A DNA stretch of 64,000 nucleotides from Dimorphilus gyrociliatus. Lineage: Eukaryota > Animalia > Annelida. A program made the position numbers and the translations under genes. The DNA lies in contig CAJFCJ010000017.1 in the NCBI GenBank assembly GCA_904063045.1, positions 124,001 to 188,000 of the forward strand, in the 5' to 3' direction. Positions 1-64,000 of this stretch are shown in pieces. Under the pieces are notes generated by a model that saw only the letters and a list, made by a program, of their open reading frames with translations, had not been told where the DNA came from and did no database searches. The first letter of the stretch is position 1. Each line of letters opens with the position of its first letter.

Positions 1-244
1 TTGACGATACTTTGGATTTTTCACTTAAAACAAAACAGATCGTAATTTTTTCCCTCACATGTATAGAGAGATTTAACCACAATCCGTTTCTCCTAAACGT
101 TATAATTACCTTTATTGGTTTGTATTAATAAGTTATATAACATATTCTCTATACTATACACACACAGTTTATGTATAATCGCTATTCATTGTGTATTTGT
201 TTATATTTGTTTATTTATGTCGTCTTCCTAGGTTATGGTAAATG

Positions 245-248
<4 letters not shown>

Positions 249-282
<34 letters not shown>
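249..282. repeat. (AT)n microsatellite
   Basis: Uninterrupted AT dinucleotide run read directly; one example of many in the window. Confidence 0.9.
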
Positions 283-288
<6 letters not shown>

Positions 289-1825
289 TTATATATCCTT
301 TACCCTTTCTTATTACTCGTATTATTACTATTATTATTATATTATATAAAAAGAAACCGATAATTGCTTTTTCTTCTCTGCTTTCTCTCTCAACTTAAAT
401 GGGGACAAGGACAAACTGTTAAAGATTTCCTTTTCCGCTTACTTCAACCTTTTAAAGCGTTTATAGTATAATAGAATGAATTCTCTTTCTTGCAATTATA
501 ACATCTTTAGGGAAAGTTGCATGATAAAATTAAAAGAAATACGCCATCTATTGCCCTTTTTCTGCAAAAGGAAAATCTTGTAATTTTGTCTTTACGACTA
601 CTAGGCAACAAAAAAAAACGAGAGTAAAAAAAAGGGAGGGGCGGAGTGGGTGGATTAGAACGAAGAAGAAGAAGAATGAAAGAAGGAATGAGAGAGGGGA
701 TAGAGAGTGGGAAAGCAGGGGGAGGTGCTGAAGGGGGAAAGAGGGAGGAAAAAGGTCAAGGAGGAATTGGCTGTGGGTAGATAGATAGAAAGATAGATAG
801 ATAGAGAGGAAGGAGGAAAGGCAAAGGATCAGGAAGGGAATTGAATTACTGGAGTAATAATATGACATTGAATATTAGAAATTTTTGAAAATTAAACCCA
901 CACATCGTATTTAATTAAAATATCCAAACAGCTGTTGGGTGATAATAAGTCTCTTTCTATGAAATAGAAAAAAAAAGCCCCATTATATTCATTCCGTTTC
1001 GGTCAATATCCTATACAATATTTTGCCGTTTCCGTCAATTACTACGAACCATACTCGTCTTTAGTTTCTTTCTCTGTGAAGAGAAAAGAGAATGTATATT
1101 TTCTGCCTACATTTTTCCTTTTGCTTCGTGATAATAAGCTTAAAAATTCTGGACGGCCAGCTAATCAGTACTATTGAGTTGATCGATCGATAAAAATTGA
1201 CCATAAAAAACGAAGCGTAATAGTTTAGATTCGATCTGCTTTTCTCAAGGACTATTGTCAGAGGATATTGACCCTTCATATGCAAATGAGAATTGTCCTT
1301 TCCTTACTATACAGTATACTATCGCGTATATACTTTGCATTAATATATGTATAAATTATATAAACAAAAATACTATTAATATATGAATTAATGCAAGTGT
1401 ATATAAAACCAGTAGAACCTATTATATAGACGATTTGCTGACTTTGAATATACAATAAAAAATGCAGAAATACACAATCAACATAATGAAAAACATGTGC
1501 AATTTTTTTATAAACAATCACATCTCTTCGTATTTGAAATTAAAACTATATTTGTTTCAATTCCATGAACAAGATTGAATAGATTTCGTTAGTTCTTTTA
1601 TAATTTTACTCCTTCTCTCTCTCTCTCTCTCTCTCTCACTTCTTTTATTATCATACGTCAATACGTTGTTTAAATGAAAGAGTAGCCTAGTACTGTTCAT
1701 AATATAGTAAATATAGGTCAGTTGAATAAACTAGGGGATTTATGTCAAATTAAAAGAGATTTTTTTTTCTTTTTTTTCCTTTCAACCAATATTTTACAAG
1801 CTAGAAAATAGGTGAGACGTAGTTT

Positions 1826-1857
<32 letters not shown>

Positions 1858-2949
1858 TCTTTTATATGTCATATGAACTTGATTTTTTTTTTTCATAAGG
1901 CGGTTGTACTCGCCTATTTGTACAAGTCTTTTAAAGCTATATTAAGAAAGATTGTTTAGCGATTCTCTTCCTTCTCATACAATGTAATGCATCGTTTAGT
2001 GTACAACGTATAAAATATAGACAATACACTTTAGCCGTTCATGACTTGGCTTGGAAAATTTTCTTTATTTTTTTTTTCTGCTTATAGGCCTTTACAGACT
2101 ATGGTATAAGTTAAAGGGATATTTTAGGATGGATTTCTGTACATTTTATTACATGTCCTAACAAAATATGGAAATTATATGTGGGCGACACAAATTCTAT
2201 AATCAATCCAATATTCAACGGTTCATTGTTAAACTGAATGGATAGATAAGCAATTTTCTATTTTTAAGAGGCAGCTAAGCAAAACAGAAGATACGTATAG
2301 AGTATATATATATATATATAGTATTTATATACAGTATAGTAGATATATTAAATTATATATTAATATATATTATATTCTTTGAAATGTTTACTGTACGTAG
2401 ACCTTTTAAATATGCTATACAGCATATTCAACATATTCAACAGTGAGAAAAGTCTTCCTAAAATCTATAATATACACCACAGTCTGCCAAGTTTTAATTA
2501 ATAAATTACTCATAACTTTTCAATTATTACTACAACTGATTATTTAGAAAGTAGGAAGAAGCAAATTCGAAGTAAGGGGATTATCTCTTTGTACTTTATA
2601 ACAAGGTCAATCATCCTAAAGTTGAGGGGAGGGGGAAAAAACTACAGGGAAAGAAAAATTCAATAAAGTCTAAACTGGAAAAAAAAATCTATTTATTAAT
2701 AAGCAGACCACGAACGCAAAATAATCGATGCTGCAAACGAGTGCATGTAATATCTTGACCGACAGATATCCACATTGCAGATTTTTTTTTTGCAGTTGTT
2801 GCAGATGGATCGTACTACGTAGTATATATAGAGGTCAGAGGTGAAAAAAGGCAAAATGGTATACACCTTGGCTTGTTTGTAAAAAAAATTATTGTGTACC
2901 AGTGAAAAGAACTGTGAAATTTTGCAGTACATGATCTAAGAACCCTTAT

Positions 2950-3460
2950 TATAGTACTACGCGTCGTAGTGCGTCTAGGTCAATGGTGACGAAAAGCAAA
3001 TTGCCATTGTTTATCTTTATGCAGCTGCGTACGGTAAAATATAACGGTAGATGACTTTACTATTAAAAATATACAGTTGAGAAAAGAACGCGCGAGTCGG
3101 CCGCTATTAATCACGTTTCGGACGCGGCTGAGAAAGAAAGATAAACGATCTGGTCTTTTTTTTTTCTTCTTCTTCTTCTTCTCCTCTCTTTTCTTTACTA
3201 GCAAAAAAAATTGCAGTCGCAGGAAAAAAATACGGCTTGTTTACGCGGCCGTAAAGCGATTGTAATTGTTCAGGTGGCGCTGGATCGAGGTCAGCTGTCT
3301 GGGTCGTTTGTCGCCACCCCACTAGGAGGCGCTAGTGCAGACGAGAATCCTGCAAAAATATCGAACAGCGTTTTATAGAGGCGAGATATTCGGTGAGGAA
3401 AAAGAGAAGGTACGTCTAGGTGGCGTCTAAAGCGTCTCCTTCCAAACCTCATTTTTCGAG
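2950..3460 (+). promoter_or_regulatory. GC/CpG-rich putative promoter of the ataxin-1-like gene, with three CTCF-like motifs
   Basis: Locally CpG-rich against an AT-rich background, directly upstream of ATG 3464. Contains CAGGTGGCGC (3271-3280), CCACTAGGAGGCGC (3319-3332) and TCTAGGTGGCGT (3415-3426), resembling the CTCF core CCASYAGRKGGCRS. Function is inferred. Confidence 0.55.
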
Positions 3461-3463
3461 AGG

Positions 3464-5623
3464 ATGAGCTTACTGGACTATTGCAGTAATTTCACTGACG
3501 TCAGCAGTTCGATCGGTTTATCTAATCTTATCCTTATATAAAAACGTATATAAATCAATATATCGATATTTATTTTTTTCTACAGAACAATGCTCCGTTA
3601 GATCTATGAGACCGAGAAGGACACCCGAGACGCATGCCCGAACCTCTCATGATCACGTGACATCACCCTACTTAGATAATCGCCTCTTCCTATCCTCCTT
3701 TCCTCCTCCATTCTACGATCACCTTAGGTTTAGCCATGCTCGATATCGACCTTACGAAAGGGTTCCACCTCTTCCTCAAGCCCCTATTAGACCGGCTGTA
3801 GAAGCTGAAGAAGATAAACTTTATCCCGCTCATTTTCGTAGAGGTTCAATAATTGAATTGGCAGATGGTAAGTTAAAGAAAATAGAAGATCTAAGAGAAG
3901 AGGATTTTAGGAGTTGCGCCAACCTTTCCACTGAATATAGCGTTGATTCATCTACTCTCTTGAAAATTGAACGGCCTAGTGCGACGTCTAGCGTCGTTAC
4001 ATTAAAGTTTGGCGTTGGAAATAGTCGGATTGAGGTTTGTGTTGAATTTTTTATAAAAAAAAAAAAATCGATTTTATTTTGTGTTGTCGTCGATTTGTTA
4101 CTATATCGTTAAGTTAGAGAAATAGTAGGACTACAATCAAGAGCGTGGTTATTATATGTTTAACTATTTATACGTTCTAGTATTTTCTTACACTTCCTTT
4201 TTTTTGTATTAGGCCTATCAAGGTAAACTAAAGTCTCTTCTATTTTATCGGATTTCCAAGTTAATAGGATAATAAATATGAAATCAAATTATCGCGTTTG
4301 TAGCAACGTCGATCTCACTTTTCTGTTTACAATTGTTGGATTAATCATAAAGAGAATGGCTTTTTATATCGTAAATATTAGGGTTAAACTCTTGTAAATT
4401 TCTTTTTCTTTCTTTCTATCAATCTGTCTTTCTATGTATGTATGTTATGTATGTTATGTATGTATGTATGTCTCCCTCTCTCTCTCTCTTTTCTGTTTCG
4501 TTCTCTTTATTTTCTTTGTCTCTATTGAATTTTTTTCTTAGAGTAATCTAATAACATTCAATTTTTCTGCTTTTCATACCTATATAATATAGTATTGCCA
4601 TAATATTTTGATTGTAACTGAAGCAGAAAAGGTGCGGTTTTTAGATTTAGCTCTACTTTTTCTTTCATGTATTCATTCATTCATTCATACATTCATTCAG
4701 TCCTTCCGTATCCTTCTTTTTGTTCTTCTTGTTCTTGTTCTTTTCGTCCTCCTCCATATGCTCTCTCCTACTCTCTCTCTCTCTCTCTTTTCTTATCTTG
4801 CATATTTTTGTGGTCTCCATTAACTAGTTTTCTATAATAATATTATAGGTTACTATATCGTTACTTGATCATCTTTCTCGTATTAAATTCTACGCTAAAA
4901 TACTATCTCACCCGCCGACCCGCCGACCTACCAACCTCCCACCCCATCTTTTACGTCTTCCTTCCCCCACCCTCCACTAGCGTTAATGTTGAAGATATCC
5001 CTCTATCCTCTCTTTTATTTTTCCCACTTAGCATTCTCCCAAATGGCTATGGCAGGAATAGGGAATTTTACTAATCAGAATAAAATCGATAGTTTTTCTA
5101 GACTCTCACTTAAACTATAATCCTAAGAATAGCATGAAAGAAACTGCAGAAAAAAGACAAAAAAGAAAGAAAAAGCACTTTTAATGTAATGTTAGAGGAT
5201 TTAAGTTTTTTTTTTATTACATGGATATTTATAGTAAATAATTGTAAAAAAAAAAAAGAAGAGAGCTTAGTTTATGAGTTTTTCGAGTACTATTTCTATC
5301 ATTTTAAAGCCATATAGTGGTTGTGATAAATTGGACTATTTGGAAAAAAAGGCAATATTTCTAGAGATTGAGTAATAGGCGAATAGTAGAAAAGAGACCT
5401 GGTTTATACATCATAGTGGTATCCCGATTGTATGCCATTTAAACTGACGAATTGGTGTATAAAAATGTTAGGCCTTCTTACTCTCAGTGCATAGACATAA
5501 TGAAATGGATTTTTCAAAGTCCGTAAGCCTAACGTTCTAAATATACTATACCCTACTCATTTCTATTATAAGTATAATATGCTGGTGTTAAAAAAAGACT
5601 AGCCTCTCTCCCTCCCTCCTTCC

Positions 5624-5654
<31 letters not shown>

Positions 5655-6561
5655 TCTCATTCTCTTTCTCGATATATCGTCTATCTCTGTTTTTGTCTCA
5701 CTTTTTTTTTTCACTCTCTCTCTCTGTTCGTTTCACTCTTTCTTTTCTTTTACGGCTATTTTTATTCCTTTTCAATGTTTTGTATCTACGATATACAGCT
5801 TATCTCTTAGCTAGTCTATTCAAAAGGCCACTTTAGGTTGTTTAAAGGAAGAAGAGGAAGAAGAAGAAAGAGATAGTAAATCTAAACTCTATCTTAATAA
5901 AAATTAAATATTTATTAATAGAACGTTAACGACAGTAGAGTTTTGTATAAAAGGTTAAAATTAGCATTTAGTTTAGAATCAAATTTCTATGTTGTTCAAT
6001 AAAAAATATGAAATTAATTTAAGAAGAAATAAAGAGAAAGGCCTCTTTTTTTCTATATCTTTTCTTTAAATAAAGAATGAAATGTAAAAGGTTTTTATGT
6101 GGAAAGCCTAAATAGAGAAAAAAAGAGTTTATTGTTAAACATACAAGGCTATAAAATTAGAACCTTGAAGTATGGAGAAGAAAATCTATTATAATAATTG
6201 AACGTCCTATGAAAGTTACATTTCTTTGAATAAGACGCATATCATTGCATAAGAAATACGTAATTATTTTCTATTTAGGCTTAGTAAATGCTTCAATAAG
6301 AGTTCTTCTATTAACTATCGAATTAGATAATCGTGATCCGCCCACGTTCTAAGTGTAATTGTATAAATAAAATACACGATAAATAATATATATAAACAGT
6401 ATAGATATATGTATATATTTATATTTATAGTACAACCTTTAATTTCTTATTATACGCTTTAGAAACGGCAAAGCGTTTAGGAAAAAATTCTGTAAATTTC
6501 TATAAAAACCCTTGCCTTATTTATTAGACAGAGCATTATAAGGAGTGAGTGAAAGAGGGAG

Positions 6562-6599
<38 letters not shown>

Positions 6600-7095
6600 G
6601 ATGGAGAGAGTAGAAACGATGCATATAAAAGGAGTGAGAGAGAGAGAGCTTTATTTATAGAAAGAAAAAACCTCCAATGAAATGACCCACATTTTATTTT
6701 TACCGTATTTCGTTTATATAAAGAAAATAAAGACAAATAATTTGTTTTAGTGTAGAGATATTTTTTCTTTATTTGCACTTGAAAAAAAAACTATAATTGA
6801 TTAATATTTTTTTATATTAATACATATTTCTTATACGCCTACAATACTATACATTTATACGTATACGTATATTTATGATCTTCCTCTTTCTCTTCAGGTT
6901 AATGTTGTTGCAGCAATAGAACATCCATTTTTTGTTATTGGCCAGACTTGGTCTTCTTGTGAACCAGAAGCCACGCATAGACGTTACGGACTGACATGCA
7001 GGCGTCTAAGCGTTGGAGACGTCTGTATTTCATTACGGCAGAGAGAAAAGACGCCTGAAGAAACGGTCGATGTGGTCGGTGATAATCCTGCATAA
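3464..7095 (+). CDS. ATXN1: Ataxin-1-like AXH-domain protein, about 232 aa, 3 coding exons
   Basis: Exons 3464-3515, 3586-4034 and 6898-7095; GT-AG introns of 70 and 2863 nt, phase-compatible. Spliced AXH: YPAHFRRGSIIELADGKLKKIEDLREEDF...VDSSTLLKIE...LKFGVGNSRIE|VNVVAAIEHPFFVIGQTWSSCEPEATHRRYGLTCRRLSVGDVCISL, matching the ataxin-1 pattern (HFMKGSIIQLANGELKKVEDL...VEYPFFVFGQGWSSC...LSVGDVCISL). Exon 1 is less certain than exons 2-3. Confidence 0.92.
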
Positions 7096-7971
7096 AAAAA
7101 AAAAAGATTCTACCTCTTTTTGATCGGGAGGATATTACGCTGACTGGCGATCTTATATCCATCTCATTATAAAGGGTGATAATTTAAATTGAATATTTTT
7201 GCATAATTTCATTAATTACAAAAAAAAGAAGAAAGATTTTCGCCCTTTTTCACCTGTTTATATGCTTCTAGTATTAAAATAATTGAATAATTGTTTTATT
7301 GTTTTCTAAAACCCGCATGCAGAATTCTGATTTTATTTCGAAATGAGAATTTTGAAATCAGCATTTGTACAGTTTGAACAAAAAAAACAACATTTTTTCA
7401 ATAAAAGAAAAAAGATAATAAAACAGGGTTTTAACAACAAAAAACAACAACAACAAAAACAACAACACTTTCTTACTTGAACACAGAAAAGTTAATAATA
7501 ATAATAATAATGAAAGAAAAATGTTCAAAACTATGAATAGTTAATTAGAATTCAAACAATTTTTTTTTTTTTTGTATTTTTAAAGAATAAAGTATTTCAA
7601 TCTGCAAAAGAGAGATATTAAACAACAACAGTAACAGCAGTATAATCGTTATTATTAACTATTGAAAAAAATGAATAAAAAAGAAATTATATTTATAATA
7701 ATACATTATATTGAAAAAGAGAATAAAAATTCAAATGCCAAAAATTTAATCTTCTTGAATATATGCACTAAATACATAAAATGTTTGTTTAATTGCATTA
7801 AAAAAAAAAAAGGAAAAGAAAATAATAATCAAGGCCTATTCACAGTTTTTTTCTTCTTCTTCTTTTCTCTCTCTTATTGTTTTTTTAATTTTATTTTATA
7901 CTTGAACAAAAGTCTATATATTTTATATAAATACAGTATATGTGTTTGCAAAAAGTATTTAAAAATAAAAA

Positions 7972-8002
<31 letters not shown>

Positions 8003-11000
8003 AAGATTGTTCGTAGAATAATAGAATTAATCATACGTGTATATGAAAAAGTATGTAGATATTTTTTACACTATTTGCATTTATGCAATGTCAATAAAAT
8101 GTCGGCATTAGTTTCCTTTTTTTTCTTTTTTTTTTCTTTTTCAACAGTCAATATATGCTATTCTCCATTCGAACAGTAATTAACTCTTAGAAATTTTCTG
8201 TCGTACTAAGAACGATCAAAGTTTCAATATTACTTCATATTACAAGGGGGGAAGGGAGTTTTAGTAATTTTGTTACAAGTACATTTCTCTGTTTGCCCTT
8301 TTTCTCTCGTTTTGTCTCTCGCGTTCTTTCTCCTTTGTTTTGTTTTAACCTTCAATCGGTAATTTATTATTCAAATAGACGAATACGCTTGTAAAGCAAC
8401 GTTCCCTTTTCCAGATTGAACGGCGATACAGTAGAAACTATAATATTAGTTTAGGCAATACTTGCTTCTTTGTTTTGCGGAGGCGTTATCGATGACACTC
8501 TTCTGATTCAAAATATTACAATGTGTACATAAAATATAGATATAGAGAGAAAAAATATATGTTAAGTACATATAGTATATGTGTATATATATCTTTATAT
8601 ACATATATTCGTTTAAGCTGTTTGAACGAGTAGAGAGAGGGATGGCAGATAGGCTGTCAGAATACATACACACATTCATACATGCATACCGTACATAAGT
8701 ACATAAAAACGTGAATGAACTCTCCAATTAAAATGTTGAAATTACTTTTGAATAAAAGATTTATTAGGATTATAATAAAGAGAAAGCATAACAAATTTTT
8801 ATCGAATTGAATTAAAGTTGATTTGAAACGAATAACAATAATAATAGTAATAATAATAATAATAATAATAAATTAATATTGAATTATTTCAAATGTTTTA
8901 ATAATTCTGTTCAAAACGTAATAAAGTAAAAAAAAAATTATTATTTTTCATATATTTTAACTTTTATAAATAAAATTAAAACACAAATAAAAATCTATTA
9001 AAATAATAATCAAAAGCTTTAGTTTTTTTTGTTTCTTTATTCTTTTAGAGAACATCTGCCTTATATAGGCCATTACTACTATCAATAGTATATATGATAA
9101 ATAATAAAATTGCAGATGTGTCGTTTAAAAAAATATTCTCATTTATACTACAAAGTGAACACCTACGCAGATAAAAATAAAAGATAAGAGTAAGAATAAT
9201 CTTTATTATTTCTTCTTTCTGTTATTAAAGCGCTAAGAACAAAAAACAAAAAAATGGAATTAAAACGTTTCCTTCCGCTTTCTTCTTCTTCTTCTTCTTC
9301 TTCTTCTTCTTCTTCGTTTACTTCTTCATCTTCCTCTTTCCTTCCTAGATAGAATGGCGAAAACAAAAATAGAAAAAGTTTAATTCGAAAAGCATACAGT
9401 AAACTTATAGGTTTGTATATAAACTATATATATATATATATACATATTTTATATAATATACAGTATATTGATATTTTATACTGTTTATATATCTACGTAT
9501 AAATAAGCATTTTTACTAAATATCTATTCTTTTCACTTATTTACGTTCAGGCCTATTCTTACACTCTCATACTTTATCTTAATTTTCTATTTTAATTCTA
9601 TATAAATATAAATACATCTTTAGTCTATTTATAGCTGCACTCGACATATATCTTCTATTAACTGTACCATGTACATGACATACATAGACACAAATAAATA
9701 TTCCGTCACATTTAATACATATATAGTGTATATATATATATATATACAGTATATAAGATTTGATACACACATACCTTCTTCTTGCCTTCCTGCCTTTCCG
9801 CCTCCCGCCCTCCATCTCCTATCTATCCCTGCATTCTATTTCAACGGCCCTTCATATTTATATTTTACAAATGAATAAAAAAATGTAGAGCTCATACATT
9901 TGCAGCCCTGACTAAATTTCAAAGGTAAGTTATAGGCCTACAGATGCTAAAGAGAAAACACCTGTCCTTTTTCAACATCTCTTTCACATTTATCTTTGAT
10001 GTTGGAGCATTTTGCAAGCCTGTTACAATGTTACAAGAAAACATCTACATTATTTGATCTTACGATTCTAGTAGTACACTTCAGAAAAGTTATTTGTAAT
10101 AAGCGTTTAGTAAGCTTAATAATAAAGAGTAAAGAGACAGAAGAAGAAGAAGAAGAAGATGATAATGATGATGACGACGACGATAGTAAAACTGGAATAA
10201 AAACATTAAAAGAAAGGAAAGAGAAAATGAAACGTTTAACGATTTTTCTTGATTTCTTTTGCCTCTCCCTTCCTTTGAGTAAAGGATTTGTTCAATATTT
10301 AAATGGAACGTATCCAATTTAAATAAAAAACAAAAAAAAAAGAAAAAGTCCTTTCCCTATCTTTTTCCCATTTAGTAAAACATGCGAAAATCGCATTCTT
10401 CTACTGCGAAATCAGCTTTTATACGGGTTTCACCGAAGCCGCTTCCGTAGGAAAGTAAATGTGTCGTCGTCGGCCTCAAGTTTGTTGAATAATTAAAGAA
10501 TTTACTCTGCTGGTTTTTTTTTTCCTTTTAATACATTATACTTGTTCAGATGCTGTTTAAAAATTCATTCTTATACGCCTACATCTAATTATTACTTGAC
10601 GACGACAACTTTGTAGTATAAAGTTTTCTCTTTGCCCTTTCTTACTTTCCGCTTCTCTTATTCATCATCATTATCACTATTATTGTTATAGACGTCGTCG
10701 TTGTCGTCGTCGTTTTCTCCGTCTTTTTATCTTTTTCTTCTTCTTCTTCTTCTTCCTCTTCTCCGTATACTTCGTCAACGTCATTCTCACTCTCCTTCGT
10801 TTCATCCATTTTCTCGCCTTTCTCTAGCCCCAGTGCCCTCCCTAATCTTATGTCTTGTTCAGTTAGTACGTTGACTTATTTACGCTTGGATTAGCTAAGG
10901 TTTTGATGCAAAATGTACGCGTGTATATATATATATATATATACGTCAGTGTGTGTACTATTTTTCCTTTATAGTGGAGCATATGTGTAAAAAATACCAC

Positions 11001-11539
11001 CTTTTTTTTTCCACAAAACAAAGTAAGCATTCCTACTGATCGAAAAAAAAATATGTTCAATAAATATGCACGAATGTTGACAGACCTATATAACCGTCGA
11101 AATTAGGCCTACACCATTGACAAATTACGAAAACTCCGTATAGTATACGGACGAGTCGCGACAAGAACAAGATTAATAATGGATCAAAGTCTGCAAAATA
11201 ATCCTGAAGGATTTTTTCATTTATACTTAATATACGCGTTAAAAAAGAAAAGACATAATCAACTGTAGTCTCTACTCTATATTTAATCCTAGTTCGATCG
11301 TTGCAGGAGCCGAAAATTTTCACAATAATACGAACGTAAACGTAATCTATACAAGTATCGTACGTGTCTCGAATCGAATTCCGTTAAGTTTGTACTATGC
11401 GACCTTGACCCCATACACTCTGTAAGCCGGGGGCGCATGTAAAGAAAACGATAATGTAATAATCCGGCAGCAGAATAAACGTTGGTAATGAGCATAGAGA
11501 AGAGGGGAAAGAGTTAAGCTGAGGGTAGGGAAAAAAATT

Positions 11540-11930
11540 CGATCTGTTTGTTCACCTGTCGACCCCCCTTCGAAACCGGCCATTTTCCGCCCTGTTGGAG
11601 AATTTTTCGTCTGTTTTCACCAATTTTCTCTAATGGAAAGGGAAACTATTCTTCTGCTCTCTTTGTCACTTTTAAAAACCTGAAATGCAGCCGTAGAAAA
11701 GGTCAGCTAAAGGTGAAGTTGGACAAGTGAACGGTTTAGTTTTTTCGCCCACGAATTTATCAGTTTTCATTTAATGTCTTCACTTCGACATCTAGTTAGT
11801 TTTTTTTGGGTTTAATAAAAAGCTTGTCAATCATTTCGTCGTTTTGCTAGAGACGCCTAGCGTTTCCGAAGAGCAATGAACTCTTTACTTTGTTCTAGAA
11901 AACTTGAGTATAAGCAGCGCCATCTGAAAA
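11540..11930. promoter_or_regulatory. Promoter-like GC-rich patch with YY1-like and CTCF-like motifs and no assigned gene
   Basis: CCGGCCATTTT at about 11577-11587 (YY1-like; AAAATGGCCGG on the minus strand). GCGCCATCTG at 11917-11926 (CAGATGGCGC on minus). Elevated CpG. The transcript is not identified. Confidence 0.35.
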
Positions 11931-14900
11931 AATTTATATATTCATTTATGTTTAATTATCTGTAAAGTTGTAGAGAATGTCAAATAAAACCATAAATTAT
12001 ATATCTATCTATGCTGTGTATACACAGTATTATATAATTAATGTTTACTTGAATATTTAATACGCTTGTTACTCTATTAGTTAAAGATTAGGATACCCGA
12101 TCTTTTTTTCTTTTTACTTGATTAACCAAACGATAAAAATTGCTTTTCTTCGTCTCCTTCTATTTCTTCCTCTATCATCTCTTAACTAATTAATAATTCT
12201 ATTACATATTTCTTTTATTAATTCATATATAATTATAAAAAATTACTTTGAACACGAAAAGCAATTCAATCTATTCAACTCGTTCAAGTAAAAAGTAAAT
12301 ACTCTCTCTCTCTACTTCTCTTTATACTGCCTAATCAACTTATTATAAGGAAAATAATGGAAAACTAAAGGCCTATTAAAACATCTTTCTCTGACTAATT
12401 GTATTTAAAAAGAATATTCTATGAAAAGAGAATAAAAAGGGGAAAGAGTTAAGAGAAGAAAGAATGTAACTTTTATAAATAATTTCTTCAAAAAGCAAAA
12501 GAAATTGGAGATTAAAAGTGAATTAGAGCAAAAAAATTTCCAAGTAAAATAGGATGGAAAGAAAAGACAGTAATATGTAAATCTAAGAAGATCGCAATTA
12601 ACGGTCTGATACTTTGTCTTTCTTCTCTTTACTACTAAGACATCTAATCTCTTCTAATGAGCAGAATTCATTTTTTTGATAAGATTTCCAACCAAACAGA
12701 CACGTAATATAGAATAGTAAAAAGGTAAATTTCTATTTATGGATAACAGCATGATAAATTATAAAAAAAATCGATAGAAATGCATCGTGTATACACGATA
12801 TATTAGGTATAACCTTATGGAAGAGAATTTTTTTCCACGTTAATACGTTCTATAGTAATTGTAAATGATGCATAACAAAATAACACATTGCTCTATTCTT
12901 CTATTCTTTCTATTTTCATTTTCTTATTTATTGTTTACTTTGTTTTCTCTTTAACTTTCCCTTCTTTATCGACTTAAACGACTTTGATTAAATCACGTCC
13001 TGTTTTTTTTTCTCTCTCTCTCTCTCACTCTTCTTAAGGATTATTCATTCTTAGAAATCTAACAAAAACTGTTAACGAACTTAACCAATTTAGCTATTTT
13101 AACAAATTAACTAAAGCAACTTGGAAATATCATTTAGGAGGAGAAGAGAGGAGAAATATTTACAAATCAAGACGAGTATTTTCTTATTATTTGCATTGAG
13201 AAAGGAAAACAATATATACATTTCCCGGGTAATTGTAAACTCTTTACCTATACGCATTATGGTTATAGTTATCCCTCTCTCTCTCTCTCTCTCTCGCTCT
13301 TTTCCGTCTGTCTACAACTCAGTTTATATGTCTATCTCACTCTCTATTTCATTTATTCTGTAAACTTTCCAAACCCACATACCTACGTAGCAATAATCTT
13401 ACTAACCGGGTAACCTACAATTCAAGTTTTACTTATTCGTTCATTCATCTCATTTGATAAGATTTTATAGAAGAGCACTATAGAGAGAGAGAGAGAGAGA
13501 GAGAGATAAATTGTTTCATGCATTTATTCAATTATTTAAACCTATATATAAAGACAAAAAGAAAAATGTAAGTCAATTCAATCTACTTGAAACATAAATC
13601 TTCAATTACTTCAGTATTCAAACATAAAGCAGGATAAGATTTAGCCAATGTAAATTGATATTACCTAATATCCTTTTCTTATACTGTATACTGTATATTA
13701 GAATTGGAAGAGGGAAGGACCTTGAAAAATTGTTTTAAATATTAAATACGACAGCAAGTTATCCTTTATATATTTAACATTGTGATCTTTATTTAGTTCT
13801 TTTTCTATTTAGATGTTGTTTTTTTCTTTCATTTCTCTCTTTCTCTCTGTCTCTCTATTGGAAGAGAGAACGATGATTTGTGTAACGGCAGATGGTTTAT
13901 ACAATATGGAAGTGAGCAAGAAAGAGAAGAGGAAGAGGTAGAAGAAAAGAAGTATAGAAACAGTATATACAGTATATATTTGTGTCTATGTAATCAATTG
14001 ACCTAATCAAGAAAAGAAGGTCTCTTAACCAATCCTTTATTTAATCAGTTTCGCTTAAGAAGTGAATAACTTTTTGTATTTTTAAACAATCAATGTTAAT
14101 CTGTTTAATAGTTGTTCTATGAATAATCAAATGTTCTAATTTTGGTCTCTATTCTCGCTTATCCTATTTTTATTCTATTTAAATCATAAAAAAGAGTATT
14201 TTTGATTAACTTAATATCAAAATCTCTCTTTCGACTTTAATCTTATAATCCAACTATCTGAAAAAGCTATAAAATAATTTCATAGCTGTTGAATTTAGCT
14301 TGAAGAAATACGTTTCAATAAGAGGATTAATATAGATTAAATAGTAAATAAGTTTAATAATAATAATCTAGAAGAAGCGATAAATGATTGGAAATGATAA
14401 GATTGGGGGAAAGGGAAGAGTGGAGACGCCGTAACCAAACGTCGCCTTAAATAGAATAGTTAAAAGTGTTAATGTTTTTGTTTATCTATATTTTGTTTGT
14501 TTTTGAAGAATGATTAATGTAAATTCTTGTTAATAGCACTAAATTAAATATTATACACGTTTGACATTTTTCGTTTTGTGTTAAATTACTAGCAGTCTGT
14601 AATTAATTGAACGGTTTCGAATTTACTTAAATTTGTACTTGTTTCCAGTGGAATACAGTTGTGTACAGCATATATCTTTAAGCTTATTCTTTTCCTTTTA
14701 CAGTATCCTTTTAATATTTAATTAATAATAGTTTTTATTTCATTTTATTAATTGGAAAGGAACAATTGTCTGTACTGTCATTGACCTTTCAGAACTTTTT
14801 GTTAAGGTCGTATTAAATCCTTAATAAGTAAATACATATATTATAAATATATGCAGTATCTACAATATATACTTTAATTATATTCTTTGTAGTGTATAAA

Positions 14901-16010
14901 GAAGTATAAGGTTATATATACTGTATATATAATTTATTTGGCCGTCCTATATTCTTATTCTGAAAGACAAACTATTGTAATGAATCATTGTCTATCAGAA
15001 GAAGGAAAGAGAGAGAGAGAAAGAGCAGGAGTCTATACAGTACGTATATATCAGAATGAAAGTTAAGAACAACTAGGAAAATAGTAAGCCTATTCAAACA
15101 ATTTATCCGATTTCTAGGAAATGGATATATTTTATATAATTCTTTTTAAAAGGGGAAATTTTGTAGTAAATAATTAATCGGATGAGAATTTTTCGTGTTA
15201 AATAGCAATAGGAAACCATAAATTACAATTTTGGGAAGACGAGTAAAAAGCTATTGTATGATCCGCCACAAAAAACGTTTAGATACAAAACACAAAGGAA
15301 TAACTTTATCCCTTCTATATCTTATTGATTATTTATATGTATGTCATAATTTTCGAAAATCTTTAATATCGAAAAAGTGATGCATACTCCAATGACATTT
15401 GTATATACTATACAGTATAAGGATTGAATATGTACAATATACACCTTATGCTTCTTTAAAAGGAGTCATTCCAAACGTAATTTGGGACCAAATGACAGCA
15501 GATCATTCTCCCGTTCTAAAGGATAAATTGCATTATATACAATCAGATTGAAAGTTGAAAAAAGTTTCCTCCTTCAGGAAGGAAGTAAATGTAATAAGTT
15601 TAAAGAAAATTGTCAACGCTATAGCTTCAGAGCATCGTGGCTTAATATTCTAAAGAATTTTAGTAAATAACAACTATCAGGCTTTACCTGGCGCAGTCTT
15701 TTCTTTTCTATATTTATCATTCGTCAGTTGACGATATCCGTTTTTAATGTTTTTGTTAAGTTCTTTTCCTATGAGAAAGAAGAGAGAGAATAAAAATGAT
15801 GAATGTATTCTTTATTGTTCTGTCTCTTTGTCTGTCTATTTTGTTTGTTTGATGTTTTTTAACAACATTACAAATTATTATTGAGAGTGAAAAGTATAAC
15901 AAGACAACAAAGATATCTAATCGATTGTTGAATTGTTTATTCCTATGTTAGGAAGGTAGGTAGGTAGGTAGGTAATTACGTTAGTAGGTAGGCAAGTAAT
16001 TAGGTGAGAA

Positions 16011-16054
16011 GATAGATAGATAGATAGATAGATATTTACTATATATACATATAC

Positions 16055-16093
<39 letters not shown>
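16011..16093. repeat. Compound (GATA)n/(AG)n microsatellite
   Basis: GATA tetranucleotide runs followed by an AG run, read directly. Confidence 0.85.
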
Positions 16094-16098
<5 letters not shown>

Positions 16099-16806
16099 AA
16101 AAAATTAGGATAAGAGAGAAAGAACAGGACAGAAGAGTAAAAATAACAGTAATAAGTAACAATATATGCTTATTTTTGTATATTCTTATAGGAAATATGT
16201 ACTTTATTTCATAAATCGTCTTGTATTTTCTTGTATATTGTTATATAAATAGTATTAATAAAACGTAAATTTTGAATGAAAAGAATTAACCCTTTTGACG
16301 AACTTTCTCTCCTCTTTACTTAATTTTCAAATAGAATAAAAGTAAAAAGAAGAATTATAAAGATAATAATAATAATAACCAACAACTTTTCTCTTCTCCT
16401 TCTATTCTTTTTAATCTTTATAAATTGCCTATGGAAGTCTTTTTCTTTCTTTCTTTCTTTCTTCTTCTTCTTCTTCTTCATTTTTATCTTCCTTGTCTTT
16501 CTTTCTATTAGTGTATACAATACGCACACACAGACACACATACAGACGTACATATATATACAGTATATATATATATATGTCTATACATGCAGTATACTTA
16601 TTCATCTATTTATGCTCTCTTTGTGTCCTTTATTAAAATACTACAACAATAATTTGCAGTTTGCGCATATTACTTTGATAAACAATACACTTTTACAATA
16701 TTCTAAAAATCAACACTAATTATATTAATTAATTAATTAATTGACACTGATAAACTACTGTGTAACAGGTAGAAAACATATGAGATAGGAGGAATACCAA
16801 TTAATG

Positions 16807-17238
16807 TCATTTGTACGTTTCAACCTCATTCGGTTTCCTTAAATATCTACAATTTTTGAGTTCTTCCATTTGAAAAGCAAAATGATCCTGACTCGTTGCC
16901 TCCGTGCTAGATACTATATCTAAGGATTTCGTCTTTCCAAGGCATTTTTTACCGCTTTTTAAATCTTCTATCTCTTTTACGCTACACTTTTTCAATTGAC
17001 TAACAGATCTCGGCTTCTTATCGGAGGGTGAAAAAGGTGGTGAAGAAGATACTGACTGAGAAGAGGAACATGACGATGCTGAAGGAGAGGATGACGGCGA
17101 GGGTGACGATAATGATTTAGTTTTGGAAAACGATCTTAAGTCATTTCTTTGTAAATTTAAATTCGAAGGCTTTCTGTTATCCGAATTATTTTTATAAAGT
17201 TTTTCCGATAAAGTACGTTGCAGTTTGGAATTATCCAT
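16807..17238 (-). CDS. Uncharacterised Ser/Lys-rich protein, about 143 aa from MDNSK
   Basis: Part of a 204-codon stop-free frame in very AT-rich DNA, with higher GC than the flanks and not made of microsatellite. MDNSKLQRTLSEKLY...SSPSPSSSPSASSCSSSQSVSSSPPFSPS...FQMEELKNCRYLRKPNEVETYK*. No family recognised; an upstream exon is possible. Confidence 0.55.
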   Translation of the reverse strand: MDNSKLQRTLSEKLYKNNSDNRKPSNLNLQRNDLRSFSKTKSLSSPSPSSSPSASSCSSSQSVSSSPPFSPSDKKPRSVSQLKKCSVKEIEDLKSGKKCLGKTKSLDIVSSTEATSQDHFAFQMEELKNCRYLRKPNEVETYK

Positions 17239-18372
17239 GATTTGAAATGAACGACTAGTGGTTAATAGATTTTTGTATCTCGATAATAAATAATTCGTAA
17301 TGATGCTTCTATTGTTTGTTTTTCTTTTAACATGGTAACGAATTATAAAAGAGGTTTGTACTCGTTGATATAAAAGAATAAAAGGTTGATAGTCTCCTTT
17401 AGTTTTTTCTTTAAATATCAAAATTTTTCGACATACAGCATTTTCTAGCTTTATCTTTTTTAAACAATGTCTTTTCTCAAAGATTGGCTGATTTTATTAT
17501 ATACAGTATATATATATATGTATATATATATATACTTAACTCTTGTATTGCGCTCTACTTTGTACGATAGGCTTATGCAATTGCTGTTTTTCATCCTTCC
17601 AATTTTAATGTAGACAAGACAATGGATATTATACTTCATTTTTGACTGTTTTCCTTCATTTTCCTGTTCACCTCCAGCTATTATTCTATATATATATATA
17701 GAATAGTGTACATCTGTTTTAGGAGTATCGTACACACGTAGCCCGCGTTTCCCTATCCCTCCCTCCAGATTAAAACAACCATAAAACGCTAAATAATATA
17801 TTTATCAAATAAGAGATTGTCTACATCATTGCACGGCAGATGGCAGCGAAATACGGAGAGAGTTAACACTATAGTCTCTTGATATTCATTATTATAATTG
17901 CGAGTAAGGCTTGTTATAGATTAAATTTTTAAAGAAAAGAGAAAAAGTTTAAAGATGATAGAAGGAAGAGAACGAAAAGTAAAGAAAAAACAATTAAATT
18001 AAAGGAAAGAGAACTAATGGTTAATTTATTTTTTAATGATTAGTTTAGTATAATTATAAAGCTTATTAACTTCAAATTGATAACACATACTGTAAGTCTC
18101 TCTATATATATACAGTACATAGTACAATCATTGCTGCTCTCTTCTTATTCCAATGTATACAAGTTGTAATAGTTTCTTATTACATTAAATAAAAGAAATA
18201 CACAAACAAATGTAATAGGAAAGATTTCTTTCTCCTTTTTTTGAATTATTATCAAGAATTCTTTCTGTATAGAAAAGCAAATGAATAATACAAAATACAA
18301 TATTTGTAAGATCCTCCTTTACTCAACTTTTTCTTTCAAATAACCTCAATTCAAGTACCCACTCGAACTAGT

Positions 18373-18380
<8 letters not shown>

Positions 18381-18414
<34 letters not shown>
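18381..18414. repeat. (AG)n microsatellite
   Basis: Pure AG run read directly; representative of dozens of AG/CT tracts. Confidence 0.9.
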
Positions 18415-18429
<15 letters not shown>

Positions 18430-18986
18430 AGAAAAGAGAGGGAAAAAAAGGCTGACTACAGAAGCCGATCTTATCGAATTTGTCAATAAATATTACATTT
18501 GATTTTTAGGGTAAAAGAGAAAATGACTGTGTATTTCGATATAGCAGTATTTTCTGATTGTTTAAAAGAGTATATCTATATCAGTAGATACTGTATATAG
18601 TATATTCCTCCGCCTATAGGACCATAGTAAAAATGTATAACCTGAATTGTCGTAATCGGGATTTATCTTATCAAAAGACTTGATTTTTTTTACATAAAAA
18701 GATATATCAAGGAATATTGGAATTACTTTCTGGATTTTTGTTATCAAAAGTAAACTAGTGCTGTAGATTTATAGATACGGTTGTAGATAAACCATATATA
18801 TATATGTATATATGGATTTGTTACAAGATTTCTGTATTATCAGAAGCTTATTACTGAATTTATTGGCCAAGTTTGAGTACCTTTTTCAAGCGTATTTTTT
18901 ATCTGTCTATATAGACTCTTTTCTTTTTACTTCCTCACTGTTAATAAATATATTCAGTTTATTAGAATGAAATAAAACAAAACGTA

Positions 18987-18998
18987 CGCCACCTAGTG
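18987..18998 (-). promoter_or_regulatory. CTCF-like motif upstream of the CXorf65-like gene
   Basis: CGCCACCTAGTG is CACTAGGTGGCG on the minus strand, about 120 bp upstream of ATG 19115. Confidence 0.45.
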
Positions 18999-19114
18999 TT
19001 ATTTGGTAATGACTCTTTTTAATTTGTGTCCTTAGCTCTTTTTTGAGACAAAAAATAACATAAAAGTGGTGCAACTACATCAAATTAATTAACGATAATA
19101 AATGACTGAAACCA

Positions 19115-20085
19115 ATGGCAATGTTTGTGGAGGTTCGCTACGGACGTTAGTTAACGATTAATTTATGTATAAATGTCTTGTTTGATATTAATAATAGAAA
19201 ATATATATATACATATACATATATATAAAATAACAGACAATCAAACTGAAATATTCAACGCCGAATGTAGAAATTTCATCTTATTACAAAATATTAAAGA
19301 GAGATTGGATTACACTACAGAAAGTAAATTATATATTCTATATACTTCTTTTACTGTACAGTATATAATTTTTATGTATATGCTTACTAATATAAATTTA
19401 TTTTAAATATATGGCTATCTATATACAATATACAATATTATAGTACAGTGTATATTTATTCTTTATAGTATTCTGTTTATCTAAGCTATTTTACGGTACA
19501 TAACGTATTAAATTATATTTTCTCGTAGATCATTAGTTCTACCGCAAAATTTATATATACTGTATTGTAAAAGTATATAAGGATATTGTATTGTTGCTGT
19601 TGTTATTGTTTCTTATTATCTTACCAATTCCATTCTCTTTCTTTAGTTGATCTGTCTGACGAGAATGGTATGGTAAAAAATCTTAGAAATTTCCCTACTG
19701 AATACGCGTCAAAGTTTGTCGATTCAAGGGAATCGTTGATTCTATTGCAAGTGAACGGTATACGATTAATACACTTTGTGATTTAATGAATTTACCCTAT
19801 GTATATTGTCTATTATAGAAGACCAAAGTTTTGTACCCTTATTATCTGATTATGATAACGACAACGAATTCTTAGGTAAGTAAAAAAGTCACCTGGTAAT
19901 CAATTCAATTTTAACAATTAACTGACTTTACTCAAGCTAAATTAAATCCAAATTCATTAACCTCTTCTCCGACATCATTCAATAAATCAAGAAGATCTTC
20001 GCTTAGGCGTTCGTCAATCAAGACTGGAAGAAAGAGTTTAATGCAAAGAAGGGATAGTAGGATATCTTTAAAAGGTAAAAATTGA
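19115..20085 (+). CDS. CXorf65/C22orf15-family protein, about 144 aa, 5 exons
   Basis: Exons 19115-19145, 19237-19323, 19647-19757, 19819-19875 and 19937-20085, all GT-AG phase 1. Product: MAMFVEVRYGHNQTEIFNAECRNFILLQNIKERLDYTTEIDLSDENGMVKNLRNFPTEYASKFVDSRESLILLQVNEDQSFVPLLSDYDNDNEFLAKLNPNSLTSSPTSFNKSRRSSLRRSSIKTGRKSLMQRRDSRISLKGKN. It resembles human CXorf65 as recalled (MFIFIKHGDNQQFLVNTNC...IDLC...EYASKYLTARSTYYVCKVE...FVPLL) with a basic tail. An alternative last exon 20577-20653 via donor 20075 is also in phase. Confidence 0.8.
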
Positions 20086-23000
20086 ACAAGCAAGACCAGG
20101 AAGAGTGGAAAGGAAAAAGACTAGAAATTTCAAATTGTTTATAAATGTTCGATTAAGGAAATATAGAATTTGTACTTGTATTTTATCGATGAATATAATC
20201 AATTTTACTTTTCTCAGTTGTACTTTGTCTGTTAAAGAATATTTGAATATGTTTGTAATTTGTTTGGTTTGTTTTCTTATGTAAACAAAAACTTAATTGG
20301 CTAATTCATCAACACTTTTATATAAACTATGGAAAAATAACCTTTATAATCCTTTTAGATCTATTCAGATTATAATAAAAGCCAAAATAGACATAATACG
20401 ACTATCCCTCTATCTTATTTCTTCTCTGCTTTCCTCTCTCTTAGGAAGACGTATCTACTTTCTGTTTATATTTAATAAATAAATTTCAACGTAAAGAACG
20501 TATTTCAAGATAAAACGGAAAAGTAAGAGTATTTCTCCTTCAACATTTCCAATGCGTTTCTCGACTTTTCCTATAGAAATTTCACAAATAATAATCTCAA
20601 ATTTCCACAATACATTTCCTTCAAGCCGTAAAGCTAGAATAGATGTTTCTTAATTAAATTTTTGTGTTGGTTAAATTCTATTGATCTATTTATCTTTTTA
20701 GTTGAAATACTGCAAATTATCTACACCTTAAGCAAGAAAATTGGCTATTTTTTAGATTATCTTTTTCCTTTTTGTTTTAATTTATTTTCTAAATATCACG
20801 CAATCTTCTTTCCTTTCTCCTTAACACGGTTAACTTGAAATTCTTCTTTGCTCGCGTTGCCTCACTTCTCTATCTTCTTCAAAGTCTTATCTCAATCACT
20901 ATTCGCCTAATAGGAGGCAGATGGCATCACATACACGATATAACTTCATTTTCATTTTTCCTGTTAAATTATCGATTAATTCTAAAGCCTACTCACCAAT
21001 TACTTTGATGGTTTTTGATGCTTTTACTGCTGTTGCTTCTGTAGTAGTACTAGCACTATGAGTAGTAGTAATATGTGTTGTTGTTTTTGTTGTTGTTGCT
21101 GCTGTTTTTCGTTATGCTATTTATTAATATGTTGTAAAGTTATGATTATAAATAGAATTGTTAAGATTTCTATATAATACAGCGAAATAAAAACAAATAC
21201 GTCAGCCAATTCTCTATAATTATATTTATGATTACATTTGTAAGTTTTCCCTTTCGCTTAAATCCAGTTTATAAATCTGCGAGTATAAATAGAAATATAT
21301 TATTAAGAGTCCAAAACAGCTCTACAAAACGTCGCAAAAGGTGTATATTACGCGTATATCTCCCGCCTCTTCTCCTCCCCTTCCACCCCCAACACTCTTC
21401 GTTCTCCCTACAAAAATATACAAGTTGATAAGGAGAATATAAAAACCAATATTATATTACAGTTTATTAGTAGTAATTTGTTCAGCTACTCTTTTTTCGT
21501 TGATAAGCAGAGTAAGAATAAACGTAATATTTACATTTTACGTATTAGAAACAAATTAAGGTAAGAAACCGTATTGGCAGTAAGAATTAGCTAAAAGTCA
21601 TTGGGATGAGAAGAGAAAGAACGAAAGGGTTAACCATTCCACTTATTAGTTAACAATAACATACACTATTTGCAGTCTATATTACATTTAACAAACTACA
21701 TCTTTCGTCTATTTAGTAGTAATATTTCACGATAATCTTTCCAATGACAGTAGATTTAATTCAATAGATTTTCAAACAAAAATTCAATAGGAAGAAGAAA
21801 CAAAGTGGGAAAAAAATCTATTTTCAATTAATAGATTATATTAGTTTTAATCAAACTAACAGATGTAAAAAAATCCAACTCTCTCATTTCTAGAGAAAAT
21901 ACTGATGACTTGGTAAGGGAAATAGTTATAGACTTCACGTAATATTGATGTTAATGACGAATTATTAGAAAGGGAGGAGTGGAAAGGAGGATTGGGGTGG
22001 TGGTGCAACGAAAACGACTCACGAAAGTTTTGAATCCTTAAATTTACTATGGTAATGTATAATTAATAAATGACGGTGGTAGACAGCCCGCCCGCCCCCC
22101 CCCCCCCTCATCCTCTCAACGTCTATAGCACTATATATACTAATATATATATATATATATATATATGGATATTCTGTTTTATATGAGAAAACCAATCTAT
22201 TAATAAAATTTCCATATACCTTCTCTTTTTTAATAATATACTGTGTATTTTAGAACTGTAATAAAATATAAACGTTTCTCGGCGTCCTTGATGAAAATGA
22301 TAAAACTTTACTGACGTCAATCTGTATGGCTTTTGCTTTTTTTATGGGCTAATAGACTCTGTAATAGTAGCTACATCAAACACTACTTAGAGCATCCAAA
22401 CATCATTTTTATAATAAATTATCATTGTTGAAAGAAGAAGAGGATGAAAAAAGTAAAATTGTTGGTTAATGTTCTCTTTCTTTCTTTCTTTCCTTCCTTT
22501 ATTTTTTTAAAACTTGATTATCATAAGCTTAAAGAGATTTATGAAATACTGCTAATCCATTTTCTGAGGCGCTGTGATAAAAGGGTTGAAAAGAAAATAA
22601 TAAATTGATCAACTGAAGAATCTCTTTCTTTCTTCCATTCCTTTCTCTCCGTCTCTCCTCCCCTCTCTTTTTGTCTCTTCTCTCTTCTCGCTTCTCTCTT
22701 TCTACTTCCTGTAGCGGTGAAGAGAGAAATAAAGGAGGGTAGAAAGAGTAGAAGAATGCCTATCTTCTAGCAATACCTAAGGAATAATTTATTGATTGTT
22801 TTTCATAGAATTAGGCCTGATTGGTTTTGTGACAATAATTGTTTTAGAAACAAGTAAAAATATTATTCGAAATCTTTCCTTTTCTTATTATTTATCATCG
22901 TTATTCAATGATTATCAAGATTATATGCGGTTTCTCTAGGAAGAACTTACAAGATCGTTTCCAATTTCGTTTCCTTTTGGAAACCAAACAGAGAACTTGC

Positions 23001-24385
23001 AATTACTCACTGCAGACTATTTACATAAGGGATATATATATACTATATATTTCTCTTAATCTGGCTTGATTTTCGTCATTTCTATCATTGATATTCATTC
23101 TTTTACAAACAATTTTTCAACCCAATTTTATCAATTCTACCATATTTATTCTATTTGGACAAGTTATCTTGTTTGTCATACCTAGACAGAGAAAATCCAT
23201 CCAATTGATTTTTCTAGGAAATATATATAACAAGTGTTCTAGAACCAATATTATTCTGGCGTATGATAATGAAAAATCAATTCTTGAGGTTGACTTATTG
23301 GACCCTAGATCTTGTACAAATAGACAAACAAACATCACTGAATATAATATTAGATTTAAGGTTTTTATCTATTTGAGATAGAAGGAAAATCTGTTCATCT
23401 TTGACACCTTTATCATTTCTTGTTTGTTCTATTTCCACTAGATTGTTCACAACTAGAATAGTAATTTAAATTTGTTCACCATTCAACAGCTTGTTAAGTT
23501 TACTCCATGAATAATAACATTGTTATTACTAAATAGTTAACAATAATTATCACGTGACATGTGATGAATTGTAAATGAAAATAGAGAAGTAATCGAATTT
23601 AAATTATGTGAAGCGCCCACATAAAATTGAATATGTTGTTAAAAAGTTGAATATAATTTTATTATGATTCCTCTTTTTAAGTGGGTGGAAGTGGGGGTGG
23701 AAAAATTTTTGGAGTAATAGACGGAAATGCGTACAATTATAGGCCAAATTAGAATATTTATTTATTTGGAATCAGTTAAAATCAATATTATATAACTGTA
23801 ATCAGTCATTGTAAATGTCTGTAGTTTTACTGTAAGTTCTTAATTATTTACAAGACCCTTTTCATACATGTTAATGACCTTTTAAACGTAAGAAGGGAGC
23901 AGACATAGAGGTTAAAAGGAAATTTATATACAGTATATATATATATATATATAAATTTATATATATATATACTTTATGTATGTGTTTGAGGGGGAGGAAA
24001 ATAGAGATGGAACGACGAATGGGAGTAATTGACTTCTTCTCAATAATAACTTTTCATGCTTTAATCATATGGATTAGAGAGACTGAAAGATAGAAAAAGA
24101 GAGAGAGAGAGAAAGATATTTTGATACAGAGTACGTGAGAGAAATAAATTGTCTCTTTTCCCTGTTTGACTATACCAATCGGAATATTCAAGTGTGTTGA
24201 ACATTATACTATTGTATACCCATTTATATTTACAATCGGTATTTATTTTGAAATTAAATTAATCCACCAGAGGACAACACTAACGCAATGTACATTTAAT
24301 CCTATGAAAAACAATTCACACAATATCGATATTAAGTAGGGAAGCCTTTAACTAATCAATATTGAAAAATATTGCTATTTATATT

Positions 24386-24518
24386 CAAAAATGGCCGACT
24401 GTTTGAATACAATAGATCGCCATATTGATTTTTCTACTATACTACGGAAGCATTGTTCAGTTCAGTTTTTCAATTGACCATTCAGAAGATGACCTGCGAA
24501 GTCTACGATTGCTGACAG
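24386..24518 (+). promoter_or_regulatory. Putative TSS / 5' UTR exon of the synaptotagmin-like gene
   Basis: YY1-like CAAAAATGGCCGAC at 24386-24399, GC-richer sequence ending in the donor-like ACAG|GTGTAG at 24518/24519, and an acceptor-like AATAG at 24950 just before ATG 24955. Confidence 0.35.
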
Positions 24519-24954
24519 GTGTAGAAAAAAAGAGAGGAGAAAATAGAATATAATTGAATAAGGGAGGAAATTGGAACTACAAAACGGAAATAATTTTCTT
24601 TCTCTCAATTAAAGTAAAAAGTAAAGAAAGCGACCGATAAATAGGGAGGAGTAGAAGAAGAAGAAGAAGAAGAAGAAGAAGAAGAAGAGAAAGAATTAGC
24701 AAAAAGTGTGAAAGAATAATAATTTCTCCTGTTGTCTCTGCCACAACGTTTGGGAATAAAATAAAAGAGTGCAATTTTATTGACAATGATCAATAAATAA
24801 ATAAATAATTAAAGGGAATTATGAAGATAGGAATTTCAACAATTAATTAAGGAATATATTGAATAAACAAGAAGAGTGAAAGTTATCTTATATCCTTCAA
24901 TTTATTATATAAAATGCTTTATTTGTTTGAATGAAAAATCATAAAAATAGAAAT

Positions 24955-27900
24955 ATGTCGTTATATTACGACGTTGTGGATTTATCCTACATAACTGAAG
25001 AGGAACGTGATATAATCTTATCTGTAATCAGCCGAGATGAGATTTTAAGAGAGGCCGATTATAAACGCGTAAGGTATTGATCTAGTTGATTTTACTTAGT
25101 AATTTTATAATCAAGTCTTTCCTGTATAAAACAAATTCAATTATTCAACAGTTTTTCTTTTTCTTTATTATATAGTTTATTTTATTTATAAACATATCAA
25201 CAAATCCCCTTTTATATATATAGTATACATAAACGTATGTTTGTCCGTTCAAGTGTAAATTAACCTGTATATATATTGTCTAGAAATTACGCTGTTTAAC
25301 TAAAATAACTACCTTTTAGCAATCTCTTTGAAACATTCAATATATACTAATATATATATTGTATGTATTATAGTTTCTTTTATATGTTTTTCTCTCTATC
25401 CTTACCTCCCTCCCTCCCTCCCTCCCTCCCTCCCTCCCTCCCTCCCTCACTCACTCACTCATTCTCTCTCTCTCTTGCTGCTATATATATATATATAAAA
25501 ACAGGTTTTTCGCTCTTTTACTTTTTTTTTCTTCTGTGCACCATAAAATATACACAAAATAGGCCTATTAAGAGATTCTTGTCAAAAAAGAGAAAACCTA
25601 TTCAATTGAAATATGTTTTGTTATGTAGGAGTCATTTAACCGGTTTCTTTTTTTGACGATATTAAAAATTGAACTGAAAGCTCTTCCTGAACATTTCTAT
25701 ATATATATCTTTTTTAACACTCTTCTTTGTATTATTTATATAGAAAACTTGAATCTGAAGAAAGAATTTCGGAATCAAGAAAAAAAGAAAAAACTACACA
25801 GAATGTAAGTAAAAAAAAATGATAAGAATTATAGTTTTGGTTAGGAGAATGAAAAGAAAACCGAAAACTTGTATTTCTCTTTCTTTATAATTCTATATCA
25901 AATAGAAATATAAATAGTCCTTGATTTACATATTGATAAAAAAAAAAGAGTTGGAAAGAAAAAAAAATAGATACTGTATAGGCCTATTAATGTATACATA
26001 ATAGTGTATATATATATATATTTATATGGGTTTGAAACCATGTTTACGCCTAAAAAGTTATATATGTATGGTTAGAGATTGAGTTATTTCTCGCAGGTAT
26101 TTATTCCATAATGATTTAGGTAAAAAATAGTATTTTATTTTTACCCGTTTACTCAATCCCATGGACAATTGGAATTGGTTGTACAACATACTGTATTACC
26201 TGGTTTCGTTATACATTTACAAAATATCTTTATGATAAAATATTTAAGTTCTCTAGTGCTTAATTTACATTAAACACACAAGAGTCTAGTGTATAAAGTT
26301 TCATTGACAATCGCTTATTCAGCTTATTTTTTTTATACATATACTTGTATAATTTATATTAAATGGGAAATATTTAACCTTATCAGATAAACTTTATCTA
26401 TAAGAATTCTTTCCTCTTATTAATGATTTAATTTGATTCTTTCTTATCTTGTATTATCAACTGATTTAGCTTTCTTTTTTTTCTTTCTGTGTTGTCCCCT
26501 TCCTCTTGTCTGTATAGGTGGGAAGTCGGGCTTGTCAGAAATGCGAAGAGACTCTAGGAGTGTTACTTAATCGGGGTGAAAACTGTCCAGTATGCAGTTG
26601 TCTTGTATGCAATTTTTGTCGTGAAAGGGTTTCAATTAAGGGAAAATATAAATGGATTTGTCGGCAATGCTATAAACAACGGTTTGTATGATTGTTTTAT
26701 TGTTCAATACAATTATATATCTATTTCCTCTTCTATTTAAATTAATAGGCAATTTGATGCAAAATCTGGAAGATGGTTCTACTCCAAACTTGTCACAGTA
26801 CCTGTCAATCCCAAGACAAATAAACCGGTTTCGGGTAGTGAGATAGTTAAAACTTTATTGAACAAGTCTGAAGCAGAGAAACTGGAGGGAAATCATCAAA
26901 TGAATGGTATGTGACAATTAGTTTCATTTTTACTCTCCAAAAGATGGCGCTATAGGTGAAAATGCGTGCGTTAGACGAAGAAAAGCGACAGATAAATAGA
27001 TAGAAAGAATGAGGGAGGGAGAGAGAGAGAGAGAGAGTGAGTGGATGACATAGAAAAAAAAAACAAAGAAGCAATGACTGTGAAGGCAGACACAGAATTT
27101 ATAAAAATACCATTATGAAATTAGTTTACCTATAAATGATTTCGGGCCTTTTATGTTGTATTTCATGATGATAAATGATGGTATAAAATTAGTATATAAT
27201 TTCCCTGGAAATGAATAGTAGCGGTACAGTGTATAGTGTCATCTAATTTTGTATTCCCGTCAATAAGGAGTCTGCATTGACCCTTAAAATTAAAAAACCC
27301 ATTTTTATCTCTATAATATATATAAGAGATTTATTTTTAGAAATTCTCCAACCTTAAAAGTTAATAATACTACTAAAAATGATGGGAGGGGGATGGGAAA
27401 TTATACCTTTTTTTAACTAATTCGTCTCTCTCTCTCTCTCTATCTGCATAACGGAGACAGTGTTCTCCATTTCACCTTGAAGTTGAAAAGTTTTACTTAT
27501 TTGTTGATTTTCAAATTTTGGGCGGACAGTAAAATTAGCTAAGTAGATTTATTTATATATGTATTTAACTGAAAAGTAAAGTATCAAGTAATTATAGAGG
27601 ATTTATCACTTTATCCTACTTTTATGATATTTGGCGGATAAGTGGATATACTGTATATACAGTATATAGATATATATATATATGTATCTCTATATATTTA
27701 GTTTTTGTCATCCTTATCTAAAGGTTATTTATTTTTAAAATTTCCCAAGTTTAATAAGGAAATCGATAAAATAGAAAAAGGTTTATAAATTCAGGAAATA
27801 CTCTCACTTCCAAATGCTTGTTTATTAGTTGTTAATTACATAAAAAACCAATCAATACGTTTTATACTATTTCCTTGTAAAAATATTGATGAAAACTATA

Positions 27901-30900
27901 AAAAACAATAAAAGAAATCATAGATTTAAACTAAAAAAGAACATATGAAAAATTGTTACTGTTTCTTTTTTCTATTCTTTATTCTTTGTTTTAAGTGTTT
28001 TTTACCGTTTTATACTTTTTTCTCTTTCTCTATATCTATCTACCTTTGACTTTTATTTATTTTTAATATATACAGATAGACTATATTGTACATCCACCTG
28101 CTTATATGCATCCATACATACACATATAGTAAACCACCACTTGCATACAAATACGCTGCACTGATTAGGTGCACCTGGTATATATGAACATAAGACAGAA
28201 ATCAGAGAGTCAGTTTTTCAAGTAGAACAATACAAAAAGCAAAAGTATTAATAAAAGAAAAAAGAACTCGTCAATTTTTAGAACCTTTTCATTATCTTTA
28301 TACAGTATGTATATACAGTATATATACAGTATATACTGTATAAATTTGACCTCTTTACCTTCTTCTTTAGAGAATGAAACATCAAAAAGTTATTTCTATT
28401 CTCTTCTTTTTGGCGTTTACTTTTTGACTAGTTCAATAAATTCACATATTGAATATGTAAATAAATTTACATATGTATTAATTTATTTATTAATGAAAAT
28501 ACTAATTAAAAGGTATCGGAATTGATTATGTAAAAACTGATAGTACTCGGTTCAACGCCAACTAAAGTCACTTTTAGTTTTAGTCGTAACGATAAGTGAA
28601 AACCAGTCGCTAGGTGTCAGTACCGGCATAAATAATAGATGACGCGGTGAGAGAGCGTCTTTTTTTTTTCATAAACGTCGTCGTCGCTATGCTGGAAAGG
28701 TTTCGTCATGTAGTTGGTGAAGTTTTGGAAGCTCAAAAGCAAGGTTTTTAAATAGATAGCATATTTTTTCATCTGTTATTCTTTTAATACTTTAGTTGAA
28801 TGTAACAAGTTTGTATACAAACAAAATTTACTAGTATATTCGTATAGGCGGATATTATGCTTTGGATCGATATTCTTGAGATTGATCTGTAAAGCCTATA
28901 TGGCTTTATTCCAGACGTTTGTAAATCGTTTGTTTGTTTACCATTCACTTCTTACTCTATTCGACTGTTCATCGATCAAAAATAATTTCCAAAGCCTTAT
29001 TGCTTATGAGAAAAATATATTCAAGAGTCGCTACTTCACTCAGGTAATTGGAAAGTTGACCTTGAGAGAAGTCACTTTGCCGAATTAGACGAGCAATCAC
29101 CAATTAATGACTATATGAAACATGTGTAAAAATTCCGCGAAACGTATGTCTCTTAATTGAAATTCTTAGCAGTATACTTGCATAATTCTAGTTTCATTTC
29201 TCGATATTATCAACTATATTAGATTTATAAATAATGTAAACAATTAGAATTGTTATCCATAATTGAGTAATAAACTTTTACAATTGTAATAATTAGGTAA
29301 TAAAAAAATGTTCTAAATTAATCTTTTACTTTTCAATTCTCTTCCTCTTCGTCTCTGTCCGTCTGTCTGTCTTCTCTCTCTCTGCTCTCTACAAAAAATA
29401 GGTAATCTTTACCTTAGTAATTAATGACTTAATTAGTAGGTATTGTTATTATTCAGTGACGATTCAATTAGCGTTTCTCTGTCTGAATAGATTTCAGAGG
29501 TTATCCGATGATATTATGATATTTACATGGACACATTTTAGACATAGAAACATCTAGGACTCTTATATTTTGTTACTCATTAACTAATAAACCAAATTAT
29601 GTATTATTAATTACTTTCAACCTAAAAGCCGAGGTTAGGAATGCTTAATACTTAATACTTGAAAAGGAATGCTTCTACTTTCATCTATCGAATATTTTAC
29701 TTCTTTTCTACTATTTTTTCTTTCTTTCTTTTCTCTTATACATTAAATATGACATTGTTAAAACCCTTTGGTTTAATTAGCAAACGTTTCTAAGCTAATG
29801 GTCGTTTTTAGATGCTTAACGGAAATAGTAAAAATAAAAAAAGAGATTTTTCCTCTTTCAATTGATTGAACGAAGCGGTGAATGAACGATAAGCAATAAA
29901 GAGTAAGAATACCTAAGAAAATATCTCTCCTCCTTATCCTTTCCTATTCTATTTCCCTATTTTAAAGATAATAGATTTAGGTGGATTATTTTTATTAGTA
30001 TAAAAAAATTGTTATCTTCTTAATTAAATAAGACGTCAAAAAAGACTGCAATGAATATGAATAGGCTTTTTAAAACTAATTAGCGGCCTCTTCTGGCATA
30101 ATATAATTCGCGTTTCCTTAGATATCTTACCCAGTTTTGTACTCTATTATCAACTACGGGCGCTTTTCTAGGCCTAGTTTATTGATAATTAAAGGGAAAG
30201 AGAGAGAGAGAGAGAGAGAGAATTGATCATTACTCTACTGACTATATCTGGAAAAGGGGAAACGCTATCCAGGGTCTTTTTCTCAGGGATGAATTTATCG
30301 AATCTTGTCGAGAGAGGTAGGAGAGAAAATTTATTCCCTCAGAAAAGTTCGTATTCAGAGAAAGTATTATAGCAATTAGATAAAAGAAAGGTAATTAGTT
30401 GTGTGAAAGGGAAAAAAAAGCAAAATAAAGAACGAATCGCCTCTAGAAATTTATTTCACTTTGTTTCATTCTTCAAAGGGAGGAAACCTCTATATCTAAA
30501 CAGATTTCAATTTTTATACCCTGATGTATAGGTTTTCTCTCTCTCTCTCTTTCTTTCTTTTTATCACCTTGTTAAAATGGAAATTGATCACATGACCTAT
30601 CTATTTAAATTTTATTGAATAAGATATTGATTAGAGGAATTCTTGAAAAACTCAACAGTAACAATATTTTGACAAGCAACTTTTGAATAAAAAGCAGCTT
30701 TTAAGCTTATTCAAACTGGAAACGTAAAATGTATTGAATTGTTTTTTTTTAACACACCTTTCTAAGCCTATTTAAAGAGGAAAGCAATAATAATAATAAT
30801 AATAACAATAAAGAAAAACAATAATTTCCCTTGCGAATGATCATTAAGATAGAAAATATTTCTAATTAATAATTAATAAGATACATTATAAAATATAATG

Positions 30901-32030
30901 TATCGTTAAACTCTTTGATTAGAACATTTTACTATTTACTAGGCCTACTATTTTATTTGATTCTTCACTTCAAGATATTGTAGGGTATAAAGGATCAACA
31001 ATAATTAACTGTCAGTTACAGCTGACTGTTTTTAATGAAGTTATGTTACAGACGCTGATTAAAGTAATTAACTAGGTTATATTCTGTAAACTTGTTCATT
31101 TTAGTAACGGCGTATATAAGATTTACATTTAGAAGAAAGAGCAAAATAACACAAAACAACAAAGGGAGTAATTTATCGTTTTATCGCTAAAGAAATAAAG
31201 AAAGTGAAGTGAGGAAAAATGTAGAAAGGATACCTTAGAAATATTATCAATCTGTTCATTAATAGACACTGATTCTATTCTAGTCATAAGAGCTAACGCT
31301 TTGGCAAAAGCTCTATGTTTTCTCATCGCATACCCTTTGCCCCTCCCTTCCTCTATTTATCGAACAGCAAAACTAAACGGATATCTAGCTGCATACACGA
31401 ATAGTTAGAGGTAACCAACACAATGTAGAGTCTTAATTAAAATTTAGGTATATCCTAGTAACCATTTTTTCTATTGTAAATATCCAACAGTTGCAAAGTT
31501 AAAATTATTCTATTTCCTCTCTTTTCTCTCTCTTTCTTGTTTTCTCCGTATAGTAGTCTTGTTTTTGGCCCCTTTTTATGGGCTAGATTACCTTTGGCAT
31601 TTCGTATCCTTAACCCAATTTATTTTAACGAATAGTATAGGAATTTTGACATAATTCAATGGTAAGTGACTTGTATAATATTTGCAGTCGAGTCTTCTGC
31701 ATAAGAAATGATTTTTTTCTATATATATTTCGTTATATAATGGACTGCGGTCGATCCGACTTTCTAGAAGAGAAAAGGAAGATAGAACTGGAAAACTTAA
31801 ACATAGACTAACTAGTAGGGAAAGTAAGGTCCATTATTGTAATATAGTTTAGTTGGTAAGGTCGGCTTAATTAAGAGATAAATCGTTCCATTGGATAGAA
31901 AAATAGGTAACTACGAAAGTAATTGTGTCACGCTAGTTTTTTTTTCTTCTTTCTCCATTTATTTTTCCAGATTGCTGGATCCATTCGACAAGTTTCGGTT
32001 CGTAAAGAAGATAAAGTCCTTATAAAATAG

Positions 32031-32070
<40 letters not shown>

Positions 32071-35000
32071 ATAAACACTAACCAGAGTAGACTATATATG
32101 CATTACTTTGCGGAGGAAATGAAGTAAGGGAGTGTAATTTAGGCAGATAAATTTTATCATATAATGTAGCATATGATTGAAATTAGCGGTTATTTTAGGA
32201 ATGATGATGCAGCATCATTATTTAGACTATTAATACGTAATTACTTATAAAAGTATTATATTGTATGATTATTTTTTGTTAATGCCAAGTTATTAAAGAG
32301 AAGGAATTTCTCTTTCCATAATAGAAAAAGTTGTATATATAGAAGAATAGTCAGGATAAGTTGGTATAATGCAAACCGGGATTTATGCTTCTTAAGAAGG
32401 AGCCGCTTTATAAATAAGTTGTAAACGTCAATTTCTTTGTAAATATTGAAGTCGATTGTTCATTTTCTCTTTTTCTTTTTTATTTAAATAATTCAAAATA
32501 TTGCTGTTTTTCGACATTCTCCTTTAAGCTGTTGTGCAGTATTATTGCGGTATAACGTTGCGTATACTTCATATTTGAAGAGATAGCTTTATTAAGTGGA
32601 TCACTTGAATAATCAATTTTTTATATATAAAATATATTATATAATACGCTATCTCTCTCATTTAATGCGTCTATAAAAACGCACGTATTGTGTAATTAGT
32701 AATACTAGCATTATCTTTGTTAGAGAGAGGGAAAGTTTATTAGCTTTTAATCGATTAAAGCTTTCTCTCGAAGGGAAAATATTAGCTACTTGATCTCTAT
32801 CCTTTCATATTAACTACGGAACATCATCAGTTTACGAGCAGTAAGAATCTTTCTTTTAGATTATTTAAGCGAAAAATAAAGCTTTTACATAATTAAAATT
32901 CACTTAAGAAAAAACTGCTCGTTTCTTTAACCATATAAAGAGAAGAAATTCTCTTCTTTCTTTGCACCGAAAAATTAGGAAAGGTAAAAGTGAGAGAGCG
33001 AGAGAGAGAGAGAGAGGGAGAGAGAGAAGCAAAGAGATGAAAAAAGTCAATAAGAGGAAGAGAGAGAGAGAGAGAAGAAAAGAATGAAAAAATAGCCCTT
33101 CCCTTATTAATATATTTTCTTATCTCTCTTCAAAAACTAATTGTTATTAATTTTCATTTTGATTAATATATATTCAATTATGTATCATTTCCTTAAGGAG
33201 AGAGAAAGAGAGATATAAAGATAACCATACTGTATAATATATGTATACAGTACACACACATATATATATATATACATATATATACAGTATATATATATAT
33301 AAATTTATATATTTATATAAACTAAAGAGTCTTTTGATCATTAAATTAAACTATAAATGGTTGCCTTTCAAATGAATCTATATATATATATAGGAAAAAA
33401 ATCTCGTTCCTGTTCACTGCAATTGATAGTTCTATATTTTCTCTTTCTTTCTATCCTCTTCCTTTCTTCTTTGTCGACTTTAGCTCAATTTATCTCATGT
33501 TGATTAGTTGCGTTTCTTAATCAAATATAAAAAGAAAAATCAAAGAAACAAATTACAAAAGAAGCATACGCTATACACAAAGTATGTAAACAATCTTCCT
33601 CCCCTTCGCCCCCTTCATCTACCCTCCAGTCTCCAGTTTTTGTTAGATTAAATAGGTGTATACGTTATATATTTAAAAACATATTACTGTTATAAAAGAG
33701 AAATGTTTCGTGCCTAGAACAATATTGCAGTTTTTTTGCGGATGAGTGAAAGCAAATAAAGCAAAAAGAATTTATGACTTTTGTCATTTATTCAGCTTCA
33801 AAAAAACAATAGAAGAATATAACAGAATTGTTTATTGTAATAAGTTTTCTATTTAGCCAGCTTTTCCTTGCTCCCTCATATACTTTGAATGGAATAACCT
33901 TGATTTAGAGATATTACTTTATAAATCTAACTAATTGTATTAAGCGAAAGAAATTTTATGCGGGTGGCTAAGCAGGAGGAGGAAAGGCGGGGAGGAAAAA
34001 TTAATATGAAAAAGAAAGGGAAAAATTAATGATGGTAAAGAGTATTGGTTGTTTTGTTACCATTTTCTCTCCATTTTAACACCTCTATATAGATATAAAA
34101 AGGTAATACTTGTTACTTGTCGAACCATTATTGCAACAATTGTCCTATAAGTGCAGATAAATGTCTGCTTTTGTACCTGACTAGAAAATTTTATCATTTT
34201 CAATCCAATTCGTATTCTCAGCTTCAGTTAGCTTTGACTTTTCCCCTGAAAGAAAAACCGTGCTTTCTGATTTTGAAGGCCCTCTGACGTCATAATTAGT
34301 ATAGCATCTAATATAAATGGATGTTGGGATAATGAAAAAGGCGGCAAAAGGTTGATAGCATTAGCGCAAGGTTGTTGGTAGACTGTTGTAGTAAGAATGA
34401 AGGAAATATCCCTGATATTTTACTAATTATTTTCATTTTATTGTTTGAAAATAAAGAAATAAGATAAAAAAAAGTGTTTACCCTCCTTAGTTTGCCACAA
34501 GTTTAAAGCATTCCGTTAATAAGAATATTGACATTTTCTTCCAAGATTGGCAACTAATCGGTACAAATAAACAGTTTCTACTTTGAATATATCAACTAAA
34601 ATGATGTTAATTTACCAGTTTTCCCTTTAGGATATACGCATTTTTTCACTGGTATTGTAAATTGTATTTTGACTTTTTCTGTTTCTTTTACTCGGCCATC
34701 CAGTGAGATTTTATTGAGCGGAGAAGGGGGAAAAGGGGATAAACTGTTCTCTCTGTCTCTTAGTACACTGTACATTAGTTAAGTAACATTGATGATTTAT
34801 TCTTATGAATAGAATGGCGATAATATTAGCCATATTAACCAGAGAGATGGAGAAAGTGAAAGAGACAATAAGACAAAAAGGAAAAAGAGACAGTGAAAAG
34901 ACAGTATAATTACATCAGCGGAAAATCTACTTTCACTGTTTAGGTATTGAAAAACAAAATTTTATAAGAAAAAGAAGAAGAAGAAGAAGAAGAAGCAATT

Positions 35001-37454
35001 CTTTTACTTTGGATTTTCCTCTTTTCTTGTATACTGTATATATATATATAAATATATTTACTTTCTAAAAGAAATAGACGGACAAAGAGACCGATATATA
35101 AGATACAATAGCCTCAGGACTATTCCTGTTCTTTACGTAAAGAATCCTAGCTCATACTAAATTTACTTTATTGCTGACAAGCATCTTCTGTTTTTCTCTT
35201 TCTCTTCTCTTGTATACAAACTGCATATATAATATATATACATATATATACAGTATATTAAAATATGATTCAATTACCACTTTCATTAATTTACATAAAT
35301 GATAAAAAAGGCTGTGTCTATTTTATATAACAGACGGAAAAAGTGATAATAGTAGTAGCGTGTCTAATAACTAGGACATTCACATTTTTTTATGTCACTT
35401 TTAACCCGTTCCTTTCTGTACAGCCTCTAATTAATTCATTCTTTTATTTAGTTGGACTGTACATATGAAGAGGTTTTTCACTGCTATACTCAAACAATAT
35501 ATATATATATATCTCTATAAAAAATACACTGTGTACGTTTTGCAGTTTATCTTAAAACAGAATAGCGTTACGCAATATTTCATTGAATAGAAACTATAAA
35601 ACGAAACTATATCTCTGCGTATAAACTAATTTAAAAGCTATCAAAACCGATGCCTCGAGGCGATTGAGCACCTAGAAGAGGTTCTCAAACGCTTCTCTAG
35701 TCTTAGGAGTTTTTATGTTGGCATTCAGAAAATTTTTCGAAATCCTTTTATTTCTATTTCTTTATTTATTTTCAGGAGCCGCTACTGTTACAGACGAATT
35801 GAAACGTGCTTTAGCCACCGTTTCCGGAGGAAATGAGAGCCCTTCACCCCAACCTTCACCGTCTCCCTCCAATAGGTTAAATTCGACAAATGTCGCCTTC
35901 CCGAAAGAGTCTGACAAACAAAAATTAGGCTATCTCTTGCGTACTGCATCAGCTGGATCATCAATTACATCATCAACAGCTGGTGACGAGGAGACTGTGA
36001 CCAGAAGGAAAATTGTTAGAAGGAAATCTAGTACCTCTTCCGAAGAAGATATTTCGGTTGCATCAAGGTCTTCAAAAGGTGAGTTGCCCAACTCGAGGTC
36101 GGGCGTGGCGGCGAGCGTCGGAAGAAAATTACACAAGGTCGAGGATGAGAATAAAAATATAAAATATATTTCTATTGTGGAGGCAGTAAGCAGATTAGGT
36201 AAAAGCTAGGACGTAAGAATATACTACAGGGGTTAAAATTAGAAATTCTAAGTAATTAGAGGATAATTATCCTAGTTTAATGGCCATTTTCTGATTTTTT
36301 TTCTTAAATGACAATAATTAAAAACAAACGAAATTGAAATGTTTTTAGTCCATAAACTTGCTAAAATATCTATTATCCATGGAGGCATCCCTGTTAAAGA
36401 TTATAGGGGACATCAGCCCCGTATATTCTTTCGTTCTTGCCCCAGATTCAAATGTGTCTGAGAAGAAAGTCGATACAAACTTTTCATCTTCGTCAACGCC
36501 ATTAGAAACCGTCTCTGAACCTAACCTCACCCGTAACTATTCGGGTAAGATTTCCACCGAGTTTGCTTGTATTCCAATTATAGAGGACAAAGTTCTTGTT
36601 GTCTTGCCTGGAAGCGATGACGAAGAAACACTAAGTGTTATAGAAGAGGTAACGGAACCCGAAGATCGCTATTCTAGCGATTCATCAACGCCTACAGCAT
36701 CAAAGTATGGCGATGATACATTAAGCGACATAGTTGCAATTAATGAGCGTTTAGATTTAGATAATGATATAGATTTTATATACGAAAACAATAAGCGATT
36801 ACAATATTTAAAGAGGTTAAAGGCCAAAAAAGGCAATAAACAAATTTCGAGGATAGCAGCCGATGTCAGGTCTATAGCATCAACTGATTATATGGCGTCA
36901 TCAGAAGACGAAGCGGTTTCTATAAAAGATGCCGAGGATTTCGATGAATATTTCATGATGATGAGAGGTGAAGATTATACCGGAAAATCAAGAACAGAAC
37001 CGGATAGCAAAGACATTGTAACTCAGCATTATAGAAACCTGGAGAAGATTATGTCAAGCTTTATGGGTGTGGATGAACAAGATGCAACTGATACCGAAGA
37101 AGGTGATTCGCAGTTTAAGCGGGCCTCAGCTGATCTTTAATAATTAATGAAATAATATTTTTATCTTAATTCGACGCTCGCATAACGCCAGATCTATCAG
37201 CTTTAACGCACCCCTATCGCACATGTTTATTTAGATAAAATAACCCTTTAATATCCTTATCATAGTTGTTAACAAATTTCTTCCGCTATTATACGACTAT
37301 TAATGATATGTAAATGCAGTTTGGATGGATAAGTTTCTGTTAAAATGAATGGATTGTCTTAAAGCGAAGCTATACAATATGCATTAATGATATTCAATAA
37401 TTACGTATATCTTAAATATAAAGAATTATTTAAAAGGGGAGAAAGTGAGAGAGA

Positions 37455-37493
<39 letters not shown>

Positions 37494-37970
37494 ACTACTG
37501 ACTCGTCTTTATTGACTATTTCTACAAATGTTGATATTGTACAATTCAGCGTATTTTTTAAATATTTAGAGTCCTGTGTTTTTGTAAATATATATAAATT
37601 GTGCTGAGGCGATTTTTTTAAGTTAAACATAGATATTAATAGTTTATCGGTTTTCTATACAAAACGCCCACAAACTGATCATTACATTATTGTTCGTAGC
37701 ATGAAATTAAGGTATTGAGTGTATATTGTACGGATAGATGAGTTGACAGATTCAAAGGAAAGTAGTTTTATTAGATCACTTATCATATATATGTATTCAC
37801 GTATAAGCTAATAAATAATTAGTATTGTCTTTAATTTATATCTATAATATCTAATAGTAGGTTAATTATAATAACTCTAATATAAAAACAAAAGATTATT
37901 AACCTGATTAAGTAATTTCTATGTTTAAACAGAATGTTGAATTATGTAATATTGTAAAAAAGTGTGAGAA

Positions 37971-38010
<40 letters not shown>

Positions 38011-39714
38011 AGAAAAATTTGTATATCAGTGAACGCAGGCAGGCGAAAAAGTGGGAATATGTTGAGAAATTAATAAGTCTATACTACATGAAAATTTCTC
38101 TTCTGCACGGAATTTTAATGCGCTTCTCTTCTCTTTTTTTTCACACAGATTCCTTTCAAAAGCAGGTCTTGACATATAGTAATCAAGTGCCTTCTGAAAA
38201 ATCTCCAACCTCTATACCCTTAATCCAACTTCAAGAGGAAAATCCTGCAACAAAAACTCCTCCTCCATCGCCAAATTTACGTAATCCGTCTTCAACGCCC
38301 AACTCACCAGCTACGCCCAGACAAATACAAAGAATACATCCTAAAGCGTCTCCGAACCTATTAAATCCATTATCAGGCAGTTCAGAGAGCATAACTTCAT
38401 ACTATAGCGATGTAGGTGATGGCAATTGTAAGAAAGTCTCTACAGTTACTGGTGAAATTCAACTAGCTTTGGAGTATGATGCCAAATCCACTTCATTATT
38501 GGTGCTGATTAGAAAATGTAAAGATTTGGCTCCTGCCGATTTAAAAAAGAATCGAACCGATCCCTATGTTAAAACCTATTTATTACCAGATAGAAGTAGA
38601 GCTGGTAAGCTAAGTTTGTTTTGTTTTTATTCAACAAACGTCTTTAACTGGTATTCATATAGTCTTTACCAGTAACAGTCCATTAATTATATTTTATAGG
38701 ACAATATAAATATATATAGATACAAATACTGTATATCTATCTATCTATATATACAGTATATATATATATATAGAATAGTATTAAAATTTTAACAATCTTA
38801 TCGATTTTTCTTTCATTTTCATTATATAGGCTGAAAGATTAGTAATTTTTCCCTTCTATCTATTTTCAGCCAAACGTAAAACTCATGTTAGAAAATCTAC
38901 CTTTAATCCGAGCTTTGATCAAACTCTTAAATATTGCGGAATCACAAAAGGTGAATTGTCAACTCGGAAATTGGCAGTTACAGTTTGGCATGCCGATTCC
39001 TTTGGTAGAAACACGTTCCTTGGTCAAGTGTTGTTAAATTTAGATGCTGCTTCTCTTGACCAAATGGCAAAGTGGTACAAACTACAGGATAAAGTATATA
39101 CAAAAATTATAATTACTATTGTAAACATGTATAGAAAATCATTATTCCGTTTATTTCTTTTTAATGAACAGACGGCGATTCTAGGACCAAATTCACCGTC
39201 CCTTTTCTACAGAGGTGACCTTAAAGTTGCCCTGAAATTTTTAACAACGGCCAAACAAACTCAAGGAAATGCCAGGGGCGAATTACACGTGGTAGTTAAA
39301 GGCGCCTTTAATCTAATACCCGCTAAATCTAATGGCACATCCGATGCCTTTTGTAAAGCTTATTTATTGCCAAGAGGGCGACATTCTGTTAAACAAAAAA
39401 CTCCAATAGCTAAAGGAACAACGTCCCCTTCGTGGAACCATACGTTTACATTTACCGATATTTGTCTAGAAGACTTGAAGCAAAGAGCTTTAGAATTAAC
39501 AATTTGGCATCACGATAAATTTAGTTCGAATGACTTTCTCGGAGGTGTCAGATTGTCTCTAAGTCATGACGATGTAGAGTACGGTGCTGATTGGATGGAC
39601 GGAAAAGGCGAAGAAGTGATGCTGTGGCAATCGGTAATTGATAGGCCGAATTCATGGATAGACGCTTCAGTAACATTAAGGGATCATATGGACAGCAGGA
39701 AAAAGAAGAATTAA
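24955..39714 (+). CDS. Synaptotagmin-like protein (Slp4/Slp5/bitesize-type Rab27 effector): SHD1, zinc finger, SHD2, linker, C2A, C2B
   Basis: Exons 24955-25073, 25744-25804, 26518-26681, 26749-26906, 35776-36078, 36446-36544 (or to 37102), 38149-38604, 38870-39093 and 39172-39714; all GT-AG and phase-compatible. Motifs: SHD1 DLSYITEEERDIILSVISRDEILREADYKRVRKL; zinc finger CQKC...CPVCSCLVCNFC...WICRQC; SHD2 SGRWFY; C2A GEIQLALEY...DPYVKTYLLPDRSRAAKRKT...WHADSFGRNTFLG; C2B SDAFCKAYLLP...KQKT...WHHDKFSSNDFLGGVRL...GEEVMLWQSVIDRPNSW. The incomplete Ca-ligand Asp sets are typical of Slp4/5. Central exon choice is uncertain. Confidence 0.93.
27647..27666. mobile_element. Paired Tc1/mariner-type footprint motifs (TATACTGTATATACAGTATA)
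   Basis: Perfect 20-bp palindrome made of TA-CTG-TA and TA-CAG-TA in a TA run. The footprint interpretation is inferred. Confidence 0.45.
28299..28342. mobile_element. Cluster of four TACAGTA/TACTGTA footprint-like motifs
   Basis: TATACAGTATGTATATACAGTATATATACAGTATATACTGTATA, read directly. Confidence 0.45.
28689..28743 (+). CDS. Candidate alternative first coding exon of the synaptotagmin-like gene (SHD-less isoform)
   Basis: ATG 28689, MLERFRHVVGEVLEAQKQ, then G|GTTTTT. This phase-1 donor fits acceptor 35776. It lies in a CpG-rich patch with CTCF-like TAGGTGTCAG at 28611-28620. Confidence 0.4.
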
Positions 39715-42543
39715 TGAACTAACCCAGAAATATTTTTTTAAGAGAGTCTATTGTGTTGTTGAATAAAAAGTTGGGAAATTCTTACTTTTGTGAAACCACA
39801 CTTCGGTAATATTAATAATAATAATATAAATACTAATATTAATATTCATAATAGTAACAATAAAACAAAAAATCAGTAAATATCTACTCTGTTCTTTACT
39901 TTCTATTTTTATTATATTAAGTTGTTTTCTATATAGAAACAAAAGATAAAAACCTTTCTTCACTACTCGATAAACAACTATACTCAAAAGAGAATATCGG
40001 TAGATTAGTAAATCGAAATATATCTCTATAGAAAGTGCATTAAAAAAATCATAAAATCTTTAATATATATGCTATATATTGATTTGCAGTAGGAAGTACT
40101 ACTGCAATACGATTCTCGTGCACAGATTATAATTTTACAGCATCGTTTAGAAGGGTAAATAGTACAAACAGTACATTTTCAAAATTTTTTCCCAAATTTC
40201 TACCTCTGTATAGATATATCTAGGTAAATTAATTGTTCATTTGCAGTCTATCTATTCCAGCAGACGCTCTATCTATACTATATATTTAGCGATAAATGCA
40301 AACTATTTAAATACGTTTACTTTTCCATTCTACTTTCCAACTAGGTATGACTATACGCCTATTATTTTGTATATAGTTTCATTTAGCCATGCAATTACTA
40401 TCTCGAAAATCATTCTGTTGAGGGCTTTTTTGCTATTTTACTCCATTTACAATATTGGCAGGCATAATTACAATGTTTTCCTGTTTTTCCTTTTTATTTT
40501 TACTCTTTTCGCAAAATCTCAACTCTTTCCTCGTCTTTCCCTCGTTTGAAATCAATTTATTAAATTATAGAATTTATCACTTTCGTTACTGACGATTTTT
40601 AGTTGCCAGTAATATCAATCTTTACTTTAATATACATAGTGTATATTCTGTATACTGTATATGTAGAAGAAGTCGAAAAATTCTCTCTCTCTCTCTCTCC
40701 TATGATCCTATGTTGTCATCCTTACTTATCGATTATGATTGGAGTAGTAAAGTCCTAGTTTGAAGACCATTACCTACATGGTCTATTTAAATGATAATAT
40801 TCCGTCGTATCGGAAACGTAGGAGAGAGAAGGGGGAAAAGGAAGAGAAAAAGATTGAATCTACAGGTTGCAGATTAAACTCTGATTTGAGATTGTTAGTG
40901 ATTTTTATGTGTTTTTAATGAAATTCATTTTTCTCCAGGGTAAAAGATTCTTGAAATACTAGACACAAAGAGCAACTTGTTAATCAATTGAATATGAATT
41001 TTACTCTAGTAAAACTATTATCACGGATGTTTAGTATAGTCAGAAATTGGATGAAGAAAAACTGGCAACATACCTCTCTCTCTCTCTCTCTAACCTTGCA
41101 GAGGAGTAAAAGAAGAAAGTAAGAAGAGAAATAATCCGAAATATGCTGATACGCTTTATAAACTAATTTCTATTTGATGTCGATAGAAAAAGTTTCGTAA
41201 AAATGAAGGCAAACCGAGTGAAAGATTTAGCGAAAGCTTTGTAAATAACCTAGATTTAGGAAGAAGGAATTATTGTTAAGAGTTTAAAGCGAATTTAAAG
41301 CGTCACTAATAGTGATATCAAAAACAGACGCTCCTCAATTTTATTTCTATTTAAAAGTTTAATCTGTCTTTTGAATTATAATCCTACTATGTTTGTTTGA
41401 TAGAATAATAGTATTTTTTCATTTTATATAAGAAATACTAACAAAGCTTTCGGGAAATACATCTAAAAGAGTCTTGGAAGAGAAATATTCTGTATATAGA
41501 AATCAAAGGTGATGATTATTGTATTATTGTCCTACGTATTATTCTTCTTAGAAGCGATAATCTAATGTACTTTAATAATTGAGTAATGATAAATATTTAA
41601 CTATTAGCCCCGTACTTCATTCGCCATTGATTTGTATTGTAAATTTATAGAATTACTAAAAAGTCTATAAAGAAATTAAAGTAAATTCGTCCAACTATCC
41701 GTTTCGATGAGTTAAGAAGCTATTAAGGTTTATGGGAGATCATTGATTGCTTCTAGGCTGATTACTAACGGTAGATTGAGAACTACATATTTCATTATGT
41801 TATACATAGTATGTTGAAGTTTGTTCTGCAAAGAAACAGATACGTTTGCTGAGAGAAGGAGGAAGAGATTTGGAAAAATCGACTGATAAAGAATCTTGGT
41901 TATCCTCTATCCCTCTCTCTCTCTCTCTTTCACTTTCCTACATCCGTCGTCTCTTTTTCCAATTTGAATAGATTTCGGATAAAGAAATTCATTTACAATT
42001 GCCTACTATTGAATACATTAGATTAGCTCCTCTTTTCCTCGTTTCTTTAACGCTAAAACTCTACTTTCATTATTAAAAGTATCCGCATATTATCTTGTTA
42101 AATATCTCATATGGAATATAAACGTACGATCAAAGATTAGATTCCAGTTGGACTGTAATTACTGAATTGTCAATCGAAACCAAAAATAAAGTGAAACTTA
42201 AATGAAATATTCAACAAGGAAGGAAGAGAAGATAACAAAAACTGATTAGATTATACGGAATACTCTTGAATATTGAATAATAAATAATTACCTTGCAGTT
42301 TCATAACGAATGGTGGATTTATTTGAATAATTCAATTTATTAATTATTAGCAGATTATACTTTTTAATAGATTTGATAAAAGATAAGGATAATTTCTCAT
42401 ATCTGCCTCTCTCTCTCTCTCTTTCTCTCTTTTGCAGTATTGCAGACAACATCCTTTATAATTTTATTGCAGAAGGAAAGTTATAGAACGTTTGAGACAT
42501 AAGAATTGTTTGAAATGAATATATTTACTTAATTTAATAACTT

Positions 42544-43407
42544 TTAAAATATGCCCATTTCGCATATAAATCTCTCGGAAGACATACAATAATCGTCGTA
42601 CCAAGATCTCTGATTATAATAAGAACTACCTTGAAGTGTACAATCTTCTCCCATATTTTTTTGAGGCTGAGGGTTACCAGGGTTACCTGGATTCCACTTT
42701 GTCCATGATGCTACTTCGCCTGTACTTAACCACCGATGCTCGTCTAAACTCGAATTATAAATCAGGCCTATATAGTAAGTTTTCGAAGGTAATTTTTTAG
42801 CGACTGCATCAAATTCATCTTTCGTTTCGTAAGAAATTAAGTAGGCGTGATAATTAGAGCAATTATTCAAAACATCATGGAATTTTCCAGAGTGCGACGA
42901 TACGTAGTAGCAATGATTTCCATATAGGTTTTGCCAATTGGTCGGACACATGCGCGAACAATGAATGGACTTTGAAAGGATTTGACAAATGGTATCGTCG
43001 GGACATTGGGAACATTGAGGAGCTCTAGATATCTATAAGAAAAGAGCAGATTTTATTGAAAATTGACGACTATATATATTTTATACCTCTATTCCTTCTT
43101 TCGGCGATGATAAAAGATAACCAAATTTGTTGGATGGGCTATTTTTAAATTCGTTATATTTCCTATATAATTTACATTGTTTCGTATCCTTTTCGTAGAT
43201 TGCATGCCAACATTGAATCGTTTCTATACAAACAATACCACAAGTAATCTTACTTTTATTAGAAACAACTTTTATTGGATTTGAATTTGAGTTGAAAAAT
43301 CCTGTTTTCTCCATAAAGTACGATGTTGAAAATTGTTGATTTCTATTTAAAGAATAGATATAAACACAAGAGATAGTTGGTAGGAATAGAATGCCAACAT
43401 ATTTCAT
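42544..43407 (-). CDS. Secreted PAN/apple + C-type lectin domain protein, about 269 aa, 2 exons
   Basis: Exon 1 43407-43087: signal peptide MKYVGILFLPTISCVYIYS and PAN-like ITCGIVCIETIQCWHAIYEKDTKQCKLY. Phase-0 GT-AG intron of 54 nt (43086-43033). Exon 2 43032-42544: ISRAPQCSQCPDDTICQILSKSIHCSRM, then the CTLD CPTNWQNLYGNHCYY...CSNYHAYLISYETKDEF...YYIGL...WNPGNP...EDC...WYDDYC...FICE. Confidence 0.9.
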
Positions 43408-45238
43408 CTTTACTCTCAAAGACGTTGAAGAATTTTCTATCGCTTCTTTATTCGGTCACCTTACTTTTAAACAACTAAAAAGAAAACAGTCTCTAACGAT
43501 TAATTGTACGTAATACCTTTTCAATGTCAAAGTTAATTGCACAAAGGTTTTTATTCCCAAGGAAAGATTAAATATATAACAGATTAGTTAACATTTTTAT
43601 AGGCTTAGTTGTTTTATCTATTCATTAATTAACCGGTGGAGGAGAAACTAAGTATAAAACAATATTAAAATCAATTATTCCTTCTACAGTAATATTTCCC
43701 TTTTTTTGACATTTTCTCCTTTATATTTACAGTATATATATATATTGTATAATCAATATTAATTAAATAAAATTCAACTTTAATTATGTTTACAAACGAT
43801 AATTCAATATTAGTTTTCCTTTTCTTTTATTGCGAATTCCTATCCTATTTTCAACAAAAGATTAAAGGAAGAAGGAAAGAAGTAAAGAGAGGAAGAGAAG
43901 GAAAAAAATTCTTGAATATTTTACTATTGAATTCCACCTCAACCACATCACAGCCATTACAAACCAATAACTTTTCCCTCAAAGTTAGTCTTACTAATTC
44001 TTCCGACTGCATATGCGGTGTACAACAGTTGAAATCTTCTTTTTCAACTATTCTAAGATACTAAGCTGTCTCTTCTACTTATCGATTAGTATTTGAGAAA
44101 AAGTCCTAGTTTTTAGACCATCACTTACATTCTATTCAAATAATAATATTCTAAAATACAGGAAGCGTAAAGGAAAAAAGAAAATAAGAGAAAAAAACAA
44201 GCCTAAATAGTATATGCCATCTTTTTTCTTTCGTCCTATATCTTATTCATATTCTCTTAGTCATTCTACCATAAATTTGTATTACCATCATTACTACTAG
44301 GCCTATTTTATATTTAATATTTAGGTTAAAACGAGCGGATAATACGACACGTACTTGTTGTTTCATAATACATTTTAAGTTGCATGACCAAATAAGGCAT
44401 AGAGAGATGAATTTGTTTTTTTTTACAATAAGTAAAAGTTTTAATTGACAAATAGTGAGTTTTTCTAATAGTATAAGTAATATAAGTAGAGAATTTGTTA
44501 GGCTAATAAGTCTTATTTAAATGTTCAATTAAGAAAGATGAAAAAAAAAACTGTTGGCAAGAGACCAATAACATCTTTTAATGACTAATTGATATATATT
44601 TAAAAGGGAAGACTACGAAGTTTTTTAAGTATACATATATATAGCAAGTATATACTGTATATACTTGAAAATATTGTAGGTATAACAGTAAAATCAATGA
44701 AAAAATGATGAATAACGCTATATTAAACAAAAAGTTTGTCATGGTTCCTTGGTGTAATTAATTAAATTTTCTATCAAACGTTTCAAATCTCTTAGATGTT
44801 ATAAAAACTATTATAAATATTGATATTGATTATAAGTGTGTTCAAAAAAAGCGTATTCAGATTAGAAATATTCTAAAAATAGATTACAGGAGGATGGTAG
44901 ATGCTTAAAGGTGGTTGTTACAGCAGATTAAATTCATCATTCAATCCCATATACTTATATAAACGTGCCATATTTACGCACTATCAAGCCTACACTATGT
45001 AAATACTCTCCTTCTCTCTCTCTCTCTCTCTCCTCAGATAAGTAATGACCTTGTCTAATTATAATATTGTTTATCTTCATTTAAAAAAGTATACTAAATA
45101 TGCAAAATAATAATAATTGATAAGTGAAACAATAGAAGATGATAAGGAATAAATGATAAATACATATTTAAATGTTTAGTACATAAATGAATCTTGTTAT
45201 TGAAGTCTTTACCTGTAAAAATTCTAAATGAAAGTTTG

Positions 45239-47671
45239 ATGGATCTATTTAAATTAACTGATGATAAAGAATTAACAAATATAACTAGTCAAGAATGTAT
45301 TGAATGTTTGGATTATATTATTTCAAGTAAGAGAGAGAGAGAGAGAGAGAGAGAGTGAATCGTAATTTCTCATTTCGTAAACATATCTTTATTCTCCTTT
45401 CTTTCAGATCCTATTCTAAATTGTAACGACGATGGCTATACTATTCTAAGTAATATCTATAATTTATTACGTCATTTCTCTAAAGTCTATGACATTCAGG
45501 TATAAAAATTCAAAAGCTCTGCCTCTCTCTCTTTATACTGTATACATAACCAATTTGTATTTGATAGAAAAAAGGTCTTTTTAGCCTAAGATCATTATTC
45601 CTTCATTATCCCTCTTCCGTGCAATACATTGGTTATCAAGCTAATCAGTAAGTTAATTAATAATTTTTATTCCAGCCTTCTGTTGTTATTTCCGTTTTGT
45701 TACCTTAAAATAAAGAGTACCTATACACGATTTCGTCATAAATTCAATAAGAGTAACGGATGTGAGAAACTATGAATATTTTGGAGCTTTATGCGACCTA
45801 ATTTATCATATTGCGGCAGATAATGGTTTATTTTCTCTTCTATAAATTAGTTTTTTAATTAGTTAATTAATTAATTATTTTTTGTACTCATACCAATTTT
45901 CAATTCATTTTAAGGTGTTATGCAATTAGCTTTTATGAATAAGAACGTTCATCGTTTATTGAATAAGAGGCTGCACGAAGCGTTACCAGCTTTAAGAATA
46001 AATATAATACGATCGCTAAGAGCTTTATGCCTATTCAGGTAAACTTTTCAAAGATGCTAAGTATTAAGAAATTCTAACGAAAATTTCGTTATTTTTGTCA
46101 TTTTTAAGCTTTGAACATAAAGAACAATTAATCAAGCTTGATTTCCATAAAAAAGCCTGTAAAATCCTTAAGGAATCGGCTCCTCCCACAGATTTGATAA
46201 TTAATTGCGTAGCTTTGGTTGCTAGTTTATGCGACAATGGTAAGTTTTAGAGGATTTTAATGAAACACCGCATTTTTTTCTATTCAAACCTTATGAATTC
46301 TCTATGATGAATTAATCTAAAAAATAACCTTCCCTTCCCTCTCTTCCCAACACAACAGATATTGCAAGAGATTACTGCGTAAAAAATGAATTAATAAAGC
46401 AAACGTGCCAACTTTTAGAGGATTGCGAGTCAATTCCACTTAAGGAAGTTGTGATGGAATTTTGGTGTATATGTTTACTTTCCGGTTCGTTTCAATCGTC
46501 GGATATTCTTTAATTGACAAAATTTATATTTTTGTCGTTCTTCTATCTCAATTCCTTTCTTATTGCTATCGTCATTATTATTCTTCTCATTCTCTTCCTC
46601 CTTCCTTATTCTCATAAACGTTTTTTAATTTTTAGAAAATCCGATCGATTCAAACGATGTGATAAGATGTTGTTCTATAAGAATAATTCCTTATATTCTT
46701 AACGAAAATCTTAATTTAGGTAAAACATATCCTCTATATATCATATATAAGTAATAATACTGCATATACTGTATAACATAGTAAATGTCTAATCTTAATT
46801 GCAGTCTTTCATTTCAAATGCGTTCAGTCATTAAACCTCTTAATAGACTCAGACACGAGTGTCCCTCAAAATGTCATTGCCGTCTTAAAGCTTGGTTTCA
46901 AATCTAATTGGCTACCGCTAATCTCAGAATCCTTAGCTTTATTATCTCTACTTTGCCAAGTGAAAAGAAACGTTCTACGTGGGGAAGAACAAGAGTTTAT
47001 TAACCTTTTAGTATGCCACTACGAGAATTTACCAGATGAGAATAGTAATTAGACAGTTAAATAAAACTATTACATATACCATATATATACTGTATATATA
47101 TAGTATATCTTTATCTTGAAACCGCATTATTAGCTCTTATATATTTTATGCGGTTTCCTCCCTTTATCGTTACCTTATATTGTATATTCGTGTACTTTGT
47201 GTTATTTAGATTTAAAGGAAACAATGGAAATTAGTATTTGGTATTTGATACAGGATTCAGTCACCCTAAAATCTCTTTTAAACTCTTCAGTAGAGCAAAA
47301 GAATTATACGGTTAATTAATTAATTCCCCTTTTAACAAGAGAATTTTCTTATCATTATCATCCTGTTTTCTCCCAGCTTGCCCATTGTCTTATACTGTTG
47401 GAAAAGGATAAGAAATTAGCTCTTCAATACGCACTTCGTATGAGAGATTTTCCGTTATGTAAAACCCTTTTGCAACACGTAAGTAGAAAGGTTTATTGAA
47501 ATTATTACCAATTCAGAAGTGTTTGTTCTTTTCAAGGGTACAAACCATTCATCAAAAGAAATTGTAGCAGATTTTCTAAAGGAAGGAGATAATGATTTGA
47601 TTTCATTAGTTTTGAAAAACTTTGGCTACTTTCCAAAAGGTTTCTCTTTCAATTGCTTTAAGATATATTGC

Positions 47672-47721
<50 letters not shown>

Positions 47722-48020
47722 TTTATGTATACTGTAATTCAATGGATAAAGAGGGGGAAACAATTCTTCTTAATTAAAATCTTAATGAATTGTTTTTTTT
47801 TTAAAAAAAAATGAAGATCAAGCTCTTAGATGGTGTAATTTTCAATTGGATAATCTGCAACCGGAATGGATAATTAAAGCATTATCAAAAGATATTTATG
47901 AACCTTCATTATCGGGTAAACCAAATACAATAAAACTCAAGTACAATAACCAGAGAGTAATTTATTTTTCTATCTCTTTCTCTGTATGTCTGTTTCTCGC
48001 TCTCTCTTTCTCTCTCTCCT

Positions 48021-48060
<40 letters not shown>

Positions 48061-51000
48061 CCTTAGAAATGGGAAAATATTTAACTTTACAACTACAAAG
48101 GGTATCTGAAAAAATTGAAAAGGAACAACACGTTCAAAGACCAAAATCCAGTAAACTGAAATTCAAGTTACCCGTCTTTAGACACGGTTTGTTCCATTCG
48201 TTCAATATTTAGGTAATATTCTTCTCCATCATTGTAGAATATGTCTTTCTAAAGGATCGGTCGCCAGTCGAGAAGGTATTGAATTTAGAAGGCAATCTCT
48301 AGCAAATAGTTTTCCACCATTAACGTCAAAACGCAACTTAAATCGTCAATATTCGGATAAAATTTATAGAAATATGGCGCAAAGAATGATATTTGTTTTC
48401 GACAAAGAAGAATACGAGTTTTGGAGGAGTTCGAGTATCAGTTCATGTCAAGTAGCCTTCAACGCTCAATACGATATTCGATTTCGTTATAAAAACGATA
48501 GCGATAAATATGTCATGTCGATTGAGGAAGCAAGTAAGAGAATAATCGAAATATTCATTAATTTCTTTAAATGTCATTGAATTAAATAAGCTATAATATA
48601 GATGTTATTTGGAAAAGAAGAAGTTTTGGTTTCTCCCAAGAGAGAGACTATAATTTGTCAAATATCTCCCAATTAGAATCGTTAGAAGAGAGTTTAATGA
48701 TAGATTCGCAAGATAATGAAAATAACCGTCCATTTCGCTATAAATCTAATGAGGATTTAGATACGTCTTACGAAGAGCTGGCAAAGAGCGATTGTAGTCT
48801 AGAACTTTGCGAAAATGTACGAAAACATAATTCCTATAGAGAAGAGAGAAAAAATTTAAATATCAAAAAGATAATCGAAGAGAAAAAGTCCAAAAGTTTT
48901 ATGGCGTTAGGTATAACTAACCATTATTCAACTACACGTATATTGTATACATTTCTTATTCTCTTCTTCCTCTTCTCCTTCGATGGTAAAAGGAAAAGAT
49001 GGTAGATTTAGATCAAGCACTTTGGATAGGGAAATCAACATCTCCTCTCAAAACCAAATAAGCAGTTTTGATCTATCTTTGAATAATTTAACTTCCTTAA
49101 ACTTTCTAAAAGTTCCAAGTCTAAAACCATACATTTCCAACATTTCGTATATTAACGCAAGTGGTAATAAGATAGGGAAAATTCCTGTTGAAATGTTTAG
49201 AAACTTGCCCCTACTTAAAGAACTTGACTTGTCGAATAACGAAATAGAAGAATTACCAAACAGTTGGACTTGTCATAGATCGTTGGAAAGTATCAACTTG
49301 AGTAATAATAGAATAGAATCTATAAATTACAGTCAAGTTTGTATGAGCTTAACGGAATTGTTAGTGGCAAGTAACAAAATTAAATTATGGCCTCAACAAA
49401 TAGCCAAGATATTTCCAATGTTAAAAATATTAGATCTATCAATGTAACTAACAATAGACTTTATTATCTTTAATATACTAATCTAATTATTCAACAGGAA
49501 TCATATTCAACTTTTACCTAACAAATGCATTGATTTAAGACTTCTTACTAATTTATCAATTAGTAATAATCACTTGAAAATCATACCCGAATACTTTCTA
49601 AGACACTTTCTAAGTATAGAAACTTTAAAATTATGCAATAACTTAATAGGTAGGCCTATTTGTATATAGTTTATATTATTGGATTATATATTTATTTATA
49701 TTCTCCATCACGACAATTAGAATATCTTCCTAGCAGCGAAACTGCTCACAAACTCCTTAAATTAACTCATTTAAAATTGGCTAATAACAAGATTAACTGC
49801 TCAAAAACAAATTTGACGTCATTTGCCTTTATTCTTGCTCTGCCCAACTTACGAACGCTTGACGTTTCTAGCAACGAAATATACTATCTACCGAGACCTT
49901 CGCTATGGATAAGCCGTAGTTTGACCGAACTGCTATTATCCCATAATTCTATTGAGAAGGTAGAAATACTCGTCGCCTATTTAGGTTATGTATTCCCTCT
50001 ATTGTTATTATCTAATCAATATTCTATTTAAGATTGATATAAATCACAACGAAGCAAAAGATTGGCGAAAAATAGAAAGGATAGATTTATCATTTAACAA
50101 TTTAAAATGTATATCTAAAGAAATTGGACATTTGACAAATTTGGCGTCACTTAATCTAAGTAACAACCCTTCAATTAAGTCTATGCCAGACGAACTAGGA
50201 AGATTATGCCATCTATGGGAATTCCCAACAACTAATTTAAATTTAGACTTACCCGATACAATAATTAATGGTAGAACAAGGGATTTAATAAAATTTTTAA
50301 ATCAAAAACTCAGGAAATCGAAATGTTTGAATCAAGTGAGATTAATAATAGTTGGAGATGAAAAAAGCGGTAAAACATCAATAGCGAATAGATTAATGTG
50401 TAGTAGCGGTAATAGTAAACAAAATGTAAAAAATCCATTTAATATATGTGGAATGTTTGTCTCGGAATGGAAACCTTTTAGTCGGAAATATATAATATCA
50501 ATATGGGATATGTTCGGAGGAGAGGACGTCTATTCAATAAACATGAAATTCTTTTCAAAGAGAGCAGTCTATATAGTAAATATTTTGAATATATAGTTAA
50601 ATCACCTTTCATTGTCCTACATACTTGTTTACCCTTTGAATAGATAGCAATAAATTTGTTAGAAGAAGAAGGATGTTGGAAGAAATCATTAAAGAAATGG
50701 TCATGTAATATTTACAGTAAATCTCCTTACTGTCAAATAATTGTTGCGGCAACTCATCTGGATAGAATTCTACCAAAAATTCGTACGAAAACTGTTAGTA
50801 ATTTATTCAAGATTGTACGAAAAGAGATATCTAACGCGAATTTCGGAGTTGTTAAAGAGATTGTTGTGCTCGATGCGAGTAGAAATAATCCCGGTACAAA
50901 TTTATTAAAACAATCGGTTCTAAATACCTTTGACAGGTAGATTGTTTACGTTTAATTAATTAAAATTCAATTAAGCCTATTATTCCCTTATAAAGGTATG

Positions 51001-54000
51001 AAGTAAGTGGTCAAAAGGTAATTGAAGAAAAAGTTCCTGCCGCTTACATTGTAAGTTATACATCAATTCCTCATTAACTATTTATTCATTAGTCTCTTAA
51101 TTAAAATTATAGAAACTTTGGAGTTTATTAATAGGCTCATGCGGTAAAAAGAATATCATAACTCATAATGAACTAAGAGAGATGGTAAAATCTAGTTCCC
51201 TTGACCTATTTGAATCAGAAATACGACAAGCGGGTAGATTTCTTCACGATACTGGCTGCATATTGTATTTTAGTAAAGATATGCCAAATTTATACTTTCC
51301 CTGCCCTTTAATTCTCTGCAATATCCTTTCCGATTTCCTCACCTCAAATCCTATATCAACTGTCTCTACTACGGCAATAATAGATTCGAAAAGTGTACAT
51401 GACGCAGCCAAACAAATTAACTTACCTGAAGAGATGAGAGGGCAATCTATAAATGCCCTTTTAAAATTTGAATTAATCATTCCAGTTTGGGAGGATCAAT
51501 ATTTATTGCCAATTAAACTGGACAAACATTTTAATAGATATCAAGACTTTCTAATAGAATACGGAAAGGACGAAAATGTTATAGGAGCAAAATATATTTG
51601 TACGTTTATACCCTTTGGATTTTGGCCTAAATTATTAAGTTTTCTACTTAGTCAAGTAGATAAAACTGTTCCAAAGGTATATTAATAAATCATTACGTAT
51701 TTATTTCTAATTTTACGCTATCAATCCAAAAAATGGAGATTAAAGTGATAATAATAGTTGCATTTTTCTAGGAAAACCTTCATTACTGGAACGCAGGAAT
51801 TTTAATAATCCTATCTAAAGTATTTTATATTCTTTCTTTCTTTCTTTCTCTCTCTCTCTCTCTCTCTCATTTCTTCTATCGTTTCTAGGAAGACTTTTAT
51901 AGTATTAAAATCGACAACGACAATCTAATTATAAGCGTTAAGCAATCTGTAAACGCTTATAGAACTCTGGCCAACATCATTGGAAAGATTGAAACGCTCT
52001 TCAATGAATGGTACCCGAATCTTCTTACAAGAGATGGTTTTGGTGTGCAACACGTTACAAGGGTTGCTTTGTGCACAAAGTGCCAACATTCGTTCGACGT
52101 CGAATCTATCGAAGAAATATCTTGTCATAAAGATAACATTTGGTGTCCAGATCACCGCGATTTCGTAATTATAAACTAACATTTTCCCTACTAGTTAGCG
52201 CCATCTGTATTATGTTTTAAACAAACTCTTCAGATTTTATTGGAAGATCTAGTACCGGATTTTTATTTGAAATTTCTAGAGAAGCACTTGTTATTTGATA
52301 AAAACGATACGAATTTTAATGAAAAGTTTGTATTGTTTCCATATTTATAAACTATGTAAATCAATAGACATTTAACTAATGACAATAAAACTTTTGAACG
52401 TTTCCAGAAGCTCAAAGAGCTTAGGTTATGGAGCGTTTAGTAGAGTATTCAAGTCATTATTGAAAAAGAGACATGTTGCTGCAAAGGTCTATTCTAAAAA
52501 GGCAAGGGGACAAGTTATGTATGAGTTGTTAATACTAAGTACAATTAGACATTCTTCGATTATTGAATTATACGGTATATTACCAAAACCACCAATAATA
52601 TTCCTTCAATTGGCTCCGAAGGGATCTTTAACCGATATTTTAAAAGAGAATTTATCAACTTGCCTAAAACTACAAATATGCTTGGAAATTATAGAGGGTG
52701 TTGAAAAATTACACAATTCTAATATCATCTACAGAGACCTTAAACCAGACAATATCCTAGTCTTTTCTTTAGACAAAACCGACGGTATTCATATTAAATT
52801 AACTGATTTTGGAATTGCCCGATGGGTACCACCCTTCGGCTTAAAATCAAATGAAGGAACTCCTGGCTACAGGGCACCGGAAATTATAAATACCGTGATA
52901 TATTCGTTTATGGTATACATAATTTAAGTAAACAAAGATAGAAAGCTAAATAAAAGCATCTCCCTTAGGCCGATGTATTTTCCTATGGAATTACGATTTA
53001 TCAACTATTTTACAATGGGAAACATCCTTTTGGAGATGCTCATTTTCCAGCCCAATTGGAAGATTCTATTGTTGAGGTATATTAAATACTATTATATCTA
53101 TAATATATTAGTATATATACAATTGTCGTTGTTTTTAAGCTATCGGATTCTAGCCCGTTAATAAGATACGACTCTCATTGGATAGGCATTCAATCGTTAA
53201 TTGGTTCATGCTTAGCAAGCCAACCGGAGAAACGGTAATGTGTTTTTAATATATAGAATATAAGTTATATTGTTTGATTTATTCTGTTCACTTCTCTTAC
53301 CCAAACAAACAAACAAACAAACAACAAAACACAGATGGAAACCCAATAAAATAATTGAATATTTAAATAAAGATTCCATTTTGGGATTAAGATCTCCGGT
53401 TCCAATCTCGGAGAATGTTGCTGTTGAATGTTGTTGCGTCACTCCAGAAGGATTTTTATTTATGGCCTGTTGCAGTGAGGAAACTGTTTATGTACAAAAA
53501 GTCGACACAATTAACAGACAGTCGCAGGTTTTTTTTTCCTTTATCCTTTAAACAAAGGAAAATTTATCAACTAATAATGCATTAACTATCTTCTTAAATA
53601 ACATTATAGGGTATTCACATTCCTGACAAACGGTTTATCTGTGTTTGTCATTTCGACGAAAGGGTAATATTCGGAAGTCAATCGGGGTTATTATGGATCT
53701 TTACTGTCAAAAGTCTACAAAAGAATCATTATATTAATTCAACTGGTGATGCTATTGTCTGTCTTTTAACCGTAGCTCAACAGTTAGTCTATAATAGAAA
53801 TTCTTATGATTCACCTTTCCTTCTAAAAAGCTAATAGGAAATTCTTTTTTTCATTAATTTTCTATTGAAAGGTCAAGTCCAAAGCTTTTAGTTGGCTTTG
53901 CCGACGGAAGCGTTTCTTCCTACAATCTTAGAGATGTATTATCCGTAAGAGCCTACTTTATCTCGAATTATTTTCCATTCGTTTAACGCAACTTCTATGA

Positions 54001-54624
54001 AATAAATAGGATTCTACAACAATACCTTTGCAAGTAATACGAACTGGAAGAAATTGCATACACGCATTATCTCCGATGGATAGAAGGGGTTCTAAGATAG
54101 CTATTGCCTGCGGTTCGGAAATTAAAATATTATACAACCAACAAGGATTTTACAATATATTCGATCACGTTAATTCGAGCAACAGCAATAGAATAATTGG
54201 GTTAGAATGCTGCAGAAATACCATAATTGTTTGTAGGAGGAACAGCGTTACATTAGAAAAATGGTCTGGTAGGTCTAAAGAAAGAAGGAAGTTAATAGAC
54301 GCCTACGATTGTTCTCATATCGTCTCATCGATTCATCTTACCAAAGTCACCTTGTGGATTGGCAATAAGAATGGCCAAATAAATTTACTGAACGCCGTCG
54401 ATTTTAAACCTTTACTATGCGTACAAGCTCATTACGATTCCGTTAAGGTGCTTTGCTCCGGCTACGGATACGTCATTTCCTGTGGATACGGATGGGAAGA
54501 TGAAGGAGAAGGAAAACTATCGGACTGTAGCTATGTTTTAGTTTGGGATCAAGATTTTGGACAAATATATGAGCAATTTCGTAAATATCAAATATTAAGA
54601 AAAGAATCATCTATACAATCGTAA
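45239..54624 (+). CDS. LRRK2: Leucine-rich repeat kinase 2-like ROCO kinase (ARM-ANK-LRR-ROC-COR-kinase-WD40), multi-exon
   Basis: About 30 short exons traced approximately. Helical ARM-like repeats about 45239-47024; ANK-like about 47377-47640; LRRs 48983-50300; ROC P-loop IVGDEKSGKTS (50354-50380), WDMFGGEDVY and THLD; COR FIPFGFWPKLL and ETLFNEWYPNLL; kinase LGYGAFSRVF, VAAK, YRDLKPDNIL, TDFGIA, EGTPGYRAPE, ADVFSYG; WD40; C-terminal VLVWDQDFGQIYEQFRKYQILRKES resembling LRRK2 LTVWDINLPHEVQNLEKHIEVRKE. The start codon is uncertain; extra 5' exons from about 44700 are possible. Confidence 0.9.
47675..47720. repeat. (TA)23 microsatellite in an LRRK2-like intron
   Basis: Uninterrupted TA run of 46 nt. 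Confidence 0.9.
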
Positions 54625-55254
54625 ATAGCAGACTTTTAAAAGACTAAAGAACAGTAAAAGCTCCCTACATAACACTGACCAAATGGATTTTTAATACAAT
54701 TTGCGTAATTATTAATTGATATTTACGTAAAAACATGATAAAGACTTTCAATCGCCAAAATAGACCTAAATGTCTCTAGGGTTTTTGTCAATATTATGTA
54801 AACACATGTAAATATGTAGTAGATGGATACTACTTTACTCTTTGTTCATCATCAAATGTCATAAATTTGATCAGCAGATATAGTAATAATCGAAGATTCG
54901 TATAAAACACTAGGCTGGCCAGAAAGAGGAAAAGGAGGAGGAGGAGGAGGAGGAGGAGGAGACGAGAAAGAACAACTAAATAATAGCTGAATTAATGAAC
55001 AAATAAAAGAATATTGATGTAAAAACAAAAAAACCAACTGAAATATTGAAAGAAAGAAGAAAACAAATTGAAAAAAAGGAAAATATTGTCAAATATTAAT
55101 GAAATAAAGCATTTTCCATATCGTCTTATTATTGTAGATAACCGTGAATATTCATTGGACAGCGGGGTGGGGGGAGGAAAGAGGGAGGGAGGACCAGAGT
55201 GAATTGTTTATTCATTCTATAACTGTTCATCCTATCGATTGAATAGCAGCCTGT

Positions 55255-55290
<36 letters not shown>

Positions 55291-56969
55291 GAATAAAAAG
55301 GAAAAAGATTTTAACGATTCATAATTTTTTTTCTCCTATTGAACAAATGTAATGATTGAATAGGGAAGAAACCATAGTAATTTAAGATTTACTAGCTACG
55401 GGACAAATGTTATGGCTGTTACCTTTAGCAAATACATATTTATATTAAATTTTAAGATCTATTGATAAAATTATTTCTAACGTTTTAACCATAAAGAGAA
55501 TGATTTATGATTAGGGAACAATCGACTAATCCAGCATCAATAATAATGATAATAAGTTTCATAAATGTCTAATTAGACAATTGTTAGTAGGCAATAAAAG
55601 TAAAAATGATCTTGTACAAGCTAAAAATTGAACGGGACGAGTTCAATTTGTCAATAGTTCCTCGGTTAATTTTCTTATTTTTGAATATCATTATAAAATT
55701 TTTAGTAGTACAAATAAATAACGAATAGACTTATTGATTACAGAATATTTATACAATTAAGTAATACTTCTAAACAATAGAATAATTTATTATCACGATT
55801 TTTGAAAAGGCTCTCTTATAGATGAGGTTATACTGGAATAGAAAGACAGATAATACAATTCTATTATTAGGCCTATAAAAGTATATAAAAGACAAACTCT
55901 CAAGAGCTAGTAGATAGAAACATTGTCAAACTATAAATATCGATCGTTGTTATACAGTATTATTTGATTGTCGATAAGAGACTTTTACATTGGAATTATA
56001 AATAGTAAATAGGGTAAAAGAGAGCAAGATATGATGCTAAACTAAAAGTTCTCTATAGTCTTGTTTGTTTATATAAAGAAACAAAAACAAAATCATAAAA
56101 AAACTCACACTAATAAATGATAATAAACAGAAAGAAATCAATAGAAAAGTCAGAAATAATTAAGATATGGCAAAGGCATTATAAATTATATACAAATAGA
56201 AAACTATTATATTTAATACTACTTTCAGATCTCTACCCGATATTACTGTTCCACCACCACTTTATATATAAATAATAATTGCTTGTCTTCGATTCAAAAC
56301 ATACAAAACATTCATTATGTCACATGACATGCTTTTTTATTCAAAGCTAATAGAACGACTTGTGCAAGCAACGCATGGTAAGTTTTCTAGATTATTTCAA
56401 CATATTCTATAATAAACTTTTAAAATATTCAATGCAAGTTATAGATTGTAGCATTCATTTTTAAATTCTAGCTTTGACCTTTGCAAACAGAAATTTATGA
56501 ATATTCATAATGAAATTTTTAAGAATATATTAATAAATCATTAAAAAAATTGCAGACTAAAACTGCAATAATTATTCGTTTATTCCTTAACTATTGTATT
56601 AAATTTTATTTAACTCGCCTCAAACTGCAAAGATGGGAATAAACAAAGAGAAAGAGAGAGAAGTGGCTAAAACTTAAAAAAAATTAAAAAAACAAGTTTA
56701 ATTAATAATTAATATAAATATTCATTAAGTCATTAATTCTTAAGAAAAAGCATTAAACAACATATAAATATTATTACGTTACTTGGTTTCATATGTCAAT
56801 TCTATTGATAATTTTACATTATTAACTCTTTCGGGAGCTGATCTGTCTAAAGTTGGATCAAACCGGTAAGGAGGATATACTTCTCATTAAACATCTTTTC
56901 ATTTTTAACCATTTCTCTATCATTTTACTCTTTGTCCATGATAAAAAACACATTTCTTTTTTGCAGATA

Positions 56970-59900
56970 ATGAAATCAAATCTCTTACATCCTTCCGAAA
57001 AAACAATCACTATTCATTTTCAATTATCTCTCTTTTGCATCTTAATATTTCTCATTAATACTAGCAGTAGTAACTTATCATGTTCAAATGATCAAGTTCC
57101 TTGTTTGAAAACAAACACATGCGTCCCAAAACAACAATTCCGTGAACAAGAATGTAAAGTCACTTGTGAAAACAATCAGAAATTTTGTGAAAAACAAAAT
57201 AAATGCATTCAAGAGGCAAACTATACAGTCAAAGACTGCCAATCACAACAACAATGTCCTCAAGATGAAAAACTCTGCATGAAAACACAAACATGTGTTG
57301 CTGATAAGGATTTCAAAGAAGAAGATTGCAGACCAGAATGCGAAAACGGAAAGAAATTCTGTATGATGAGAAAGTCTTGCATTGATGAAGCAAGTTACAA
57401 AGAAGACGACTGCAAACAAATGCCTCACTGTACTTCAGATGAAAAGTATTGTATGAAGACAAAAGAATGTGTTGCTGTTAAAGATTTTAAGGAGGATGAA
57501 TGCAGACCAGATTGTGAAAATGGAAAGAAATTCTGTATGATGAGAAAGGCTTGCATTGATGAAGCAACATTCAAGGAAGATGACTGCAAACCAATGCCTC
57601 ACTGTACTTCAGATGAAGAGTATTGCCTGAAGACAAAGGCATGTGTTGCTGTTAAAGATTTCAAGGAGGATGAATGCAGACCAGATTGTGAAAATGGAAC
57701 GAAATTCTGTATGATGAGAAAGTCTTGCATTGATGAAGCAAGTTACAAAGAAGACGACTGCAAACCAATTCCACAATGTGGTCAGGATGAAAAGTATTGT
57801 ATGAAGACCAAGGCATGTGTAGCTGTTAAAGATTTCAAGGAGGATGAATGCAGACCAGATTGTGAAAATGGAACAAAATTCTGTATGATGAGAAAGTCTT
57901 GCATTGATGAAGCAAGTTACAAAGAAGATGACTGCAAACCAATGCCTCACTGTACTTCAGATGAAAAGTATTGTATGAAGACAAAGGCATGTGTTGCTGT
58001 TAAAGATTTCAAGGAAGAAGATTGCAGACCAGAATGTGAAAATGGAAAGAAATTCTGTATGAGACAAAAAGCTTGCATTGATGAAGCAAGTTACAAAGAA
58101 GATGACTGCAAACCAATGCCACAATGTGGTCAGGAGGAAAAGTATTGCCTGAAGACAAAGGCATGTGTTGCTGTTAAAGATTTCAAGGAAGAAGATTGCA
58201 GACCAGAATGTGAAAATGGAAAGAAATTCTGTATGAGAAGAAAGGCTTGCATTGATGAAGCAAGTTACAAAGAAGACGACTGCAAACCAATGCCACAATG
58301 TGGTCAGGATGAAAAATATTGCCTGAAGACAAAGGCATGTGTTGCTGTTAAAGATTTCAAGGAGGATGAATGCAGACCAGATTGTGAAAATGGAACGAAA
58401 TTCTGTATGATGAGAAAGTCTTGCATTGATGAAGCAAGTTACAAAGAAGACGACTGCAAACCAATTCCACAATGTGGTCAGGATGAAAAGTATTGTATGA
58501 AGACAAAGGCATGTGTTGCTGTTAAAGATTTCAAGGAAGAAGATTGCAGACCAGAATGTGAAAATGGAACAAAATTCTGTATGAGACAAAAAGCTTGCAT
58601 TGATGAAGCAACCTACAAAGAAGACAACTGCAAACCAATGCCACAATGTGGTCAGGAGGAAAAGTATTGTATAAAGACCAAGGCATGTGTTGCTGTTAAA
58701 GATTTCAAGGAAGAAGATTGCAGACCAGAATGTGAAAATGGAAAGAAATTTTGTATGATGAGAAAGGCTTGCATTGATGAAGCAACATTCAAGGAAGATG
58801 ACTGCAAACCAATGCCTCACTGTACTTCAGATGAAAAGTATTGCCTGAAGACAAAGGCATGTGTTGCTGTTAAAGATTTCAAGGAAGAAGATTGCAGACC
58901 AGAATGTGAAAATGGAAAGAAATTCTGTATGAGACAAAAAGCTTGCATTGATGAAGCAACCTACAAAGAAGACAACTGCAAACCAATGCCACAATGTGGT
59001 CAGGAGGAAAAGTATTGCATGAAGACAAAAGAATGTGTTGCGGTTAAAGAATTTAAGGAGGATGAATGCAGACCAGATTGTGAAAATGGAAAGAAATTTT
59101 GTATGATGAGAATGGCTTGCATTGATGAAGCAAGTTACAAGGAAGATGACTGCAAACCAATGCCTCACTGTACTTCAGATGAAAAGTATTGTATGAAGAC
59201 AAAAGAATGTGTTGCTGTTAAAGATTTTAAGGAGGATGAATGCAGACCAGATTGTGAAAATGGAAAGAAATTTTGTATGATGAGAATGGCTTGCATTGAT
59301 GAATCAAGTTACAAAGACGACTGCAAACCAATGCCTCACTGTACTTCAGATGAAAAGTATTGTATGAAGACAAAGGCATGTGTTGCTGTTAAAGATTTCA
59401 AGGAAGAAGATTGCAGACTAGAATGTGAAAATGGAAAGAAATTCTGTATCAGAATAAAAGCTTGTATTGATGAATCAAGTTACAAAGAAGATGATTGCAA
59501 ACCAATGCCACAATGTGGTCAGGAGGAAAAGTATTGTATAAAGACCAAGGCATGTGTTGCTGTTAAAGATTTCAAGGAAGAAGATTGCAGACCAGAATGT
59601 GAAAATGGAAAGAAATTCTGTATGAGAAGAAAGGCTTGCATTGATGAAGCAAGCCATAAAGAAGATGACTGCAAACCAATGCCACAATGTGGTCAGGATG
59701 AAATGTATTGTATGAAGACCAAGGCATGTGTAGCTGTTAAAGATTTCAAGGAAGAAGATTGCAGACCAGAATGTGAAAATGGAAAGAAATTCTGTATGAG
59801 AAGAAAGGCTTGCATTGATGAAGCAAGTTACAAAGAAGACGACTGCAAACCAATGCCACAATGTGGTCAGGAGAAAAAGTATTGTATAAAGACCAAGGCA

Positions 59901-62900
59901 TGTGTTGCTGTTAAAGATTTCAAGGAAGAAGATTGCAGACCAGAATGTGAAAATGGAAAGAAATTCTGTATGAGAAGAAAGGCTTGCATTGATGAAGCAA
60001 GTTACAAAGAAGACGACTGCAAACCAATGCCACAATGTGGTCAAGATGAAAAATATTGCATGAAGACCAAGGCATGTGTAGCTGTTAAAGATTTCAAGGA
60101 AGAAGATTGCAGACCAGAATGTGAAAATGGAAAGAAATTCTGTATGAGACAAAAAGCTTGCATTGATGAAGCAACCTACAAAGAAGCTGACTGCAAACCA
60201 ATGCCACAATGTGGTCAGGATGAAAAGTATTGTATAAAGACCAAGGCATGTGTTGCTGTTAAAGATTTCAAGGAAGAAGATTGCAGACTAGAATGTGAAA
60301 ATGGAAAGAAATTCTGTATCAGAATAAAAGCTTGTATTGATGAATCAAGTTACAAAGAAGATGATTGCAAACCAATGCCTCACTGTACTTCAGATGAAAA
60401 GTATTGCCTGAAGACAAAGGCATGTGTTGCTGTTAAAGATTTCAAGGAAGAAGATTGCAGACCAGAATGTGAAAATGGAAAGAAATTCTGTATGAGAAGA
60501 AAGGCTTGCATTGATGAAGCAAGCTATAAAGAAGATGACTGCAAACCAATGCCACAATGTGGTCAGGATGAAAAGTATTGTATGAAGACCAAGGCATGTG
60601 TAGCTGTTAAAGATTTCAAGGAAGAAGATTGCAGACCAGAATGTGAAAATGGAAAGAAATTCTGTATGAGAAGAAAGGCTTGCATTGATGAATCAAGCTA
60701 TAAAGAAGATGACTGCAAACTAATGCCACAATGTGGTCAAGATGAAAAGTATTGCATGAAGACCAAGGCATGTGTTGCTGTTAAAGATTTCAAGGAAGAA
60801 GATTGCAGACCAGAATGTGAAAATGGAAAGAAATTCTGTATGAGAAGAAAGGCTTGCATCGATGAAGCAAGTTACAAAGAAGATGACTGCAAACCAATGC
60901 CACAATGTGGTCAAGATGAAAAGTATTGCATGAAGACCAAGGCATGTGTAGCTGTTAAAGATTTCAAGGAAGAAGATTGCAGACCAGAATGTGAAAATGG
61001 AAAGAAATTCTGTATGAGAAGAAAGGCTTGCATCGATGAAGCAAGTTACAAAGAAGACGACTGCAAACCAATGCCACAATGTGGTCAAGATGAAAAGTAT
61101 TGCATGAAGACCAAGGCATGTGTTGCTGTTAAAGATTTCAAGGAAGAAGATTGCAGACCAGAATGTGAAAATGGAAAGAAATTCTGTATGAGAAGAAGGG
61201 CTTGCATCGATGAAGCAAGTTACAAAGAAGACGACTGCAAACCAATGCCACAATGTGGTCAAGATGAAAAGTATTGCATGAAGACCAAGGCATGTGTTGC
61301 TGTTAAAGATTTCAAGGAAGAAGATTGCAGACCAGAATGTGAAAATGGAAAGAAATTCTGTATGAGAAGAAAGGCTTGCATTGATGAATCAAGCTATAAA
61401 GAAGATGACTGCAAACTAATGCCACAATGTGGTCAGGATAAAAAGTATTGCATGAAGACAAAAGAATGTGTTGCTGTTAAAGATTTCAAGGAAGAAGATT
61501 GCAGACCAGAATGTGAAAATGGAAAGAAATTCTGTATGAGAAGAAAGGCTTGCATCGATGAAGCAAGTTACAAAGAAGACGACTGCAAACCAATGCCACA
61601 ATGTGGTCAAGATGAAAAGTATTGCATGAAGACCAAGGCATGTGTTGCTGTTAAAGATTTCAAGGAAGAAGATTGCAGACCAGAATGTGAAAATGGAAAG
61701 AAATTCTGTATGAGAAGAAAGGCTTGCATTGATGAATCAAGCTATAAAGAAGATGACTGCAAACTAATGCCACAATGTGGTCAAGATGAAAAGTATTGCA
61801 TGAAGACCAAGGCATGTGTTGCTGTTAAAGATTTCAAGGAAGAAGATTGCAGACCAGAATGTGAAAATGGAAAGAAATTCTGTATGAAAAGAAAGGCTTG
61901 CATTGATGAATCAAGCTATAAAGAAGATGACTGCAAACTAATGCCACAATGTGGTCAGGATAAAAAGTATTGCATGAAGACAAAAGAATGTGTTGCTGTT
62001 AAAGATTTCAAGGAAGAAGATTGCAGACCAGAATGTGAAAATGGAAAGAAATTCTGTATGAGAAGAAAGGCTTGCATCGATGAAGCAAGTTACAAAGAAG
62101 ATGACTGCAAACCAATGCCACAATGTGGTCAAGATGAAAAGTATTGCATGAAGACCAAGGCATGTGTAGCTGTTAAAGATTTCAAGGAAGAAGATTGCAG
62201 ACCAGAATGTGAAAATGGAAAGAAATTCTGTATGAGAAGAAAGGCTTGCATCGATGAAGCAAGTTACAAAGAAGACGACTGCAAACCAATGCCACAATGT
62301 GGTCAAGATGAAAAGTATTGCATGAAGACCAAGGCATGTGTTGCTGTTAAAGATTTCAAGGAAGAAGATTGCAGACCAGAATGTGAAAATGGAAAGAAAT
62401 TCTGTATGAGAAGAAAGGCTTGCATCGATGAAGCAAGTTACAAAGAAGACGACTGCAAACCAATGCCACAATGTGGTCAAGATGAAAAGTATTGCATGAA
62501 GACCAAGGCATGTGTTGCTGTTAAAGATTTCAAGGAAGAAGATTGCAGACCAGAATGTGAAAATGGAAAGAAATTCTGTATGAGAAGAAAGGCTTGCATT
62601 GATGAATCAAGCTATAAAGAAGATGACTGCAAACTAATGCCACAATGTGGTCAGGATAAAAAGTATTGCATGAAGACAAAAGAATGTGTTGCTGTTAAAG
62701 ATTTCAAGGAAGAAGATTGCAGACCAGAATGTGAAAATGGAAAGAAATTCTGTATGAGAAGAAAGGCTTGCATCGATGAAGCAAGTTACAAAGAAGACGA
62801 CTGCAAACCAATGCCACAATGTGGTCAAGATGAAAAGTATTGCATGAAGACCAAGGCATGTGTTGCTGTTAAAGATTTCAAGGAAGAAGATTGCAGACCA

Positions 62901-64000
62901 GAATGTGAAAATGGAAAGAAATTCTGTATGAGAAGAAAGGCTTGCATTGATGAATCAAGCTATAAAGAAGATGACTGCAAACTAATGCCACAATGTGGTC
63001 AAGATGAAAAGTATTGCATGAAGACCAAGGCATGTGTTGCTGTTAAAGATTTCAAGGAAGAAGATTGCAGACCAGAATGTGAAAATGGAAAGAAATTCTG
63101 TATGAAAAGAAAGGCTTGCATTGATGAATCAAGCTATAAAGAAGATGACTGCAAACTAATGCCACAATGTGGTCAGGATAAAAAGTATTGCATGAAGACA
63201 AAAGAATGTGTTGCTGTTAAAGATTTCAAGGAAGAAGATTGCAGACCAGAATGTGAAAATGGAAAGAAATTCTGTATGAGGAGAAAGGCTTGTATTGATG
63301 AAGCAACATACAAGGAAGATGACTGCAAGCCAATTACTGAGTGCACTTCAGATGAAAAGTATTGCATGAAGACCAAGGCGTGTGTTGCTGTGAAAGATTT
63401 TAAGGAGGAAGACTGTAGAGTTGAATGTGAAAATGGAAAGAAATTTTGTATGAGAAGGAAGGCTTGCATTGACGAAGCAACCTATAAAGAAGATGACTGC
63501 AAACCGATTACTCAGTGTGCTCAAGACGAAAAGTACTGCATGAAAACAAAGAAATGCGTTGCTCAGGAAGATTATAAGGAAGTTGATTGTAAAGCAATAG
63601 CGAATTGTGGTTCAAATGAAAAATTTTGTTTGAAAACTAAGAAATGTATTGCTGTTGAATTGTTCAAGGAAGAAGATTGCAAAACTGTTTCGCTGATTTG
63701 CCCTGTTGTTGCAGGAGGTAAAGATGCTGGAACTTGTGGTGCAGTTTGCAAAGATGAGAATGATTGCGGTGCAGGAAAAATTTGTTGTACTAGTGCATGC
63801 GGTGGAAAGACTTGTACTGATGGAGAAAATAGTAATAAACCCATTGGTTTATTAATATATAAAAATGATAAAACAACGTTAGAGTCTTTGGTTTCGAGCA
63901 TTAAAGTTGTTGGTGGAGAAGCCAATAATCTTCTTTTTAAACTAAAGTCGAAGACCTCAGTGTCTCTAAGTGTTACTGAAAAAGATTCAACTAATAATGA
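56970..64000 (+). CDS. Giant secreted cysteine-rich tandem-repeat protein with a WAP domain; at least 2343 aa, 3' end beyond the window
   Basis: Acceptor TTGCAG at 56966, ATG 56970. MKSNLLHPSEKTITIHFQLSLFCILIFLINTSSS (signal-peptide-like hydrophobic core), then repeats. The frame was checked at 57081, 59280, 59340, 60000, 61200, 62400, 63000 and 63540, with no stop seen up to 64000. It is absent from the ORF track because it lacks a stop in the window. Confidence 0.93.
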   Translation, partial: MKSNLLHPSEKTITIHFQLSLFCILIFLINTSSSNLSCSNDQVPCLKTNTCVPKQQFREQECKVTCENNQKFCEKQNKCIQEANYTVKDCQSQQQCPQDEKLCMKTQTCVADKDFKEEDCRPECENGKKFCMMRKSCIDEASYKEDDCKQMPHCTSDEKYCMKTKECVAVKDFKEDECRPDCENGKKFCMMRKACIDEATFKEDDCKPMPHCTSDEEYCLKTKACVAVKDFKEDECRPDCENGTKFCMMRKSCIDEASYKEDDCKPIPQCGQDEKYCMKTKACVAVKDFKEDECRPDCENGTKFCMMRKSCIDEASYKEDDCKPMPHCTSDEKYCMKTKACVAVKDFKEEDCRPECENGKKFCMRQKACIDEASYKEDDCKPMPQCGQEEKYCLKTKACVAVKDFKEEDCRPECENGKKFCMRRKACIDEASYKEDDCKPMPQCGQDEKYCLKTKACVAVKDFKEDECRPDCENGTKFCMMRKSCIDEASYKEDDCKPIPQCGQDEKYCMKTKACVAVKDFKEEDCRPECENGTKFCMRQKACIDEATYKEDNCKPMPQCGQEEKYCIKTKACVAVKDFKEEDCRPECENGKKFCMMRKACIDEATFKEDDCKPMPHCTSDEKYCLKTKACVAVKDFKEEDCRPECENGKKFCMRQKACIDEATYKEDNCKPMPQCGQEEKYCMKTKECVAVKEFKEDECRPDCENGKKFCMMRMACIDEASYKEDDCKPMPHCTSDEKYCMKTKECVAVKDFKEDECRPDCENGKKFCMMRMACIDESSYKDDCKPMPHCTSDEKYCMKTKACVAVKDFKEEDCRLECENGKKFCIRIKACIDESSYKEDDCKPMPQCGQEEKYCIKTKACVAVKDFKEEDCRPECENGKKFCMRRKACIDEASHKEDDCKPMPQCGQDEMYCMKTKACVAVKDFKEEDCRPECENGKKFCMRRKACIDEASYKEDDCKPMPQCGQEKKYCIKTKACVAVKDFKEEDCRPECENGKKFCMRRKACIDEASYKEDDCKPMPQCGQDEKYCMKTKACVAVKDFKEEDCRPECENGKKFCMRQKACIDEATYKEADCKPMPQCGQDEKYCIKTKACVAVKDFKEEDCRLECENGKKFCIRIKACIDESSYKEDDCKPMPHCTSDEKYCLKTKACVAVKDFKEEDCRPECENGKKFCMRRKACIDEASYKEDDCKPMPQCGQDEKYCMKTKACVAVKDFKEEDCRPECENGKKFCMRRKACIDESSYKEDDCKLMPQCGQDEKYCMKTKACVAVKDFKEEDCRPECENGKKFCMRRKACIDEASYKEDDCKPMPQCGQDEKYCMKTKACVAVKDFKEEDCRPECENGKKFCMRRKACIDEASYKEDDCKPMPQCGQDEKYCMKTKACVAVKDFKEEDCRPECENGKKFCMRRRACIDEASYKEDDCKPMPQCGQDEKYCMKTKACVAVKDFKEEDCRPECENGKKFCMRRKACIDESSYKEDDCKLMPQCGQDKKYCMKTKECVAVKDFKEEDCRPECENGKKFCMRRKACIDEASYKEDDCKPMPQCGQDEKYCMKTKACVAVKDFKEEDCRPECENGKKFCMRRKACIDESSYKEDDCKLMPQCGQDEKYCMKTKACVAVKDFKEEDCRPECENGKKFCMKRKACIDESSYKEDDCKLMPQCGQDKKYCMKTKECVAVKDFKEEDCRPECENGKKFCMRRKACIDEASYKEDDCKPMPQCGQDEKYCMKTKACVAVKDFKEEDCRPECENGKKFCMRRKACIDEASYKEDDCKPMPQCGQDEKYCMKTKACVAVKDFKEEDCRPECENGKKFCMRRKACIDEASYKEDDCKPMPQCGQDEKYCMKTKACVAVKDFKEEDCRPECENGKKFCMRRKACIDESSYKEDDCKLMPQCGQDKKYCMKTKECVAVKDFKEEDCRPECENGKKFCMRRKACIDEASYKEDDCKPMPQCGQDEKYCMKTKACVAVKDFKEEDCRPECENGKKFCMRRKACIDESSYKEDDCKLMPQCGQDEKYCMKTKACVAVKDFKEEDCRPECENGKKFCMKRKACIDESSYKEDDCKLMPQCGQDKKYCMKTKECVAVKDFKEEDCRPECENGKKFCMRRKACIDEATYKEDDCKPITECTSDEKYCMKTKACVAVKDFKEEDCRVECENGKKFCMRRKACIDEATYKEDDCKPITQCAQDEKYCMKTKKCVAQEDYKEVDCKAIANCGSNEKFCLKTKKCIAVELFKEEDCKTVSLICPVVAGGKDAGTCGAVCKDENDCGAGKICCTSACGGKTCTDGENSNKPIGLLIYKNDKTTLESLVSSIKVVGGEANNLLFKLKSKTSVSLSVTEKDSTNN
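57081..63680 (+). repeat. Coding minisatellite: 37 x 174 bp (one unit 171 bp) plus two extra half-unit modules
   Basis: Unit consensus CGQDEKYCMKTKACVAVKDFKEEDCRPECENGKKFCMRRKACIDEASYKEDDCKPMPQ (58 aa, 8 Cys). 57081 to 63515 is 6435 nt = 37x174 - 3, with the 3-nt deletion at about 59316. Two further 4-Cys modules start at 63516 and 63606. Confidence 0.95.
63699..63815 (+). other. WAP (four-disulfide core) domain within the giant Cys-rich ORF
   Basis: CPVVAGGKDAGTCGAVCKDENDCGAGKICCTSACGGKTC: 8 Cys in the WAP spacing CP-xn-GxC-x3-C-x5-C-x5-CC-x3-CG-x3-C. Confidence 0.85.

Follow-up and report, generated by a model that had tools for sequence, protein, structure and literature searches.

A reading frame on the + strand of the annelid Dimorphilus gyrociliatus runs without stops from 56826 to 63998 of the 64,000-nucleotide stretch analyzed here (the window), and leaves the window at its end. 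From its first Met, at 56970, most of the frame consists of a Cys-rich tandem repeat. Does this repeat encode a protein, and if so, what kind? The initial annotation, made from the letters of the window and a list of its open reading frames, described a giant secreted polymer capped by a WAP domain and regarded it as the best candidate there for an undescribed system.

Results

Gene model and exon map

The public annotation (GCA_904063045.1, CAJFCJ010000017.1) includes two unnamed models of this gene, with products of 4,574 aa (P0002) and 3,417 aa (P0001). P0002 corresponds to the open reading frame (ORF) of the window, identical over all 2,343 residues, with another 2,231 residues encoded beyond the window. 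Its start Met and signal peptide or N-terminal leader (aa 1–37; 56970..57080, + strand) include a hydrophobic core, FQLSLFCILIFLI, within a hydropathy segment at aa 11–31. The exon bearing the array is 8.17 kb in full and ends at window-equivalent position 65138 (L001 18764), which upholds the earlier description of a single exon of more than 7 kb that begins with a signal peptide. The array was also said to be invisible to the ORF track. It is indeed missing from the ORF listing, for the sole reason that its frame leaves the window end. Rfam and tRNA scans of the rest of the window came back empty.

Downstream of the large exon are five short GT-AG introns of 56–250 nt, four of them 56–76 nt. 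Retention of the first (56 nt) introduces a stop 37 codons later, so that translation would terminate at aa 2760 and the product would have no membrane anchor. Model P0001 starts from an alternative ATG (56375..56377, + strand; annotated gene start, L001 10001; N-terminus MIMKSN). In this model, a 5′ intron (56378..56966, + strand) has its GT donor at 56378, where gtaagt directly follows the ATG, and its acceptor in tttttgcag, followed by ATA ATG. P0001 also lacks exactly 20 units of the array, with no GT-AG at that junction. Alternative isoforms in the D. gyrociliatus annotation derive from PASA transcript alignments (PMC7854359). The missing units and the lack of splice sites point to P0001 being a collapsed transcript assembly and hence, indirectly, to expression of the gene. 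A word-based search with the junction-spanning piece (aa 2560–2960) found no identical RNA-derived fragments, and an exact look-up of the P0001 sequence returned no record.

The array of four-Cys modules

Residues 38–2237 (57081..63680, + strand) form an array of 76 four-Cys modules arranged as 38 A/B pairs, as delineated by repeat finding and a regular-expression parse, a copy number that could be influenced by assembly of near-identical units. Each module is 29 residues long, each pair 58 aa or 174 nt, and the linkers alternate between RPE (3 residues) and KPMPQ or KPMPH (5 residues). The parse assigns 75 modules to C-x6-C-x5-C-x10-C and one to a variant with x9, in agreement with the earlier count of 76 alternating A and B modules and about 304 Cys. 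Between the Met and the window end there are 313 Cys, of which the modules account for 304, the WAP region for 8 and the signal peptide for 1. The remark that Cys were intact in every unit read extends to the full array, where all 304 are kept. The consensus 58-aa unit contains 13 K/R and 13 D/E, as had been estimated, so that the array is highly charged yet net neutral. The first two modules and the last two or three are diverged. Tandem Repeats Finder (TRF) reports a period of 174 nt, 36.2 copies, 92% matches and 0% indels for 57276–63563. The sole length change in the array is an in-frame 3-nt deletion, which produces the only 57-aa unit (59169..59339, + strand), with C-x9-C in its B module.

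A difference matrix reveals a very recent higher-order duplication (60906..63167, + strand), in which six consecutive units at 60906–61949 appear again at 62124–63167. The lag is 7 units, or 1218 nt, with 0–1 nt differences per unit. Pairs of minus-strand ORFs are also spaced 1218 nt apart, in line with this duplication.

The array is coding and under purifying selection

Over the array, the coding frame contains 0 stops versus 27–209 in each of the other five frames. Among 35 units, pN/pS is 0.21 and variable columns are distributed 16/15/45 over codon positions 1/2/3. The array is thus coding, under purifying selection and beyond what a chance open frame would give, which disposes of the concern, raised at the outset, that it might be a non-coding satellite. 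That alternative, or an assembly artifact enlarging the repeat, draws on the close likeness of the units, some of them identical at lag 7, and on the presence of ORFs on the minus strand as well, up to 287 aa long. Against it stand a stop-free run of 6.3 kb in just one of six frames, three times as much variation at third codon positions as at first or second positions, complete retention of Cys, an only indel that keeps the frame, and an open frame that joins a signal peptide upstream to WAP, receptor-for-egg-jelly (REJ) and transmembrane regions downstream. In addition, since pS among units is 0.26, most copies are not recent assembly duplicates. We regard the non-coding part of this explanation as effectively refuted and the whole as exceedingly improbable.

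Searches with the module

No Pfam family matches the module significantly: 27 distinct AB units gave noise even at E≤10, as did the array when the whole ORF or a 3-unit piece was scanned. DPY (PF21164) appeared in 4 of the 27 units with no E-value below 1.4, a noise-level result. Pfam Tail_tube scores E 8e-51 on the array, with no single stretch passing on its own, and the public Pfam label "phage tail tube" on this protein is an artifact of summed repeat noise. Single-sequence searches of the PDB returned no relatives of the module, and a profile search returned G-alpha noise at E 0.4. A word-based homologue search with the whole ORF recovered the gene itself and nothing else. Searched against 1.84 billion representatives, an AB-unit profile recovered the gene and three weak matches, none convincing. 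One (P0003) is bacterial, judged from its neighbors, and another (P0004) comes from a Nanoarchaeota MAG. The third (P0005, E 3e-4), which originates from an SRA run, has only the C1–C3 hairpin in common with the module (hhalign 92.5% over 21 columns) and itself matches LDLa positions 2–27 at E 0.03.

AlphaFold predicts a beta-hairpin and a helical turn in every module, the hairpin between C2 and C3 and the turn before C4 (pLDDT 80.3 on four modules, 84.2 on a single module). The prediction of small, independent modules bears out the earlier image of beads on a string, and we infer a C1–C3, C2–C4 pairing of the disulfides. Neither Foldseek nor VIA-align found a significant match to the 4-module or 1-module model; the best rows were LDLa arrays in Foldseek (E 0.012) and the BAFF-R CRD in VIA (Z 2.0–2.2). 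The suspicion that the spacing belongs to no named domain was borne out by the Pfam and PDB sequence searches, and neither the structural comparisons nor the profile search brought up a known repeat family for the unit.

The WAP-type domain and the adjoining region

The array is followed by a WAP-type four-disulfide-core domain (aa 2244–2282; 63699..63815, + strand), assigned from Pfam PF00095 and Cys spacing. Its eight-Cys signature is intact, with C-x5-C-x5-CC-x3-C-x4-C spacing, which fits the WAP pattern C-x5-C-x5-CC-x3-5-C-x3-4-C. The Pfam score narrowly misses the gathering score (20.2 versus 20.8 bits, E 7e-4), and the best PDB sequence matches are WAP proteins (nawaprin, WCI; E 0.1). 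The domain had been thought to cap the array; it is present but internal, given the 2,231 residues that lie beyond the window. Positions 63816 to 64000 (+ strand) form the beginning of a stretch of about 460 aa that is free of Cys and matches no Pfam family. According to P0002, it continues past the window in the same exon, as the initial annotation had supposed of the non-Cys domain there.

The C-terminal half

Extension of the sequence toward the C-terminus, as had been proposed, uncovered a REJ domain, a transmembrane helix and a tail. The REJ domain (PF02010) scores 54.7 bits against a gathering threshold of 25 (E 8.9e-15), covering profile positions 13–399 of 452 at about aa 3427–3820 of P0002. 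A hydropathy scan of this protein picks out just two segments, namely the signal peptide and a helix spanning aa 4372–4397 with a hydropathy of 3.66. After the helix comes a Ser/Pro-rich tail of 175 aa with a PPPY motif. Both annotated models carry the helix and the tail. As judged from its sequence, then, the product is a type I membrane protein. This speaks against the claim of a free secreted polymer, as the annotated product continues via REJ to the helix and a cytoplasmic tail.

The part beyond the window also contains Cys-rich CxxCxGG motifs. The only database matches to aa 2560–2960 were proteins with such (MopE-like) motifs, none of them an orthologue. When the C-terminal 2,168 residues were scanned with Pfam, no VWD, C8 or PLAT domain came up, and C-type lectin, EGF, PKD and WSC domains were likewise not detected by Pfam. 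A C-x-F-W...W...C...C-x-C motif at aa 4143–4185 looks GPS-like by eye; Pfam GPS gave no match to the isolated piece, even at E≤10, and there was no PDB sequence match. The idea of a SEA domain was dropped, as Pfam detects none. A word-based search with the C-terminal half found the gene itself and no orthologue among the best 8,000 candidates, so that the evidence for joining the repeat exon to the REJ-transmembrane part is the gene model, the uninterrupted open frame and the shortness of the GT-AG introns.

Discussion

We propose, with a probability of roughly 0.6, that this gene encodes a type I membrane protein of 4,574 residues that belongs to the REJ (polycystin-1/receptor-for-egg-jelly) family, with a 76-module stalk that acts as a tether. 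The architecture taken by itself is very probable: from the outside inward, a signal peptide, the 76-module array, a WAP-type domain, about 460 residues free of Cys, CxxCxGG motifs, REJ, a Cys/Trp motif resembling a GPS, a single transmembrane helix and a tail of 175 residues. The tether function, which is drawn by analogy, is a more tentative suggestion. Repeated tandem copying of a two-module unit of 174 nt gave rise to the array. Its reshuffling continues, as the near-identical 7-unit duplication shows, while every Cys is held in place by purifying selection. With about 2,200 residues, the array may form a long stalk or tether, stiffened by disulfides and flexible at its joints; a rod-like geometry is what we infer for it. 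At 2–2.5 nm per module, estimated by analogy with EGF/CREMP-type modules, an extended stalk would measure roughly 150–190 nm. It could project from the cell surface, or link the surface to an extracellular layer, for example cuticle, glycocalyx, egg coat or mucus. The REJ/juxtamembrane part would then be a membrane-proximal mechanical or cleavable element, in a role comparable to that of Dumpy in flies, where the epidermis is tethered to the cuticle.

Extracellular structural proteins with giant tandem arrays of two-disulfide modules have been described before, as in CREMP, the DPY modules of Dumpy, and Sp185 (PMC12723725), and the claim of an undescribed system does not survive this precedent. 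CREMP, with its 81 two-disulfide modules and alternating linkers (PMC12723725), is similar in several respects. Both arrays exceed 2,000 residues and comprise about 80 consecutive four-Cys modules of ~25–30 aa with near-invariant spacing; two module types alternate in each, with linkers of 6/11 in CREMP and 3/5 in the Dimorphilus array; each module is a small beta-hairpin (predicted here); and further domains lie C-terminal of the repeats. However, the spacing is Cx4Cx5Cx8C in CREMP versus Cx6Cx5Cx10C here, and no sequence similarity could be detected: no CREMP-like protein came up in the profile search, and 9pgb appeared in Foldseek only at E 5. CREMP modules, in which C1–C3 and C2–C4 disulfides surround a beta-hairpin, are often annotated as follistatin-N-like, whereas the Dimorphilus units match neither FOLN nor EGF in Pfam and are predicted to combine a hairpin (C2–C3) with a helical turn before C4. 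Finally, CREMP is a secreted fiber protein ending in VWD/C8, as opposed to REJ and a membrane anchor.

Dumpy of Drosophila (DPY module, PDB 1OIG, PF21164) is also gigantic, membrane-anchored and largely composed of tiny two-disulfide modules by the hundred; its DPY modules number 185 (PMC12723725). A tensile filament from epidermis to cuticle, it is the protein whose function comes closest to that of a tethered rod. It differs in its spacing (Cx5Cx5Cx4C), in the interleaving of its modules with EGF, and in having a ZP domain, which is absent from the Dimorphilus protein. Sp185 (Chironomus silk, 64 two-disulfide modules) and octovafibrin (octopus, 29 EGF modules) are secreted structural proteins of aquatic invertebrates, likewise built almost entirely of small disulfide modules in tandem (PMC12723725). 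These two have other spacings and no membrane anchor, REJ or WAP, and are set apart from our protein by description and by the blank profile search.

The REJ domain is said to define the REJ/PKD1 family, in which a GPS lies just upstream of the first of 1–11 transmembrane segments and a PLAT domain follows TM1 in multi-pass members (PMC1934368). Single-transmembrane members are known from sea urchin, namely SpREJ1, 8 and 9 (PMC1934368). Like these, the Dimorphilus protein combines a signal peptide and a large ectodomain with a REJ domain that scores above the gathering threshold, crosses the membrane once, close to its C-terminus, and has no PLAT domain. Pfam detects no C-type lectin, EGF, PKD or WSC domain in it, and its GPS-like motif escapes Pfam. 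None of the REJ proteins in that study has an N-terminal 76-module four-Cys array or a WAP domain (PMC1934368).

Could the array nonetheless act away from the membrane? It is conceivable, if unlikely, that array and WAP domain are released as a free structural polymer into egg cocoon, adhesive, mucus or cuticle, either by membrane-proximal cleavage (by sheddases, or at the GPS-like motif) or through early termination in a transcript with intron 1 retained. The Lys- and Cys-rich tandem two-disulfide design is that of the secreted fiber proteins CREMP and Sp185 (PMC12723725), GPS cleavage is common in REJ/PKD1 proteins (PMC1934368), and read-through of intron 1, with its end at aa 2760, loses the anchor. 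Yet the helix and tail are part of both annotated models, and Pfam finds neither an autoproteolytic GPS or SEA domain nor VWD/C8 or other polymerizing end domains; for a role in egg capsules or adhesion, the ectodomain would have to be shed. A gamete-recognition receptor on the sperm or egg surface, similar to SpREJ1, would make the array a fast-evolving ligand-binding or species-specific region. Such a receptor would explain the pairing of REJ with a single transmembrane segment, and it suits an array that is lineage-restricted and recently remodeled; we nevertheless consider it very unlikely, in that selection on the units is purifying rather than diversifying (pN/pS 0.21), lectin or EGF domains of the kind present in SpREJ1 are not found by Pfam, and REJ proteins have numerous roles unrelated to gametes (PMC1934368).

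A separate issue is whether the module is new at all. It might instead be a degenerate LDLa repeat, reduced to the N-terminal hairpin half, or a truncated EGF or follistatin-N module. The first three Cys (C-x6-C-x5-C), the aromatic residue before C2, the aliphatic V/I after C3 and the acidic cluster before the last Cys all resemble LDLa (PF00057), the first three of these features fitting its N-terminal hairpin. In Foldseek, LDLa arrays from megalin/LRP2, CD320 and VLDLR rank highest (E 0.012–1), and the nearest weak relative, the P0005 family, itself matches LDLa at E 0.03. On the other hand, the module is shorter than LDLa (29 residues versus about 40), contains four Cys where LDLa has six, and is without the D-x-S-D-E calcium cage. 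Not one of the 27 units matches Pfam LDLa, EGF or FOLN even at E≤10, the structural matches are all non-significant, and re-alignment of the Foldseek rows by VIA gave no Z≥2. We therefore think this origin improbable. As a tentative alternative, the module may be a lineage-restricted, new two-disulfide type, born or diverged beyond recognition within Dinophilidae and amplified to 76 copies to make a stalk of ~150–190 nm on a REJ-type membrane protein. It would amount to an independent Dumpy/CREMP solution on a polycystin-family receptor, in which the length of the array could determine how far the cell lies from an extracellular layer, or transmit tension from one to the other.

If the reading of a REJ-family protein with a modular stalk is correct, this would be a fourth or fifth independent case among animals in which tiny hairpin modules with two disulfides make up very long extracellular elements, the earlier ones being bird eggshell membrane, fly Dumpy and midge silk. 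No earlier case in this series is joined to a membrane protein of the REJ/polycystin family, so that the present one would be the first. With a 74-Mb genome and a single gene, D. gyrociliatus would offer a compact, genetically tractable system for studying how such arrays fold, how their copy number is maintained, and whether REJ ectodomains serve as mechanical tethers.

Results

The plus-strand frame that carries the array is open from 56826 to 63998, the window's last full codon, and its first Met lies at 56970. The initial annotation called the array invisible to the ORF track; the ORF is indeed unlisted, for the sole reason that the frame runs past the window end. Tandem Repeats Finder reports a period of 174 nt over 57276-63563 (36.2 copies, 92% matches, 0 indels). 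In the parsed translation, 75 modules show the exact spacing C-x6-C-x5-C-x10-C, and one more has x9 in its last loop owing to an in-frame 3-nt deletion, for a total of 76 modules, or 38 A/B pairs of 58 aa each. Linkers RPE and KPMPQ/H alternate, A and B modules share 35-45% identity, and all four Cys are invariant in 40 of 40 distinct modules compared. The consensus unit contains 13 basic and 13 acidic residues. Module 76 is followed by a stretch with eight Cys in WAP spacing, to which Pfam WAP gives 20.2 bits, just under the cut-off of 20.8; its best-matching PDB sequences, nawaprin and WCI, are both WAP proteins. The initial description of alternating four-Cys modules followed by a WAP domain, including its module count, charge composition and intact Cys, was accurate.

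That the array might be satellite DNA with a chance ORF can be rejected on three grounds. Stops number 0 in the reading frame and 27-209 in each of the other five; the 35 full units give a pooled pN/pS of 0.21 (pS 0.26, pN 0.054); and variable columns at codon positions 1, 2 and 3 number 16, 15 and 45, an excess at the third position. The array is coding. Six consecutive 174-nt units at 60906-61949 recur at 62124-63167, a lag of seven units (1218 nt), with 0-1 nt differences each, versus 5-20 nt for typical unit pairs. Either the array underwent a higher-order duplication of 1.2 kb very recently, or the recurrence is an artefact of assembly. Divergence is greatest in the first two and last three modules, as expected where the interior of an array is homogenised.

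A word-based search for related proteins gave a single match, P0001 (3,417 aa), which the window itself encodes. Its 90% cluster also contains P0002 (4,574 aa); both models are from NCBI/UniRef. The gene lies on CAJFCJ010000017.1 of GCA_904063045.1, and an unnamed model of it is already public, which means that the locus is not a hidden one. All 2,343 residues of the window ORF match P0002 exactly, and P0002 extends 2,231 residues further. When P0002 is mapped on the fetched locus (L001), the first coding exon spans 8,169 nt (2,723 aa), from window 56970 to the equivalent of 65138, bearing out the proposed single exon of more than 7 kb. Five more exons follow, separated by four introns of 56-76 nt and a last one of ~250 nt; retention of the first intron would lead to a stop 37 codons on. 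P0001 starts upstream of P0002, at a plus-strand ATG mini-exon (56375-56377) with a gtaagt donor, and the acceptor of this 5′ intron (tttgcag) lies at 56966 on the same strand. P0001 also lacks exactly 1,159 aa (20 units) present in P0002, and no GT-AG pair is possible in its ambiguous junction zone (window 57770-61320). Alternative isoforms in the D. gyrociliatus annotation were made by PASA from transcript assemblies (PMC7854359). The loss of exactly 20 units and the missing GT-AG fit a collapsed short-read transcript assembly placed on the genome by PASA, which is a more probable source of the skip than a true intron. As a PASA-derived isoform, P0001 provides indirect evidence that the array gene is expressed. 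A sequence search for RNA-derived fragments found none identical to a piece spanning two exon junctions.

Beyond the WAP domain, a Cys-free region of ~460 aa matches nothing in Pfam; next comes a Cys-rich region that carries three CxxCxGG motifs (P0002 aa 2780-2900; L001 ~18990-19350). The sole database relatives of the latter are mixed proteins, some with the MopE-like 'putative metal-binding motif' PF11617. A Pfam REJ domain (PF02010) follows at about aa 3427-3820 (E 8.9e-15, 54.7 bits versus a cut-off of 25). By eye, the Cys/Trp pattern at aa 4143-4185 resembles a GPS motif; this stretch receives no Pfam GPS call and has no PDB sequence relative. Apart from the N-terminal signal, the hydropathy profile shows a single hydrophobic segment, a strong helix at aa 4372-4397, beyond which lies a 175-residue Ser/Pro-rich tail. 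A PPPY (PPxY-type) motif occurs in this cytoplasmic tail at aa 4423. The transmembrane/juxtamembrane stretch gives weak, non-significant beta-dystroglycan matches (Pfam DAG1, E 0.011; PDB 9c3c_B, E 0.15).

Upstream on the same strand is an LRRK2-like gene of at least 2,072 aa (LRR, Roc, COR, kinase and LRRK2 beta-propeller Pfam domains; window ~46375-54625, L001 1-8250). Downstream, beyond the window end, are a minus-strand gene of 402 aa without a Pfam family (L001 25265-26752) and a plus-strand concentrative nucleoside transporter gene (Nucleos_tra2_N/C; L001 29152-30912).

Pfam scans of the whole ORF, of a 3-unit piece and of 27 distinct units (E<=10) yielded no significant family for the module; the best E was 0.028. 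Among the 27 units there was no LDLa, EGF, FOLN, antistasin or TIL match at E<=10, and the Dumpy DPY model appeared in four, at E>=1.4. The public precomputed label, PF10618 'Phage tail tube protein', came up in the present scan with a whole-protein E of 8e-51; it is false, since it sums ~72 sub-threshold repeat matches with no individually significant stretch. PDB sequence searches with the array were empty or noise. A profile HMM of the unit, run against 1.84 billion representatives, recovered only the gene itself and three weak matches: P0003, bacterial by its gene neighbours; P0004, from a Nanoarchaeota MAG; and the P0005 family, from an SRA run, with modules C-x6-C-x5-C-x5-7-C. The last aligns with the annelid module only over C1-C3 (hhalign 92.5%, 21 columns) and is weakly like the N-terminal two-thirds of LDLa (E 0.03). 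This family (proteins P0005-P0019; Logan contig L002 of SRR14864965, 2197 nt) comprises ~23 near-identical proteins of ~255-293 aa, each with six such modules separated by Ser/Thr/Gly linkers, and is the only eukaryote-like weak relative.

AlphaFold2 models of four modules (33-row alignment of the gene's own units) and of one module (40 rows mixing A and B types) reached pLDDT 80.3 and 84.2. In every module the prediction places strands either side of C2 and C3, with one turn of helix ahead of C4. Foldseek returned nothing significant for the four-module model: the top rows (E 0.012-1) were LDLa arrays of megalin/LRP2, CD320 and VLDLR, the four-module CREMP structure 9pgb appeared at E 5, and no match reached Z>=2 on re-alignment. 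For the single module, Foldseek listed nothing below E 6. Among 48,161 chains, VIA-align picked out one structure alone, the partial TNFR module of BAFF-R with its four Cys (Z 2.0 and 2.2), which was not significant either. With modules of only 30 residues, these blank searches say nothing on fold novelty.

Discussion

Lacking significant matches in Pfam, PDB and profile searches, the module is an orphan by sequence that faintly recalls the LDLa N-lobe. As first noted, it is not a recognised domain; the loose likeness to LDLa shows in the spacing of the first three Cys, through the P0005 family and in non-significant Foldseek rows, with no LDLa match in Pfam. Although the module is unclassified, its architecture class is published and the system is therefore not undescribed. 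The CREMP structure match led to a paper describing exactly this design class (PMC12723725). In chicken CREMP, 81 two-disulfide modules of spacing Cx4Cx5Cx8C follow one another over 2,254 residues; the linkers alternate between 6 and 11 residues, disulfides join C1 to C3 and C2 to C4 about a small hairpin, and the inter-module joints are flexible. The same paper covers Drosophila Dumpy, whose 185 DPY modules (Cx5Cx5Cx4C) form filaments linking epidermis and cuticle, and Chironomus Sp185, with 64 two-disulfide modules. The annelid array shares the organisation of CREMP, A/B alternation included, but differs from all three in spacing and carrier protein, with no detectable homology.

P0002's identity with the window ORF and its continuation, the REJ domain and the transmembrane helix together show that the product is a membrane protein of type I, whose ectodomain spans ~4,340 residues. 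Within it, the array forms the membrane-distal part, and the WAP domain lies inside the chain rather than capping it. Sea-urchin SpREJ1, 8 and 9 are likewise REJ-domain proteins with one transmembrane segment (PMC1934368), but none of the REJ proteins described there has such a four-Cys array or a WAP domain. The initial annotation was sound in its observation and partly right in its interpretation, although the reading of a secreted, capped polymer is not supported. The idea of a secreted material would be rescued if the ectodomain were shed; we consider this unlikely.

We favor a membrane-anchored protein whose array would act as a disulfide-stapled, flexibly jointed stalk. The basic-then-acidic alternation of charge, judged from sequence, could allow lateral self-association of the array, and the WAP module could inhibit proteases or act against microbes locally. 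The REJ/juxtamembrane region may be a mechanical or cleavable element. Such a stalk would hold the cell surface to, or connect it with, an extracellular layer.
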